Shown: in pieces, positions 1-64,000 of the stretch | Layout: every line of letters starts with the position of its first letter | Numbering within the stretch: the first letter of the stretch is position 1 | Origin: an uncultured Candidatus Actinomarina sp. | Lineage (GTDB): Bacteria; Actinomycetota; Acidimicrobiia; Actinomarinales; Actinomarinaceae | DNA length: 64,000 nucleotides | Reading direction: 5' to 3' | NCBI GenBank assembly: GCA_902634185.1 | Contig: CACPJC010000005.1 | Location: forward strand, 1-64,000 | Notes under the pieces: model-generated | What the model was told of the DNA's origin: nothing | What the model saw: the letters and a program-made list of their open reading frames with translations, nothing else | Databases searched by the model: none | Made by a program: the position numbers and the translations under genes

Positions 1-1
1 T

Positions 2-907
2 GAGTTTGGGCCATACCCTATAAATGAATACAATGAGATCATAGGCGATGGAAGTGTCTATTTAGGATATTGTATTATTGATGTTTATGCGACTTCAACT
101 ACTACAACTACCACAACAACAATTCCTGAACCACCACCTCAAGCTACCCCTACAACTACGACTACGACTACGACAACAACTTCTACAACTACAACTACTA
201 TTCCTGAAGCATCGTATACTGCCACGCAATCACTTGGTTCATGTTCTGGGCCGTCAGGTACAAGAACTTCTACTTTAACTGTTACGAATAATCGTAGTGA
301 AGCCCGTTGGTACCAATATGGACAATCATTAAATGATGGCGGATCTTTTGCACCCATAGGAATCACGCGTTTAGATCCAGGTTCTACGCTTACTAGCACC
401 CAAGTAGTACCTGATGGCTCATCCATTATATGGAGAGTTAATGAGTCAGTTAATTCACTCGGTATAGGTGGTTATTCAGATTATGTGAATTTAAGTGCAA
501 GTGATACTGTTGACTGTCCTGATGGCTACTACGTAAATGTCGATGGTTCCAATACATATGCTTTGAACTTAGAGTGTAGAAACTGGAATAGCAATACAAG
601 GGCTAACTTTCGGGCTAATCCATGGTGGATGAACGATGATGGAGATACTGCTAAAAATTATATGTCTGCACTTAAAGCACTGACTGGTACATATGATGAT
701 GGTGATACAGATGTTGAGATCACAGATTATTTTGATTATTCATCATCTTTTCCAGGCAATTGTACCGGACTAGGTCCAGCAGCAAATTTTGTTTATTCAC
801 GAAGCTCGGGTAATTTTTTTGCACCTGATTGGGACAATCCTGCACTTGAAAATAGTTGGAACAGCTCGGATCGTGACTATGTTTTTATGGCTGAATTAGT
901 ACCTTAA
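2..907 (+). CDS. 5'-truncated secreted/surface protein with Thr-rich linkers (C-terminal part only)
   Basis: Frame 2 is open from base 2 to TAA at 907, in frame with track ORF 485..907: EFGPYP...TSTTTTTTTTIPEPPPQATPTTTTTTTTTTSTTTTTTIPEASY...; rich in Cys, Trp, Asn and Gly. Confidence 0.8.
   Translation, partial: EFGPYPINEYNEIIGDGSVYLGYCIIDVYATSTTTTTTTTIPEPPPQATPTTTTTTTTTTSTTTTTIPEASYTATQSLGSCSGPSGTRTSTLTVTNNRSEARWYQYGQSLNDGGSFAPIGITRLDPGSTLTSTQVVPDGSSIIWRVNESVNSLGIGGYSDYVNLSASDTVDCPDGYYVNVDGSNTYALNLECRNWNSNTRANFRANPWWMNDDGDTAKNYMSALKALTGTYDDGDTDVEITDYFDYSSSFPGNCTGLGPAANFVYSRSSGNFFAPDWDNPALENSWNSSDRDYVFMAELVP
92..208 (+). repeat. Low-complexity ACN repeat encoding two poly-Thr-IPE units
   Basis: acttcaactactacaactaccacaacaacaattcctgaa ... 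acttctacaactacaactactattcctgaa. Confidence 0.85.
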
Positions 908-931
908 GAATATTTTTTTATTAATAATTGC

Positions 932-1804
932 TTACTTAAAAAATTTCATCATCAGTACCGGAGTATTCTCTTTGTACTGTTGATATTCAGGTAAATCACC
1001 ATAACGCTCTTCAGCAATACGCTCCAACATAGGGACACCTTCTGCTTTTCTTAAAAGTAAGTAAACAAAGACTGGAGATACGATTGCTGTTACGTACTCA
1101 ATTCCAGATAAAGAACTAAGAGATAATACAGCCATGCCAATCCAAAGCGTAATCTCACCAAAATAATTTGGATGACGAGATCTTGCCCAAAGGCCATTTG
1201 ATATGAACTCGGTTTTTGGATCTGATGATTCTCTAAATTTTCTTTTTTGATAATCAGCAATAACCTCAATTAAGAACCCTGACCACCACAAAAATATTCC
1301 AATAAATGCAATAATGTCTAACTCTGTTTCTACTGGTGAAAGAATGGCCAAGACAGATGCACCTGCAGTGAATACAACCCATGCAGCTTGTCCTATCCAG
1401 TACTGCAAGAACCAAAAGAATTTCTTTTTAGCTTTATCAAATCGTACATCTTTACCAACTTTGTTAATTCTTCTAAAGAGGAATATTCCAAGTCTTCCAG
1501 CCCAAATAACAACATAAAGAAAAAGAATCGTATCAGTTGTCGTGGGGTTATCAAGTGAAAAGTAAGCAATACTTGTTACTGATATGTATGTGAGACTACC
1601 CGTGAGATCGTAAAATTTTTCTGATTTAAAAATAAAGGAAGGTAAAAAGATTAAAAATTGGATTAACACAGCAATGGTTATCAGAAATTTAAAAGAATTA
1701 AATCCAAGTATTTCTGTTTCGATATTGTTTGCAGTAAAACTGTAAAGATAAATTGCGACCAGAGTTAATGAAATGTTTAAGATATTTTGAGTCTGTTTAT
1801 TCAT
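932..1804 (-). CDS. DUF1295 family membrane protein (steroid 5-alpha-reductase-like)
   Basis: Multi-TM; motifs YDLTGS, KDVRF, ADYQK, GLWARSRHPNYFGE, GVPMLE. Confidence 0.9.
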   Translation of the reverse strand: MNKQTQNILNISLTLVAIYLYSFTANNIETEILGFNSFKFLITIAVLIQFLIFLPSFIFKSEKFYDLTGSLTYISVTSIAYFSLDNPTTTDTILFLYVVIWAGRLGIFLFRRINKVGKDVRFDKAKKKFFWFLQYWIGQAAWVVFTAGASVLAILSPVETELDIIAFIGIFLWWSGFLIEVIADYQKRKFRESSDPKTEFISNGLWARSRHPNYFGEITLWIGMAVLSLSSLSGIEYVTAIVSPVFVYLLLRKAEGVPMLERIAEERYGDLPEYQQYKENTPVLMMKFFK

Positions 1805-1823
1805 ATTGAATTATTATAAGCAC

Positions 1824-2180
1824 ATGGATGATTACATTATTAAAAGATTCGAAAACCCTGATGAAGTCAGAGAGTTTGATAAAGGAAAATATGAAGTAGT
1901 AAATCTTCCACATATGACTATCGGTAAGGCAACGTATCATAAAGGGTGGAAATGGTCAGATGATGTCTCCCCTCTTTCTGGAACAGAGTTTTGCGAGACA
2001 GAACATTTAGGAATGGTTATTAGTGGAAATGCTACAGTAGCATTTGAAAATGAAGAGCCAAAAATAATTGGCCCTGGAGATATATTTTATGTGTCAAATA
2101 CCCCACACGATAGCTGGGTTGTTGGAGACAAGGATTATGTCTCAATTCATTTTATGGGTGCAGAGAAATACGCTGACTAA
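1824..2180 (+). CDS. Cupin domain protein
   Basis: GWKWS..C..EHLGMVISG..IGPGD..PHDSWVVG; ATG 1824 preferred over the track TTG at 1806 (TATTAT 6 nt upstream). Confidence 0.85.
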   Translation: MDDYIIKRFENPDEVREFDKGKYEVVNLPHMTIGKATYHKGWKWSDDVSPLSGTEFCETEHLGMVISGNATVAFENEEPKIIGPGDIFYVSNTPHDSWVVGDKDYVSIHFMGAEKYAD

Positions 2181-2200
2181 ATAGATCTAAGGGCCTCATC

Positions 2201-3478
2201 ATGAGTAAAAAAATATATGTTCTCTGGTTTGGTCAAACTTTATCATGGACAGGATCTGCAATGTCATTTTTTGCGATTGGTGTTTGGATATTTGAAACAA
2301 CAGGCAAAGCAAGTGCATTATCTTCAATATTATTTACGGTAGGCATAATCGGAGTTATCACCGGACCATTTGGAGGGGTTCTCGCTGATAGATTTCCAAG
2401 AAAACAATTAATTATAAGTTTTGACCTTATAATTGCTTTCTTAATGTGTCTTATTGGATACTTTGCAATAAACGATAAGTTAACCCTAATAATGCTTATT
2501 CCATTTGCGTTAGCATTTGGGATATTTGAAATAGCTCATTGGACAACTTGGAGTGCCTATCTTGGAGATGTTGTAAAAAAACAACATGTTACAAAAATCT
2601 CTGCATTGTTCGAAAGTGCTGAGGCATTTGCTGTTTTGCTTGGGCCAATTGGTGGAGCATTAATTTATTCGTATTTCGGCCTGCCTGGAGTAATTCTTGT
2701 TGATCTTATTACATGTATTTTCGGGATTGTAACTATCTCTTTTTTCAAAAGTGAAAAAAATGGAAACAGCAATAAATTAAATTTCAACAATGTGTACTTT
2801 GACTTAAAAGAAGCATATGTATGGTTAAAAAATCAAAAAGGATTACTAACACTTGTCTCTATTTTGAGTATCTCTAACTTTTTATGGGGTTTTACTACTG
2901 TTCTTTTACCACCAATGGTTTTAACTTTTTCAGATGCGAGGGGTCTTGGAATAATTGAGTCAACCATAGGATTGGCTTTTCTAATTGGTTCAATTATTTC
3001 TCTACGTTACTCAGAACATCTTCAGGGAAACTTAAAGCTTGCTATACAATGTGGACTATTAGGTGGAGTGAGTTTAATTTTTGGCTCACTTCGACCAAGT
3101 ATTTTCCTTCTTTGTATATATGGAATAATTAGTGGTGTCAGCGGTACTGTACAATATACAATATCTTCAGGCGCATGGTTAGCTATAACAGATATAAATA
3201 TTAGAGGTCGTGCGTTGGCACTTCGTGGCACAATTGCACAAATGTTACGACCAATTGGTGTCCTTATTGCTGGTCCATTAGGAGATTATTTAGAGTTTTC
3301 TTTTTATCCAGACAATATTGAAATGCTGGCACCACTAATTGGAACAGGTACTGGAAGAGGGTACGCTTTATTGTTTTTATTAGTTGGAATTTTATATATT
3401 TGTGTTTGGGCGATAAATTACAATAATAAAAATTTAAAGAAACTTAGTAAGCAAGTTTTAGAAATAACTAGTAATTAA
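2201..3478 (+). CDS. MFS transporter (DHA3/macrolide efflux-like)
   Basis: About 12 TM segments; GVLADRFPRK motif A; RGRA in second half. Confidence 0.9.
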   Translation: MSKKIYVLWFGQTLSWTGSAMSFFAIGVWIFETTGKASALSSILFTVGIIGVITGPFGGVLADRFPRKQLIISFDLIIAFLMCLIGYFAINDKLTLIMLIPFALAFGIFEIAHWTTWSAYLGDVVKKQHVTKISALFESAEAFAVLLGPIGGALIYSYFGLPGVILVDLITCIFGIVTISFFKSEKNGNSNKLNFNNVYFDLKEAYVWLKNQKGLLTLVSILSISNFLWGFTTVLLPPMVLTFSDARGLGIIESTIGLAFLIGSIISLRYSEHLQGNLKLAIQCGLLGGVSLIFGSLRPSIFLLCIYGIISGVSGTVQYTISSGAWLAITDINIRGRALALRGTIAQMLRPIGVLIAGPLGDYLEFSFYPDNIEMLAPLIGTGTGRGYALLFLLVGILYICVWAINYNNKNLKKLSKQVLEITSN

Positions 3479-3486
3479 TTATTTTG

Positions 3487-3560
3487 TGGGAGATACAAGA
3501 TTTGAACTTGTGACCCCTTGCGTGTCGAGCAAGTGCTCTGCCGGACTGAGCTAATCTCCC
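3487..3560 (-). tRNA. tRNA-Val(GAC), CCA not encoded
   Basis: Reverse complement GGGAGAT TA GCTC AGTCCGGCA GAGC A CTTGC TCGACAC GCAAG GGGTC ACAAG TTCAAAT CTTGT ATCTCCC A folds as a cloverleaf. Confidence 0.95.
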
Positions 3561-3602
3561 GTATAAAAAAATATAGCAGTATAAATCAGATTTGTAGAAT
3601 GA

Positions 3603-3806
3603 TTATTTTTCTACAGTAACGATTCTTTTACCAAATCGAAGAAATAGTCTCTCTGTTAACTCAATAATTAAATTTAAAACCCAAAGGCCAAGATAGAGAG
3701 CGATAAAGAAATTGATAATTTGAAAAAGAAGAAAAACAATTGCACCATAAACAATGATCCAAGAGATCGTAAACTTCAGAGAATAAATTGGTGACTGACT
3801 ATTCAT
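3603..3806 (-). CDS. Small hypothetical membrane protein
   Basis: 67 aa, hydrophobic; TAATG overlap with the upstream SRAP gene. Confidence 0.7.
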   Translation of the reverse strand: MNSQSPIYSLKFTISWIIVYGAIVFLLFQIINFFIALYLGLWVLNLIIELTERLFLRFGKRIVTVEK

Positions 3807-4450
3807 TAAAATGGAACCTCATTGAACTCTTCAATAAGGGATGCATTATTGTTCTTAGGATTATTTACTGATCTTGTCACTTGATAGTATTCAATGGTGC
3901 TCCCAAAATCATGTGAGATATTTGCATGAATATTTTCATGATTATCATCTGATAACCAAATACCCATCGATACATCATCAAGAATTAAAGGTGAGCGGTC
4001 ATGTACTTCATTAATTTCTATCGGTGCAGCGGTTGTTATTATCGTAAACTCTTTAGTTCCATCTGATCGTTGCCAATACAATCCTGCGGCAAACATATTT
4101 TCATTATCTTTATGTTTAAAGAAAAAAGGCTGTTTTGCATCATCAATTACTTTCCATTCATACCAGCCAGATATTGGTACTAAGCATCTACTCTTCTTAA
4201 ATGCCGATATAAATGTTTTCTTCTCCAGTAATGACTCAAATCTTGTATTAAACAATGGCTTAGAATTGCTTTGATCTTTCAACCACTGTGGATAATACCC
4301 CCAAGTACAATTTACTAAACTATTGTCAATTACAACCGGGACACTGGCCTGTGGTGCAATATTGAAGTTGTCTTCAAAATCATATTTACTGAGATTATCT
4401 ACAAATGATAAATTACCGAGATCAATTGATAAGTAATAACGTCCACACAT
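3806..4450 (-). CDS. SOS response-associated peptidase (SRAP/YedK/HMCES family, abasic-site protection)
   Basis: N-terminal MCGRY (catalytic Cys2), FNIAP, RCLVP..GWYEW, HDR.P, VNNPKNN. Confidence 0.93.
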   Translation of the reverse strand: MCGRYYLSIDLGNLSFVDNLSKYDFEDNFNIAPQASVPVVIDNSLVNCTWGYYPQWLKDQSNSKPLFNTRFESLLEKKTFISAFKKSRCLVPISGWYEWKVIDDAKQPFFFKHKDNENMFAAGLYWQRSDGTKEFTIITTAAPIEINEVHDRSPLILDDVSMGIWLSDDNHENIHANISHDFGSTIEYYQVTRSVNNPKNNNASLIEEFNEVPF

Positions 4451-5128
4451 TTAAAAATCCAATACTGATAATTCTAGTATGTCGCCATTCTTGAAAGATT
4501 GCTCATCTTTCTTGTGCATAATATGTACTTGTTGGTCACCGATAATCTCCAACTTATCACCATTGAGTACGAGATACGTATTCATTTCTAATCCAAGAAT
4601 TTTATATTTTGATTTATGAATCTGTTTAGAGGAGGTAAGTATTGCTTTGTAAAGTACTTCATTCCAGTGAGGTAAAACCATAGAGTTTTTAAAAAAACCA
4701 AAACCTTTACCCTTATTCATTTTCTCACCCATAATCATTGCTCCTGCACTGCAACCAGCCAGGATGCCTCCATTATTGTGAATAGATAATATTTTTTCCC
4801 AAGCTAAAGACTTGCTAAGTGTCTCGTAAAGATGATTTGGGTTTCCTCCAGAAAAATATATAAAATTTGCTTTATCAATCTCAGCTATAGTTTCGGGTTT
4901 ATTGTAATCGCTAACATTAAGGGCTTTTATAGATTTGTGTTCTACACCTAGTTTTTCAAAATGTTCATCAGCTAAATTAAGCCAATATCTTATTCTCTCA
5001 TCGCTTTCAAGTCCTGCTGCAGTAGGAAATGAGAGAACATAAGGTTCATCCTCTAATTTATCTAATAACACTTTATCGTAAGAACGAATAGTGTCTAAGT
5101 ATTCTCCAGCACCAGTAATAGCAATCAT
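4451..5128 (-). CDS. Peptidase S51 / cyanophycinase-like class I glutamine amidotransferase-fold protein
   Basis: GAGE, PTAAG, YFSGGNP, GCSAGA nucleophile elbow, LPHW; real start ATG 5128, the track extension runs through tRNAs. Confidence 0.88.
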   Translation of the reverse strand: MIAITGAGEYLDTIRSYDKVLLDKLEDEPYVLSFPTAAGLESDERIRYWLNLADEHFEKLGVEHKSIKALNVSDYNKPETIAEIDKANFIYFSGGNPNHLYETLSKSLAWEKILSIHNNGGILAGCSAGAMIMGEKMNKGKGFGFFKNSMVLPHWNEVLYKAILTSSKQIHKSKYKILGLEMNTYLVLNGDKLEIIGDQQVHIMHKKDEQSFKNGDILELSVLDF

Positions 5129-5137
5129 TTTAATTTG

Positions 5138-5208
5138 AGGCGACGACCGGAATCGAACCGGTGTACAAGGTTTTGCAGACCTCTGCGTAGCCACTCCGCC
5201 ACGTCGCC
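5138..5208 (-). tRNA. tRNA-Cys(GCA), CCA not encoded
   Basis: GGCGACGTGGCGGAGTGGCTACGCAGAGGTCTGCAAAACCTTGTACACCGGTTCGATTCCGGTCGTCGCCT; U73 discriminator. Confidence 0.96.
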
Positions 5209-5212
5209 AGTG

Positions 5213-5285
5213 AGCGGAAGACGGGGTTCGAACCCGCGGCCTTAACCTTGGCAAGGTTACGCTCTACCAACTGAGCTACTTCCGC
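5213..5285 (-). tRNA. tRNA-Gly(GCC), CCA not encoded
   Basis: GCGGAAGTAGCTCAGTTGGTAGAGCGTAACCTTGCCAAGGTTAAGGCCGCGGGTTCGAACCCCGTCTTCCGCT. Confidence 0.96.
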
Positions 5286-5329
5286 AATAAATTAATGATA
5301 GTTTATATCTGAGTTTTTTAAAAAAGAAA

Positions 5330-5767
5330 TTAATCAGTGGATCCAAAACCACCAGATGACCTATCTGTCTCTGGCAATGAATCAACTACTTTAAAATCTA
5401 CGATGTGAGTATTTACAAGGACAAGTTGTGCAATTCTATCTCCAGATTTAATAATGTAATCTTTGTCTCCATGATTCATTAAGGGTACTAATAATTCACC
5501 TGTGTATCCTGGATCAATTAATCCAGGGCTATTTATAAGCGTAATTTTATGCTTCGTTGATAGACCTGATCGTGGTAGAACAAATCCTGCACATTGTTGT
5601 GGAAGATTTATTGCAATACCAGTATTGACGAGAGTGACTTCATTTGAAATTAATGTGACATCATCGGAAGCACTAATGTCATATCCGATATCGGATGCAT
5701 GCTTTTGAGAAGGTACTTTTCCATTTGAGCTTATAAGTTGTATTTCTATCTCAATATTTTTATTCAA
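5330..5767 (-). CDS. dut: dUTP diphosphatase
   Basis: GYDI, PRSGL, NSPGLIDPGYTGE, GDRIAQL, RSSGGFGST. Confidence 0.96.
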   Translation of the reverse strand: MNKNIEIEIQLISSNGKVPSQKHASDIGYDISASDDVTLISNEVTLVNTGIAINLPQQCAGFVLPRSGLSTKHKITLINSPGLIDPGYTGELLVPLMNHGDKDYIIKSGDRIAQLVLVNTHIVDFKVVDSLPETDRSSGGFGSTD

Positions 5768-5780
5768 TGGTAACCTTTCA

Positions 5781-6842
5781 TTGATGAATATTAGAGATTA
5801 TCTTTTTATAAGGAAAGCGAAAACCTCAAATAAAATCAAAATTCTTGATGTACTTGGTTTTGAAGCTGATACAACAATTATCCAAACACCAGACATCATT
5901 AAAGAGATGGATAATTTAAGAATTACAAATGAATTTGAGATGGTAGATGAAGAGATAGAATCTGTACAAATAGGTCAAGAACTCGTAACGACAAAAGAAA
6001 ATATTTTTGATACACGTGAAATTGAAGACTCTAATCCAGACACTCAGACATTTGTTCCATTAAATATAACTTCACAAATAAAGAAAATTTGGACAGATTT
6101 AGAAATGAGAAGACAGTGGGTTGTTCCAACACTCTTAGTAGTAGCTACAGTAAGCATCATAAGTTTTGTATCATTGTTTTTTATTAATATGCGAAATAAT
6201 AATATTCAAAATGAAACTATTGCTGTTTCAATTACAGAGAATACGAATAATAATATAGGTCAAATTCCTCAATTATTAGATGTTGCTACTAATCCTTTTT
6301 ATTCTCGTTACGACGTATCAAATGCAAGCGCAAATTTACAGATTATTGAAACATCATTACTTCAATATCAAGAAAATCTAGAAAATAGAGATATTTCAGA
6401 TTCAGAACCTGTCTTTGCTTCATTAAATTTACTATTTGATATCGTAGATAAACTCGATCAATTATTTACATATAGAATTATGCACTCTGAAATATTGATA
6501 TACGACGATATTCTTCGAATTGATGAAGATACAAATATCGATACACTTGCCACTGAATTGTCATTAATTGGTGCAAAAAGTAATTTAAATGGCGAGACAT
6601 TACCTGATTTAGAAGAATTTAGAGAACATAAAGAACTTGTTAACTCAGCTTTAACTACAGCTCAAGATCTTCATGGTCGATTAGTTGCGTCATTAAGAAA
6701 TAACGAAAATGAAGTTGCGTTAACCTTAATTAGTGCCATCGAACTAAATAAAGAAACAGAAATTGCATTTTTTAATTCAACATTACAGATTTTTAACGAT
6801 AAGTATTCCGAAATATTAAAAAGCATAGGAAATTTACCCTAA
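5781..6842 (+). CDS. Hypothetical single-pass membrane protein with a helical C-terminal region
   Basis: 353-aa ORF, one hydrophobic segment (VVPTLLVVATVSIISFVSLFFI); no recognisable family motif. Confidence 0.75.
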   Translation: MMNIRDYLFIRKAKTSNKIKILDVLGFEADTTIIQTPDIIKEMDNLRITNEFEMVDEEIESVQIGQELVTTKENIFDTREIEDSNPDTQTFVPLNITSQIKKIWTDLEMRRQWVVPTLLVVATVSIISFVSLFFINMRNNNIQNETIAVSITENTNNNIGQIPQLLDVATNPFYSRYDVSNASANLQIIETSLLQYQENLENRDISDSEPVFASLNLLFDIVDKLDQLFTYRIMHSEILIYDDILRIDEDTNIDTLATELSLIGAKSNLNGETLPDLEEFREHKELVNSALTTAQDLHGRLVASLRNNENEVALTLISAIELNKETEIAFFNSTLQIFNDKYSEILKSIGNLP

Positions 6843-7273
6843 TTTAGTTCAGCTGCCTCTTTTTCAAAATCAGTTACATCAGAAAATTCTTTATACACTG
6901 AAGCAAATCTTAAATAAGCAACTTCATTGACATCTTTGAGGTGAATAAGTACAGTTTCACCAATTATATTTGATTTTATTTTTTTTCCATGTAATTTTAT
7001 ATCTTTGTGGACGTTGTCTACAAGAGTTTTAAGTTTTTTATCGCTAATGTCAATTCCACCAAATGCATTATCTATACCTTGATATAACTTTTCATAGCTA
7101 AATTCCTCAATATCCCCACTTCTTTTTTCAACCATTAAGCTTATGTCTGCTTTTTCATAGGTGGTAAAACGAAGTCCGCAAGTTGAACATTCTCTTCTTC
7201 TACGAATACCTTCACTGTTTTTTCTAGAGTCAATAACACTAGTTACGCAGTTTTCGCCAAAAGGACATACCAT
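6839..7273 (-). CDS. nrdR: Transcriptional repressor NrdR
   Basis: VIDSR..IRRRRECSTCGLRFTTYE, ATP-cone, VAYLRFASVYKEF. Confidence 0.96.
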   Translation of the reverse strand: MVCPFGENCVTSVIDSRKNSEGIRRRRECSTCGLRFTTYEKADISLMVEKRSGDIEEFSYEKLYQGIDNAFGGIDISDKKLKTLVDNVHKDIKLHGKKIKSNIIGETVLIHLKDVNEVAYLRFASVYKEFSDVTDFEKEAAELN

Positions 7274-7316
7274 ATATAGTGTATTATAGAAATGAGAGAA
7301 TTTTGTAACAAATAAA

Positions 7317-7574
7317 TTAAGGAATAATTAAGATTTGATCTTCAAAAATCTTGGAATTATCTAAATTATTTATTTTTTTTGTCTCAAATAAAAAATTTTC
7401 TATATCTATTGAATCATACTTTAAAGCTATACCCCAAAGTGAATCACCTTTTTGAACATGATATGTCATAAGACCATTGTTTATTGGGATAGTTAGGGAA
7501 TTATTTTTAATTATTGGTGTAGTAATTAGTGAAAATATTGTCAAAAATGTAAATAATATTAACTTTTCTTTCAT
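7317..7574 (-). CDS. LysM peptidoglycan-binding protein with N-terminal TM (YneA/ChiZ-like SOS division inhibitor candidate)
   Basis: YHVQKGDSLWGIA..INNL..IFEDQILIIP; divergent from lexA, upstream of nrdR. Confidence 0.85.
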   Translation of the reverse strand: MKEKLILFTFLTIFSLITTPIIKNNSLTIPINNGLMTYHVQKGDSLWGIALKYDSIDIENFLFETKKINNLDNSKIFEDQILIIP

Positions 7575-7613
7575 AAAAATATATTAAAAACCGCGTATGA
7601 CACTTTTTTTATT

Positions 7614-7627
7614 CGAACATATGTACT
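7614..7627. promoter_or_regulatory. Degenerate LexA (SOS) box in the lexA/LysM divergent promoter
   Basis: CGAAC-ATAT-GTACT versus the Gram-positive consensus CGAAC-N4-GTTCG; abuts the TAATAT -10 of lexA. Confidence 0.75.
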
Positions 7628-7638
7628 AATATATAATT

Positions 7639-8226
7639 ATGGTTTCTGAAAAACAAAAGAATATTTTAAATTTTATAAATATATTTATCGAAAAAAATGG
7701 ATTTGCACCTTCAGTAAGAGAAATCTGCCAAGGAGTAAGTCTTAAATCAACAAGCACAGTCCAATATCACCTTGAAAAACTAATCCAATCAGGATTACTA
7801 CAAAAAAACTATAAGAAATCTCGTGCTTTGACTGTAAACAACCAACTATCGAACAAAAAAATTCCGATACTTGGAGAAATTGCTGCAGGATCTTTACTTA
7901 TGGCTGAGGAAAACGTTATTGGAGCTGTGAATTATCCAAATACTGATGAAAAATCTGATCTATTTGCTTTATCAGTTTCGGGAGATTCGATGATCGATGA
8001 GGGAATTCATGAAAAAGATTTAGTTATTATCAATAAAAATGAACCAATTAAAAATGGAGATATAGGTGCATTTCTTATAAATAACTCAGAAGGTACTATT
8101 AAATTTCTCAAAAATATTCAGGGTAAACAATACCTAGTACCTGCAAATAAGAACTATGAAAAAATTCCAGTTAATGAAAATATACAACCTATAGGAAAAG
8201 TTGTTTCGTTAATTAGAGATATGTAA
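7639..8226 (+). CDS. lexA: SOS repressor LexA
   Basis: wHTH GFAPSVREIC..STSTV..HL; IAAG cleavage site; SGDSM Ser; GTIK Lys. Confidence 0.96.
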   Translation: MVSEKQKNILNFINIFIEKNGFAPSVREICQGVSLKSTSTVQYHLEKLIQSGLLQKNYKKSRALTVNNQLSNKKIPILGEIAAGSLLMAEENVIGAVNYPNTDEKSDLFALSVSGDSMIDEGIHEKDLVIINKNEPIKNGDIGAFLINNSEGTIKFLKNIQGKQYLVPANKNYEKIPVNENIQPIGKVVSLIRDM

Positions 8227-8944
8227 CTTCACCTTTAAGATACAACTTTTCTTTTTCATAAGATAGTTCTAGCTCTCCACCAGGAAATAAAACGATTGCA
8301 TCATCATCAACTTTATTAATTTCTCTTAAATATGTAAACAAAGCTAAAGCTCCAGAACCACAAGCGTCTGTTTCGCCAACTCCCCTTTCATTTACTCTTG
8401 CGTAAATAAATTTACGTTCAACAACTGAATAGATTTCAACATTTACACCATTAGAAAATACATCAAGTTTTCTGGCATTTAATGAAAATTTCTCAAGATC
8501 AAATCTCTCTACATCATCCACTTCAACCATAAGATGAGGATTTCCAACTTCACTAGTTGTGCATATATAGCTATCAATTTCGATACTTTTACCGGTCGTA
8601 GGAAGAGGTGCTTCAATTTTTACATAATCGTTTTCTACAAATGCTTTTATATCACCAACTGGAGCTTTAACAATCAAATTTTTAGTATCTACTAAGTTAT
8701 TGTCTACTGCAAATTTAGCTGTACAACGAACACCATTTACACATAGCTCAGCAGGAGTTCCATCATTATTAAAATAGTGCATTTTCACTGTTGAACTATC
8801 TATACCCTCTACCAATATGACTCCATCAATAGGAAAAAGTGCATCACTTACAATTGAAATAATTTCTATATCTGATAAGTCTCGATCGTACTCAGTACAT
8901 ATAAAATCATTGCCTGTTCCTGACATATAAGATTCATTTACCAT
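8213..8944 (-). CDS. dapF: Diaminopimelate epimerase
   Basis: GTGNDF, NNDGT.AELCVNG, GNPH, ERGVGETDACGSG. Confidence 0.95.
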   Translation of the reverse strand: MVNESYMSGTGNDFICTEYDRDLSDIEIISIVSDALFPIDGVILVEGIDSSTVKMHYFNNDGTPAELCVNGVRCTAKFAVDNNLVDTKNLIVKAPVGDIKAFVENDYVKIEAPLPTTGKSIEIDSYICTTSEVGNPHLMVEVDDVERFDLEKFSLNARKLDVFSNGVNVEIYSVVERKFIYARVNERGVGETDACGSGALALFTYLREINKVDDDAIVLFPGGELELSYEKEKLYLKGEVTYL

Positions 8945-9761
8945 CTATAATCATTTCTATTTCTTTACGAATAACTTTTTCATCATCGGTGTCAACAATT
9001 TTTATTCTATCTTCTTGTTTAAACCATGTAAGTTGTTTTTTAGCTAACCTGTTTGTTTTTAAATTAATATTTTCTGCAAGGTCATTACTTAAGTTCATTC
9101 CTATAGCTTGCAATACAGTTTTTGAAGGATTAGTAATAGAATTCATCTCATCTATGACGCCTTGTTGTATCATTTCATCAGTTCGTTTACTAATTCTGTT
9201 TTTATAATCAGGATGATTCCAAAATATACCAACAATATTTTCTGGAATGTTTATTGGCGGAAAAACATACTTCACATCTTCTAAAATTGAATCCTCAATA
9301 TTACGTATAAGTCTTCTTTTATTAATTTCAACATCAGGTGTCTTAATTTCATACATTTCATGGAACTTTAGTAATTGATCAACATTTAATTGTTCTAATT
9401 CAGATCTTATAGCTGGATCAGTAGGTCTAAACTCAAAACTATTAATTAGTGAACGAAAATACAAACCGGTACCACCAACAACAAGATAATCTTTTTCAAA
9501 TGATTTTTCTGGAATTTCCATCTCGATTAAGTAATTGAGATAATCTACTACAGAAAAATTTTGATCAGGTTCAGCTATATCAAGACCGTAATATAAAACC
9601 TGTGATCTCATTACATCATTTGGTTTAGCAGTGAGAATATCCAATCCCTTATAAACTGCCATAGAATCTAGGGAAATTATATCAATGTTTCTTTCAATAG
9701 CAATTTCGTGAGCAAGTCTTGATTTTCCTGATGCAGTAATACCTGTAAGAAAATAAAGCAA
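8934..9761 (-). CDS. miaA: tRNA dimethylallyltransferase
   Basis: GITASGKS, SLDSMAVYKGLDILTAKP, VGGTGLY, AKKQLTWF. Confidence 0.95.
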   Translation of the reverse strand: MLYFLTGITASGKSRLAHEIAIERNIDIISLDSMAVYKGLDILTAKPNDVMRSQVLYYGLDIAEPDQNFSVVDYLNYLIEMEIPEKSFEKDYLVVGGTGLYFRSLINSFEFRPTDPAIRSELEQLNVDQLLKFHEMYEIKTPDVEINKRRLIRNIEDSILEDVKYVFPPINIPENIVGIFWNHPDYKNRISKRTDEMIQQGVIDEMNSITNPSKTVLQAIGMNLSNDLAENINLKTNRLAKKQLTWFKQEDRIKIVDTDDEKVIRKEIEMIIDGK

Positions 9762-9763
9762 GA

Positions 9764-11137
9764 TTACAAAGTGGCTTTCAAGAAAAAAGGTGTGGAATCA
9801 TATATATTCACATTTAAAAGTTTGCCAATATTTTCACTACTAGATTCGAGATGAACTATGTGACCACCTTCAATACGACCAGTCAGAATATTGTTATCTT
9901 TTTTTGAAACTTTTTCTACAAGCATCGTTTGTTTAGTATTTTGGTATCTTTTATACCTTTTTTCGCTGATTTCAGTTTGTCTAACTTTTAATCTCATAAA
10001 TCTATCATCTATAACTTTTTTTTCAACAAATTGATCGACATAATCAGATGCAACTGTCCCAGGTCTAGGTGAAAATTTAAACATATAGATCAAATCAAAT
10101 TCAGCATAATTAACTACATCCATTGTTTGTTGAAAGTCGTCTTCATTTTCACCAGGAAAGCCAACAATAATATCAGATGATATGGACACGTTAGGGATTA
10201 ATGATTTAATTAAATCTACCTTCTCAAGGAATCTCTTTTGATTATAACCTCTATGCATTGAAGATAATATTTTATTACTTCCACTTTGGAGTGGAATATG
10301 AATCTGATTAGCTACTTTTGGTAAGTCAGCAACGGCTTTTAATGTTTCTATTTTAAAATCTTTGGGATGTGGTGATGTAAATCTAATTCGTTCAATACCA
10401 TCAATATCGTGAATTTTGTAAAGAAGTTCAGTGAAATATGGTTTTCTCCTATTATTGATCATTAAATCTCTACCGTAAGAATTTACATTTTGACCAAGTA
10501 ACGTTATTTCTTTAACTCCATCATGAGCTAGACTTTTAATTTCATTGATAATGTCTGAGGGTCTTCGACTTATCTCTATACCTCTTACTGAAGGTACGAT
10601 ACAAAATGTACAACTATTATTGCAACCAATTTGAATTGTAACAAAGGCACTGACACTTGACTCACGTACAGCGGCGATTTCTGTTTCAATATCTGTTGTT
10701 TCTTCAATAATCTCTGTAATCGGACCCCAATCTTCTGCCTGGTTGAGTAAATTAATTATTTCTGTCGTATTGTGTGTTCCAATAACAACGTCTACCCAAG
10801 GTGCTCTCTCTCGAACTAACTCTTTATCTTTTTGAGCTGCACATCCGCCAACAAGTAATCGTCTATTTGGTGCAAGTGACTTCCATTTCTTTAAATGACC
10901 TAATGTTCCATATAATTTATCATCCGCATTTTCTCTGATAGTACATGTATTAACAAAAAGTACATCAGCATTATCTATATCATCAGATTTAGTCATGCCA
11001 TCATTGTTAAATATTCCAGCTATTTTTTCTGAGTCATGCTCATTCATCTGACAACCAAAAGTTTTTATATGATATTTAAGACCATTTCTAGATGCTTTTG
11101 GTCTAATTTTATTTTCTATATGTATAGAAGTTTTCAC
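9764..11137 (-). CDS. miaB: tRNA-2-methylthio-N6-dimethylallyladenosine synthase
   Basis: TFGCQMN, NTCTIRE, GCNNSCTFCIVP, LLGQNVNSYG, TRAM domain; next to miaA. Confidence 0.96.
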   Translation of the reverse strand: MKTSIHIENKIRPKASRNGLKYHIKTFGCQMNEHDSEKIAGIFNNDGMTKSDDIDNADVLFVNTCTIRENADDKLYGTLGHLKKWKSLAPNRRLLVGGCAAQKDKELVRERAPWVDVVIGTHNTTEIINLLNQAEDWGPITEIIEETTDIETEIAAVRESSVSAFVTIQIGCNNSCTFCIVPSVRGIEISRRPSDIINEIKSLAHDGVKEITLLGQNVNSYGRDLMINNRRKPYFTELLYKIHDIDGIERIRFTSPHPKDFKIETLKAVADLPKVANQIHIPLQSGSNKILSSMHRGYNQKRFLEKVDLIKSLIPNVSISSDIIVGFPGENEDDFQQTMDVVNYAEFDLIYMFKFSPRPGTVASDYVDQFVEKKVIDDRFMRLKVRQTEISEKRYKRYQNTKQTMLVEKVSKKDNNILTGRIEGGHIVHLESSSENIGKLLNVNIYDSTPFFLKATL

Positions 11138-11173
11138 ATAACAAATTATAAAAAAATTATTAGGAAAATTAAG

Positions 11174-12244
11174 TTATTTTTTGTTTTTAGTCTCTTCTGC
11201 GGATTCATCTTCATTTTCAGTTGTTTCATCTTCAACAACCTCAATTTCATCTGATTCAATAAGACCAACAGCTTTATAAACATCTGTTTCTAGCTGTAAA
11301 GCAAGATCAGGATTCTCTCTTAGAAAACGCTTAGAATTCTCTTTACCTTGACCAAGTTGAACTTCATCATATGTAAACCAAGCTCCTGCTTTTCTAGCAA
11401 TACCGTGCTCTACTGCAACATCTAAAAGGCTTCCTTCTCGGGATATACCTTGACCAAACATAATATCAAACTCTGCTTCCTTAAATGGTGGAGCAACTTT
11501 ATTTTTTACAATCTTGGCTCTTACACGGTTTCCTATTTGTTCTGGTCCAACCTTTAATGTTTCAATTCTTCTAACATCAATCCTTACAGATGAATAGAAT
11601 TTAAGAGCTCTACCACCACTGGTTGTTTCAGGAGATCCCCACATAACGCCAATCTTTTCACGGATTTGGTTAATAAAGATCACAGTTGTACCTGATTTAT
11701 TGATTGAACCAGTTAATTTACGCAAGGCTTGTGACATCAATCGAGCCTGGAGACCAACATGAGTATCACCCATTTCGCCTTCAATCTCAGCTTTTGGAAC
11801 TAATGCTGCAACAGAGTCAATAACTACTAGATCTACACCTCCAGATTGAATTAACATGTCTGCAATTTCAAGCGCTTGTTCGCCGGTATCTGGTTGAGAT
11901 ACAAGAAGTTCGTCAACATCAACACCTAATGCTCTCGCATAGACAGGATCAAGAGCATGTTCAGCATCAATAAATGCTGCTACACCGCCTGCTTTTTGTG
12001 CTTCAGCTGCAACATGTAGAGATAAGGTAGTTTTACCTGAAGCTTCAGGTCCATAAATTTCAATAACTCTACCTTTTGGAACTCCACCGATACCTAAAGC
12101 TAAATCAATTGAAAGTGCTCCTGTAGAAATAGCTGGTATTTTTTTGATGTTATCAGCGCCAAGTCTCATTAATGAGCCTTCACCGAATTGTTTTTCTATT
12201 TGATCAAAAACTGTATCTAGTTTTTTTGCCCTGTCTTTATCCAT
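11174..12244 (-). CDS. recA: Recombinase RecA
   Basis: [33 protein letters not shown]. Confidence 0.99.
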
Positions 12245-12305
12245 TTTTTCTCCTTAATTAACAATAATTAATTTATATTAAAACATCTTAATAAGACAAT
12301 TTTAC

Positions 12306-12321
12306 TAGAACATTTGTTCTA
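12306..12321. promoter_or_regulatory. LexA (SOS) box upstream of recA
   Basis: Palindrome TAGAAC-ATTT-GTTCTA about 60 bp upstream of recA, overlapping the cinA stop codon. Confidence 0.88.
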
Positions 12322-13527
12322 ATACAAGTTTTTTATGAATTTAATCAATTCCCATTGAGCTTTATTTGAGGCTCTTTCTAAGATTTCTGCTCTATTTCCA
12401 TTCATTTTATGGTCTGAAATAACTGTTTTTTCTCCGTTTGAGATGCAAATAAAGATTGTTCCTACAGGGTATTTACTAGATGATATTGGTCCTGCCTCCC
12501 CTAAAATTGTAAGGGCTACGTTTGATTTGTATTTATTTAAAGATGATTCTGTAAGATTGTAAGTTAATTCTTCCCAATCATCAAAATTAATATTTTCATC
12601 ATTTAATAACAAGTTTTTAGACTCATTTGTATAAACAATGTCAGAACCAATAAAGTATTTACTTATCCCTGGATTCTTAACAAGCAATGAGGAAATCAAA
12701 CCCCCAGTGATACTTTCAACAAAAGAGATTTGAAGATTTGAGTCACTAATTAAATTTCCAAGAACTTTTTCAACTGTTATATTTTCGTAAGATAAAATAT
12801 CATCTTCAAATGTTTCACCTATTTTTTGTAGAAACATATCAGATTGATCATTTGATACAGAATTTTTATCAAATCGTAATTTAATGATCCCTTTACTTGC
12901 TAGATAAGCAATATCTAAACCTTCTGGTTTAAACTTATCTATTTCAGCAGCCAATGATGATTCTGCCTGATTAAAAAACATAACAAATTGATAGTCTGTA
13001 TTTTCTTTTTCATAATTTTTACTTAGAAAAGGAATCAACTCATCCTCAACAAGAGGTATAAACTCTCTTGGCGGTCCTGGAAAGATAAAAATGATTTTAT
13101 TGTCATGATTGATTTTTATACCAGGAGCTGTTCCCTGAGTATTGGTGAGTTTTTCACTTCCAACTGGAATATAAGCTTGCTTTATATTTGTATCAGGCAT
13201 AATTAACCCACGAGCTTTCCAGCGTTCTTTCATCCGCTCTAAATGATCATCATCTAGCTCAAGTTCCAATGATAAAGATTCAGAAATTGTTTCTTTTGTT
13301 ATATCATCTTCTGTTGGACCAAGACCTCCTGAAGTGATAACAACATCACAATCTTTAAGTAAAAAATTAAGTGCATTAATAATTTCATCTTGCTGATCTG
13401 AAATTGTAATATCTTTATCTAATTTAAACCCATTTTCATATAAACGTTTACCAAGGTTCGTTAGGTTTGTGTTGACTGTATCCCCTAGCAGTATTTCTGT
13501 ACCAATTGTTAAGAAACCAATTTTCAT
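12319..13527 (-). CDS. cinA: CinA family protein (MoCF-like plus PncC domains)
   Basis: IGTEILLG..NTN, SGGLGPTEDDIT, GTAPG, PGPP.E, ESITGG; upstream of recA. Confidence 0.93.
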   Translation of the reverse strand: MKIGFLTIGTEILLGDTVNTNLTNLGKRLYENGFKLDKDITISDQQDEIINALNFLLKDCDVVITSGGLGPTEDDITKETISESLSLELELDDDHLERMKERWKARGLIMPDTNIKQAYIPVGSEKLTNTQGTAPGIKINHDNKIIFIFPGPPREFIPLVEDELIPFLSKNYEKENTDYQFVMFFNQAESSLAAEIDKFKPEGLDIAYLASKGIIKLRFDKNSVSNDQSDMFLQKIGETFEDDILSYENITVEKVLGNLISDSNLQISFVESITGGLISSLLVKNPGISKYFIGSDIVYTNESKNLLLNDENINFDDWEELTYNLTESSLNKYKSNVALTILGEAGPISSSKYPVGTIFICISNGEKTVISDHKMNGNRAEILERASNKAQWELIKFIKNLY

Positions 13528-13574
13528 ATTTTTAGGTTAGCAATGTTTAATTTAAATATAACTATGATAAATGT

Positions 13575-14036
13575 ATGAGAAAAGCAATCATACTTTTACT
13601 TCTACTATCTTTTTGTTCATCAGGATCGGATAGTACCTCAGATGAACCAACACAAAGTGCAGCAGAATCCTCAATTGAAGAACTTGTATATGAAGATGCA
13701 AATGGAAATTTAGTAAACGAAGACCTAACTAATAAGAAAACCCTTGTTGTTTTCTGGGCTGATTATTGAGGAATTTGTAGGGAGGAGTTGCCTCTCTTAG
13801 AAGCTAATCTAGCAGCAGTTAGCCAAAACTATGATGTAATCGCATTGGCACACAGTGATGTAGATTCCACTATGACTTGGGTATCAGAAAATCTTCAAGG
13901 TGAAATCACAATTGGGTTTTCTACATCTGATATGAGAGATAGTTTAAAAATTATTGGTCAACCAATTTCCTTAATTATTGATACAGATGGCAACATTCTT
14001 TCACGAGAATATGGATACGTTCCAAACGACTTATAA
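13575..14036 (+). CDS. Thioredoxin-fold TlpA/ResA-like lipoprotein, probable selenoprotein (UxxC; Sec at TGA 13767-13769)
   Basis: Track ORFs 13575..13769 and 13788..14036 are in the same frame; read-through gives VVFWADY-U-GICREELPLLE, matching FWAxWCxxCxxExP; cis-Pro-like GQP and IIDTDG downstream; lipoprotein-like signal ending LSFC. Confidence 0.85.
13779..13797 (+). promoter_or_regulatory. Putative bacterial SECIS hairpin
   Basis: AGGGAGG(13779-85) pairs with CCTCTCT(13791-97); apical loop AGUUG begins 16 nt after the UGA. Confidence 0.7.
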
Positions 14037-14169
14037 ATTTACAAAAATTTAACCTAATACCCGAGCAGTTTCTGTCATAAATTGTACTATTTTATTAGTA
14101 TTAACCGCAGATACAATTACTGCTGCAATAAGAAATCGAATTATTAAAGGTAAAACCGTAAAGAGTTAG

Positions 14170-16539
14170 TTACTCTTCGTACCAACTATCGTCAGTCGTC
14201 TCTACTTCATCATTTATTTCTTCAGATGAATTCTCAGTTTCAGAAATTTCATTATCATCATTAATTGTGGAAAGACTATTTGTTTCGTATTCTTCAACTG
14301 TAATCAAAACTTCTCTTGCTTTTGATCCTTCAGATGGTCCAACAATTCCTTGAGATTCAAGAATATCCATTAATCTACCTGCTCTAGCAAATCCAACTCT
14401 TAGTTTTCTTTGTAACATTGAAGTAGATCCTAACTGTGATCTAACAACAAGATCTGTAGCAGTTTTAATTAATTCATCATCTTCACCTAAATCATCATCA
14501 CTGTGAACAGTTGTAGATTTTTGTTCTTCAATAACAGCAGGATTGTATTCAGCTTCTTTTTGTGACTTAACCCATGAGACTACATCTTTAATTTCTTCCT
14601 CAGTAACCCAAGCACCTTGGATTCTTTCTAATCTAGGATTTGAAGCTGTAACAATAAGCATGTCCCCAAGTCCAATTAATTTTTCAGCTCCAGACTGATC
14701 AAGAATAACTCTTGAGTCTGTTGTTGAAGCAACAGAAAATGCAAGTCTTGAAGGAATGTTTGCTTTCATTACACCAGTAATAACATCTACTGAAGGTCTT
14801 TGAGTTGCAACAACTAAATGTATTCCGATTGCTCTAGCCATTTGAGCAAGTCTTACAATTGCTGACTCTACTTCTCTACCAGCAACCATCATTAAATCAT
14901 TCAATTCATCAATGCACACAACTATGTAAGGAAATCTATCAAATTTTTCTGTATCTAATAATCCGGCATCAAATTTCTCATGATATCCATTAATGTCACG
15001 TACTTGCCCATCAGCTAATAAATCATATCTTCTATCCATTTCAGAAACAGCCCAAGTTAATGCATCAACAGCTTTCTTTGGATTTGTAATTACTTTTGTA
15101 AGTAAATGAGGTACATTGTTGTACTGACCTAGCTCAACTCTTTTTGGATCAACCATCACCATTTTTACTTCATCTGGATTAGTCCTCATTAAGAGAGATG
15201 TAACAATTGAATTAATACAGGATGATTTACCTGCACCGGTTTGACCTGCTATCAAAACGTGAGGTAGTTCAGATAAGTTGATTAGTCTTGCTTGACCTGA
15301 AATATCTAATCCAAGTCCTACATTTAAAGGATGATCTAATTTTTTCGCCTCTGGTGAGGTAAGAACATCTCCTAATGAAACAAGTCTTCTTTGTCTATTT
15401 GGAATTTCAATACCAATCGCACTTCTTCCAGGAATTGGAGCTAAAAGTCTTACATCTGGTGTAGCTAAAGCATAGGCAATGTCGTGTGAAAGCGATGTAA
15501 CTTTAGATACTTTAACACCAGGTGATAACTCAATCTCATACCTTGTGACAGTTGGTCCAGGAACAATTTTTGTTAACTCAGCTTCAACACCATGTTCTTT
15601 TAAGAGATTTTGTAAATCTGTTGCCGTTTGTTGTAAAAGTTTTTTTGAAGTAGAAACATCAGTACCCATTTTTAATAATTTCAATGGTGGAAGTACATAT
15701 TTGGATGATTTTGTATTTGGTTTTTTCGATTTAGGCAATGAAGGTTCTTTTGACTTAGGCTTCTTCGAATTAACTGATTTTTTGACTTTTTCCTTCTTCA
15801 ATGTAACAACATTATTAGTTTCAACTTCTTCTGATGGAGTTATAGTTTCAGTATTGATAAGATCAAAATTTATTTTGGAGGCCTCTCTCCTAGCTTTATA
15901 AAATGCAAAAATAAACCTATATGAGTAGACAAAAATTGCCTGAACTCCACCAATGAGATCTTTAAGTTCTATATCCGTCATATATAAAACAGAAATGATC
16001 AAACCGAATAAAAGCACAACATGGGTCATTTCTGCAGCAAGTAAATTATTTAATGGGTAAACAATGAATGCAGAAATAAAACCTCCGGATTTTTGTAGAG
16101 CAGCACTTCCAACACTTATTGATAGTGGTTCAGAGTGTATGTAAAAGTGAAATAACGCAGAAGTGAATATTTGTACCCAGATTGTTCCAATAAATACTTT
16201 TTGGGTATTTATAAAGTCTTTATCTCTTATAAGAATTGCAGCACCATAAATCAAAAGTAGAGGAAATAAATATACACCATAGCCAAACGACCATGTAAGT
16301 AAATTATTTACGAACTCTCCTATTGGACCAGCTTTGCCAAAAGAAGATAATCCTACAAGAATGCCTAAACCTGTCATAAACACAGCGACAGCTTGGTAAG
16401 ACTTAAAAAATGAACTAGTGATATTTTTTGAAGTATCTGAAATACCTCTTAGAGTTTGAGGTACTTTTATTAAATTTTTCGGTTTAGACACCCGCTTACG
16501 CCCATCAACCCTTTTGCGAGTGGATGTCTTAACAGCCAC
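14170..16539 (-). CDS. ftsK: DNA translocase FtsK
   Basis: 4TM N-terminus, GPTVTRYE, PHVLIAGQTGAGKS, DPKRVEL, ATQRPSVD, gamma domain LQRKLRVGFARAGRLMD. Confidence 0.97.
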   Translation of the reverse strand: MAVKTSTRKRVDGRKRVSKPKNLIKVPQTLRGISDTSKNITSSFFKSYQAVAVFMTGLGILVGLSSFGKAGPIGEFVNNLLTWSFGYGVYLFPLLLIYGAAILIRDKDFINTQKVFIGTIWVQIFTSALFHFYIHSEPLSISVGSAALQKSGGFISAFIVYPLNNLLAAEMTHVVLLFGLIISVLYMTDIELKDLIGGVQAIFVYSYRFIFAFYKARREASKINFDLINTETITPSEEVETNNVVTLKKEKVKKSVNSKKPKSKEPSLPKSKKPNTKSSKYVLPPLKLLKMGTDVSTSKKLLQQTATDLQNLLKEHGVEAELTKIVPGPTVTRYEIELSPGVKVSKVTSLSHDIAYALATPDVRLLAPIPGRSAIGIEIPNRQRRLVSLGDVLTSPEAKKLDHPLNVGLGLDISGQARLINLSELPHVLIAGQTGAGKSSCINSIVTSLLMRTNPDEVKMVMVDPKRVELGQYNNVPHLLTKVITNPKKAVDALTWAVSEMDRRYDLLADGQVRDINGYHEKFDAGLLDTEKFDRFPYIVVCIDELNDLMMVAGREVESAIVRLAQMARAIGIHLVVATQRPSVDVITGVMKANIPSRLAFSVASTTDSRVILDQSGAEKLIGLGDMLIVTASNPRLERIQGAWVTEEEIKDVVSWVKSQKEAEYNPAVIEEQKSTTVHSDDDLGEDDELIKTATDLVVRSQLGSTSMLQRKLRVGFARAGRLMDILESQGIVGPSEGSKAREVLITVEEYETNSLSTINDDNEISETENSSEEINDEVETTDDSWYEE

Positions 16540-16574
16540 GAATATATTATACCATAGAAAATAGTAAAAAAAGC

Positions 16575-17456
16575 CTAATTTTCCTTTATTTTTTTGTAAA
16601 AACCCCTAATTTTATTGGCTAATTCAGGTGTAATTGAGGTTATTGGAAGTAAAGGCTCTCCAACTTCCTCCCAACTTTCAGATAAGATTTTTTTAATTGG
16701 TCCTGGACTTGGCTCTTCAAATATTGCTTCGAATAAATTAGATAATTGCATATTGATCTCTTCAGCTTTTTCTAAATCATTATCTTTGGCAAAACTTATC
16801 ATTTCAGCAATCTCATCACCAATAACATGTGATGCAACTGAAACTACTCCTACTCCACCATTTATGACAAAATCATATGTTTGGTTATCGTTTCCAGAAT
16901 AAATATCTGCTCTATCCTTTAACAATTCAAGTTGCTTTTTAGAAAATTCAAAATCACCAACTGCATCTTTAATAGAGTGAATGCCGATATCATCAACAAG
17001 TGTCTGAAGAGTTTCAAGTTCAATTAATGTACTTGTACGCCCTGGAATGTTGTAAGCCATTATTGGAAGATCTGTTATTTTTGATATTTCTTCAAAATGA
17101 CGCAAAATTCCATGTTGAGAAGGTTTTGAATAATACGGAGTAACAATCATTATTCCATCTACTCCAAGAGAATCTGCCATCTTAGTAATTTCAATTGATT
17201 CAGAAGTTGAATATGTACCAGTACCAGCAATAATCTTAGCTTTATCACTCACAGAATCTATAGCAGTGGAGTAAATAATCTCTCTGTCTTTAATTGAAAG
17301 GTTTGGTGATTCTCCTGTTGTTCCAGTAAGCACAAGACCTTCCGATTTGTCATGCACCAATTTTCTACAAAGTCTCCAAAGAGTGTCAGTATTTAATACA
17401 CCTCGTGAATCAAATGGAGTAATTGAAGCTGTTAATAAACTACCAAACTCAGTCAT
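16575..17456 (-). CDS. dapA: 4-hydroxy-tetrahydrodipicolinate synthase
   Basis: GTTGESP, VTPYYSKP, YNIPGRT, SIKDA, YSGND. Confidence 0.96.
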   Translation of the reverse strand: MTEFGSLLTASITPFDSRGVLNTDTLWRLCRKLVHDKSEGLVLTGTTGESPNLSIKDREIIYSTAIDSVSDKAKIIAGTGTYSTSESIEITKMADSLGVDGIMIVTPYYSKPSQHGILRHFEEISKITDLPIMAYNIPGRTSTLIELETLQTLVDDIGIHSIKDAVGDFEFSKKQLELLKDRADIYSGNDNQTYDFVINGGVGVVSVASHVIGDEIAEMISFAKDNDLEKAEEINMQLSNLFEAIFEEPSPGPIKKILSESWEEVGEPLLPITSITPELANKIRGFYKKIKEN

Positions 17457-17458
17457 GA

Positions 17459-18211
17459 TCAGTCCATTGCTTCTTTCATAAGAGTTTCAAGTCCATAAAC
17501 GTAAGAATTTACATTTTCCATTTCACGTAATACTATCTCGATACCTGTTAAATATGCTTTTCTATCATTAACTTTATGTTCAAGAATAAATTCTTCAAAA
17601 GTATTAGAAAATACGACTTCTTGTTCAGCTAAATAATCATCCGACCTTAATGAATAAATATTGATTGAATTTTCCTCTGTTGTTGCAAAATACTCCCCCT
17701 CTATATCTTCTGAGTTCATCTTTTCTAAACTTGAAGCAACATCTTTTGAAGTCCCAGATGGTGCATCTTCCTTATTAGAATGATGTTTTTCTACTATGTG
17801 CACATTTTTAAATGTATTTGATAACTGCTCAGAAAAAACTTTTTGGAAAGCTGCACCCGCTGAAAAATTAGGAATAAGTGCAACTCCTTTATCAGAATTT
17901 TTTAATAGTTTAATTGATTCATCATTCACACCTGATGAACCAATTATTAATTTAGCATCGTTATTTGCAAGAATCTTAATATTTTCATTAACAACAGATG
18001 CTGGAGCAAATTCAAAAATATAATCACATACAAGATCATCCGATATTAAAAAGTTTTTAAATGTTGATTCATTTTCCCCAGGATCAATTATCCCAATTAC
18101 GTCAAAATCATCTAGATCATTAATAAAATTTGAGACCATCACTCCCATGCTTCCTTTACCACCGGAAACGATTACAGTCTTTTTTGCAATTTCATTCAAC
18201 TTAATATTCAC
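17459..18211 (-). CDS. dapB: 4-hydroxy-tetrahydrodipicolinate reductase
   Basis: GGKGSMG, IGSSG, PNFS.G, EKHHSNKEDAPSGT; next to dapA. Confidence 0.92.
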   Translation of the reverse strand: MNIKLNEIAKKTVIVSGGKGSMGVMVSNFINDLDDFDVIGIIDPGENESTFKNFLISDDLVCDYIFEFAPASVVNENIKILANNDAKLIIGSSGVNDESIKLLKNSDKGVALIPNFSAGAAFQKVFSEQLSNTFKNVHIVEKHHSNKEDAPSGTSKDVASSLEKMNSEDIEGEYFATTEENSINIYSLRSDDYLAEQEVVFSNTFEEFILEHKVNDRKAYLTGIEIVLREMENVNSYVYGLETLMKEAMD

Positions 18212-18252
18212 CTTATACTTGTATTATCAGTCTTTAATGATAATGATAAAAA

Positions 18253-20205
18253 ATGGAATTTAAGAAAAAAACTTTAGAAACTCAAATTATTGAAATATTT
18301 CAAAAAATTAGTCCAGCAATTACACGACTAATACAATCCGAAACTGATAATACAAATATTGTTATTAATCTTGGTAAAACCAAAAGCAAAAACAAAAACG
18401 AGATCAACATAAATCCCTCTATTTTGGTTAATGCAGTTTCAGATTCAGAACTTGAATTTAAGGAATTAATAATTGGAACTGTAGTCCATGAGGCTATCCA
18501 TTCTATGGAAGAATATAATTTCAATGTTGATGAAGATCTCACAAAATATAAAGATGACACTCAAGGGTTAACTAACATTGATGAAGTTCTGGAAGTTCTC
18601 GCGGGTCCATTTGGAAAATACATTTTTGAAATACTTGTGCATTCCTATGATGAGTTTCAATTTGTAAAAAATTTTAATGGGCTTAGATCAATCCTCGAGG
18701 ATATTTATAAAGAATCTAGTATCAACATAAAAAATTTAAAGCCTTTCAATAAATTTTTAACATTGCTTTTTCATAACATCACAGGATATGTTGAATTAGA
18801 TATAGAAAAGTATCCAAAAAATATTAAAGAACCCTTAAAAGAGACTCTAAGAGTATTAGATAATTTTTCATATGATAAAAACTTGATAGAAGACACTATT
18901 GATATAACGATAGAAATTACAGATATTTGTAGAAGATACAATCTATTACCAGATGTTGATAAACAAACATTGGGAGAACGTAGAGAATCAATAGAAAATT
19001 TTGAAGACTCCGTAGTTGATGATTTAAACAAAGTCTTAATTCCTTCTAGTACAAACATTACTTCAGGTAATACCTTAGAAAAATTCTTAGGTAAAAAGGG
19101 TGCAGATTCAGAAGATGAAAAGCTTAACTTTATGGATGATCATGTTTCAAAAGTTGGAACATCCTCAACCGTTTATCTTCCAAATGGTAAAGTATCAAAA
19201 TTACTGAGTACTAATTTACCAAAATCATTTAAAAATTTATATACAAATGGATTAAATACTTATAACTCCCTGTTGGAAGAATGGGATCTGCCCGTATTCA
19301 AAGTTACAAACAAAATAAAACCTTACTTTATACATAACAAAAAAAGGCTCAGAATCAGTGGTTATGATCAGGGCGATTTATCACCACATGTTCCTTTAAT
19401 GCTTGCATCAGGTAGGTATGAAAGAATGTTTGAACAAAAACAGCGGCTTTCAAACAAATCTTATGCAGTATCTTTACTAATTGATGGAAGTGGATCAATG
19501 CTTGAAAAAGATAAAGGTGATTTCTACCCCTGGTCTCTCTCAGCGGCATTAATAGGAGCGAGTTATCTTGCTCAAATCTGCCATGAATTAGATATTGATT
19601 TTGAAGTAGCAATTTTTAATAGGAGCTTCGCGGCAGATGAATTAGAAAATGAAGAATTATATTTAAAAAGAAAGATGGCTGTTTCCTCGATGCTAAATAC
19701 AAATTATGGATCGAATGCTGAATATTATTTCAATACAACAAATCATTATTTTATTAAAAAGTTTGATGATTCATGGAAAGAAAATTATGAAAAGTTTATA
19801 GGTTTAATTGAATTTTCAAGAAACTTAAGGGAGTCATTAGACAAATTAGAATCTAATTTGGATCATCCTCCTGCAAGCATGTTTGAAAGAGGAACCAATG
19901 TTGACGAAAGAAATATAATGTTTTCTACAAAAAGACTTCTAGAAAAAGGTTCTAAAACAAAACTTTTAGCCGTACTGTCAGACGGTATGACAAGAGGATC
20001 ACTTGAGGATTTAAAAAGTTCTATCAATTATGCTTCCAAAGTTGGGATTGATGTAATTGGGATAGGTATTGGAGAAAGAGGCACTTGGAAAGAATATATC
20101 AATAAGACCCAGATAAATGAACCTGAAGAGTTAATTCATTCAATAGTAAACATCACAAAGGATATACTTATAAAGAATATTGAAGAATCTACAGGAGTTG
20201 CTTGA
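18253..20205 (+). CDS. vWA (MIDAS) domain protein, CobT/NorD/CbbO-like, with an N-terminal HExxH motif
   Basis: LLIDGSGSM (DxSxS), RGTN, VLSDG, IGIGIG; HEAIH at about aa 79-83; TGATG coupling to the AAA gene. Confidence 0.88.
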   Translation: MEFKKKTLETQIIEIFQKISPAITRLIQSETDNTNIVINLGKTKSKNKNEININPSILVNAVSDSELEFKELIIGTVVHEAIHSMEEYNFNVDEDLTKYKDDTQGLTNIDEVLEVLAGPFGKYIFEILVHSYDEFQFVKNFNGLRSILEDIYKESSINIKNLKPFNKFLTLLFHNITGYVELDIEKYPKNIKEPLKETLRVLDNFSYDKNLIEDTIDITIEITDICRRYNLLPDVDKQTLGERRESIENFEDSVVDDLNKVLIPSSTNITSGNTLEKFLGKKGADSEDEKLNFMDDHVSKVGTSSTVYLPNGKVSKLLSTNLPKSFKNLYTNGLNTYNSLLEEWDLPVFKVTNKIKPYFIHNKKRLRISGYDQGDLSPHVPLMLASGRYERMFEQKQRLSNKSYAVSLLIDGSGSMLEKDKGDFYPWSLSAALIGASYLAQICHELDIDFEVAIFNRSFAADELENEELYLKRKMAVSSMLNTNYGSNAEYYFNTTNHYFIKKFDDSWKENYEKFIGLIEFSRNLRESLDKLESNLDHPPASMFERGTNVDERNIMFSTKRLLEKGSKTKLLAVLSDGMTRGSLEDLKSSINYASKVGIDVIGIGIGERGTWKEYINKTQINEPEELIHSIVNITKDILIKNIEESTGVA

Positions 20206-21191
20206 TGGCTGAACAAATATTTAAAAACCCAAATGGTAAGGGTGATATAAAGCTGAATGAATGTAAGCTATCAAAATCAATTCCTGATTATGAATCTAGA
20301 GCCGAACGCATACCTGAGTTAGATAAAAATTATGTAGACTTTGGAATTCAATATAAATTAGCCCAAATTATTAAGAGCAAAGAAGATACGTTTAAAAATG
20401 AAATCCCGATTCATATTGCACTAAAAGGCCATATGGGAACAGGTAAGGATCACGATATAGAGCAATTAGCTGCAAAATTAAATTATCCATACTATCGGAT
20501 TCCTTTATCAGGTGAAGTTAGAGACGTGACTTTACTTGGTTCAGTTCAATTATATGGAGATGGAGTTGGTGGAACAGATTCTAAATGGCAGGATGGCGAA
20601 TTAACCAGAGCACTAAGAGGACCATCCATTATTAATCTATCAGAATTAAATGCTGCCGGACCAGAAGTTTTATTTGCTTTACATTCACTATTAGATAGAC
20701 ACAAAAAACTAGAGCTTCCTAATGGTGAAGTTATTGAATTAAGAAATGACTCATATATTTTTGGAACAATGAATCCAACGAGCTTAAGAGATTATGCGGG
20801 AACACAAACTCTAAACAAAGCATTTGCTGATCGATGGGTTATTTGGGATAAACCTTTTCCCAACAAAGAACAGCTTGAATCAATATTTAAAAAACGATAT
20901 CCAAAATTACAAAATGAATTTACAGATCTAATAATCAAATTGGCTATTGAAATTAATAACTCATTTTTATCTGATGACATAAGCATTAATATTGAAACGC
21001 CAATGAGTCTTAGAACAGTTGTAGAAAGAATTCCCGTTGGATTAGATTTGTACAAAAATGCTTCAGATCCTTTGCATGAAACATGGAAAAATATGGTTCT
21101 TCCTCATGTAAATCCTGAAGACCTTGATCATTATTCAACATTATGGAATACCGTGGTAAGAAACGGTCCAAATATAAAACCTAGTTTGTAA
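20205..21191 (+). CDS. MoxR/CbbQ/NorQ/CobS-like AAA+ ATPase with atypical Walker motifs
   Basis: GHMGTGKD, LLG, WQDGELTRA, INLSELN, GTMNP, Y.GT..LN.AFADRW, SLR. Confidence 0.9.
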   Translation: MAEQIFKNPNGKGDIKLNECKLSKSIPDYESRAERIPELDKNYVDFGIQYKLAQIIKSKEDTFKNEIPIHIALKGHMGTGKDHDIEQLAAKLNYPYYRIPLSGEVRDVTLLGSVQLYGDGVGGTDSKWQDGELTRALRGPSIINLSELNAAGPEVLFALHSLLDRHKKLELPNGEVIELRNDSYIFGTMNPTSLRDYAGTQTLNKAFADRWVIWDKPFPNKEQLESIFKKRYPKLQNEFTDLIIKLAIEINNSFLSDDISINIETPMSLRTVVERIPVGLDLYKNASDPLHETWKNMVLPHVNPEDLDHYSTLWNTVVRNGPNIKPSL

Positions 21192-21630
21192 CAAGTTTTA
21201 CTAAAGGAATATCTCTCTCTGTTTTTGACCTGTAAAGATTAAAAGTAGGATAGAAATCAGTTAATAGTTTCCAATAATCTTCCTTTTCAAGTTCATCAAC
21301 AATTAAAGGTTTTGCATCTTTGTATTCCTTATTTACGAGTATTTTTACTTTGTCTGTATTTATGTTGAAAAACCAATCAGGAGTTTTGTCTCTCCCTCCA
21401 TATGAGGCTGCAACAAGATATCCTTCATCAATTACAACATAAGTCAAAGGTGTTTTTCTTAATTTATTTGATTTACGTCCAACTGTTTCTAAGAGTAAAA
21501 TATTCTCCCCTATTAGCTTTCTGCCAATAAATGTATGATTGAATTTCATAATATTTGAATGGGCAGTTGTTATTACCTTGACGAGCCAAGTTGGCCAATA
21601 TGAGAATGTTTTACCTAGTAATTTCCAGAT
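21181..21630 (-). CDS. Deazaflavin (F420)-dependent nitroreductase/quinone reductase, Ddn family; start uncertain (ATC 21630 or ATG 21549)
   Basis: LLLETVGRKS..RKTPL, AASYGG..PDWFFN, Y...TERDIP; frame open upstream of the ATG to 21633. Confidence 0.88.
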   Translation of the reverse strand: MWKLLGKTFSYWPTWLVKVITTAHSNIMKFNHTFIGRKLIGENILLLETVGRKSNKLRKTPLTYVVIDEGYLVAASYGGRDKTPDWFFNINTDKVKILVNKEYKDAKPLIVDELEKEDYWKLLTDFYPTFNLYRSKTERDIPLVKLVTN

Positions 21631-21633
21631 ATT

Positions 21634-21843
21634 TTACTCCGGAGAGTCTTGATTTTTATTTTTAAAACCGTCGATTTTATTTTGAAAATCTTTAATTTTC
21701 TGATCGATATCAGACATTTCTAAATTTGTAACTTCTTCTTTTAATTTATCAATCTGTTCTTTAACAAACTTGTTTTCATTAAAAACGTCATAAAATACTT
21801 TTATTAAAATTGTTGATATTACTAATTTTATGATTTTCTTCAT
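21634..21843 (-). CDS. Small hypothetical protein (N-terminal hydrophobic helix plus coiled coil)
   Basis: 69-aa ORF; TATTAT -10 6 nt upstream of the ATG. Confidence 0.7.
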   Translation of the reverse strand: MKKIIKLVISTILIKVFYDVFNENKFVKEQIDKLKEEVTNLEMSDIDQKIKDFQNKIDGFKNKNQDSPE

Positions 21844-21934
21844 ATATAGATAATACGTAGATTTAAATCATAAATAAAGTATTTTATTTGATGTTCCTAT
21901 TGGAGTAAGAGAGTTTCACAATTAAAATTAAATT

Positions 21935-22672
21935 GTGAAAGATTTATTAAGCAGTCTAGTAGCTGAACAGCAACTTCTAGATCAATACTTGCAAAGTATT
22001 CCTGTTAGAAATTGGGACACCAAAACAACTTTTAAGAATTGGAACATCACAAATCATGTAAGTTATTTAGCAGGATTAGAAGATCTAGCGCTAAATGCAA
22101 TGAAAAAGAAAGGCACTGATTTTAATAAATACAGAGGACCAAAAGGGTTAGAAAAATTTGAAAAAGAATGTATAAAAAAAGGTAATGAAATGAGACCACA
22201 AGATGTTATTGAGTGGTGGAGACTCTCAAGAGCAAAGGTTGTAGAAATTTTAGCTAAAGGATCTCCTGGAAAAAAAATAAAATGGTGGAATAACGAAATT
22301 GATTATCTCACATTTTCATCCACAAAATTAGCTGAAACTTGGGCTCATGGCTTAGATATCTACGACAGTATGAAAAAAGATTATGAAGATTCAGTAAGAA
22401 TTGAACATGTTGCATTATTTGGATGGCTAAATGCCGAACATACAAGTAAACAGAACAAGGTCAAATTTAAAGATTTGAGAATTGAATTGATTGGTCCTGA
22501 ATACAGAGCATGGCAATTTGGTAATGAGAAGTCTGAAAATAGTATTAAAGGAAATGCAAGTGACTGGTGTAGGATTGTCACTGGCAGAACAAATAAGGGA
22601 TTCAAACCAACTCTTTCAGTTGAGGGCGATTTCGCAAAAAAATATCTAAAACTACAGCACGCAAAAATTTAA
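21935..22672 (+). CDS. Mycothiol-dependent maleylpyruvate isomerase family protein (DinB/MDMPI fold)
   Basis: L.AEQ..L..L..W...T...W.I..HV, ETWAHGLDI, RIELIGP..W.FG, G.A.DWC. Confidence 0.85.
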   Translation: MKDLLSSLVAEQQLLDQYLQSIPVRNWDTKTTFKNWNITNHVSYLAGLEDLALNAMKKKGTDFNKYRGPKGLEKFEKECIKKGNEMRPQDVIEWWRLSRAKVVEILAKGSPGKKIKWWNNEIDYLTFSSTKLAETWAHGLDIYDSMKKDYEDSVRIEHVALFGWLNAEHTSKQNKVKFKDLRIELIGPEYRAWQFGNEKSENSIKGNASDWCRIVTGRTNKGFKPTLSVEGDFAKKYLKLQHAKI

Positions 22673-22675
22673 TTT

Positions 22676-23440
22676 ATGATCATCTATGGCGTAGTTCATT
22701 TAAAAGCTTTGCCGGGTTCACCGTCAAATTCCTTAGGATTAGATGAGATCACCAAACTTGCCCAAAAAGATGTAGAAAATTTATATAATGCTGGAGTTGA
22801 TGGAATTATTATCGAAAACTTTGGCGATGTGCCTTTTGTAAAAAATGACATTTCAAAAAGAACTCTTGCTAGTTTTACTTCTGTTGTACAAAAATTAGAA
22901 ATAAATTCAAATTTAAAGGTTGGTATAAATGTATTAAGAAATGATGGAATAGCAGCTCTATCAATTGCAGAAGCTACGAACTCAGATTTTGTAAGGATAA
23001 ATGTTTTAAATAATGTAATGATGTTTACCGACCAAGGAATAATTGAAGGTGAAGCACATGAAATCGCTGAATTTAAAAAAAATCTAAATAATGATATTGA
23101 AATATATGCTGATGTGTTTGTTAAACACGCAGTACCACCAGAAGGTGCGAAAATAGAAAATCATGCAGAAGAATTAATTAATAGAGCTGGTGCAGATGTT
23201 GTTATTGTAACTGGTGATGGAACTGGTCATCAAATAAATATGGATGATCTTACAAAGGTTAGAGATATAGTTCCTGTTGGAAAATTAGCAATTGGATCAG
23301 GAGTTGATCATACAAACATTAATCAATATGAAAATATTGCAGATATTTTGATTATTGGAACAAGTTTTAAAAAAGATGGAAATGTTGAAAATCCAGTTGA
23401 TATTGATACGGCAAAAGAAGTTATTGATCAATTAAAATAA
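22676..23440 (+). CDS. BtpA/SgcQ family protein
   Basis: GVVHL.ALPGSP, IENFGDVPF, GINVLRND, DQGIIEG, ADVFVKHA, GSGV. Confidence 0.93.
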   Translation: MIIYGVVHLKALPGSPSNSLGLDEITKLAQKDVENLYNAGVDGIIIENFGDVPFVKNDISKRTLASFTSVVQKLEINSNLKVGINVLRNDGIAALSIAEATNSDFVRINVLNNVMMFTDQGIIEGEAHEIAEFKKNLNNDIEIYADVFVKHAVPPEGAKIENHAEELINRAGADVVIVTGDGTGHQINMDDLTKVRDIVPVGKLAIGSGVDHTNINQYENIADILIIGTSFKKDGNVENPVDIDTAKEVIDQLK

Positions 23441-23492
23441 ATTTTTAATAAAACTCTTAAATATTGATTTGCTTACTATCATTTCTATTTGA

Positions 23493-24431
23493 ATGGAAGC
23501 CATACTTAATCCAGCAATTATTTTATTTATTTCTGGAATCATCATTGGACGAATATTTAACGATACACTACCACCAGCTCTATCAAAATATTTAGGATAT
23601 TACTTGCTTCTTTCATTGGGTCTAAAAGGTGGTATCAGTTTGCAACAAAACGGATTCACTAGCGAAGTTGTTAACGCTATATCCCTTGGAATATTTTTTG
23701 CGTTGCTTATTCCTATACTTTCTTATTTATATTTAAGAAATAATTTAAATATTGATGATGCAGCTGCTCTTTCTGGCACATACGGTTCTGTAAGTGCAAT
23801 TACTTTTGTTACAGCAATATCCTATTTATCGACAAACTCTCAAGCATTTGATGACTATATGTCTGCTGTTCTCGTTGTAATGGAATTCCCTGCAATTTTT
23901 ATGGCACTTTTTCTAATTACAAGAAAACGGAACGTTGACCAAAATAATTTTGAAATAATAAAAACAGCATTTTTAGAAGTACCAAATGTATTGCTAATAT
24001 CTTCACTGATAATTGGCTTTAGTATCCAAGGCACAATTTCAGATAATGTTGAATTCTTCACTGATACTTTGTTTGAATATGTTTTATATTTATTTTTATT
24101 TGTGATGGGAACTCGTGTAGCTAAAAGACTAAAAGAGCTAAAGGGTAAAGGTAAAACTTTAATACTTTTTGCATTAATCACTCCCCTTATAGGATCTCTT
24201 TTAGCATTATTTGCATCAAACTATTTTGCACTTTCAATTGGAAATGCAACATTACTTATGGTTTTGACGGCCAGTGCAAGCTATATTGCTGTTCCAGCAG
24301 TAGTTAAAGATGCAATTCCAGATGCAAATCCAGCAATTTATCTAGGTTTGAGCTTAGGTGTGACTTTTCCTTTTAACATAATCATTGGAATACCCGTCTA
24401 TCATGAGCTTGCAAAATATTTTATAGGTTAG
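23493..24431 (+). CDS. sbtA: Sodium-dependent bicarbonate transporter, SbtA family
   Basis: LLLSLGLKGG, DAAA....YGSVSAITF, MEFPAI, ASASYIAVPA, SLGVTFPFNIIIGIP. Confidence 0.92.
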   Translation: MEAILNPAIILFISGIIIGRIFNDTLPPALSKYLGYYLLLSLGLKGGISLQQNGFTSEVVNAISLGIFFALLIPILSYLYLRNNLNIDDAAALSGTYGSVSAITFVTAISYLSTNSQAFDDYMSAVLVVMEFPAIFMALFLITRKRNVDQNNFEIIKTAFLEVPNVLLISSLIIGFSIQGTISDNVEFFTDTLFEYVLYLFLFVMGTRVAKRLKELKGKGKTLILFALITPLIGSLLALFASNYFALSIGNATLLMVLTASASYIAVPAVVKDAIPDANPAIYLGLSLGVTFPFNIIIGIPVYHELAKYFIG

Positions 24432-24445
24432 TTAAGCTGTAATAA

Positions 24446-24889
24446 ATGTACACCCGTAAATATAAAGTAAATAGACAAAAAGTTCACTATGTAAAATTTG
24501 ATAAGGATACCTATTTACTCGAATCATTAACTGAATATGCAATCAATAATAAAATAAAGACTGCTGAAATTTCATTTATAGGTGCTGTTCAAAATTTAAA
24601 TGTTGTTTACTTTAACCAAGAAACTAAGGAATACGAAGACCACTTTTTTGATGGTGGTTTTGAGGTACTGAGTGGTCTTGGAAACATCACATTATTTGAA
24701 AATAAACCATTGGTTCATATCCATATATCTGTATCTGATAAAGATGGTAAGGCATTTGGAGGACACTTAGTTAATGGTACAAAAATTTGGCTGATAGAAG
24801 CCATCATAAAGCAACCTACATTTATAGGAAAAAATTACATAAATAGATACTTTGATGAAGAATTATGTTTGAATGTTTGGAATGATTAG
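24446..24889 (+). CDS. PPC/DUF296 domain protein
   Basis: FIGAV, EVLSGLGNI, VHIHISVSD..G.AFGGHL. Confidence 0.9.
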   Translation: MYTRKYKVNRQKVHYVKFDKDTYLLESLTEYAINNKIKTAEISFIGAVQNLNVVYFNQETKEYEDHFFDGGFEVLSGLGNITLFENKPLVHIHISVSDKDGKAFGGHLVNGTKIWLIEAIIKQPTFIGKNYINRYFDEELCLNVWND

Positions 24890-25638
24890 GATAAAGAATT
24901 TCCGTTAATACTAAACCCACCATCAACAGTTAGTATTTCGCCAGTTATCCAGCCAGCTTCTTCTGAGCATAGGAAATATACGGCTTCTGCAATATCTTCT
25001 GGTTCTCCAAGTTTTTGAAGCAAATGAAGATTTTTTGAATATTCTTCATTTTCCCATAAAAGTTGTGAGAGCCTTGTTCTAACAATCGCCGGAGCAACTC
25101 CATTTACTCTGATATCAGGTGCTAATTCATAAGCAAGCTGCTTTGTCATATAAATTAAAGCAGCTTTAGAAATATTATATGCCCCCATTAGATCAGACGG
25201 AAAATATCCCGCTACAGAACAGATGTTCATAATAGCTGTGCTTAATTCATTTTTGTATGCTGCTCTTGCCCAAAGTAAAGGACCTTTTTGATTTACTGCC
25301 CATGTTTTTTCAAGAGCTCCCATATCAACATCCATTAAGTTTCCACCAGCAGGATTTGTTCCTGCATTGTTGATCAAAATATCAAGAGATCCAAATTTTT
25401 CATTTATTTCTTTACAAGTACGATCAGCGGCTTCTTCATCATCAGCTTTTGCCATAATTGTATGAAAATTATCGTTATTTACAGAATTTTGAAGTTCTTC
25501 TAAGGTGTCAGGTTTTCTTCCTGTAACAACTACATTGGACTCTCCATCACTTAAATATTTTTCAGCGATTGCAAGACCAATACCCCTGGTTCCTCCTGTG
25601 ATAAGTACAGTTTTCATAAAATTAATTATAACACTCAT
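24886..25638 (-). CDS. SDR family oxidoreductase
   Basis: TGGTRGIG, NNAG, YNISKAA, IRVNGVAP, ITGEILTVDGG. Confidence 0.95.
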   Translation of the reverse strand: MSVIINFMKTVLITGGTRGIGLAIAEKYLSDGESNVVVTGRKPDTLEELQNSVNNDNFHTIMAKADDEEAADRTCKEINEKFGSLDILINNAGTNPAGGNLMDVDMGALEKTWAVNQKGPLLWARAAYKNELSTAIMNICSVAGYFPSDLMGAYNISKAALIYMTKQLAYELAPDIRVNGVAPAIVRTRLSQLLWENEEYSKNLHLLQKLGEPEDIAEAVYFLCSEEAGWITGEILTVDGGFSINGNSLS

Positions 25639-25668
25639 AAATCAGTGAGCAGTTACAGTAAATGAGTC

Positions 25669-26898
25669 ATGGATAACTTTGAGAAATACACTTTTTTATT
25701 AACTAAAAATAAAGATTTTCAAAAACTTTTTTATGCCAAGTTTATAACTTATATGGGTGACTGGTTTTTAACAGTTCCACTTTTAAGCATTATTTATGAA
25801 TTAACCAATAGTCCGTTGATAACTTCAATTGTTCTTGTAGTACAAAGTGCTCCTTATGTCATACTCGGTAGTTTTGGAGGATATCTAGCTGATAAATTCA
25901 ACAGAAAAGTTGTAATTGCTGTTTCGGAATTTCTATCCGGATGTGCTGTCTTATTGATTATGTATTCTGTATCTACGGAAAATGTATTATTTATCCTTAT
26001 TTCTTTTTCCTTTTTAGGCGTTGTAAATTGTGCTTATATGCCTGCTTCAGACGCTGCCTTGCCAAATGTAGTATTAAGAGAAAATTTACCTGAAGCAAAT
26101 GTACTTAATTTCTCAACTTGGGGAATTGCTGCTGGACTTGGAGCTGGACTTGGAGGATTTTTATCTGAATTTTTATCAAGAAATCAATTGTTCACCATAA
26201 ACTTTCTGTCTTTTATGTTCTCAGCATTCCTTGTATTTCTAATTAAAACAAACTTAAATGAAAATTTAGGAAATGTTGACAATAGCAATAGAGTTAAATT
26301 TAGAGATGGACTGAATTTTGTTTTATCTGATAAAAAAATATTCTATTTAACTGTAACAAAGGGAATGTTTGGTATCTCAGCTGCTGGCTTGCTTTCATTG
26401 TTTACAATACTTTCATTAGACATATACAACACTGGGGATTTTGGAGCAGGTTTAATGTGGAGTGCTCGCGGCGTTGGTGCATTTATAGGACCAGTAATGT
26501 TTAGGTACTTTTTTGGAAAAACAGATCAAAAACTTCTTTCAACTATTGGTCCCTGCATAATGATCTGGGGTATTTTCTACTTTCTAATAACCTTCTCACC
26601 TAGTTTATATATAACAACTCTTCTTCTTGTCCTAGGTCACTGTGGTGGTGGTGCACAATGGGCTTTTTCATCTTACGGTATACAAATTTTGACCCCTGAT
26701 AATATTCGAGGACGAATTGCAGGTTTGGATTACTCTTTTTATTTTTTAATGTTTACAAACTCAAATCTTATTATTGGATACTTGGCTACTCAGTATGACG
26801 TCTTAACATTATTTAAAATATTTCCAACTTTAGGATTTTGCATTGGACTTTTTTGGTTTATTAGAACAAGATCTTTCTGGAAAACAATCGAAAGTTAA
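25669..26898 (+). CDS. MFS transporter
   Basis: About 12 TM segments; [10 protein letters not shown]; PDNIRGR. Confidence 0.9.
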
Positions 26899-28160
26899 TC
26901 AACTTTAGGAATGTCTATCAATTTGGTTGTGTAAGCAGCTGATTTTCTATCAGCTCGCATTTTCCAGTTTTTTTGAATTCCCTGTGCTCCCATAAATAGA
27001 GTTCCATTTCCAAATCTATCATTTAACTGGTCTAGTGAATCCATGAGAATATCGGATCTCTCATAATTCTCATGCTCATAGAAGCTAAACTGTTCATATT
27101 TGGCATCAGATATATCCAAGAGTATTACGCCTATTTTCTGATACTCATAATTTGGCAAAAAAAGTTTATTTGTTAATCTTTTCGCTTCTTTGATTATTTT
27201 TGAAGTATTACTAGTTGGAATTGTAAAGAAAGAGCTCATTCCATTGCTATATTTTCTTTCATCTTCTATAAATGGACTTGTTCTTAAAAACACGTGAATA
27301 CCTCCAGTTCTTGAATTCTGAGCTCGTAACTTTTCACAAGCTCTTGCAACGTATGTTGAAACAGCTTCTTCAAGTTCATATATTTTTGTTACTTTTTTCC
27401 CAAACGACTTTGAAGAAATTATGTTTTTCTTATTTTTAACTTCTTCAATTTGCATACATGATATGCCATTTAGCTCATGATAGATTCTCTCTCCTACAAT
27501 GCTCAGAGTCTTTCGTATCTGTCTTGGATCTCCTGTTGAGAGTTCATATGCTGAATTGATACCAATTTTTCTTAGTCTTCTACCCCATCTTGTTGAGATA
27601 CCCCATATATCTTCTAGTTCGAGGTCTTTTAGAACTCTTACTCTCTCTGACTCTTCACGTATATCAAAGACATTTGATTCCTCATATTTTTTTGCTTGTC
27701 TGTTTGCAGCTTTTGCCAGGGTTTTTGAGGGTCCAATACCAATCGAGATTGGTATCCCTGTCCACTGCTTTATTAGTCTCCGTATTTCATTCGCTGTCTC
27801 CGTTAAGTCGCAATAATAAAACTTGCTAATATCTAAAAAAGCTTCATCAATTGAATAGATTTCGATGTCTCCAACTATTGATCGTAAAGATGTCATTACT
27901 CTTGCTGACATGTCTCCATAAAATGTATAGTTCGATGAAAATACATGGACATTGTTTCTCTTTATCAATTGTTCATATTTAAATAATGGAGCACCCATTG
28001 GAATGCCTAACGCTTTTGCCTCATTTGACCTTGCAACAATACATCCATCGTTGTTTGAGAGAACAACGATAGGTTTTCCTTCCAGTTTTGGATTAAACAC
28101 CCTCTCACAAGATGCGTAAAAGTTATTACAATCGATTAAAGCAAAAATTTTATTTTTCAT
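26895..28160 (-). CDS. umuC: Y-family DNA polymerase V subunit UmuC
   Basis: [41 protein letters not shown]; UmuC-type tail WKMR...S..YTT. Confidence 0.95.
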
Positions 28161-28172
28161 TCTTTATTTATT

Positions 28173-28200
28173 TCTTAGAATACTGTACACTATTCTAAGA
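28173..28200. promoter_or_regulatory. 28-bp palindromic operator in the umuC/umuD divergent promoter
   Basis: TCTTAGAATA-CTGTACAC-TATTCTAAGA: perfect 10-bp arms with an inner TGTACA; spans candidate -10 boxes on both strands (TACACT +, TACAGT -). Confidence 0.8.
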
Positions 28201-28218
28201 TAAAAGAAAGACATTTTT

Positions 28219-28734
28219 ATGCCAAAAGGTGGAGCAAGAAAAGGAGCAGGAAGGCCTAGAGGTCAAGGCAAGTATGGCGAGGCAACTAAAGCGATTCGTG
28301 TACCGGAAAGTAAAGTTAAGTACATTTCAGAAATAGTAAGTAAAGGCCTTTACGAAATTCCTCTATACGGAGACCGAGTTGCAGCAGGCTTCCCATCCCC
28401 TGCAGATGACTACTTAGAAGACAAGATTGACCTCAACCAATATCTAGTAAAACATCCTGCATCAACATTTTTGGTAAGGGCATCAGGAAATTCAATGATA
28501 AACGCTGGAATATTCCCAAATGATATTTTGATAGTCGATAAAAGCATCAAAGCCGAAAATGGAAATGTGGTAATAGCAATAATTGATGGAGAGCTAACAG
28601 TAAAAAGATATATTAAAAAAAGATCATCAGTTGTCTTGCAACCTGAGAATGAAGACTATGAGCCTATAGAGTTGAATGGAAAAAGTGAAGCACAAATCTG
28701 GGGTGTTGTTACTAGCGTAATTCATGACCTTTAA
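28219..28734 (+). CDS. umuD: UmuD-family S24 autoprotease with an N-terminal DNA-binding-like extension (UmuDAb-like)
   Basis: VAAGFPSPADDY, TFLVRASGNSM, DGELTVK, IWGVV; N-terminus GGARKGAGRP..TKAIRVPES. Confidence 0.92.
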   Translation: MPKGGARKGAGRPRGQGKYGEATKAIRVPESKVKYISEIVSKGLYEIPLYGDRVAAGFPSPADDYLEDKIDLNQYLVKHPASTFLVRASGNSMINAGIFPNDILIVDKSIKAENGNVVIAIIDGELTVKRYIKKRSSVVLQPENEDYEPIELNGKSEAQIWGVVTSVIHDL

Positions 28735-29973
28735 TCATGAATCAAGATCAAATTTATAAATACCTTTTGCCATTAATGAAGTTTCTTGTTCAGATAAATT
28801 AAGATAAATCTCATTTTTAATCTCACTAAATAACTCTTTATTTACTGTTAGAACGGCGTCAACAATAACAGACGCTTCTTTATATTTTTCTGAAGAAACT
28901 AATGAGTTTAAGAATTCAAGTAAATTATCTTCTCCTCCGGCCATGTCAATATAGGTTTTTCCTATTTCATCAAGAGCAGGAGGTTTTAATTCCGATGGAG
29001 TTCCTGAGTACCAACCTCCATATTGTCTCCATACAGAATTAATGAGAAATTTGAAGTCATCATATACAGAAACTAAATATGGCTGTTGAAATTTAGGAGG
29101 AAGTGATAATTTTGAATGAATTTCTCGAAGAGAATGTCCACTATTCATCAATGATAAAACATTGTCCTCAATCCACAACATACAATTACTTGTATCAAGA
29201 AGTACTTTAGTAATTTCTTTTTTTCCTTTGATCAATGGACCATGACCAGGAAAAAGATATTCCGAATTTAATTCAGACATTTTTTTAAGCACTTCTCCCC
29301 ACGAACCCACATATCTTTGAGATTTGGATGGATTTCCAGCATTCGGTAAGGACCATATAAAAAAATCACCTGTGAATAGAGCATTCTCTTTTTCTGAATA
29401 AATATAGGTTGCATCATCAGTTTCACCTTTCCCGTGAAACAACTTCAGTACGGAATTGTTAAATTCAAGTTCATAACTATCATCGTATGTTGTATCAGGA
29501 TAAGTAAATTCATTAGGAAAAACCGGAGAAGGTAATCCAAACTGTCTTTGGTTAATAATACCGTTATATCCAATAGTTTTTTTATAGCGATCAAACCTAT
29601 TAACAATATTTTTATGACCGATAACTTCAGTGTTGCTATTCTCAAATGCATTAATGATGTAATCAGTACCAGTAACGTGATCTACATGCCCATGGGTATA
29701 AATAATAAATTCCACATTTTCAATTCCCCATTCCTTTAATTTACTTACAACTTGAACAGATGAAACTCCCATACCTGTATCTATTAACAATGCAGATGTA
29801 TCATCTTTAAAAGCAGCTACATTCCCAAAATTTTTTATGAAAGCTAAATTTTTATTAACTTCATACAACTCAACATTGAAACCCTCTTGAATACTTACCT
29901 GATTAGGCAATGTTTTTTTTGTTAAAAAACTTTTTGATAAATCAATAGGATTGTAGTTATTATCTGTATTCAC
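28735..29973 (-). CDS. MBL-fold hydrolase, alkyl sulfatase (SdsA)-like
   Basis: LIDTG, THGHVDHV, GETDD, TGDF..PNAGNP, PGHG, GGW..G.PSEL. Confidence 0.88.
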   Translation of the reverse strand: MNTDNNYNPIDLSKSFLTKKTLPNQVSIQEGFNVELYEVNKNLAFIKNFGNVAAFKDDTSALLIDTGMGVSSVQVVSKLKEWGIENVEFIIYTHGHVDHVTGTDYIINAFENSNTEVIGHKNIVNRFDRYKKTIGYNGIINQRQFGLPSPVFPNEFTYPDTTYDDSYELEFNNSVLKLFHGKGETDDATYIYSEKENALFTGDFFIWSLPNAGNPSKSQRYVGSWGEVLKKMSELNSEYLFPGHGPLIKGKKEITKVLLDTSNCMLWIEDNVLSLMNSGHSLREIHSKLSLPPKFQQPYLVSVYDDFKFLINSVWRQYGGWYSGTPSELKPPALDEIGKTYIDMAGGEDNLLEFLNSLVSSEKYKEASVIVDAVLTVNKELFSEIKNEIYLNLSEQETSLMAKGIYKFDLDS

Positions 29974-30499
29974 AAACTGTAGTCCTTCTAAACTGATCTA
30001 ATTTAGAGATCTCATCTGCTGTATTAACTAATAGTCTCCAAAAAACTGTTCCTTTATTTGTTGTTTTTATAGTTTTTATTTCTTCATTTTGGTTATTTGA
30101 GCTTGTTACTAAAAATTCATACCTTTCATTTTCTATTTGTAAATTATTTATTTTAAACTCAACAGTCGTATTGTTATTGTGCACATGAACAACCCAGTAA
30201 CGTTCATCTTCTGGTACGGGCATAGATACAAATAAATCCCCATTAGCTAAGTCATATCTGCACATGGTGTACATAAAATCATAATTTGGCATTCTTGTTG
30301 AGGATCTTTTAGAGATACAAACCTGATCTAAATATCCAATTATACCGTCATAAGTATCCTCACAACCTTCGAAGGGATTTTCGATAGCATCAGCAATATT
30401 CCTATCCAATTGATTCATAACTATATATGGACCCATAAAAATTAAAAAAACGTGGGTGACCAAGGCAACTATTGAAATTTTTATAGTCCAACTTTTCAT
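29960..30499 (-). CDS. DUF1254-like membrane-anchored protein
   Basis: N-terminal TM; PNYDFMYTMCRYDL..G; VP..RYW; G.V..R.L; overlaps both neighbours. Confidence 0.7.
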   Translation of the reverse strand: MKSWTIKISIVALVTHVFLIFMGPYIVMNQLDRNIADAIENPFEGCEDTYDGIIGYLDQVCISKRSSTRMPNYDFMYTMCRYDLANGDLFVSMPVPEDERYWVVHVHNNNTTVEFKINNLQIENERYEFLVTSSNNQNEEIKTIKTTNKGTVFWRLLVNTADEISKLDQFRRTTVCEYR

Positions 30500-31131
30500 T
30501 TACAACCTTCATTGATAATGCTTGCGACAGGAATCGATATTGGATTTTCATAATAATTTAAGTTAGGTCCGTAAATTCTATAAATTAAGGTGAAATCATT
30601 TCCAAAATGACTTAATGTTCCATTTTGATTAATTAGATTATTATCTATTTTTATTATGTAATTTTCACCAATTATCGATGTAAGCTCGCTTCCATTTGTA
30701 ACTTGAGCAAACAAATCATCAAAAGTTGGTTCATCAAATAAGCTATTAGGATCTTGTAGGTAATAGTTATCATTTCCATAAATTGCATAACTCCAGTACC
30801 GTGCATCAGGAACTTCTCCTGATAGTGTGTAGCTGCAATTACCAGACAGTGACTCTCCCCCGTCATCAAAACTTGTCTGCAGATAAATGACTTCGGGACT
30901 AGCGCTAGGTAGCAATCCTAATAATGAAACATAAGCCCTTTGCCAAATATTTTGAGACTCTAATCCGTAATCAAGATAATAATTCCACTGATTAATAGCA
31001 TCTTTCCCAAAACCAGTTAGGAATGCGGCTGTAGATGTTGGTCTTGTAAATGGTAAAAAACTTACGATGCCGATAATTATTCCAACAATATAGGGAAGAG
31101 ACTTATTGATAGTTTTTCTCATCATACTCAT
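30496..31131 (-). CDS. DUF1214-like protein
   Basis: RA.V...GL....E.IY....D..GE.LSG.CSY; ARYWS..IY; F.L.YRIY.P. Confidence 0.78.
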   Translation of the reverse strand: MSMMRKTINKSLPYIVGIIIGIVSFLPFTRPTSTAAFLTGFGKDAINQWNYYLDYGLESQNIWQRAYVSLLGLLPSASPEVIYLQTSFDDGGESLSGNCSYTLSGEVPDARYWSYAIYGNDNYYLQDPNSLFDEPTFDDLFAQVTNGSELTSIIGENYIIKIDNNLINQNGTLSHFGNDFTLIYRIYGPNLNYYENPISIPVASIINEGCK

Positions 31132-31210
31132 ATTAATTTAAGTTTTTTAGGCTTGATAGTTACTTTGAAGTAAATAAGAAAATTTTAATCATGGTCACTA
31201 AAATATAATC

Positions 31211-32110
31211 ATGTCAGTTTTAAAAACAGATTTAACTTTATTTGAAAATCTAAGTGATTGGAAATATAAAGAAAATTTCACAACTGTAACATCAGAATTT
31301 GGAGAATTGGATATTCATTTTGTTGATGAAAATTCAACTAGTGATGAATGTGTTCTTCTTTTACATGGGAATCCTACTTGGGGATATTTATACAGAAACA
31401 TGATCGATCCATTGAAAGAGAATGGATACCGAGTAGTTGTTCCTGATCTACCTGGATTTGGAAAATCTGATAAATTTTCAGTGAGATATAACTATTCCTA
31501 TGAGGGATTTGTAGATTGGATGTCACAATTTATTGAGAATACTGATTTAAAAAATATTACACTTTTTTGTCAAGACTGGGGTGGCTTGATAGGTTTAAGA
31601 CTTGCAGCAAAGTATGGTGATAGATTTGAAAAAATTGTTGCTGCAAATACAGGACTGCCTACTGGTAAGGCTCCTTTAAGCGAAGGGTTTGCTGTGTTTC
31701 GTGAATTTTTACAGATAAAATCTGATCTTCATGTTGCAGGACAAGTAAGGAATGGCACGACAAAAGGAATAAATGAAAATGCGCTTGCTGCATACAATGC
31801 TCCATTTCCAGATGATGATCACAAACAAGGAGTTAGACAATTTCCAAACTTAGTTCCAGGCACGCCTAGAACTCCAAGTGCGGAACCAAATAAAGAAGCC
31901 TGGAAAATATTAAGAGAATGGAAAAAACCATTTTTATGTGCATTTAGCGATAAGGACCCGATATTTTCTGGTGTTGAAAATTCATTTTATAAATTAATCC
32001 CTGGTTGCAAAGATATGCCTCATGTAACAATTGAAGATGCTGGACATTTTTTACAAGAAGACCAACCCGAGGCATGCGTTGATGCAATTTTATCAATAAA
32101 GAATATCTAG
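31211..32110 (+). CDS. Haloalkane dehalogenase (alpha/beta hydrolase)
   Basis: LLHGNPTWGYLYR, PDLPGFGKSDK, CQDWGG, AYNAPFP, AGHFLQED. Confidence 0.92.
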   Translation: MSVLKTDLTLFENLSDWKYKENFTTVTSEFGELDIHFVDENSTSDECVLLLHGNPTWGYLYRNMIDPLKENGYRVVVPDLPGFGKSDKFSVRYNYSYEGFVDWMSQFIENTDLKNITLFCQDWGGLIGLRLAAKYGDRFEKIVAANTGLPTGKAPLSEGFAVFREFLQIKSDLHVAGQVRNGTTKGINENALAAYNAPFPDDDHKQGVRQFPNLVPGTPRTPSAEPNKEAWKILREWKKPFLCAFSDKDPIFSGVENSFYKLIPGCKDMPHVTIEDAGHFLQEDQPEACVDAILSIKNI

Positions 32111-32805
32111 CGAACTGCTACACCCCAGTAATTGTATCCAAGAAACTTTACAGATCCTGGTAAGTACATTGTGTCTTTTTCAATAATATTTAATCCAGCA
32201 TCAGTTATTAACTTTGGTATATCTCTATTTGCATGACAACCTCCTGATAATTTTGGATAAAATATGTTGGTAGCATTTTGAAAAACTCTGGTGGTCAGAT
32301 CTGGTGAAATTCCATGTTCACAGAAAAAGTATTTACCTCCTGGTTTTAAAATCCTAAAAATTTCATTTAAAGCTTTGTTTGGATCAGGAATAGAACACAA
32401 TGAGAAAGTACAAACTACTGAATCAACAGAGGATGTTGGCAAATCAATACTTTCAGCTGAGGATAAATTAAATTCAATATCTAAATTGACTTTGTCAGCA
32501 TTTTTTTTGGCAATTTTGTTTAGCTCATCTGAAGGATCTATTCCAATAACTTTGTTGACCTTTTCGAAGTTATAGTATTGCAAATTTAATCCTGGACCTA
32601 CACCTATTTCAACAACATCACCAGTTGCTAATGGAACAACTTTTTTTCTTTGATAATGATTAGGTTTTGTATTACAAAGAACGGTCAATAGCTTCGGGAC
32701 TACGTTTGTTTCGTAATATTTTTTACCAAATAATTTTAAAATTGGAAGAACCAAAAATATTGATATGTATGTAGAAATCTTAAAAGCTATTTTTTTCATT
32801 AACAC
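32107..32805 (-). CDS. Class I SAM-dependent methyltransferase (METTL7/PmtA-like)
   Basis: VEIGVGPGLN, GIDPS, LCSIPD, LKPGG..F.EHG, GGCHANR. Confidence 0.92.
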   Translation of the reverse strand: MLMKKIAFKISTYISIFLVLPILKLFGKKYYETNVVPKLLTVLCNTKPNHYQRKKVVPLATGDVVEIGVGPGLNLQYYNFEKVNKVIGIDPSDELNKIAKKNADKVNLDIEFNLSSAESIDLPTSSVDSVVCTFSLCSIPDPNKALNEIFRILKPGGKYFFCEHGISPDLTTRVFQNATNIFYPKLSGGCHANRDIPKLITDAGLNIIEKDTMYLPGSVKFLGYNYWGVAVR

Positions 32806-32933
32806 CTTAGAATTATTCTACTTTTACATTTGGGACATTGCGATAGAAACGAGACATACTCAGTAAGTTTTGTTCTTTTCCATTTATGTTTACATTTAAT
32901 ACATTTTATTATTTTTCTAATAATATTAATTAA

Positions 32934-33782
32934 ATGGAAATTAATTCTATTTTTTTAGATTTAGTACCGTATTTAATTCCACTCCTAATGATTGGGGTTG
33001 GTACAGATTTAGATATTGACAGTTTTAAAAATTTATTAACAAATTCAAAAAGTTCAATTGTGGGACTCTTAATTCAAGTTACACTTTTACCAATTGTCGG
33101 AATAGTTACAAGTTTGTTCATTGATAATCAATCAGTAGCAATCGGAATAATTGTAATAATGTGTGCACCAGGCGGTCATATATCTTCAATGTATTCATCA
33201 TTAATGAAAGGCAATGTTGCTCTAACTACATCACTTACAATTGTGACTCAACTTATCGCGTTTGCAACTATACCTTTTTGGCTAAATGTTGCCTCTATAT
33301 TTAATGATAAAGTTGGTGTACAAGTACAAATTGACTCAACAGAATTATTAATAGAGTTACTTTATCTTGTTTTGATTCCTGTAGTTATTGGGATGGTTAT
33401 AAAATATTATTTCCCAGAGAAAGCAACTAACTCTCAACCAAATATTAAAAAAGTTTTTACTGTTGTTACATTAATTCTCGCTATAGGTGTACCAATAGAA
33501 TTAAATGATGTTCTTGTGGATATCTTTAAATCATCATTTATATTTGTAGTTTTAAATCTGTTAGCAATATTTGTAGGAATTAATCTTGTATCAAAAATAA
33601 CAAACATTAGTGATGAAGACAGAAAAGGAATCATTGCTGAGGGTACATTACAAAATTTCCCTATAGCAGCAGCTGTAGCATCATTACTAGGGTTAAATAT
33701 CATTACGATTGTTGCTTTGAGCTACTTCTTGATAAGCTCAATACTTGTTGGTTTTTATGCAGTATATAAAAGTAGAAGTTAA
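32934..33782 (+). CDS. Bile acid:sodium symporter (BASS) family transporter
   Basis: GLLIQ..LLP, CAPGG..S, KGNVAL, E.TLQN. Confidence 0.88.
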   Translation: MEINSIFLDLVPYLIPLLMIGVGTDLDIDSFKNLLTNSKSSIVGLLIQVTLLPIVGIVTSLFIDNQSVAIGIIVIMCAPGGHISSMYSSLMKGNVALTTSLTIVTQLIAFATIPFWLNVASIFNDKVGVQVQIDSTELLIELLYLVLIPVVIGMVIKYYFPEKATNSQPNIKKVFTVVTLILAIGVPIELNDVLVDIFKSSFIFVVLNLLAIFVGINLVSKITNISDEDRKGIIAEGTLQNFPIAAAVASLLGLNIITIVALSYFLISSILVGFYAVYKSRS

Positions 33783-33810
33783 TATTCTTTAATATTCAAT
33801 AATTAATAAT

Positions 33811-34347
33811 CTAACTTCTTGAGAACAAAACAACTTCGTTCAAAGGAATATGACTAGCTGTATGAGATCCATAAAATGCCTTTTCAACAATCCCATTTTC
33901 ATCGATAAGTATGTCTGCTGGTATTCCTAAAAATGCACCGCTCATATTAGAAGCTGGGTTATATCCTTTTAGAAGAGCTTTAAAAAAGCGATCTACTCTA
34001 ATTGTTATACCAAATAAAAATCTGAGGAAACTATTTTGAACCTCAAACTTATCAAAATATATACGATCATCATCACAGAGAATTGTTATTTCACCATCGT
34101 GTTTTTTTGAATTTTTTACTAAATCATCAAAGTCACAATCGAATATTGCAATTGGAACAAAATTATCTCCAAATTCACTTTTTTTAGAAATAATTTCATT
34201 TATTCGTAAATGGCAAAACGGACACGAAGAATATCTATAAAAAGATATCATAGCTTTCTTTCCTTTTATTGTTTCAAGATTAAATGTGGATCCATCTACA
34301 GAAGGTAAGGTTAGTTCGTTAATTGAATCGCCTTTTTTTAATTTCAT
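33811..34347 (-). CDS. Peroxiredoxin-like AhpC/TSA family protein (CPFC)
   Basis: G.K..ISFYRYSSCPFC.LR, PADILIDENG, YG.H...H. Confidence 0.85.
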   Translation of the reverse strand: MKLKKGDSINELTLPSVDGSTFNLETIKGKKAMISFYRYSSCPFCHLRINEIISKKSEFGDNFVPIAIFDCDFDDLVKNSKKHDGEITILCDDDRIYFDKFEVQNSFLRFLFGITIRVDRFFKALLKGYNPASNMSGAFLGIPADILIDENGIVEKAFYGSHTASHIPLNEVVLFSRS

Positions 34348-34420
34348 ATAAATCCTTTCATTTTTAATTATAAATCAAGGATTTCTAATGAAAAATTCTA
34401 AGATATTAAATAAATGTAAA

Positions 34421-34927
34421 CTAATGTCCACCTCGAGGAACACCACCATATTTCATCCTAGTGTCCCCCATGTAAGCGACCCTTTCATCTGGATTAAGTG
34501 TTTTACAATCAATAATCTCACCTATAAAGAAAGTATGAGTTCCTAGATTAATTTTTTGGCTAGTTTTAAGTTCAAACCATACAGTTGCATTATCAAATAT
34601 TGGAACTGTGTTTTTTGTTAAAGTTATTGGCTCTTTATTTAAAAAGCCCTCTGAGTACTCAGCAGGTTTTGAAAATTTTACGAAGACTTTTGTATATTCG
34701 GGTGAAAACATATTTAATGTAAAATGATCACTTCTATTCATTAAGTCAAAAGTTACACTTTTATTGTCAATACCAACTCCAATAAGAGCTGGTTCCATAC
34801 TAACTTGTGTGATCCAGCTAGCAGTCATACCATTGAACTCACCTTCTGCATGACTTCCAATGATGCCAAGTGGGCTTGGAATTTTCCAAGTAGATACGTT
34901 TATATCTTCATTAGTTACTTCTGTCAT
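34421..34927 (-). CDS. Flavin reductase family protein
   Basis: NGMTASWITQVS.EP, GTHTFFIGE, MGDTRMKYGG. Confidence 0.9.
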   Translation of the reverse strand: MTEVTNEDINVSTWKIPSPLGIIGSHAEGEFNGMTASWITQVSMEPALIGVGIDNKSVTFDLMNRSDHFTLNMFSPEYTKVFVKFSKPAEYSEGFLNKEPITLTKNTVPIFDNATVWFELKTSQKINLGTHTFFIGEIIDCKTLNPDERVAYMGDTRMKYGGVPRGGH

Positions 34928-36267
34928 ATCAAAGCTGTATTTGTTTTAATTCTATCAAGTTGTATCTGACTTGGCTCTGCACAACAAAACCAAGTTTCTG
35001 ATAATTTTGGTACATTTTTATAGCTGTAATTTAAATCTGAAATCAAATTTGATTGTGTCATATTTTCAATAATTTTGACCATACCTAGATATTGATTGTG
35101 CTCATCCAAATCAGGAGTATCTAATAAATAATTAAAAAGAGAAACTTGAAGGGTATTTACTTCTTCATTTTTATAATCCCACATATAACTTAATGAATTT
35201 TTATCATAATCCTTAAGATATCCCTTGATTTCTGACCTTTGGAGAATAAGTGAATTCTTAGGAATCAATAATTTGATGGTTAATTGTATAGGATCGACCG
35301 TTTCTCTAAGTTTATAATTTTCAATTAATTTAATTATGTCAATTAAATCTTTTTGATTTGTCCATGGAGAAAAAGGCATCCAAGTAGGACGAATATCAAT
35401 ATTATTTGTTTGTGATATCTCTATAGCGTTAGCTAAATCATCACTTGAATGATTTTTTTCTAAAATGGTTAAAACTTCATCATTTGTAGTTTCAAATGCA
35501 GATATAACAAAAATCATATTTAAAGAAGAAAGCTCTTTAAAGTACTTTTCATACTTAATTATGTGCTCTACCTTAATTGTTGAATCATAAGTCACTTCAG
35601 GAAATTTTGAATTAAGATTTTCAAGTATTTTTAAAGCATGGATTGGACCATTAAAAAAATCTGGATCATTAAATGATATGTGCATTGCACCAGAGTTAAC
35701 TTGGTTTTCAACATCAAGTAATATTTTTTCTAAACTGTAGGTCTTAAAATTACCATTAAATGAGATTGGGATTGGACAATGTGTGCAAGAGTGCTTACAG
35801 CCATATGTTGTTTCAACTGATCCAGCTATCAAGTTTGAAGATCCGTTTACTAGATGAGCATAATTAGATATATCAGGAAGAATATCTCTATTTGGTATAT
35901 TGTTTTTTAGTGAGAATAATTTATTTTTATTTATATCTAAAAATGAATCTAACTCTCCATTTTCAATATTGCTAATGTGTTTGATTGATGAGTTAAAATC
36001 TTCAAGTACAGAACCATAAAGACCGAATGTAAATACTTTCTTTGGTAATGTTTTGTTCTTTAAAAATTCAATAGATAAAACAGTTGCAGTATGCATTGGT
36101 GCATATATACCAAGTACATCATATTGATCTATATTTATTTCAGGATTATCTATTGAAAAGTCAACAATATCAAATTGAATATTTTCAGATTTATACTTAT
36201 CAACGATTTCAGCGATAATTTTTGGCTGTTTACCTAAATCATAAAACGATGTTAAAAGAATTTTCAC
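34924..36267 (-). CDS. Radical SAM protein with CCAEP tail (CUAEP/CCAEP-tail family, Cys form)
   Basis: ETTYGCKHSCTHCP (CxxxCxxC), HISFNDPDFFNGP.H, YDSTIKVEH, DPIQL.IKLLIP, C-terminal ETWFCCAEP encoded TGT TGT. Confidence 0.88.
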   Translation of the reverse strand: MKILLTSFYDLGKQPKIIAEIVDKYKSENIQFDIVDFSIDNPEINIDQYDVLGIYAPMHTATVLSIEFLKNKTLPKKVFTFGLYGSVLEDFNSSIKHISNIENGELDSFLDINKNKLFSLKNNIPNRDILPDISNYAHLVNGSSNLIAGSVETTYGCKHSCTHCPIPISFNGNFKTYSLEKILLDVENQVNSGAMHISFNDPDFFNGPIHALKILENLNSKFPEVTYDSTIKVEHIIKYEKYFKELSSLNMIFVISAFETTNDEVLTILEKNHSSDDLANAIEISQTNNIDIRPTWMPFSPWTNQKDLIDIIKLIENYKLRETVDPIQLTIKLLIPKNSLILQRSEIKGYLKDYDKNSLSYMWDYKNEEVNTLQVSLFNYLLDTPDLDEHNQYLGMVKIIENMTQSNLISDLNYSYKNVPKLSETWFCCAEPSQIQLDRIKTNTALI

Positions 36268-37304
36268 AATAATTCTTTTATAAATTTAACCGTTTCAAAA
36301 TCAATTGGAAGTGAGAGAGATATCTCAGTTATGTTACTTTCTTTCCAGGTTTCCAATTTCTTTTCTATCTCTTTTTTAGTACCTACAAGTGTTAATTCAT
36401 TTAACAACTCTTTTGGAAAAAGTTGTTCAGATTCTTTTTTATTACCACTTAAATAAAGATTTTGAAGCTCATCTGCAATATCTTCATACCCATATTCACA
36501 AAATAAGTTGTAATAGAAGTTTTTTGATTTTGCACCCATACCTCCAACATAAAGCGTATAAATATTTCGTGCGGGATATAGATATTGATCAATTTCATCC
36601 TCTTCACAAACACGACCAAATACAGTTGTGACAATTTCAAATTTATTTTTTTTATCAGAATCACCAGATTTTTTAAATCCATTATTTAGTGATTCTTTAT
36701 AGATATCCTCACCCTTAATTGGTGAGTACATAAATGGTAACCATCCTTCCGCAATTTCTGCTGTTAGTTCTACATTTTTTAGTCCAACTGCAGCTAAATA
36801 TATTGGAATTTCACTTCTGAACGGTTGCTCAATCAGCTTAAGTGGCTTGCCTAAACCTGTTGTCCCATCACCTTCTAAGGGTAAATCATAATAATCGCCA
36901 TGATGTTCAACTTTTCCATCCCTCCTAATAATTTTTCGAACTAGTTCTACATATTCTCTAGTTTTTTTAAGTGGTTTTCCATATGGTACACCGTGCCAAC
37001 CTTCCACAACCTGTGGACCTGAAACACCTAAACCTAATCTAAATCTTCCTTTAGACATTTGATCAAGTGTTACAGCTGTCATTGCTGTCATTGCTGGTGT
37101 TCTTGCAGGAATTTGCATAATCCCTGAACCAATGTTCATATTCTCAGTCAAAGCGGAAAAATATGCAAGAGGTGTTACTGCATCGAAGCCATAAGCTTCA
37201 GCCGTCCAGACACAAGATACTCCAATATCATCTAATTTTTTTATTAAATCTTTGTCTTCTGAAATATGAGGTCCGAAATAACCAACATTGATGCTTATAT
37301 CCAT
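36264..37304 (-). CDS. LLM-class F420-dependent oxidoreductase
   Basis: WTAEAYGFDA, GSGIMQIPARTP, GLGVSGPQVVEGWHG, YVGGMGA..KNFY. Confidence 0.92.
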   Translation of the reverse strand: MDISINVGYFGPHISEDKDLIKKLDDIGVSCVWTAEAYGFDAVTPLAYFSALTENMNIGSGIMQIPARTPAMTAMTAVTLDQMSKGRFRLGLGVSGPQVVEGWHGVPYGKPLKKTREYVELVRKIIRRDGKVEHHGDYYDLPLEGDGTTGLGKPLKLIEQPFRSEIPIYLAAVGLKNVELTAEIAEGWLPFMYSPIKGEDIYKESLNNGFKKSGDSDKKNKFEIVTTVFGRVCEEDEIDQYLYPARNIYTLYVGGMGAKSKNFYYNLFCEYGYEDIADELQNLYLSGNKKESEQLFPKELLNELTLVGTKKEIEKKLETWKESNITEISLSLPIDFETVKFIKELL

Positions 37305-37315
37305 AGTTTGTAATT

Positions 37316-37825
37316 TTAATGTATTTTTAAATTTTCGTTCTCTGTGAGAACATAATCCATAAGTATATCGTGTGATTCTTGGGGTAACTTATCATAAAGA
37401 TTTACACTTGAACATATTCCTACCTTTATTGAATTTGGATATTTTGCTAAAAGTTTATCATAAAGTCCCTTTCCCCTACCGAGTCGTACTCCAGATTTTG
37501 AAAATGCCAATCCTGGTACAAAAAATACTTGAGTACTGTTTGCTATCTCTATATTTTGTGGTTCCATAATTTTAAGTTTGTTGATTACAAAAGGCTCTTG
37601 CAAAATACAAACTTTCAACTCATTATCATCAAGAAAAGTTGTTTGAATTTCTAAAAATGTATTTAAGAATAAATTAATATCTAGTTCAGAGTCCAATGGA
37701 ATATATGTACATATTTTTTTTCTTTCTATTAATTTTGATATAAATTTTTGATTTTTATTCGATAGATTAAATTCTTTGTAATCAACTTTTTTTAAGTTAC
37801 TTCTAAAAATTTTTTTTTCGTACAT
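37316..37825 (-). CDS. 5-formyltetrahydrofolate cyclo-ligase
   Basis: VPGLAF...G.RLGRGKGLYD, LP.E.HD..MD...TE. Confidence 0.9.
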   Translation of the reverse strand: MYEKKIFRSNLKKVDYKEFNLSNKNQKFISKLIERKKICTYIPLDSELDINLFLNTFLEIQTTFLDDNELKVCILQEPFVINKLKIMEPQNIEIANSTQVFFVPGLAFSKSGVRLGRGKGLYDKLLAKYPNSIKVGICSSVNLYDKLPQESHDILMDYVLTENENLKIH

Positions 37826-37863
37826 TTTTACTTATGAATATGATATCACTGTAATATAAGCCC

Positions 37864-38598
37864 ATGCTCAAGAATAAATTATTAAGCTGGATCAACTTAT
37901 TTATTATGGTGCTTTATACAATTCCTGTAACTTATAGCATTTGGTTAGTAGGCCTTTTTAGTAAGTACGGTTCTCTAAAATATCACATTGCACAATCATG
38001 GGTAAATCCATGGTTATGGGCAGCAAGAGCAAAAACAACATTTACAAAAGCTGTTGAATATAAGAACAATGAATCTTATGTTGTTATATCGAACCACTTA
38101 TCAAATATTGATTCATTAATATTATTTAAACTTCTTAAAATTAAATGGGCATTTATGGCCAAAAAAGAAGTCTATAAATTACCTGTCTTCAGAACAGCAG
38201 CCAGAGCATTTAACTTCATAAAAGTTGATAGAGACAATCCAAATGATAGAGAATCAATAAATGAACAAGCTAGAAATCTTTTTAAGAATGGGTGGTCTTT
38301 AATGGTATATCCTCAAGGAACAAGAGTGGATAAAAATGAATTTAAAGATTTTAAAAGTGGTGCATTTCACATAGCACAACAAAACAATGTAAGGATCTTA
38401 CCAGTAGTGATAGCTGGTACTGGTGATATTTGGCCTAAGGGTCGAAAGTTCATGACTAGTGGAAAAGCATTCATTAAGACATTAGAACCTATAGACATGT
38501 CTGAGTACGCAAAAGAAAATATAGAGGATCTCGTAAAAGAAACTCATAAAAAGATGAAAAGTGTCTACGACGATATGACTATAAAACTTAAAAGCTAA
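37864..38598 (+). CDS. plsC: 1-acyl-sn-glycerol-3-phosphate acyltransferase (PlsC family)
   Basis: SNHLSNID, AKKE, VDR, YPQGTR, FKSGAF. Confidence 0.9.
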   Translation: MLKNKLLSWINLFIMVLYTIPVTYSIWLVGLFSKYGSLKYHIAQSWVNPWLWAARAKTTFTKAVEYKNNESYVVISNHLSNIDSLILFKLLKIKWAFMAKKEVYKLPVFRTAARAFNFIKVDRDNPNDRESINEQARNLFKNGWSLMVYPQGTRVDKNEFKDFKSGAFHIAQQNNVRILPVVIAGTGDIWPKGRKFMTSGKAFIKTLEPIDMSEYAKENIEDLVKETHKKMKSVYDDMTIKLKS

Positions 38599-38600
38599 TT

Positions 38601-39116
38601 ATGGAATTACTTTTAGCAGCTGGTTATATTTTTATACTTCGTCTTATCGACCAAAGTTTAGGAACACTAAGAACTCTCTATGTAAATAAAGGAAAGCCAT
38701 TTTTTGGAGCAATTCTTGGATTTATTGAATCAGGTATTTGGATTATTGCCATATCTCAAGTAATTAAAGATTTAAATGATCCTTATTTGGCAGTTGGTTA
38801 TGCTTTGGGATTTGCTGCAGGGACTATAGTTGGATCGTACATTGAATCATCTATTGCAATAGGTGATGTTGTTATCCGTATTTTTTCTCCAAAAGATAGT
38901 GATAGTAAAAAATTAGCAAAAGAACTACGCAGTAATGGATATGGTGTAACTGTAATAAATGGAGAAGGTATGGAGGGAGAAGTAACTATTTCGTGGTGTG
39001 TCACACCAAGAAAAAAAGTTAAAGACGTTCTAAAAATTGTTTCAACTATTAGTCCAGATGCTTACATCACAACGGAATCAACAAATCCCACAAAACTTAC
39101 TGCAAATCGTAAGTAA
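38601..39116 (+). CDS. DUF2179/UPF0316-like membrane protein
   Basis: TLR....G....A..GFIE..IW, YALGFAAG..VG, LR..GYGVT...GEG..G, PDAYI. Confidence 0.85.
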   Translation: MELLLAAGYIFILRLIDQSLGTLRTLYVNKGKPFFGAILGFIESGIWIIAISQVIKDLNDPYLAVGYALGFAAGTIVGSYIESSIAIGDVVIRIFSPKDSDSKKLAKELRSNGYGVTVINGEGMEGEVTISWCVTPRKKVKDVLKIVSTISPDAYITTESTNPTKLTANRK

Positions 39117-41393
39117 TTAAATACCCTTCTCGAATTCGTCTTCGAAAGAAACTCTTTTTCTTTTCTTATTACCATCATTGTTTTCACGAGGCTTTGAAGA
39201 TCTTGGTTTTCTTTCTCTCTTACCAGATTGTCTCTTCTCAATAGCATCTTCTGGTATTTCGATATCGTTTACAGGTGTTAAACCAACTTTTCCATTTTCA
39301 ATTGAGTCAACTACTACCTGAATTTTATCTCCTACGGTAAGTACCTTTTCTGGGTCGCCGACTCTAATTTCAGAGTGAAATTTTGATATATGCATTAATC
39401 CATCTCTTCCAGGGAGAATATTAATAAACGCCCCATATTTAGCAAGACTAACAACCTCTCCTTCATACTCTTGATTTAATTCTGGTTCCTCAGGATCAAT
39501 AATTGCCATTACCATCTCTTTCGCAGTATCAAGAGATTCTTGTTCTGTTGAACCAAGCGTGAGTATTCCATCATCATCTATCTCAACACTTGCACCAGTT
39601 TCCTCTTCAATCTTCCTAATGTTTTTTCCTTTAGGCCCAATTACCTCACCAATTTTGTCTTTAGGAAGTTCAATTGATTCAAGTCTTGGAGCATTACCAG
39701 ATAAAGAATCCGCCGGTTCTGAAATAGTATCTTCCATGATATCCAAGATATGATGTCGAGCATCTTTTGCTTGCTCAAGAGCTTTTCTTAAAATATCGGA
39801 TGGTAGACCTTCAATTTTCATATCTAATTGAAGAGCAGTTATCACTCCTCTGGTTCCTGCAACTTTAAAGTCCATATCTCCTAATGCGTCCTCTGCTCCT
39901 AAAATATCGGTTAAAGTTACAAATTCTTTATTTTTAGATATTAAACCCATTGCTATTCCTGAAACGTGTTCTCTAATTGGCACACCAGCTGCCATCAAAG
40001 AAAGACTTGATGCACATACAGAAGCTTGAGAAGTAGAGCCATTTGATGAAATAGCTTCACTCACAACTCTTATGGTGTAGGGAAAGTCAGCCTTTGGAGG
40101 AATAACAGGTAGTATCGCTTTTTCTGCCAAAGCACCATGACCTATCTCCCTTCTTTTTGGTCCCCTCATCATATAGGCCTCACCTGTTGAATATGGTGGA
40201 AAATTGTAATGATGCATGTACCTTTTTGAGGTAACTGTATCTATCGTGTCTAACATTTGTTCAAGCCTTGACATGCCCAATGTTGTTACATTCAATACCT
40301 GAGTTTCACCTCTAAGAAACAAAGATGATCCATGAACAATAGGTAATAAATTGATTTCAGAAGAAATATTTCTAATATCTCTAGGAGATCTTCCATCAAG
40401 TCTTGGACCTCCACTAACAACTCTATCCCTAACTAATTCTTTAAATATAGATTTAAAGGCTAATTTGATAGCTTTAGAGTTATCCTCTTCTTCATCTAAA
40501 AATTCTTCAACAACTTTTTCTTGTAATTCATTTTGGCGTGAGCTTCTCTCAGACCTATCAATTATTGACGCAATTTCATTAAGTTCGTCTTTGCAACTTG
40601 ATTCAATTTTTGACTTTAGTTCATCGGTGTAATCTTCAATTAGTGGCCAATCAACAGTTGGAATATCATTCATTGAAACTAGCTCTTTTTGAGAATTTAT
40701 TAATGATAAAATATAATCTTTAGACATATCTATACCATCTGCAACTATTTCTTCAGATGGAGCAAGGCTTCCTCCGTCTATTTTTTCAAATGTATTTTCC
40801 TTAGCGCCAGCTTCAACCATCACAATATCAATTTCATTATTTTCATTGAGTTTTCCAGCTATGACCATATCAAAAATTGAATCTTCTTGTTCTGTATTCG
40901 TAGCTTGTACAACCCATTCATCATTAATGAGAGACATCCTTACTGCGCCAACTGGTGATTCCAATGGAATACCAGCAAGTTGTAAACCAAGTGAAGCAGC
41001 ATTTAAAGATAAAACGTCATATTCGTTTTCGTTATCAACACTCAAAACTGTTGCAATAATTTGTGTTTCACATCTAAAACCATCTTTAAATGAAGGCCTT
41101 AGTGGTCTATCTATTAATCGACAAGCTAGAATTGCTTTCTCTGTTTGCCTTCCTTCTCTTCTAAAAAATCCACCAGGAATTTTACCAGCGGCATACATTC
41201 TCTCTTCAACATCGACAGTCAAAGGAAAGAAATCAATTCCTTCTCTTACTGATTCATTTGCAACTGTTGTTACAAGTACATTTGTATCTCCAGATGTTAC
41301 AACTACAGAACCAGGAGCCTGGAGAGCTAATTTACCTGTTTCAAATTTAATTTCTTTATCACCAATATTGCATGTGACATTTGTTACGGACAT
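39117..41393 (-). CDS. pnp: Polyribonucleotide nucleotidyltransferase
   Basis: FFPLTVD, GKIPGGFFRREG, RRE.GHG, SNGS, GDMDFKVAG, KH and S1 domains. Confidence 0.98.
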   Translation of the reverse strand: MSVTNVTCNIGDKEIKFETGKLALQAPGSVVVTSGDTNVLVTTVANESVREGIDFFPLTVDVEERMYAAGKIPGGFFRREGRQTEKAILACRLIDRPLRPSFKDGFRCETQIIATVLSVDNENEYDVLSLNAASLGLQLAGIPLESPVGAVRMSLINDEWVVQATNTEQEDSIFDMVIAGKLNENNEIDIVMVEAGAKENTFEKIDGGSLAPSEEIVADGIDMSKDYILSLINSQKELVSMNDIPTVDWPLIEDYTDELKSKIESSCKDELNEIASIIDRSERSSRQNELQEKVVEEFLDEEEDNSKAIKLAFKSIFKELVRDRVVSGGPRLDGRSPRDIRNISSEINLLPIVHGSSLFLRGETQVLNVTTLGMSRLEQMLDTIDTVTSKRYMHHYNFPPYSTGEAYMMRGPKRREIGHGALAEKAILPVIPPKADFPYTIRVVSEAISSNGSTSQASVCASSLSLMAAGVPIREHVSGIAMGLISKNKEFVTLTDILGAEDALGDMDFKVAGTRGVITALQLDMKIEGLPSDILRKALEQAKDARHHILDIMEDTISEPADSLSGNAPRLESIELPKDKIGEVIGPKGKNIRKIEEETGASVEIDDDGILTLGSTEQESLDTAKEMVMAIIDPEEPELNQEYEGEVVSLAKYGAFINILPGRDGLMHISKFHSEIRVGDPEKVLTVGDKIQVVVDSIENGKVGLTPVNDIEIPEDAIEKRQSGKRERKPRSSKPRENNDGNKKRKRVSFEDEFEKGI

Positions 41394-41397
41394 TTAT

Positions 41398-41458
41398 CCT
41401 CATTTCCAAGATGAGGTTATTAATTGCCAGCTTTCCTTAAAAGCTCTCAATTAACAAC
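41398..41458 (-). promoter_or_regulatory. rpsO-pnp intercistronic stem-loops (candidate RNase III site plus SD-sequestering hairpin)
   Basis: Minus strand GTTGTTAATTG..AGCTTT/AAAGCT..CAATTAATAAC long stem, then CCTCAT/ATGAGG hairpin covering GAGG before the pnp ATG. Confidence 0.6.
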
Positions 41459-41476
41459 GCTCTATCTTATATTTAT

Positions 41477-41734
41477 TTACTTTCTTAAACCAAGTTTATC
41501 AATTAAAGAACGATATCTCTCAACATCTTGATTTTCAAGATATTGAAGAAGCCTTTTTCTTTTACCCACAAGCATCAATAGTCCTCTTCTTGTGTGATGG
41601 TCTTTCTTGTGTATTTTTAAATGATCGGTCAAATCATTTATTCTTTGTGTGAGTAAAGCAACCTGTACTTCAGTTGAACCGGTATCATTTTCAGATTTAC
41701 CGTATTCTTTAATTATTTTTTCTTTGGTTGTCAT
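41477..41734 (-). CDS. rpsO: 30S ribosomal protein S15
   Basis: [27 protein letters not shown]; ATG 41734 preferred. Confidence 0.98.
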
Positions 41735-41773
41735 TCGAAACAATAATAGTAGTCAATAGATCTAAAGTGTAAA

Positions 41774-42670
41774 TTATATGTATTTCTTTACTGATTCAAT
41801 ATCATCTAAAACTTGGTTTTTTAGCTCATCAATATTTTCAAACTTTTGCTCATCACGGATAAAATTTTTCAAAAAAAGCTTTATTTCCTTATGATAAATA
41901 TCATCATTAAAATTTAAAATATGTGCTTCAATTTTTACAGAATCTTTATCATCAACGGTCGGATTTAAACCAACGTTAGCAATGCAATTGAACCTCTTTT
42001 TATCAACTTCAACAACACCGTAATATACTCCGTATGTTGGTAAAAAAACTTCTTCATCTAGTGTGAGATTTGCAGTTGGAAAACCTAACTCACTTCCTAA
42101 CTGTTTCCCTTTTTTTACCTTACCTGTGAGAGAGTAATCTCTACCTAATAGATTATTAGCTTTATCAATCTCACCAGAAGATAGATAATATCGTAATTTA
42201 GTAGATGAGACTTTTTCATTATTTATTAAAAAATCTTCCAAGAGAAAAATATTATCTTCACCAAAATAATCAATCAAGGTATTTATATCACCAGATCTGT
42301 TTTTACCAAATTTAAAATCTTTACCAACAACAATTCTTTTTATACCAACGTTTTCATCCAAGAACTTACAAAAATCTGTAGATGATATTTTATTGAATTG
42401 TTCAAAATTTAAATAAATTAAATTTTTTGGACTAAATGTTTCAAAAATTTCATTTCTATCTTTTTTTGAAACTAAAGGTTTAAGAGAATCATTGAAGTAA
42501 ATCTTCGGCAACACATTGAATGTAACAATATCGAATTCACTGTTTAAATCTCTTGTTTTTTTGAATAACTCTTGGTGGGCTAAGTGAACTCCATCAAAGG
42601 CACCGATGCAGACAATTTCAGAATTATCATTAACTTTTTCTGTTGTATCTAATTTTTCGTAAATTTTCAT
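41774..42670 (-). CDS. ribF: Bifunctional riboflavin kinase/FAD synthetase
   Basis: GAFDGVH.AH, VGKDFKFG, VSST, GFPTAN, EAHI, IRDEQKF. Confidence 0.95.
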   Translation of the reverse strand: MKIYEKLDTTEKVNDNSEIVCIGAFDGVHLAHQELFKKTRDLNSEFDIVTFNVLPKIYFNDSLKPLVSKKDRNEIFETFSPKNLIYLNFEQFNKISSTDFCKFLDENVGIKRIVVGKDFKFGKNRSGDINTLIDYFGEDNIFLLEDFLINNEKVSSTKLRYYLSSGEIDKANNLLGRDYSLTGKVKKGKQLGSELGFPTANLTLDEEVFLPTYGVYYGVVEVDKKRFNCIANVGLNPTVDDKDSVKIEAHILNFNDDIYHKEIKLFLKNFIRDEQKFENIDELKNQVLDDIESVKKYI

Positions 42671-43548
42671 ATTAAAACTTTTTGTGGTTTGAACTTATTT
42701 TCATTGTATGGTTCATAAATGGCAACAATTGAATTTTTATTTTCTATTATATGTGGACCATCAGATCCAAAAAATGAACTTTTCAGAAAATTTCCATTTT
42801 TAATATCTTTTAAAACATCATCCTGAACTGAAATAATTGGTATATCAAACAAAATTCTCCAATCTAATGGTTCAGGTGTTTTTGTTCTCTCTAACTGTTC
42901 AATGTTTTTAATAACATTTGCATTATTTTTATTTAAAGTTCCAATTTCAATTCTATTAATTGAAGATACTACCGCTTTCGTTCCAATTGATTCAGCTAAG
43001 TCTACAATTAATGATCTGATGTAGGTTCCCTTACTAACTGTCGCTATAAATTTTGCTTTATTTGCCTTGTAACTAATTAATTTAAAATTATTCACCGCTA
43101 CATCTCGTATTGGTAGCTCTACTTCTTTTTCTTGTCGTGCATACTTATAAAGTCGTTTACCTTTTACTTTTACTGCAGAATAAATTGGTGGTACTTGTTT
43201 AATATTGCCTGTAAGTCCTGAAATACCTTTATCCAATTCTTCTAATTTACTTTCCAAATTTATTGACTCGATTTCTACTAATTCTGAATCAGTATCGTTG
43301 GTAGTTGATTCAAACCCAAACAAAGCTTCAAATTCATAGGTCTTTTGTGTGTTGTGAATGTAATCAAATAATTTTGTATATTTATTTGTTGCGATCAACA
43401 TTAATCCCTCCGCACTTGGATCTAATGTTCCGGAATGTCCAACCTTCTGGAATTTATATTTTTTTTTAAAAAATGTACAAAGATCTTGAGATGTCCAGCT
43501 ATTAGGTTTATAAAGTAAATAAAAGTCAGATTGATTTTCTAATTTCAT
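42667..43548 (-). CDS. truB: tRNA pseudouridine(55) synthase
   Basis: KVGHSGTLDP.A.G, QVPPIYSAVKV.G.RLY..AR, SKGTYIRSL; ATG 43548 preferred. Confidence 0.95.
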   Translation of the reverse strand: MKLENQSDFYLLYKPNSWTSQDLCTFFKKKYKFQKVGHSGTLDPSAEGLMLIATNKYTKLFDYIHNTQKTYEFEALFGFESTTNDTDSELVEIESINLESKLEELDKGISGLTGNIKQVPPIYSAVKVKGKRLYKYARQEKEVELPIRDVAVNNFKLISYKANKAKFIATVSKGTYIRSLIVDLAESIGTKAVVSSINRIEIGTLNKNNANVIKNIEQLERTKTPEPLDWRILFDIPIISVQDDVLKDIKNGNFLKSSFFGSDGPHIIENKNSIVAIYEPYNENKFKPQKVLI

Positions 43549-44470
43549 GTTCAATTTTTTTAAGAATAAATTCAGGTGATTGGTTACTAGAAAAACCACT
43601 TGCAGCGACATGTCCCCCTCCGCCAAAAATAGAAGCAATTTTTTGGACATCGATATCGCCTCTCGATCTTAGACTTCCCTTAAATGAACCGTCTTCTTGC
43701 TCTTTTATAAGTAATGCAACTGTTGATTCCTTAACAAGCCTTACAACATCAATAAGAAAATCTGTTTCTTCTGGTTCTACTTGATAATCTTTATAGTCAT
43801 TTTGAAATACAATTGAATGTGCAAATTGTAAGTCTTCATTTAGGACTATTCTTTCAATTATCTTGCTTTGAAGAGTTAATGCGTTGAACTCTATTGAACC
43901 ATATATATTTTCACTTATTTTAGAAAGATTAGCTCCATTGCCTAAAAGCTCAGCAGCAATACTAAATACTTCTGAAGTTGTATTTGAGTATTGAAAACGA
44001 CCCGTATCGGTAATTAAACCTGTAAGTAGACAGTTTGCCATTTCTTCATTAATTTCAATATTTTCATCTTTAAATTGTCTGAACAATACTTGTGTTGTAC
44101 TCGCTGCATGAGGATCAATAATCTGTACATCTCCAAAAGATGGATCGACATGATGATCAATTACAACAACATTTTCAGCTGCTAATACAACTTCTTCGTA
44201 TTTACCAAGCCTTGATGAATTTCCACAATCAAATACAAATACAGTGTTGTATTTTTCTTTTAAGTCATCAGATATTAGATGATAAGGTAAGTGATTAAGA
44301 TTAGATGGTAATTTAGTTGTTATATCAAAATCAACATCAGATATAATATTTTGTGAATCTAAAAATAATTTTAAGGCAAAAGCAGATCCTAAAGCATCTC
44401 CATCTGGATTTACATGTCCAGTTATAAAAATTGGACCATTATCAACATAATCAATTAACTTAGTTTTCAT
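43526..44470 (-). CDS. nrnA: DHH family bifunctional oligoribonuclease/PAP phosphatase
   Basis: HVNPDGDA, IDHH, TDTGRF, SLRS, GGGHVAASG; between rbfA and truB. Confidence 0.92.
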   Translation of the reverse strand: MKTKLIDYVDNGPIFITGHVNPDGDALGSAFALKLFLDSQNIISDVDFDITTKLPSNLNHLPYHLISDDLKEKYNTVFVFDCGNSSRLGKYEEVVLAAENVVVIDHHVDPSFGDVQIIDPHAASTTQVLFRQFKDENIEINEEMANCLLTGLITDTGRFQYSNTTSEVFSIAAELLGNGANLSKISENIYGSIEFNALTLQSKIIERIVLNEDLQFAHSIVFQNDYKDYQVEPEETDFLIDVVRLVKESTVALLIKEQEDGSFKGSLRSRGDIDVQKIASIFGGGGHVAASGFSSNQSPEFILKKIEHEIRKSI

Positions 44471-44807
44471 TTATTGTTCCGATAATCTTGTTTATTCTAT
44501 CAATGTCATCAAATGAATTATCTAGTTCAAATGTAATTGAAGGGACATATTTAGTCTTCATTTCCTTTGAAAGTACTTTTTGAATCTTTTGTTTATTTCT
44601 TCCTAGAGAGTTATTAAGTGATGATTTATTATTTTCAATTGAAGAGACGAGTACGGTGGTTTTTTTCAAATCTGGTGAAGTCGATACATATGTAACAGTT
44701 GCTTTATTTAGAACTGGATCAGAACTATTTAAAAAACAATCAGAAACAATTTGTTGAATCATTGGATTGATTCTGTTTATTCTTCCACCTCTTAAGTTCT
44801 TATCCAT
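44460..44807 (-). CDS. rbfA: Ribosome-binding factor A
   Basis: R..RIN, DP, VT.V..SPDL, KYVPSITF..D.S; follows infB. Confidence 0.88.
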   Translation of the reverse strand: MDKNLRGGRINRINPMIQQIVSDCFLNSSDPVLNKATVTYVSTSPDLKKTTVLVSSIENNKSSLNNSLGRNKQKIQKVLSKEMKTKYVPSITFELDNSFDDIDRINKIIGTINEN

Positions 44808-44812
44808 AAGAT

Positions 44813-46846
44813 CTAGACTGCAACTTCTCCCAAGATTTCAATAACGTCACCTTGTTTGATATCTTTATAATCAGATAAGCCAATACCACACTCAAGACCT
44901 TCGTTTACGCTTTCTACATCATCCTTAAATCTTCGCAGAGAAACGATACTGCCTTCGTATATAACAACTCCATCTCTTAGCAATCTAGCTTTAGCTCCAA
45001 GTTCAACTCTACCCTCTGAAACTACTGAACCTGCTACTACACCCACTTTTGGAGCTTTAAATGTTGTTTTGACATCCACCATACCAATTACAGACTCTTC
45101 AGTTCTTAAAGTAAGTTCACCAACAACAGCTTCACTTATGTCATCTATCAATTCATAAATTATGTTGTAGGTTCTAATATCAATACCTTTACTTTGGCCC
45201 ATATTTCTAGCTTGACTATCAGGTCTTACATTGAACCCTACAATCATTGAACCTGTTGCACTAGCTAGATCCACATCGGACAATACGATACCTCCAACAG
45301 CAGCATGTACAATCTGAATACTTACATCACCATCAGAAAGTTTTAAAAGACTGTCTTTTATTGCCTCAACAGAACCATTTGTATCAGCTTTAACAATTAT
45401 ATTTATAGTATTTAATTCACCTTCTTGAAGCAATTGCATCATCTCTGATACACGAGATTCGACTGTGTAAGAAGTATCATCAAATTGTTTTAATTTATTT
45501 TGATTTTCTTCAGCCTTGTTTTTCGCAGTTTTTTGATTCTTTGCAGCAACAAATTGATCTCCAGCAATGGGAGAAGTGTCCCAACCAATAATGTCAGCAG
45601 GTGAACCAGGGGCTACTGATTTCAATGTCACTCCATTATGATCAAACAGGGACTTAACTCTACAAAATGCTCCTCCAGCATAAATAAAATCACCAGCTTT
45701 GAGTGTTCCCCTTTTTACAATTACAGTAGCAACGTTACCTTTGCCAACCTCCATCCTTGATTCAATTATGAAGCCAGACGGATCAGCTTCGTAGTTGCTT
45801 TTTAATTCTTCAATCTCGGCTACCAAATTTAAAGTTTCTAATAAATCATCTATACCGTCGCCGGTAGTCGCTGAAATCTCAACGACTGGAATATCGCCTC
45901 CTAAATCTTCAGATACTACTTCGTATTTTGTAAGATCTGCTTTTACTAGTGTTGGATTTGCTTCGGGCAAATCACATTTATTTATTGCTACAACCATTGG
46001 GACATCTGCAGCTTTTGTATGATTAATTGCTTCTATTGTTTGAGGCATTATTCCATCATCTGCAGCAACAACAAGAATTACTATGTCTGTTACATCTGCT
46101 CCCCTGGCTCTCATTTGCGTAAAAGCTTCATGGCCTGGAGTATCTATAAAAGTAACACTTCCTGATTCATTAGTTACATTGTATGCACCAACATGTTGTG
46201 TAATTCCACCGGCTTCACCAGAAGCAACTTTTTCTTTTCTTATATAATCTAACAAACTCGTTTTTCCGTGGTCAACATGGCCCATAACAGTTATGATTGC
46301 AGGTCTTGTTTTCAACGAATCTGGGGCATCTTCAAACTTCTCAGATTCAATTATGTCTGATCTTTTTATTTCTACTTTTTCTACAAACTCTGGAATTGCA
46401 TTATATTTTTCAAAAAGTTTTTCAATCTCATCATTATTTAATGTCGAAGTGAGTGACTGCATTATGCCAAGAGACATCAAGTCTGCAACAACTGTAGTGG
46501 CATCAAGTTCAAATAAAGATGCTATTTCCTCTGGAGTAGATCCTTCTGTTACTTCAATTATATTTATATCTACATTTTCAGCTTCATCAATTGTTTCATC
46601 TTCTTCAATAACTTTATCCTCTTCTGTAAGAGAGGCTTCCTCCTTAATTTCAACATTTATTTCTTCTTCAATGTCTTGCTCTGAAGATTCTTCTGCAAAA
46701 GCCAGTTTTAACAATTCTTCATCTTCTGGTACTAATCCTGATGATGCTGTTTTAACTTCAAAGCCTAATTCTTTTGCTTTATGAAGAACGTCAGCAGATG
46801 CAATATCAAGTTCTTTAGCTATTTGGTGAATACGTTTTTTTGCCAT
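44813..46846 (-). CDS. infB: Translation initiation factor IF-2
   Basis: [39 protein letters not shown]. Confidence 0.98.
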
Positions 46847-46851
46847 TTAAT

Positions 46852-47871
46852 CTATTCTTCTTCTTTTGTAGGCTCTTCCTCCTCAGGAGGTGAATCTCCT
46901 AAACCTTCAATGTCGATTTTGTATCCAGTTAATTTGGCAGCGAGACGAGCATTTTGCCCTTCTTTACCAATTGCAAGTGAAAGTTGACTATCTTTTACAA
47001 TTACTTTTGCTGATTTTGTATCCTCATCCAGAATTACTTCGTCGATGTCAGCTGGACCAAGTGCTTCAATTATGAATCTTACTTTATCTTCTCTCCACTC
47101 AACCACGTCTAATTTTTCACCTTTAAGTTCATTAACTATTTGTCTTACTCTTGAACCACGTGAACCAACACATGCTCCTTTGGGGTCAACATTTGGATCG
47201 TTAGAGAATACGGCGATCTTTGTTCTACTTCCAGCTTCTCTAGCTATAGCACGCAACTCAACAGTTCCATCAGTTAATTCTGGAACTTCTAATTCCAACA
47301 TTCTTTGTACAAATTCTGCCCTGTTTCTGCTGACAACAATAGGTATGCCTTTTGACTCAGTTCTTATCTCTGTAATTAATGCTTTTATTCGATTTCCTCT
47401 TTCAAGACGTTCAAAAGGTATTCGCTCGCTAGATGGGATGACAGCTTCTGCGTCTTGTAAGTCAATTATTGTCTGGTTAAACCTTGGATCAAATTGAGTT
47501 ACAATACCAGTAATTAACTCACCCTCTCTACCAATATAAGCGTCAAGTACAGTAGCTCTTTTTGCATCTCTTACTTTTGTTGACATCATTTGTTTGAATG
47601 ATTGAGCAGCTATTCTTCCAAAGTCTGAATCACTTATATCAGGTTCCCATTCTTTAATTACATTTCCATCAACATCAAGCTCTTGAGCATAAACAGTTAT
47701 TTCACCACTATCAGGATCTAATGTAACTCTTGCTTCTTCTGCAGCTCCAGGAATTCTCATATAAGCTGACCTGAAGGCTGATACTAAAGCCTCATACATA
47801 CTATCTACATCGACACCTTTATCTAAAGCAAGAGATTCTATAGCTTGCTTAATGTCACTTCCTAATTTCAT
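46852..47871 (-). CDS. nusA: Transcription factor NusA
   Basis: FGRIAAQ, AREAGSRTKIAV, GACVG..GSR, SLAIGKEGQNARLA. Confidence 0.98.
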   Translation of the reverse strand: MKLGSDIKQAIESLALDKGVDVDSMYEALVSAFRSAYMRIPGAAEEARVTLDPDSGEITVYAQELDVDGNVIKEWEPDISDSDFGRIAAQSFKQMMSTKVRDAKRATVLDAYIGREGELITGIVTQFDPRFNQTIIDLQDAEAVIPSSERIPFERLERGNRIKALITEIRTESKGIPIVVSRNRAEFVQRMLELEVPELTDGTVELRAIAREAGSRTKIAVFSNDPNVDPKGACVGSRGSRVRQIVNELKGEKLDVVEWREDKVRFIIEALGPADIDEVILDEDTKSAKVIVKDSQLSLAIGKEGQNARLAAKLTGYKIDIEGLGDSPPEEEEPTKEEE

Positions 47872-47878
47872 ATTTACC

Positions 47879-48352
47879 TCAACTTTTTACTTTTTGCCTA
47901 AATTTGTTAAATCTAATATTTGCTTTCTTAATATTTTCGTATTCAAAATTATGAGTTAGTCCATCATTCAAAATCTCTATATCTTTTTCGTTTATATTGA
48001 CTAAGTTTCCAATGAATGTGTACTCTCCATTCTTTGGATTAATGAGATTAATTTTTATTTCTTCATTTAAAGCTAGTTCATAGTGTCTTTTTGTTTTTAA
48101 TGAACGTTCAACACCTGGACTAGAGAGGATTAATTCATACGTACCTTTTTCAAGCCCTGTTTCTTCAAGTAGTCTTTGTATTTGATAATTAAGTCTCTCA
48201 AAGGTACTCAATTCCTGGTCTTCATGAGAAAAGATAAATATCTCGACTTTAGAAATTGATTCGTTGCCTGCAATGTTTAAATCATATAATTCAAGATTTT
48301 CAGTTTCCAAATATGTTGAAATAGCATGGGAGATGTTGTTTTTGATAACCAC
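47879..48352 (-). CDS. rimP: Ribosome maturation factor RimP
   Basis: Y.L..SSPGVER.L; GTG 48352 preceded by GGAGGTGATC; upstream of nusA. Confidence 0.92.
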   Translation of the reverse strand: MVIKNNISHAISTYLETENLELYDLNIAGNESISKVEIFIFSHEDQELSTFERLNYQIQRLLEETGLEKGTYELILSSPGVERSLKTKRHYELALNEEIKINLINPKNGEYTFIGNLVNINEKDIEILNDGLTHNFEYENIKKANIRFNKFRQKVKS

Positions 48353-48370
48353 TTGATCACCTCCATTCAT

Positions 48371-48400
48371 AAAAAAAGTGGGCTTTGAACCCACTATTTT
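48371..48400 (-). terminator. rimP leader hairpin/attenuator terminator
   Basis: AGTGGG-TTCAAAG-CCCACT followed by a U run, directly upstream of rimP; matches the known rimP leader motif. Confidence 0.82.
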
Positions 48401-48455
48401 GTAGTTAAGTTGTTAATTTAATATTAACGTAAATCGGATTTAAGATAAAGAATTT

Positions 48456-49880
48456 TTAATAAGCTTTAGAAAATATAGCAAAATTACCATCTTCAGAATC
48501 TGAATTAACTGCTTTTTCTGAATCAGTATTTTCTAAAGGGTAACATCTAAGGGTTGCGCTAGTCTCCTCCTTAATTTTTAACTCATCTTCCTTACTTTCC
48601 TTCCAAAAACACGATACAAAACCTTTTTTACTGTTTAATACATCAATTAATTCGCTGAAAGATTTAACATGTGTCGTATTTTCTTTAAGAGTATTTTCAG
48701 AATTCTTATATAAATTATCTTGAATTTCATTAAGAAGTTTTTTTATAGTATTTTGAACATCATCCATAGGATATGAATTTTTGGATTCATCATCTCTTCT
48801 AGAAACAAGAATTGTATTTTTTTCAATATCTTTAGGTCCTACCTCAACTCTCAATGGAACCCCTTTCTGCTCCCACTCATTAAATTTAAAACCTGGTGAA
48901 ACTTCTGATCTATCATCAATGATTACTCTAAATTCACTAAGTAAGTCGTTTAATTGATTTACAACTGTCATTACTGAATCTTTATCTTTTTCATTGGGGA
49001 TTATTGGAACGATGACTATTTGATGAGGAGCTAATTTAGGTGGAAGTTTTAAACCTTTATCATCTCCATGAGCCATGATTATCATACCTACCAATCTTGT
49101 GCTCACTCCCCAACTGGTTTGATACGGATGTTGTAATTCATTATTTTCATCAGAAAATGTAATATCAAATGCTTTTGAAAAGTTCTGTCCTAATTCATGA
49201 GAGGTCCCTGCTTGAAGTGCTTTCATGTCATTCATCATTGCTTCAATTGAATACGTTGTTGTAGCACCTGCAAATTTTTCAATATCTGACTTAGTCCCTT
49301 TTATAACAGATACTGCTGCTGCTTGTTTTGCGAACTCTTCATATATATATAACATTTTTAACGCTTCTTCTTTAGCTTCATCAATTGTTGCATGAGCAGT
49401 GTGGCCCTCTTGCCAAAGAAATTCTGATGTCCTTAAAAATAGTCTTGTTCTCATTTCCCATCTGACTACATTTGACCATTGATTGATAAGCATTGGTAGA
49501 TCTCTATGGCTTGATATCCACTTTGCGAACATATGATTTATTATCGTCTCAGAAGTAGGTCTAACAATTAATGGTTCTTCTAATTCTTTACCACCTGCAT
49601 GTGTAACAGTTGCTAACTCTGGAGAAAAACCTTCAACATGTTCGGCTTCTTTTTCTATAAACGATTTGGGTATAAACATTGGAAAATAGGCATTTTTATG
49701 ACCTGTCTCTTTAAATCTTTTATCCAAGTAAGACTGTATATTTTCCCATATCGCATAGCCATAAGGTTTAATAACCATAGTTCCTTTAACAGGTGAATAA
49801 TCGGCAAGATCAGCTAGCTGTACAATTTCGGTATACCATTGATTAAAATCCTCGGACATTGGTGTCAGTTTTTTTACCAT
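48456..49880 (-). CDS. proS: Proline--tRNA ligase (archaeal/eukaryotic type)
   Basis: EAEHVEGFSPE, RPTSET, QWSNVVRWE, FLRTSEFLWQEGH, QTSWGVSTR, C-terminal Tyr. Confidence 0.97.
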   Translation of the reverse strand: MVKKLTPMSEDFNQWYTEIVQLADLADYSPVKGTMVIKPYGYAIWENIQSYLDKRFKETGHKNAYFPMFIPKSFIEKEAEHVEGFSPELATVTHAGGKELEEPLIVRPTSETIINHMFAKWISSHRDLPMLINQWSNVVRWEMRTRLFLRTSEFLWQEGHTAHATIDEAKEEALKMLYIYEEFAKQAAAVSVIKGTKSDIEKFAGATTTYSIEAMMNDMKALQAGTSHELGQNFSKAFDITFSDENNELQHPYQTSWGVSTRLVGMIIMAHGDDKGLKLPPKLAPHQIVIVPIIPNEKDKDSVMTVVNQLNDLLSEFRVIIDDRSEVSPGFKFNEWEQKGVPLRVEVGPKDIEKNTILVSRRDDESKNSYPMDDVQNTIKKLLNEIQDNLYKNSENTLKENTTHVKSFSELIDVLNSKKGFVSCFWKESKEDELKIKEETSATLRCYPLENTDSEKAVNSDSEDGNFAIFSKAY

Positions 49881-49901
49881 AGGTATATTCTATTACGTTA
49901 A

Positions 49902-51122
49902 CTAATCATTATCTTGTTTTGAAGTAATCTCAACAACTGATTTTTTTCTCTCCGTAAAGTTATTTATATCACCTTGAGAGTTTAATAAATCTTCAACATC
50001 TTTTTGAGCTAGTTCTGCTGCATTATCATCTGCAGCTGCCAATCTAGATTCGATTCCTTCTTCTACAATCAATCTCGCTTCATCTAGTAGAGAAGTAACC
50101 ATGTCTTTTTCATTTACAACTCTTACAACCTCACCACGTATAAACAAATGGCCCTTATTTTTTCCTGCAGCAATACCAATATCTGCTGATCTAGCCTCTC
50201 CGGGTCCATTAACTACGCAACCCATAACAGCAACCTGAAGGGGTATGTCTTCTTTATTCAATGCCTCTTGTGCTTCTTCAGCAACTTTAATAACATCAAC
50301 TTCTGCCCTGCCGCAGCTTGGACATGCTATTAAATCAAGAGAATTTCTCTCTCTGAGTCCTAAATATTCGAGTAACTGTCTACCACTTTTGGCTTCTTCT
50401 ATTGGGTCGGCGGTTAATGAATACCTTATTGTATCTCCAATCCCTTCATTTAATAATGTTGATATACCCGCCGTTGATTTTATAAGTCCTCCTGGAAGTG
50501 GGCCAGCTTCGGTTACCCCTAAATGTAAAGGGTACTCAACTTTCTCTGCAAGCAATCTGTATGACTCAATCATTAGTGGTACATTTGAATGTTTTACAGA
50601 AATCTTTATATTAAAGAAATCAACATCCTCTAGGTATTTTAATTCTGTCATAGCTGACTCAACCAAAGCTTCAGGGGTAGCGTCTCCATATTTCTCAAGC
50701 AAATCTTTATCAAGTGATCCACCATTTACCCCAATTCGTATTGGGATGTTTGCACTTAATGCTGCTTTAGCTACTTCTTTAATCTGCGATTCTTTTCTAA
50801 TGTTTCCAGGATTAAGTCTTAGCCCGTCTACACCTGCATCAACTGCAGCAAGTGCTAACTTATACTGAAAATGTATGTCAGCAATAATAGGGACTGGGCT
50901 TCTTTGGGTAATCTCAACAAGACCTTCAGCAGCTTCAACCTCATTGCAAGTAACTCTGACAATGTCCGCTCCATTTGAGGCAACTTCATAAATCTGTGCA
51001 AGTGTCCCATCTACATCTCTAGTCTTAGTAGTTGTCATCGACTGCACTGATATAGGGAAATTAGAACCAATTCCAACTTTACCTACTTGAATTTGAGATG
51101 TTTTTCTTCTGTTGAACATCAT
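49902..51122 (-). CDS. ispG: HMBPP synthase (MEP pathway)
   Basis: SVQSMT, ADIHF, RLNPGN, LHLGVTEAG, GIGDTIR, CPSCGR, MGCVVNGPGE. Confidence 0.97.
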   Translation of the reverse strand: MMFNRRKTSQIQVGKVGIGSNFPISVQSMTTTKTRDVDGTLAQIYEVASNGADIVRVTCNEVEAAEGLVEITQRSPVPIIADIHFQYKLALAAVDAGVDGLRLNPGNIRKESQIKEVAKAALSANIPIRIGVNGGSLDKDLLEKYGDATPEALVESAMTELKYLEDVDFFNIKISVKHSNVPLMIESYRLLAEKVEYPLHLGVTEAGPLPGGLIKSTAGISTLLNEGIGDTIRYSLTADPIEEAKSGRQLLEYLGLRERNSLDLIACPSCGRAEVDVIKVAEEAQEALNKEDIPLQVAVMGCVVNGPGEARSADIGIAAGKNKGHLFIRGEVVRVVNEKDMVTSLLDEARLIVEEGIESRLAAADDNAAELAQKDVEDLLNSQGDINNFTERKKSVVEITSKQDND

Positions 51123-52219
51123 AAGTTAATTGGTTGTGTTATATCTAAATAAAATGCTGTTATTCCAATAAAAACAAATACAACAATTACAACAGCTGCA
51201 ACAGGGTAAAGTTTTTTATCTGATATTTTTTTCCCTGTTACTCCCTCTATCAAAGATAGCAAAACACGACCTCCATCTAAAGGTATCAAGGGAATTGCAT
51301 TAAAAACGGCGAGAAAAACATTAACAAAAGCAAGTAAGCTGAAAAGATTTATATATCCATTATCAGCAATTTGACTTCCAGCCTGGGCAAGGCCTATTGG
51401 ACTTAATGGTCTAGCTTCGTCTGGAACAATTTCTCCAGAGTAAGTACCCAATAGTGTTCTTATATTTTCTGGACTAAGTAAAGTAAATATTCCATCTACC
51501 GCCGCGACAGTCATTTCGATTTCTAAAGTAGTAGTAAATAATGCCGCATCTAAAATTCCAACATCTGTTTGTTGTATTACTGGTGAGACACCAAGATAAC
51601 CAATTTCTGAACCATTTATGTTACGCGTTTCTAAAATTGCAGAAGTTAGGTAAACACTGTTTCCCCGAAGATATTTAATACTGACTTCTTGACCCGGATT
51701 GACTTCTATAATCGAAACTAGTTGATTCCAAGTCTCGACATCTTGACCATTAAATTGAATAATTGTATCTCCAGGTCTTAGACCAGCTGATTGTGATGGA
51801 GAACTATCTTGTTGATTGATTGAGTCCCCTATTGTCTCAATATTCAAGGTTGGCTGTGTAACTCCATTTGTAATAAAGATCGCAAATATCATAATCCAGG
51901 CTGTTAAAAAATTTACAATTATCCCTGCAGAGGCAATAAAAAGTTTTGTAGTCCATTTTGAAGTATGAAACAATTCACTATCTTCATATCCTTCAACTTG
52001 CTCAGACTCATCCATACCAGGTATCTTTACATATCCCCCGAATGGGATCCCTTTTAAACCATATTCTGTTCCGTTTCGTTTAAAAGAAAATATTTTTGGG
52101 CCAAAACCAACAAAAAACTCAGATACAGCAACTTTAGAATATCTAGCAGCAAAATAATGTCCTGCTTCATGCATTACCACAAAAAAGGTAAGCATTAATA
52201 TAGTCAATATCCCATTCAT
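51119..52219 (-). CDS. rseP: Site-2 protease (M50, RseP/Rip1) with PDZ domain
   Basis: HEAGH, GFGP, PFGGYV, PDZ GLRPGD, N.IP..PLDGG. Confidence 0.94.
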   Translation of the reverse strand: MNGILTILMLTFFVVMHEAGHYFAARYSKVAVSEFFVGFGPKIFSFKRNGTEYGLKGIPFGGYVKIPGMDESEQVEGYEDSELFHTSKWTTKLFIASAGIIVNFLTAWIMIFAIFITNGVTQPTLNIETIGDSINQQDSSPSQSAGLRPGDTIIQFNGQDVETWNQLVSIIEVNPGQEVSIKYLRGNSVYLTSAILETRNINGSEIGYLGVSPVIQQTDVGILDAALFTTTLEIEMTVAAVDGIFTLLSPENIRTLLGTYSGEIVPDEARPLSPIGLAQAGSQIADNGYINLFSLLAFVNVFLAVFNAIPLIPLDGGRVLLSLIEGVTGKKISDKKLYPVAAVVIVVFVFIGITAFYLDITQPINL

Positions 52220-52235
52220 ATACTTATTATCTCAC

Positions 52236-53141
52236 CTAGAGATTTAAATAAAAAAATTGTAAAACAATTAAAAGATAAGGAAAACTTATTAAATAGGAAT
52301 CAATTCTATCAAGTAAACCTCCATGACCAGGAAATATAGTGCCAGAATCTTTGACATCAATTGATCGTTTAATCTTTGACATAAATAAATCACCAACAAC
52401 TCCTAGAGAGATGAATAAGATTGAAACTAAAAATGATGATAGATAACTTTTATCAAGATTGATTGCAATATTAAAGCTCATAAACAAAGTTCCAATTAAA
52501 AGACCAGCTAAAAATCCTTCCACAGTTTTATTTGGTGATATATTTTCAGCAAGTTTTCTAGAACCAAATCTTTTACCAATCTCATATGCAAAGATATCAG
52601 ATATTGCAATTGCAATTATTGAAAGGTAAACAAAAATTAATTCTTGAGATTTTAAAAGCCACCCTATTGATGCAATCCCTATTGAAAACCATGAATGAAA
52701 AACCATAGCGCTTCCAAACTTTTCATAAATTGAAAAATTTGTATAAAAACCTAAATAAATTATCAATCCAAGTGGAAATATAAAATATGGAATAAATATG
52801 TTTGATAATTCATAAAAATAAACAACTAACAATGGTGCAAGTGCTGAAAATAAAAGTAAAGGGTATGGTATAAAAATACTATATTCAAATAAATCAAACC
52901 ATTCTTTAGCAGCGATGAATGCGACTAATACAAACAAGATAAAAGCACTTAGCTTAGATATAAAAAATAAGGAGAGAATTGCAAATAATATTACACCAGT
53001 AATGATTCGCTGATTTTTATTTTCATCATTAGTAGGCTCAACACTAGAGACCTCATTATCTACCGGCAGCTCAACAACACCTGGCCAAAATGTTCCTTCT
53101 TCATCCGAAGAAAAAAAGAATTTAAACTTCGAGTAACTCAT
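52236..53141 (-). CDS. cdsA: Phosphatidate cytidylyltransferase
   Basis: SDIFAY, ISPNKTVEG, GDL..S.IKR...VKDSG..FPGHGG.LDR.DS. Confidence 0.95.
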   Translation of the reverse strand: MSYSKFKFFFSSDEEGTFWPGVVELPVDNEVSSVEPTNDENKNQRIITGVILFAILSLFFISKLSAFILFVLVAFIAAKEWFDLFEYSIFIPYPLLLFSALAPLLVVYFYELSNIFIPYFIFPLGLIIYLGFYTNFSIYEKFGSAMVFHSWFSIGIASIGWLLKSQELIFVYLSIIAIAISDIFAYEIGKRFGSRKLAENISPNKTVEGFLAGLLIGTLFMSFNIAINLDKSYLSSFLVSILFISLGVVGDLFMSKIKRSIDVKDSGTIFPGHGGLLDRIDSYLISFPYLLIVLQFFYLNL

Positions 53142-53673
53142 TTTCTTTTATTTTATAAAGTTCATCAATTTTCTGGACAAACTTATCTGTTAGGTCTTGT
53201 ATCTGAGCCTCATATCTTTTCAAATCATCAGCTGGTAAATCATCTTTTAACTTTGAAAGCTGGTCAATTCCTGTTCTTCTATGTGACCTAATAGAAACTT
53301 TTGTATCTTCTGCAGCCTTTGAAGCTACTTTAGTTAATTCTTTCCTTCTTTCTTCAGACAAAGCAGGTATAGGAATCCTTATAATATCTCCATCAGTTGC
53401 AGGATTTAATCCTATATCTGCATTTTGAATAGCTTTCTCAATCTCTTCAAATGAGTTTTTATCGAATGGTTGTACTACAAGCAGTCTAGGGTCCGGAACA
53501 CTTACAGATGCTAGTTGTTGAAGAGGTGTTTTTACACCATAGTACTCGACCTGTATGCCAGTAACTAAACTTGGATTAGCTCTTCCAGTTCTAATTTTTC
53601 CAAACTCATCAATAAGATGCTCAATGGAGATGCCCATCTCTAGCTCAACTTCTGAAATGATATTATCTGCCAT
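53122..53673 (-). CDS. frr: Ribosome recycling factor
   Basis: IRTGRANP, YYG..TPL.Q.A, LSEERRKEL. Confidence 0.97.
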   Translation of the reverse strand: MADNIISEVELEMGISIEHLIDEFGKIRTGRANPSLVTGIQVEYYGVKTPLQQLASVSVPDPRLLVVQPFDKNSFEEIEKAIQNADIGLNPATDGDIIRIPIPALSEERRKELTKVASKAAEDTKVSIRSHRRTGIDQLSKLKDDLPADDLKRYEAQIQDLTDKFVQKIDELYKIKENELLEV

Positions 53674-53675
53674 AA

Positions 53676-54377
53676 TTACGAAATGATTGTTCCCATTTTT
53701 TCACCCTGTAAGACTTTAAAAATGTTTCCATCCTTTGTGCCATCAAAGACTCTTATAGGCATGTTATTTTCCTCACATAATGTTATTGCAGTTAAGTCCA
53801 TTACTGAAAGTTTATTATCTAATACTTCTTTGTAGGTAAGTTGCTTATAAAGTTCAGCAGAAGAGTTTTTTTCAGGATCATCACTATAAACGCCATCAAC
53901 TCGAGTTGATTTGAGAACTATTTCAGCTTCAATTTCTGCTGCTCTCAAAGATGCGGCTGTGTCAGTTGTAAAATAAGGATTACCTGTACCAGCAGCAAAA
54001 ATAACAACCCTACCCTTTTCAAGGTGTCTAATTGCTCGTAATCTTATGTATGGCTCTGCAACAGAAGTCATTGTGATTGCAGATTGAACTCTTGTATTTG
54101 TTCCATTTTTATCTAGTGCATCCTTAAGGGCAATTGCGTTAATTACAGTAGCAAGCATACCCATATAATCAGCATTTGCTTGAGCCATGTTTTTCGCAGA
54201 TTCGCTTACTCCTCTAAAAAAGTTTCCTCCGCCTACAACAATTCCAATTTGGACACCTGTTTCACTAGCCTTTGAAATTTCATCAGCAATTCTAGTTAGT
54301 GTATTAGATTCAATACCAAAATTAGTATCTTGATCTGCAAATGATTCTCCAGAAAGTTTAAGTAAAACTCTGGACAT
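53676..54377 (-). CDS. pyrH: UMP kinase
   Basis: [33 protein letters not shown]. Confidence 0.98.
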
Positions 54378-54380
54378 GTT

Positions 54381-54989
54381 TTATTTGCCCACCTCTAGAT
54401 GAGAAAATTTCTTAATGTAAATTCTTTCACCTAATTTACCTGACATTTCTTCAATCATTACCCCAACTTTTCCTTCATAAATTTCAGGGTTTACAAATAT
54501 TTGTTCATTTAAAACAGTGTCACTGTAAAAGGATGAAATTTTACCTTCTACTATTTTTTCCATTACTTCTTTTGGCTTACCCTCATTTTCAGATTGTTTT
54601 AAAATAATTTCTTTTTCTTCGTTAATTTTATCTTCTGGAACATCTTCTATATTTAGATAACCAGGTCTCATTGCTGCAACATGCATAGCAATTTGTTTTG
54701 CAATATCTTTAAACTCTGGTGACTTAGCAACAAAATCTGTTTCACAAGCCAATTCAACTAAAACTCCAGCTACTGCTCTGTCTTGTTGAAAATGAATGTA
54801 TTCACCAATTGTGCCTTGATTTGCTTCTCGATCAGATCTTTTTTTAGAATCAGCTAATCCTTTTTCTCTCAGATACTTTACGGCAGCATCAAAATCGCCG
54901 TTTGTTTCTTTTAGCGCTTCTTTAGCATCCATCATGCCAGCACCTGTCATATCTCTTAGCTTTTTTACATCTGAAGCTGAAATACTCAT
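54381..54989 (-). CDS. tsf: Elongation factor Ts (short form)
   Basis: VKKLR..TGAGMMD.K.AL, CETDFVA, AMHVAA. Confidence 0.97.
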   Translation of the reverse strand: MSISASDVKKLRDMTGAGMMDAKEALKETNGDFDAAVKYLREKGLADSKKRSDREANQGTIGEYIHFQQDRAVAGVLVELACETDFVAKSPEFKDIAKQIAMHVAAMRPGYLNIEDVPEDKINEEKEIILKQSENEGKPKEVMEKIVEGKISSFYSDTVLNEQIFVNPEIYEGKVGVMIEEMSGKLGERIYIKKFSHLEVGK

Positions 54990-55699
54990 TCTTGATTTTC
55001 TCCATCTTCAACTTCTTTTCTTTTTCCAAGACCTTTCAAGCAGGCATCAGCTATTGCAGTTGCTACAACCTCAATGGATCTAATAGCATCATCATTACCC
55101 GGAATAACAAAATCAACATTTTCTGGATCTACATTAGAATCCGCTAAACCGATAATAGGTATATCTAATTTGCTTGCTTCGGTTAATGCAGTAGTTTCAT
55201 TTAACAAATCAACAATAAATATTGCCTCTGGCAATTTATTCATGTTTGCTATACCACCAATAGATTTGGTTAATTTATCAATCTCTCTTCTGATTCGCAA
55301 TCTCTCAGGCTTTGGATAAGCATTTATTTCACCAGAACTTTCCAAAGCGTTAAGTTCATTGAGATATACAACTCTTTTAATAATCGTTTTGAAGTTAGTT
55401 AACATACCTCCCAACCATCTGTGGTTTACATAGGGCATTTGAGCTCTCAATGCTTGTTCCTCAATAACTTTTTGTGCTTGAGGTTTTGTACCTACAAATA
55501 AAACCTTTCCGCTATTAGCTACAAGTTTCTGAACAAAATCTTGTGCTTTTTCAAGTGACTCATAAGTAATTCTTAAATCAAGTATATGAATTCCACTTTT
55601 ATCACCATATATATATTTATCCATTTTTGGATTCCAACGTTGTGTTTGGTGACCGAAATGAACGCCTGCTTCGAGCAGATCTTTCATTGTTGCTGACAT
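54986..55699 (-). CDS. rpsB: 30S ribosomal protein S2
   Basis: LLEAGVHFGH, WNPKM, RWLGGMLTNF, IPGNDDAIRS; ATG 55699 with AAAGGAG SD. Confidence 0.98.
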   Translation of the reverse strand: MSATMKDLLEAGVHFGHQTQRWNPKMDKYIYGDKSGIHILDLRITYESLEKAQDFVQKLVANSGKVLFVGTKPQAQKVIEEQALRAQMPYVNHRWLGGMLTNFKTIIKRVVYLNELNALESSGEINAYPKPERLRIRREIDKLTKSIGGIANMNKLPEAIFIVDLLNETTALTEASKLDIPIIGLADSNVDPENVDFVIPGNDDAIRSIEVVATAIADACLKGLGKRKEVEDGENQE

Positions 55700-55792
55700 A
55701 TTTCTCCTTTGGTTGTTCATCCCATATTTCTTTGCTTTCGCGGTTTCCAAACTTTCGTCCACCAAGGAAACTTGCAAACATGGTGTCTATTT
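55700..55792 (-). ncRNA. Putative rpsB leader (S2 autoregulatory / t44-like structure)
   Basis: Locally GC-richer leader with short GAAA-loop hairpins (GGAC-GAAA-GTTT, GC-GAAA-GC); position typical of rpsB leaders, structure not verified. Confidence 0.45.
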
Positions 55793-55823
55793 AAAATAAA
55801 TAATAACCAAATAAAGGTTTTAT

Positions 55824-56681
55824 TCAACCCCTTGGGTGAGTTCTTTTATATTTTTCTTGGAGTTTCTTTTTTGATATATGTGTATAAATCTGAGTTGTTC
55901 CTGGATCAGAATGTCCAAGTAATTCTTGAACAACACGTAAATCAGCACCACCATCAAGTACATGAGTAGCAAACGTATGACGAATGTTATGAGGGAAGGT
56001 GCCAGTAATTAAATTTACAACTCTTCTTACTTCCCTATCAGTAATTTGTTTTCCTCTTACACCTAAGAATATAAATTGATTGTCATTGTCTTTTAAAAAT
56101 TCTGCACGATTACTTTTTAACCAAAGTGAGATAATTTTATATGCTTGGTCTGTCATAGGTAGTAGTCGTTCTTTTCTTCCTTTTCCAATAACCCTCAATG
56201 ATCCATCATTTTTTACATCATTTATCTTCAAATTAACTAATTCGGAAACTCTTAAACCAGAGGAATAAAGTAATTCAATAATTGCTTTATTACGAACATC
56301 TTTGGCTGTAGATGTTGGCAATTTATCAATGAGATTATTTATATAATTTGATGTCAAAATATTAGGTAATTTTTTCTCTGTTTTAAGATTTTCGGATTTT
56401 CTAAATGTTTTTCCTTTATATTTATCAAGTTTTGAGGACCATAATAGAAAGTTATTTACTGAAGTCAGTTTTCGGTTGATTGTAGATTTCGCAAGTTCAA
56501 GACTAAATAAATAATCGACAAAATCTTCATTATCAAATAAATTTTTTTTGGTATTTTTTAAATAATCAAAATATTGTTCTAAATCATTTTTGTATGCCGT
56601 GGTTGTATGATCTGAATAGTTTTTTACATTTTCAAGATAATTTATATAATTTTCTAGTAATTCTTTATTCTGTGTTTTCAA
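55824..56681 (-). CDS. xerC: Tyrosine recombinase XerC/XerD family
   Basis: ELLYSSGLRVSEL, GKG.KER, H.IRHTFATH, DLRVVQELLGH, TTQIYTH; upstream of rpsB as in actinobacteria. Confidence 0.88.
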   Translation of the reverse strand: MKTQNKELLENYINYLENVKNYSDHTTTAYKNDLEQYFDYLKNTKKNLFDNEDFVDYLFSLELAKSTINRKLTSVNNFLLWSSKLDKYKGKTFRKSENLKTEKKLPNILTSNYINNLIDKLPTSTAKDVRNKAIIELLYSSGLRVSELVNLKINDVKNDGSLRVIGKGRKERLLPMTDQAYKIISLWLKSNRAEFLKDNDNQFIFLGVRGKQITDREVRRVVNLITGTFPHNIRHTFATHVLDGGADLRVVQELLGHSDPGTTQIYTHISKKKLQEKYKRTHPRG

Positions 56682-57423
56682 GCCTTCGTTCCAACCTTCT
56701 TTGTAAACCTGAAAGCAATAATGTAATTATTAAGTAGAGAACCGTAAGAACAAGATATGTTTCTGCAAATCTAAACGTACTACCAGAATATAATCGACCT
56801 CTATAAGTCAAATCTTCAACTGCTAAAACCGAAAGTAATGATGAGTCTTTCATCATTGATATAAAGTCATTACCCAATGCAGGAAGCATATTTCTAAAAG
56901 CTTGAGGTAACACAATAAATCTCATTATTTGTCTTTCAGACATTCCTAGGGATGCACCACCTTCTCTCTGACCAGCAGGAACTGATTCAATACCTGCTCT
57001 GAATACTTCAGCAATATAAGCTCCATAAAATACTGACAAAGCAATTATCGCTCGAACTAACATTGGAACATTTCCGTTATTAATATTAAAAAATTCAGCT
57101 ACATCTACGACAACGACAAAAGCAATGGTAAATATTAAAATCAGTACAGGGACACCACGAATAAATTCAATATAAGTTCTTGAAATAGTGCTAGCAATTT
57201 TATTTTTGGATATACGACCAATTCCAGAAACCAAACCAAGGAAAATTGCAATCAAAAATGATACAACAGTGGAAAGAAATGTAATTCTTAAACCGGGAAG
57301 AATAAAATAAAAAGCCTTGTTATATTCAGGATTTGTAAAAATTGTAAACATCATCCAGAAAATGATTGATGCAAGTATTAAAATCCACCAGTTTTCCGGT
57401 TTAAATAAGTTCTTTATTTTCAT
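56665..57423 (-). CDS. Polar amino acid ABC transporter permease
   Basis: YIEFIRGVP, AYIAEVFRAGI..V..GQ.E, LPQA, KDSSL. Confidence 0.94.
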   Translation of the reverse strand: MKIKNLFKPENWWILILASIIFWMMFTIFTNPEYNKAFYFILPGLRITFLSTVVSFLIAIFLGLVSGIGRISKNKIASTISRTYIEFIRGVPVLILIFTIAFVVVVDVAEFFNINNGNVPMLVRAIIALSVFYGAYIAEVFRAGIESVPAGQREGGASLGMSERQIMRFIVLPQAFRNMLPALGNDFISMMKDSSLLSVLAVEDLTYRGRLYSGSTFRFAETYLVLTVLYLIITLLLSGLQRRLERRLENTE

Positions 57424-57441
57424 TTCTTACCATATTAAAGC

Positions 57442-57467
57442 AATAGGCACGGACTTCCGTGCCTATT
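57442..57467 (-). terminator. Strong intercistronic hairpin between the binding-protein and permease genes
   Basis: AATAGGCACGGA-CT-TCCGTGCCTATT inverted repeat; weak U tract, so it may stabilise mRNA rather than terminate. Confidence 0.7.
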
Positions 57468-57496
57468 ACAAATTTAAATTATGTTTAATTTAAAGG

Positions 57497-58381
57497 TTAA
57501 ACTTCACAGCCATCTGGACGATACTCTTCTGGGATGTCTTCATCACATTCTGCAATATCATCATAGGTTACTGAGAAATCTGGTGAGAAAAACTTATTAT
57601 TTATTTCTTTAAGTTTTCCGTTAGCTTCCATTTCAGCCAAACCTTGATTTATGACATCTACTAATGGACTTCCATTAGGAAATGCGAAACCAAGCTGTTC
57701 TGATGTTAGATCGTCACCAACTAATTTAACCTGATCTTTATTAGCTCCCATATACCCAAGACCAGCAGTTTCATCAATTATTGATGCATCTGCGTCTCCT
57801 GAAATGACAGCTTGAATAGCAAAGTTGAAGTCATCAAAAGCCTGAACTTTATCCTCACCAAGTGCTGAAACAGCAAATTCATAGTTTGTTGTTCCTTTTT
57901 GAGTAGCAACTGTATAGTCACCATCTATAAGATCTTGGAGACTTGTAATTTCAGTATTACCTGAAGCTACAAGGACTCTTTGAGCTAAATTAATATAACC
58001 GTTTGAAAAATCAACAATTTCATCTCTCTCTGCAGTTATAGTTATTCCATCACCTGCGATCATAAACTGACCGTCAGCTGTAGCTTGAATCATTCCGTCC
58101 CAAGCTGTTGGAACATAAACAGGTGTAAAGTTCATTAATTCACCCATATAGTTAAATACATCGTAATCCCAACCCATTGCTTCGCCAGTTTCAGCGTCAA
58201 TGTAGTTGAAAGGTAAGTATGCATTTTCTACGGCAAATGTGAACTCACATCCGTCAAGATCTGGTAAACCATTTTCACCAGTTGTAATTTCTACTTCATC
58301 ACAAGGAACTGCCGCACTGGAACATGCGGTTGCGACCATTGCTAAAGCAAAAAATAAAATTAATGTCTTTTTACTTTTCAA
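57497..58381 (-). CDS. Polar amino acid ABC transporter substrate-binding lipoprotein
   Basis: Lipobox ATAC, AY.PF, G.D.D, GITITAER...VDFS, QKGTT; TTG 58381 downstream of GGAGG. Confidence 0.93.
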   Translation of the reverse strand: MKSKKTLILFFALAMVATACSSAAVPCDEVEITTGENGLPDLDGCEFTFAVENAYLPFNYIDAETGEAMGWDYDVFNYMGELMNFTPVYVPTAWDGMIQATADGQFMIAGDGITITAERDEIVDFSNGYINLAQRVLVASGNTEITSLQDLIDGDYTVATQKGTTNYEFAVSALGEDKVQAFDDFNFAIQAVISGDADASIIDETAGLGYMGANKDQVKLVGDDLTSEQLGFAFPNGSPLVDVINQGLAEMEANGKLKEINNKFFSPDFSVTYDDIAECDEDIPEEYRPDGCEV

Positions 58382-58453
58382 GTTATAGACCTCCATTTAT
58401 ATAAAGTCATTATTGCATATCTATTCATTAATTTGAATAAATATTAATTTAAT

Positions 58454-59209
58454 TTATTCATCTAATGTATTTTTATATTCTGGTTGTCTTTTTTCTACAA
58501 ATGCAGACATACCTTCCATCACATCAGTATGTACAAATCTGCTATTTTGATTGTCTGTTTCATTACTTAATGACTCATCAAAGTTTGTGTTTAAACCTTT
58601 TCTTATTTGATCTTTTATCATGCAGATTGATATAAAACTTTGCTTGTCAAGAAGGGCAACTAAATTCTCTAATTCACTATCTAAATCTGATTTCTCAACT
58701 AGTTTGTATAGAACTCCGTAGTCATTTAATATAGATCCGTTTATCTCAGAAGCAGTCATCATAAGCTCCTTTGCTTTTTGAACTCCAATTATTCTTGGTA
58801 GGATCCACGAACCACTAAAATCTACGACTAAACCTCTTCTTGCAAATACTTCGATAAATCTTGTTTCAGGTGTAGCAATAATGAAATCACTAAGCAAGAT
58901 CATGTTTGAGGCAGCACCTGCGCAAACACCATCTACAACAGCAATCACAGGCTTTTTACATTCCCATAACATTTTTGAAGCTTCGGATACATCTTCCATA
59001 GATGCATTTAAATTTTCAGCTAATTGGGCACCGGAAGAGAAATTGTCATTAACTCTGTTTAAAACCAAATATTTTGTGTCACTTTTTTCAAATTCTTTAA
59101 TTTTCACTTTTAATTCTTTCCAATCATCAGCAGATATAGAATTTGAGGTTTTTGGACTATTAAAAGAAATAACCAAGCAATTATTCGTTACGTTACTTTC
59201 TAAAACCAT
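58454..59209 (-). CDS. Enoyl-CoA hydratase/isomerase family protein
   Basis: FSSGA, KPVIAVVDG...G, F..RGL..D..G...LPRIIG...AKEL, EG..AF.EKR.P. Confidence 0.92.
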   Translation of the reverse strand: MVLESNVTNNCLVISFNSPKTSNSISADDWKELKVKIKEFEKSDTKYLVLNRVNDNFSSGAQLAENLNASMEDVSEASKMLWECKKPVIAVVDGVCAGAASNMILLSDFIIATPETRFIEVFARRGLVVDFSGSWILPRIIGVQKAKELMMTASEINGSILNDYGVLYKLVEKSDLDSELENLVALLDKQSFISICMIKDQIRKGLNTNFDESLSNETDNQNSRFVHTDVMEGMSAFVEKRQPEYKNTLDE

Positions 59210-59247
59210 AATATAAATATTAATCAGTTTTTATATAGAATGTAGAC

Positions 59248-59355
59248 ATGGGTTTTGATCCAAATAAACCATATAAAGCTAACAAAGTAGATTATGCAAA
59301 TATCATTTTTGCGTTAATTATCACCCTTGCGGTTGTTGCGTGGGCCCTAAGTTAA
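59248..59355 (+). CDS. Unannotated 35-aa single-pass membrane peptide
   Basis: MGFDPNKPYKANKVDYANIIFALIITLAVVAWALS; TAGAAT -10 6 nt before the ATG; below the ORF-track length cutoff. Confidence 0.65.
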   Translation: MGFDPNKPYKANKVDYANIIFALIITLAVVAWALS

Positions 59356-59923
59356 AAGAAAGCCTATGTATATCACATACTCCATATTTTTGAATCATAT
59401 TTAAATGTTCTCTTGTTCCGTAACCTTTATTTTTTTCAAATAAGTATTGGGGGTATTTTGATCCAAAATCAACCATTAAATTATCTCTATAGACCTTTGC
59501 AATAATACTTGCCAGCGCAATGGAGTAACTATTATCTTCTCCCCGAACCAGTGATATAGAACCAAATTTATCTATTTTGAAATGATCAACATAGACTTTG
59601 TCTGATTTCTGATACAACTTTTTGATAGAATTAAACAACACTTCTTTGTTTGAAACGGAAATTCCATTTTGGTCAATATGTAAATTTGAACATTCTGAAA
59701 TAGAATATTCGATCTTATTATCTTTTACCCTTTCATAAATTTCTTCTCTTTTTTTAGGAGATAATTTTTTAGAATCTTTTACATCCTTTAACAAATCTAA
59801 ATGTTGAAATTCAAGCTTTACGGCAGCTCCAACAATAGGCCCAGCTAACGAACCACGACCAACTTCGTCAACGCCGATAATTCTTTGATTTTTATTTTTA
59901 GCCCAATTTTGATCTTCAATCAT
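59321..59923 (-). CDS. rnhB: Ribonuclease HII
   Basis: GVDEVGRG.LAGP, DSKKL, SIALASIIAKV.RD, NKGYGT..H, HR.SF. Confidence 0.96.
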   Translation of the reverse strand: MIEDQNWAKNKNQRIIGVDEVGRGSLAGPIVGAAVKLEFQHLDLLKDVKDSKKLSPKKREEIYERVKDNKIEYSISECSNLHIDQNGISVSNKEVLFNSIKKLYQKSDKVYVDHFKIDKFGSISLVRGEDNSYSIALASIIAKVYRDNLMVDFGSKYPQYLFEKNKGYGTREHLNMIQKYGVCDIHRLSFNLGPTQQPQG

Positions 59924-60506
59924 TTAAATTCTTGAATTCACTGAACGGATATATTTTTAAATAAGCTTTACCAATTATTCTCTCCCTTGAGATAGGACCA
60001 AACATTCTCGAATCAAAACTGTTCTCTCTGTTGTCTCCTACAAGAAAATATTCATTTTCAGATAATTTAATGTCAAATATATCTCCGTTGTTTGTATTAT
60101 TTACATTTTGGATTTCTAACTCAATGTCATTTACAAAAATTGAACCATTACTTTCTATATTTATTTGATCACCAGGTGTACCTATTATTCGCTTAATATA
60201 TACCGTGGCTTGATCATTAACTTCATTTTGAGTTATTAAATTCCATACTTTTAAATTACTAACCAAAAGGTCGGTGCTTAATGGAATTGAGGACTGTGGA
60301 GCATAAAATACGACAATATCACCTATATTATATTCGTAATCAATAATCTCATCTTTTACAACTAGAACTCTATCGTCAATATTTATATTTGGGAACATTG
60401 ACAAACTTGGAATGAAATATATTTGAAATAAAAATGTTCTTAAAACAGTAGCTAGTACAAAGGCAGCTAATATAGTTGTGAAATTTTTAAGAAATTTAAT
60501 AATAAT
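59916..60506 (-). CDS. lepB: Signal peptidase I; start must be non-canonical (ATT at 60506, 60503 or 60500)
   Basis: The frame extends upstream of the track start through a TM helix and IPSLSM (catalytic Ser); YIKRIIG.PGD, GDNR.NSFDSR.FG; between rplS and rnhB. Confidence 0.92.
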   Translation of the reverse strand: MIIKFLKNFTTILAAFVLATVLRTFLFQIYFIPSLSMFPNINIDDRVLVVKDEIIDYEYNIGDIVVFYAPQSSIPLSTDLLVSNLKVWNLITQNEVNDQATVYIKRIIGTPGDQINIESNGSIFVNDIELEIQNVNNTNNGDIFDIKLSENEYFLVGDNRENSFDSRMFGPISRERIIGKAYLKIYPFSEFKNLND

Positions 60507-60517
60507 TTTATTTTACT

Positions 60518-60865
60518 TTAGGTAGTTCTGTCTTCTTTGATTTTTGCAGATTTTCCGATTCTATCTCTTAAATAATAAAGTTTTGATCTTCTTACTTTAC
60601 CTTTACGAGTAACCTCTATTGAATCAATAATTGGTGCATGTATTGGAAAAATTCTTTCAACACCAACTCCAAAGGAAAGCTTACGAACTGTTATCGTTTT
60701 GTTGACAGTAACACCTTTTAAAGAGATAACAACACCCTCATAGGTTTGAATTCTCTCTCTATTGCCCTCTGAAACTTTGACATTAACTTTTACAGTATCA
60801 CCAGCTTTGATATCCGGTAAATCTGTTTTCAGTTGATTGTTTTCAATTTCTTGTATTAAATTCAT
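60518..60865 (-). CDS. rplS: 50S ribosomal protein L19
   Basis: [40 protein letters not shown]. Confidence 0.98.
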
Positions 60866-60901
60866 GTTCCCTCAGATTGAAATTATAGATATAAAAAGAG
60901 T

Positions 60902-61540
60902 TTAAATGTCTTTTAAATTATTCTTTTTCCATTCTTCAATTCTTTTATGATCGCCAGATAGCAAAACTTCAGGAACATTGAGATTTTCATAAATTTCAGG
61001 TCTTGAATACACAGGAAAATCAGATTTGTTGTTTGTAAATGATTCATTTGTTAAAGATTCTGAATTCCCAAGAATTCCTGGAATTTTTCTTACTAGAGCT
61101 TCAATTAAAAACATTGCAGGAACCTCTCCACCAGATACAACAGTCTGTCCGATCGCAATTTCATAATCGCTATGCATTTCGATTATTCTTTGATCAAAGC
61201 CTTCATATCTTCCACAAATAATATTCGCTGATTCATATCCGTGAAGATCTTGTATCAAATCTTCATTTAATTGCTGTCCGCTTGGTGTTAAAAATATGTT
61301 GATATCTTTTTTAGATTCCTTAATTGCATTATCTAAAGGCTCAACCATTAATACCATACCTGGTCCTCCACCGTATGGAGCGTCATCCACTTGTTTATAA
61401 CTACCAATGCCATAATCTCTTAAATTTGTACTGCTAAATTCAAATAATTTTTCTTCAATACCATGGGAAAGAACGCCAACATTAATCCACTTTTGAAATA
61501 TCTCAGGGAATAAAGTAATAACGTTAAAGTTTGATAACAT
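60902..61540 (-). CDS. trmD: tRNA (guanine37-N1)-methyltransferase
   Basis: ITLFPE, VDDAPYGGGPGM, CGRYEGFD.R, SGGE, VPEVLLSGDH. Confidence 0.97.
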   Translation of the reverse strand: MLSNFNVITLFPEIFQKWINVGVLSHGIEEKLFEFSSTNLRDYGIGSYKQVDDAPYGGGPGMVLMVEPLDNAIKESKKDINIFLTPSGQQLNEDLIQDLHGYESANIICGRYEGFDQRIIEMHSDYEIAIGQTVVSGGEVPAMFLIEALVRKIPGILGNSESLTNESFTNNKSDFPVYSRPEIYENLNVPEVLLSGDHKRIEEWKKNNLKDI

Positions 61541-63395
61541 TCTCTAAATTTGAAATTGCAGACAAGCTCTTTTTTTCTGTATAAAGAGTATTTCTTAAAA
61601 AAGGCTTCTTATTACTTTTCTCAATAAGTTCAACAAATTCTAAATCGGTTGTGTGCTGACCGTGATCAGCACCTGAAGCTCTACTAATATTTTCATTGAT
61701 TAGTGTTCCACCAAGGTCATTTACACCTGCATGAAGTAGTTTAGAGGCACCATCGTGTCCCAGTTTTACCCAGCTTGCCTGAATATTATCGATTGAACCA
61801 TGAAAATAAATTCTTGCAAGAGCATGGATTAAAGTTACTTCATCCCAAGTAGGTCCTGGCATACTTTTTCCCTGAAGAAAAATTGGCGAACCCATGTGAA
61901 CAAAAGGCAATGGAACTATTTCAGTAAAGCCCTTAGTTCTCTTTTGAATCCTTTTAATTAAATCAAAATGATTGACCCAAGATTTTATATCATCAATGTG
62001 ACCAAACATAATTGTTGCTGTAGATTTAATTTCTAAAGAATGGGCCACTTCCATAACATATCCCCATTGTTCAGATGTAATTTTATCTGGACATAAATAT
62101 TTTCTTATTCTGTCATCAAGTATTTCAGCAGCTGTACCTGGTAGTGTATTTAATCCTGCATCCTTAAGTAAGATTAAATAATCTTCGATACTTAAATTTA
62201 TAGTCTCAGCACCCTGCCAAATTTCTAAAGGAGTAAATCCATGTATATGTAAATCAGGTACTTCTTTTTTTATCTGTTTTACAATTTCTAGATAAAATTT
62301 ACCCGTGTACTCAGGATGAATACCCCCTTGCAAGCATACTTCAGAAGCTCCGTCGTTAAATGCTTCAACACTTCGTTTCACAACTTCTTGTGGCTCTAAG
62401 TTGTATGGTTTTTCTTTCAAGTTAAGACTTTTTGGTCCTTTTGAGAATCCACAAAAGCCACACTTAAAATAGCATTGGTTTGTGTAATTAATATTACGAT
62501 TTTTGACAAAAGTTACATCATCTTTGTTAATTGAACGATTTAAATTATCTGCAACTTCTGCGATTTTGTTTATGTGCAAACCAGACGTTTTAAAAAGTTC
62601 TTCTAATTCATCATTATTTATCTCATTTCCCTCTTGGGCTTTAGATAAGATTTTTTCAAAATTAGTTGATTTGAAGGATGATGAAACATTATATGTTAAT
62701 CCATTTAGTTTAGGAATTTCCTTTCCAGAGCCTGGAGACCAATTTGCAGGAAATCGTTTGTACCCTCTTACATCTCGTAATTGTAAAAAATTAGTAAATT
62801 GAATTTTTGATAATAATTTCCGAGCTTTATTTACATCAACCAAAGAAAATAGTGTTCTCTCGAATAATTCGAAGTTTGTAGTATTTTTTAATTCTTTTAT
62901 CTCTCTATAACTCCAGTCTCTTAGCCAAAGATCTTGAACTCCTTTTGCCATAGATTCCTTTGCCTCCTCTATGGAGTTAACATATTTTGATATTTTAAAA
63001 TTAAGTGAAGGTTGAATACTCTTTAGAAATTTTATGTTTTCTAAATCTGTTAGAAGTACATAGGATGGATTTAATCTTGTAATTACTTCCATGTCATTTT
63101 CTAAAATATTAGAGGATCTATAAACTATCCTGTGGGAATCAACATCTTCAAATTCTTTCCAACTTTTGTAGGTTACAAACCACTGAAATGATTCATCAAG
63201 TTTACTGTCTGAAATCGTTTGGAAATCTTTTTTATGTATTTTTTCAAGATCAACGGGTTTGTCTATGTAAAAAGATGAAGTTCCCTCTTTTTTTCTTGAA
63301 TTTAAATAAATTTCATTATCTGAATCACACGGACGAATCCTCAGAAAAGATATGTTATTTTGTAAATTCATGTTCTTTTGGGTATCCATTTTCAT
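61524..63395 (-). CDS. cofH: FO synthase subunit CofH with an N-terminal degenerate CofG-like domain
   Basis: VTFVKNRNINYTNQCYFKCGFC, EVCLQGG, PGTAAEIL, TIMFGH, NIQASWVKLG, NDLGGTL..E.ISR; about 230 extra N-terminal aa. Confidence 0.9.
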   Translation of the reverse strand: MKMDTQKNMNLQNNISFLRIRPCDSDNEIYLNSRKKEGTSSFYIDKPVDLEKIHKKDFQTISDSKLDESFQWFVTYKSWKEFEDVDSHRIVYRSSNILENDMEVITRLNPSYVLLTDLENIKFLKSIQPSLNFKISKYVNSIEEAKESMAKGVQDLWLRDWSYREIKELKNTTNFELFERTLFSLVDVNKARKLLSKIQFTNFLQLRDVRGYKRFPANWSPGSGKEIPKLNGLTYNVSSSFKSTNFEKILSKAQEGNEINNDELEELFKTSGLHINKIAEVADNLNRSINKDDVTFVKNRNINYTNQCYFKCGFCGFSKGPKSLNLKEKPYNLEPQEVVKRSVEAFNDGASEVCLQGGIHPEYTGKFYLEIVKQIKKEVPDLHIHGFTPLEIWQGAETINLSIEDYLILLKDAGLNTLPGTAAEILDDRIRKYLCPDKITSEQWGYVMEVAHSLEIKSTATIMFGHIDDIKSWVNHFDLIKRIQKRTKGFTEIVPLPFVHMGSPIFLQGKSMPGPTWDEVTLIHALARIYFHGSIDNIQASWVKLGHDGASKLLHAGVNDLGGTLINENISRASGADHGQHTTDLEFVELIEKSNKKPFLRNTLYTEKKSLSAISNLENVIKL

Positions 63396-63999
63396 TAACT
63401 ACACTACTTACTTTTTCATAAATACTTGGACTTAACCAGTCTTTATTTATATACGAAGGATAGACAGGTAAACGAGGGATAAGATTTTGATCTGTTTGTT
63501 TAATTACATTTTTAAGTTCGATTAGATTTGGCCAATTATGATCTGGATTAACCCAATCAATTGTTTTTGGAGATATCCCTCCAAGATCATTTATTCCAGA
63601 TTTTAAAAATAATTCAATATTGCTTGCTAAATTTGGTGGTATCTGTAAAGAAATGTGATTTGGTAAAAATAACCGTGTTGTTGCAATAATTCTCATAAAT
63701 AAGTCGTTTACAATTTCTGAATGGTTCTTCATTAATGTATTTTGCTTTGCTCTGAAATTTTGAAGTATCACTTCCTGAATGGATGTATTTACTTTACAGG
63801 TTTGAATAAGTTGATATATGTCTTGAATGATTTCATTTTTGGTATCAGTAATTCCTAACAATAGACCAGTGGTCATTGGATATTTTTCACTCATTGCATT
63901 TTCAAGAGTTTCTAATCTTAAGTTTATATCTTTAGTTTTTGCCCCATAATGTGCTTTACCTTTTTGAGATAAGTTTTTTGAAAAGGATTCAAGCATTAA
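63355..63999 (-). CDS. cofG: FO synthase subunit CofG (5' part lies outside the window)
   Basis: TTGLLLGI, IQEVILQNFRAK..T.M, QIPPNL, GINDLGGISP.T.D.VNP...WP, RLPVYP; frame open to the window edge. Confidence 0.92.
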   Translation of the reverse strand, partial: LMLESFSKNLSQKGKAHYGAKTKDINLRLETLENAMSEKYPMTTGLLLGITDTKNEIIQDIYQLIQTCKVNTSIQEVILQNFRAKQNTLMKNHSEIVNDLFMRIIATTRLFLPNHISLQIPPNLASNIELFLKSGINDLGGISPKTIDWVNPDHNWPNLIELKNVIKQTDQNLIPRLPVYPSYINKDWLSPSIYEKVSSVVNENGYPKEHEFTK

Positions 64000-64000
64000 G

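Follow-up and report, generated by a model that had tools for sequence, protein, structure and literature searches.

A UGA-interrupted gene for a predicted TlpA/ResA-like lipoprotein of Candidatus Actinomarina as a very probable selenoprotein gene with a hairpin of SECIS type

Does the TGA that interrupts a thioredoxin-like reading frame in an uncultured Candidatus Actinomarina sp. put an end to a gene, or does it encode selenocysteine (Sec) in the middle of one? The question arises from the window, by which we mean the whole stretch of 64,000 nucleotides analysed here (contig CACPJC010000005.1, positions 1 to 64,000), which is part of an assembly of 974 kb in 16 contigs with about 32% G+C and 83% completeness (GCA_902634185.1). 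Two ORFs on its plus strand, 13575-13769 (64 amino acids) and 13788-14036 (82 amino acids), lie in one and the same frame, whose sole break is the TGA at 13767-13769. The frame is opened by the ATG at 13575 and closed by the TAA at 14034-14036, and when the TGA is read through it yields a protein of 153 amino acids with the motif VVFWADY-U-GIC-REELP around U65. The initial annotation had described a single frame broken by one TGA at the first Cys of a TlpA motif and had expected standard annotation to split the gene; both statements are borne out, as the two ORFs share their frame and translation table 11 returns pieces of 64 and 82 amino acids. The gene stands alone on the plus strand between two minus-strand ORFs of 402 (12319-13527) and 789 amino acids (14170-16539), which by eye resemble CinA and FtsK. 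The features discussed below are collected in Table 1.

Table 1. Features of the probable selenoprotein gene and of the other candidate selenoprotein genes of the genome. Positions without a contig label are those of the window.
Feature	Position	Strand	Basis
Probable selenoprotein gene, predicted TlpA/ResA-like thiol-disulfide oxidoreductase lipoprotein, 153 aa	13575..14036	+	frame, Pfam, orthologues, AF2 fold
Predicted signal peptide with lipobox-like LSFC; Cys14 (13614-13616) presumed lipidated	13575..13616	+	inspection, Cys in 29/29 orthologues
UGA for predicted selenocysteine U65, first residue of UxxC redox motif	13767..13769	+	TGA in 29/29 aligned orthologues, TGC in sister genus
Cys68, resolving Cys of UxxC	13776..13778	+	invariant alignment column C68
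Putative SECIS hairpin; stem 13779-13785/13791-13797, loop AGUUG 13786-13790	13779..13797	+	fold, covariation, absent in Cys form
Pro130 codon, conserved proline of thioredoxin-fold cis-Pro loop (GQP)	13962..13964	+	invariant column P130; conformation presumed from alignment
Membrane-anchored thioredoxin-like (GOS 'Trx-like 3'), FYSDY-U-LGC	C1:108463-108933	-	read-through screen
AhpD/CMD-like (GOS 'AhpD-like 1'), C-E-Y-U	C3:98495-99055	+	read-through screen
SelD with in-frame TGA	C7:19503-20525		read-through screen

The TGA is not unique to this genome. Orthologues that are 47-99% identical and contain one TGA each are present in 29 of 34 genomes of the genus, and in all 29, when aligned, the TGA occupies the same place in the motif FWADY-U-[GS]x-C-R-[EQR]-E-L-P-[LV]. 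A search across the order took in 61 genomes of the genus plus a single genome from a sister genus. It gave matches in 52 of the 61, each with one TGA, and in two of these the match additionally extends over a terminal TAA. Moreover, the stretch past the TGA varies like a translated frame, with entropies at the three codon positions of 0.68, 0.31 and 1.17 bits as compared to 1.01, 0.68 and 1.21 bits before it. The alternation of TGA with TGY that had been anticipated is seen in the sister genus, whose orthologue (40% identical, with a lipoprotein-type signal) has no in-frame stop and reads FWADY-C-PT-C-IRELP, with TGC at the Sec site; this is the one locus at which the Cys form is available as DNA. 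Two representatives of a library of 1.84 billion proteins likewise have Cys at this site. Among the best 120 database homologues, on the other hand, 119 show Trp in place of Sec, and the remaining one shows Cys. The entries with Trp most likely stem from gene calling under a code in which TGA is Trp, on short (0.5-4.6 kb) contigs of low G+C content, and the lone Cys record may represent either a genuine Cys form or a U that was entered as C.

Pieces that span the TGA are found in contigs of one DNA run and three RNA runs (13610-14024, 13667-14006, 13688-13811 and 13300-14086). At 13767-13769, where the reads had been regarded as informative by the initial annotation, no other letter is reported in the contigs of these four runs, three of which are metatranscriptomes from three studies. 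Contigs can demonstrate no more than presence, and DNA may be contained in RNA libraries, so that transcription is not proven by them. The RNA-library contigs leave 13538-13571 (3 runs) and 14048-14081 (2 runs) uncovered, stretches in which the DNA run continues; these gaps on either side of the gene hint, if at all, only weakly at a monocistronic transcript.

The Sec machinery that the initial annotation had implied elsewhere in the genome was found, selA, selB, selC and selD all being present together with the UGA-containing gene. A tRNA-Sec with the anticodon UCA is detected by aragorn and scores 74.6 bits with Rfam RF01852 (cut-off 47 bits). Profile searches of the genome found selA at 323 bits and, directly downstream of it, a full-length selB, whose winged-helix domain SelB-wing_3 is over its cut-off at 51 bits and which reaches 208 bits with TIGR00475, under the cut-off of 242 bits. 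The two genes lie 53 bases apart on the same strand (contig C2:65989-68756), and the low score of selB fits the 'divergent selB' mentioned in a preprint of 2026 (bioRxiv 10.64898/2026.04.03.716425). The selD gene carries an in-frame TGA of its own, at codon 12. Otherwise TGA is an ordinary stop in this genome, ending 170 of the 690 ORFs of at least 200 amino acids; the sole tRNA with a UCA anticodon that was found is tRNA-Sec, and the anticodon of tRNA-Trp is CCA.

Shortly after the TGA the sequence can form a hairpin of AGGGAGG (13779-13785), the loop AGTTG (13786-13790) and CCTCTCT (13791-13797), which is part of the minimum free energy fold. The stem of 7 bp with an AGUUG loop that had been proposed is thus present, but only its six inner pairs (13780-13785 with 13791-13796, by RNAalifold) form a conserved core, paired in all 29 orthologues, whereas the outer A-U pair is kept in 12 of 24 distinct orthologue rows. 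The spacing needs correction: the stem, said to start 16 nt from the UGA, begins 9 nt past it, and it is the loop that begins at 16 nt. An outer helix of 3 bp in the single-sequence fold is gone from the alignment fold, which has these 6 pairs only. In terms of stability, a 64-nt fold is no better than dinucleotide shuffles (z -0.09, with 86 of 200 shuffles as good). The 45 nt past the TGA fold at -13.4 kcal/mol, which is equalled by 0.4% of 4000 sampled TGA windows of the genome and by 2 of the 170 TGA stops of ORFs of at least 200 amino acids, and is thus rare in this AT-rich genome.

The stem also shows the covariation among orthologues that the initial annotation had proposed to look for, in the form of compensatory changes. 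At pair 31-43, 21 of the 29 orthologues have C-G and the other 8 have G-C, and pair 32-42 is A-U in 16, G-U in 12 and G-C in one. The covariation score is 0.285 as compared to 0.196 +/- 0.019 in shuffles and is reached by none of 500, although such shuffle-based figures overstate the effect because the compared sequences are kin; in the named structure 93% of the cells are paired, as opposed to 42-61% in slid registers. The swap between G-C and C-G comes about because the amino acids change on both arms of the stem, all 8 sequences with Glu (GAG) at +5 having Leu (CTC) at +9 and all 21 with Gln or Arg (CAG/CGG) having Val (GTC/GTT). Third-position entropy is 0.42 in the six codons of the stem-loop as compared to 1.23 elsewhere downstream, with GAG for Glu +6 in 29/29, CCT in 28/29 and GAA for Glu +11 in 24/29. 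The Cys form of the sister genus, finally, keeps R-E-L-P in codons that are unable to pair and has no hairpin (-2.7 versus -13.4 kcal/mol). Since the peptide occurs there without the stem, the stem goes with the TGA and not with the peptide, as far as this one locus can tell.

No SECIS family was found in an Rfam scan of 13500-14100 with E values up to 10, which gave only chance matches to eukaryotic snoRNAs and lncRNAs. The loop consensus AGUU[GA] is, however, common to this gene and the Trx-like 3 gene of the genus, and the hairpins of this gene, Trx-like 3 and AhpD-like 1 all have G-U as the second and third nucleotides of the loop. This G-U dinucleotide is presumably what SelB contacts, going by work on E. 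coli. Bacterial SECIS elements, as modelled for E. coli fdhF, have a window of 16-37 nt and contacts at G23/U24.

Taken together, we consider it very probable, going by the sequence evidence, that Candidatus Actinomarina has at this locus an intact selenoprotein gene, in which the UGA at 13767-13769 specifies Sec under the direction of the hairpin. SelB with Sec-tRNA(Sec) would be recruited by the hairpin at 13779-13797, the loop of which starts 16 nt past the UGA, and after insertion of Sec translation would run on to the TAA at 14034. The product would then be exported and lipid-anchored at Cys14, and Sec65 in U-G-I-C is predicted by fold and sequence to be the attacking residue of a thiol-disulfide oxidoreductase of the TlpA/ResA/DsbE type. 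The findings that the initial annotation had named as speaking against a selenoprotein were looked for as well: the genome does have the Sec machinery, the orthologues of the gene within the genus carry TGA and a conserved hairpin core, and no TGC or TGT is reported at the site in the contigs of the four runs.

But what else might the locus be? A gene broken by a nonsense mutation or a sequencing error, or two small genes, would agree with the two ORFs given by table 11, the second of which has a possible TTG start at 13788. We give such a reading practically no credence, as the TGA occurs in all 52 matches of the genus, in the 201 motif strings of the GOS data set of 2008 and in the four runs, and as the portion past the TGA shows, in the same frame, the variation of coding sequence and the fold needs both halves. 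The Trp recorded at the site in nearly all of the best 120 database homologues could be taken to mean that residue 65 is not Sec at all, the TGA being reassigned to Trp or Gly or passed by near-cognate read-through. However, those records are most simply explained as the output of gene callers on short contigs, and Trp would abolish the redox motif, at the very place where the Cys forms have Cys. Reassignment, moreover, is at odds with the regular use of TGA as a stop, with a tRNA-Trp and a single UCA tRNA of the kind described above, and with a dedicated Sec pathway in the genome, and we regard this explanation as highly improbable. There is, finally, a slim chance that Sec is inserted but that the hairpin is a mere by-product of the conserved peptide C-R-x-E-L-P and not a recoding signal. 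R-x-E-x-P after the CxxC is indeed kept in distant Cys homologues too, and the stability of the hairpin in the single sequence is unremarkable next to shuffles. Then again, the Cys orthologue encodes I-R-E-L-P without a stem, synonymous sites within the stem are suppressed, pairs of amino acids switch jointly with the base pair being kept, and the same loop is found in another selenoprotein gene.

The gene appears to have company in the genome. Read-through ORF screens returned 1649 and 375 candidates and were too noisy; barring those with a longer overlapping ORF brought the number down to 44, in a screen that covered Sec codons more than 8 codons from an end and products of at least 70 amino acids. 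Four credible selenoprotein genes emerged, namely this gene and those for Trx-like 3, for AhpD-like 1 and for SelD. Trx-like 3 is present in 29 and AhpD-like 1 in 27 of 33 genomes of the genus, both with the TGA in all, and SelD is present in 32 of 33, with the TGA (G-A/S-G-U-A-C-K) in all full-length matches. The hairpin of Trx-like 3 has 7 bp and the loop AGUU[AG], and in it a U-A pair has become C-G in 3 of 28 sequences, with a U-G intermediate in 2. AhpD-like 1 has a hairpin UCUCC-GGUC-GGAGA about 24 nt past the UGA, which is invariant except for one C/U (G-U wobble) position. For the hairpin of SelD no single register was found across the genus. The accessible part of the preprint gives the Sec form of SelD for about half of the genomes (bioRxiv 10.64898/2026.04.03.716425), a figure that may stem from grouping by the first 20 residues.

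What kind of protein would be made? The read-through product matches the Pfam families AhpC-TSA, Redoxin and Thioredoxin with E values of 3e-7 to 5e-6. An AF2 model based on a 27-row alignment has a pLDDT of 85, with values >90 for residues 34-150, and places U65 and C68 at the start of the helix 66-77; the best PDB matches by Foldseek and profile search are DsbE, ResA, Etrx1/Etrx2, DsbF, CcmG, StoA and TlpA. In the alignment with distant homologues the columns C65, C68 and P130 are invariant and the R-x-E-x-P that follows the CxxC is conserved as well. The model thus agrees with a predicted thioredoxin fold of the ResA/TlpA type that carries the UxxC at the N-terminus of helix 1. A peroxiredoxin (Prx), as the best Pfam match PF00578 might suggest, was rejected, for the motif is W-A-D-Y-U-G-I-C and is found without the T-x-x-C/U context, which in the absence of CxxC defines Prx. 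Prx (TxxU) and UxxC families are also kept apart in the table of the GOS selenoproteome paper (PMC2398784), in the part of it used here.

As to location, a basic N-terminus and a hydrophobic stretch followed by a Cys are discernible by eye in all 29 orthologues, which fits the exported lipoprotein proposed in the initial annotation, and LspA is found in the genome. Lgt was not found in this 83%-complete genome, although it is over the cut-off in 31 of 33 genomes of the genus. Lgt lies about 1.6 kb from COX2 in the relatives, and here COX2 is situated at the end of a 2.4-kb contig, so that the absence of Lgt is likely an assembly gap.

The substrate of the protein is a guess because the gene is without operon partners and lies between divergently oriented ORFs, and the genomes of its relatives have to provide the context. 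One possibility, to which we assign a real but minor chance, is that the protein is a genuine selenoprotein devoted to cytochrome c maturation, like ResA or CcmG, or to reduction of CuA/Sco, like TlpA, and not to the repair of methionine sulfoxide (MetSO). Among the solved structures nearest to the model are those of ResA, of CcmG and of TlpA, the last also in complex with CoxB and ScoI, and proteins of the CcmC/CcmF type are found in 29 and COX2 in all 33 of 33 genomes of the genus. However, ResB is found in none of the 33 genomes, and neither is SCO1/SenC over its cut-off, and a ResA-type role in System II and a Sco-dependent role were discarded on these respective grounds. Moreover, 7 genomes contain a further ORF of about 170 amino acids, weak in similarity, with no in-frame stop and about 2 kb from ccmF, which is likelier to be CcmG than is the Sec lipoprotein. 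The Sec lipoprotein may, even so, act in reducing the CuA site of CoxB.

The reading that we put forward instead, repair of MetSO, starts from MsrA. A signal with a lipobox-like [LFI][FIV][STA]C is present in 26 of 27 MsrA sequences of the genus, the 27th being cut by a contig end, and MsrA of this genome (contig C2:87555-88160) starts with a lipoprotein-type signal, so that by its sequence the MsrA of the genus looks like an exported lipoprotein; MsrB is a 126-amino-acid frame without signal extension. An exported MsrA needs an exported reductant, and the Sec lipoprotein is our best candidate for it, though with minor odds. The membrane electron carrier CcdA, which is found in 26 of 33 genomes of the genus and was not found in this 83%-complete one, would keep the Sec lipoprotein reduced, and the latter would in turn reduce oxidised envelope proteins at the surface, most plausibly the lipoprotein MsrA. 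By analogy with the pneumococcal CcdA-Etrx-MsrAB2 system, which such an arrangement would resemble, we tentatively suggest that the protein may be a CcdA-reduced surface reductant of this kind. The full scheme is more speculative still: a surface chain leading from CcdA via the Sec-redoxin to lipoprotein MsrA that would carry out selenium-dependent repair of MetSO in the envelope, combined with a SECIS stem that couples the residues at +5 (E/Q/R) and +9 (L/V). The genome also encodes a Cys-type Redoxin/AhpC-TSA paralogue (WCGYC), whose gene overlaps one of the DsbB family by 8 bases beside a bacteriorhodopsin-like gene (C3:171751-173598); this paralogue and DsbB probably are the oxidising disulfide-bond pair of the organism.

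Predicted selenoproteins of this kind have been in print for some time. The GOS selenoproteome of 2008 (Zhang and Gladyshev, PLoS Genet; PMC2398784) lists, in the part available, 'Trx-like 1' (COG0526, UxxC, 321 selenoproteins), and its supplementary file 3 contains under '#Trx-like 1' reads with VVFWADYUGICREELPLLE. This file has the string FWADYU 201 times, a 27-residue stretch across Sec of the very variant encoded by our gene 22 times, FYSDYU (Trx-like 3) 172 times and NECEYU (AhpD-like 1) 164 times (PMC2398784). Judged by its sequence, the Actinomarina protein is a member of 'Trx-like 1' and as such a predicted selenoprotein since 2008, of a sort that is ordinary among marine bacteria. 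The entries of that family, however, are anonymous reads without an organism, and those portions of the paper that we draw on contain no hairpin analysis, lipoprotein reading, Cys sister form or genomic context. UxxC Prx-like, thioredoxin and thiol-disulfide isomerase-like families already appear in the 2005 Sargasso paper, as far as its accessible part goes. As for the organism, the preprint 'Actinomarina, resolved' (bioRxiv 10.64898/2026.04.03.716425) covers 84 complete genomes and reports for them, in the parts at hand, selC, selA and selD along with a divergent selB, about 5 selenoproteins per genome predicted by deep-Sep, and a SelD with Sec. Its search with Rfam models yielded no SECIS, and it terms most families uncharacterised; its main text uses neither the word 'thioredoxin' nor 'TlpA', and the gene may be in its tables.

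What our work adds is a SECIS consensus for the genus, the sister form with Cys and no hairpin, and the suggested CcdA/MsrA context. Its value lies mainly in annotation: table 11 splits a gene that almost all Actinomarina genomes possess, and public protein collections mostly record Trp at its catalytic residue (119 of the best 120 homologues), which amounts to a systematic mistranslation. In addition, an anonymous and abundant selenoprotein family of the GOS set of 2008 is tied to its organism. The proposed surface redox repair under light offers a testable idea of why a 1-Mb genome keeps a whole Sec pathway, and if it is true, repair of MetSO in the envelope of a photoheterotroph that ranks among the most abundant in the ocean would depend on selenium.

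How does the putative selenoprotein compare with known systems? With the E. coli fdhF SECIS and the bSECISearch model its hairpin shares the position directly 3' of the UGA within coding sequence and a small apical loop with a G followed by a U; it differs in that its loop is the pentaloop AGUU[GA] and that a bulged U is not discernible. With ResA of B. subtilis, TlpA of B. japonicum and CcmG/DsbE of E. coli the protein shares, in its model, the thioredoxin fold with its family insertions (Foldseek E 2.5e-9 to 1e-7, TM 0.61-0.67; profile matches E 1e-24 to 1e-12), the pattern W-x-x-x-[C/U]-x-x-C-R-x-E-x-P and the Pro loop. Different from these, however, it has a predicted Sec in place of the attacking Cys, D-Y and not the usual S/T-W before the active site and, by prediction, a lipid anchor and not a transmembrane anchor, and its gene is apart from ccm, res and cox genes. 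In S. pneumoniae, the partners of the Etrx proteins are CcdA and MsrAB2. Etrx (PDB 2yp6) of this organism is the best profile match (E value 1.8e-24), aligned along its full length with the signal peptide included, and by fold Etrx1/Etrx2 (PDB 4hqs, 4hqz, 2yp6) rank 8, 26 and 32. The Etrx proteins are lipoproteins, as is predicted here, but they use Cys where the Actinomarina protein would use Sec, and Actinomarina, like the pneumococcus, has both CcdA and an MsrA of exported type alongside.
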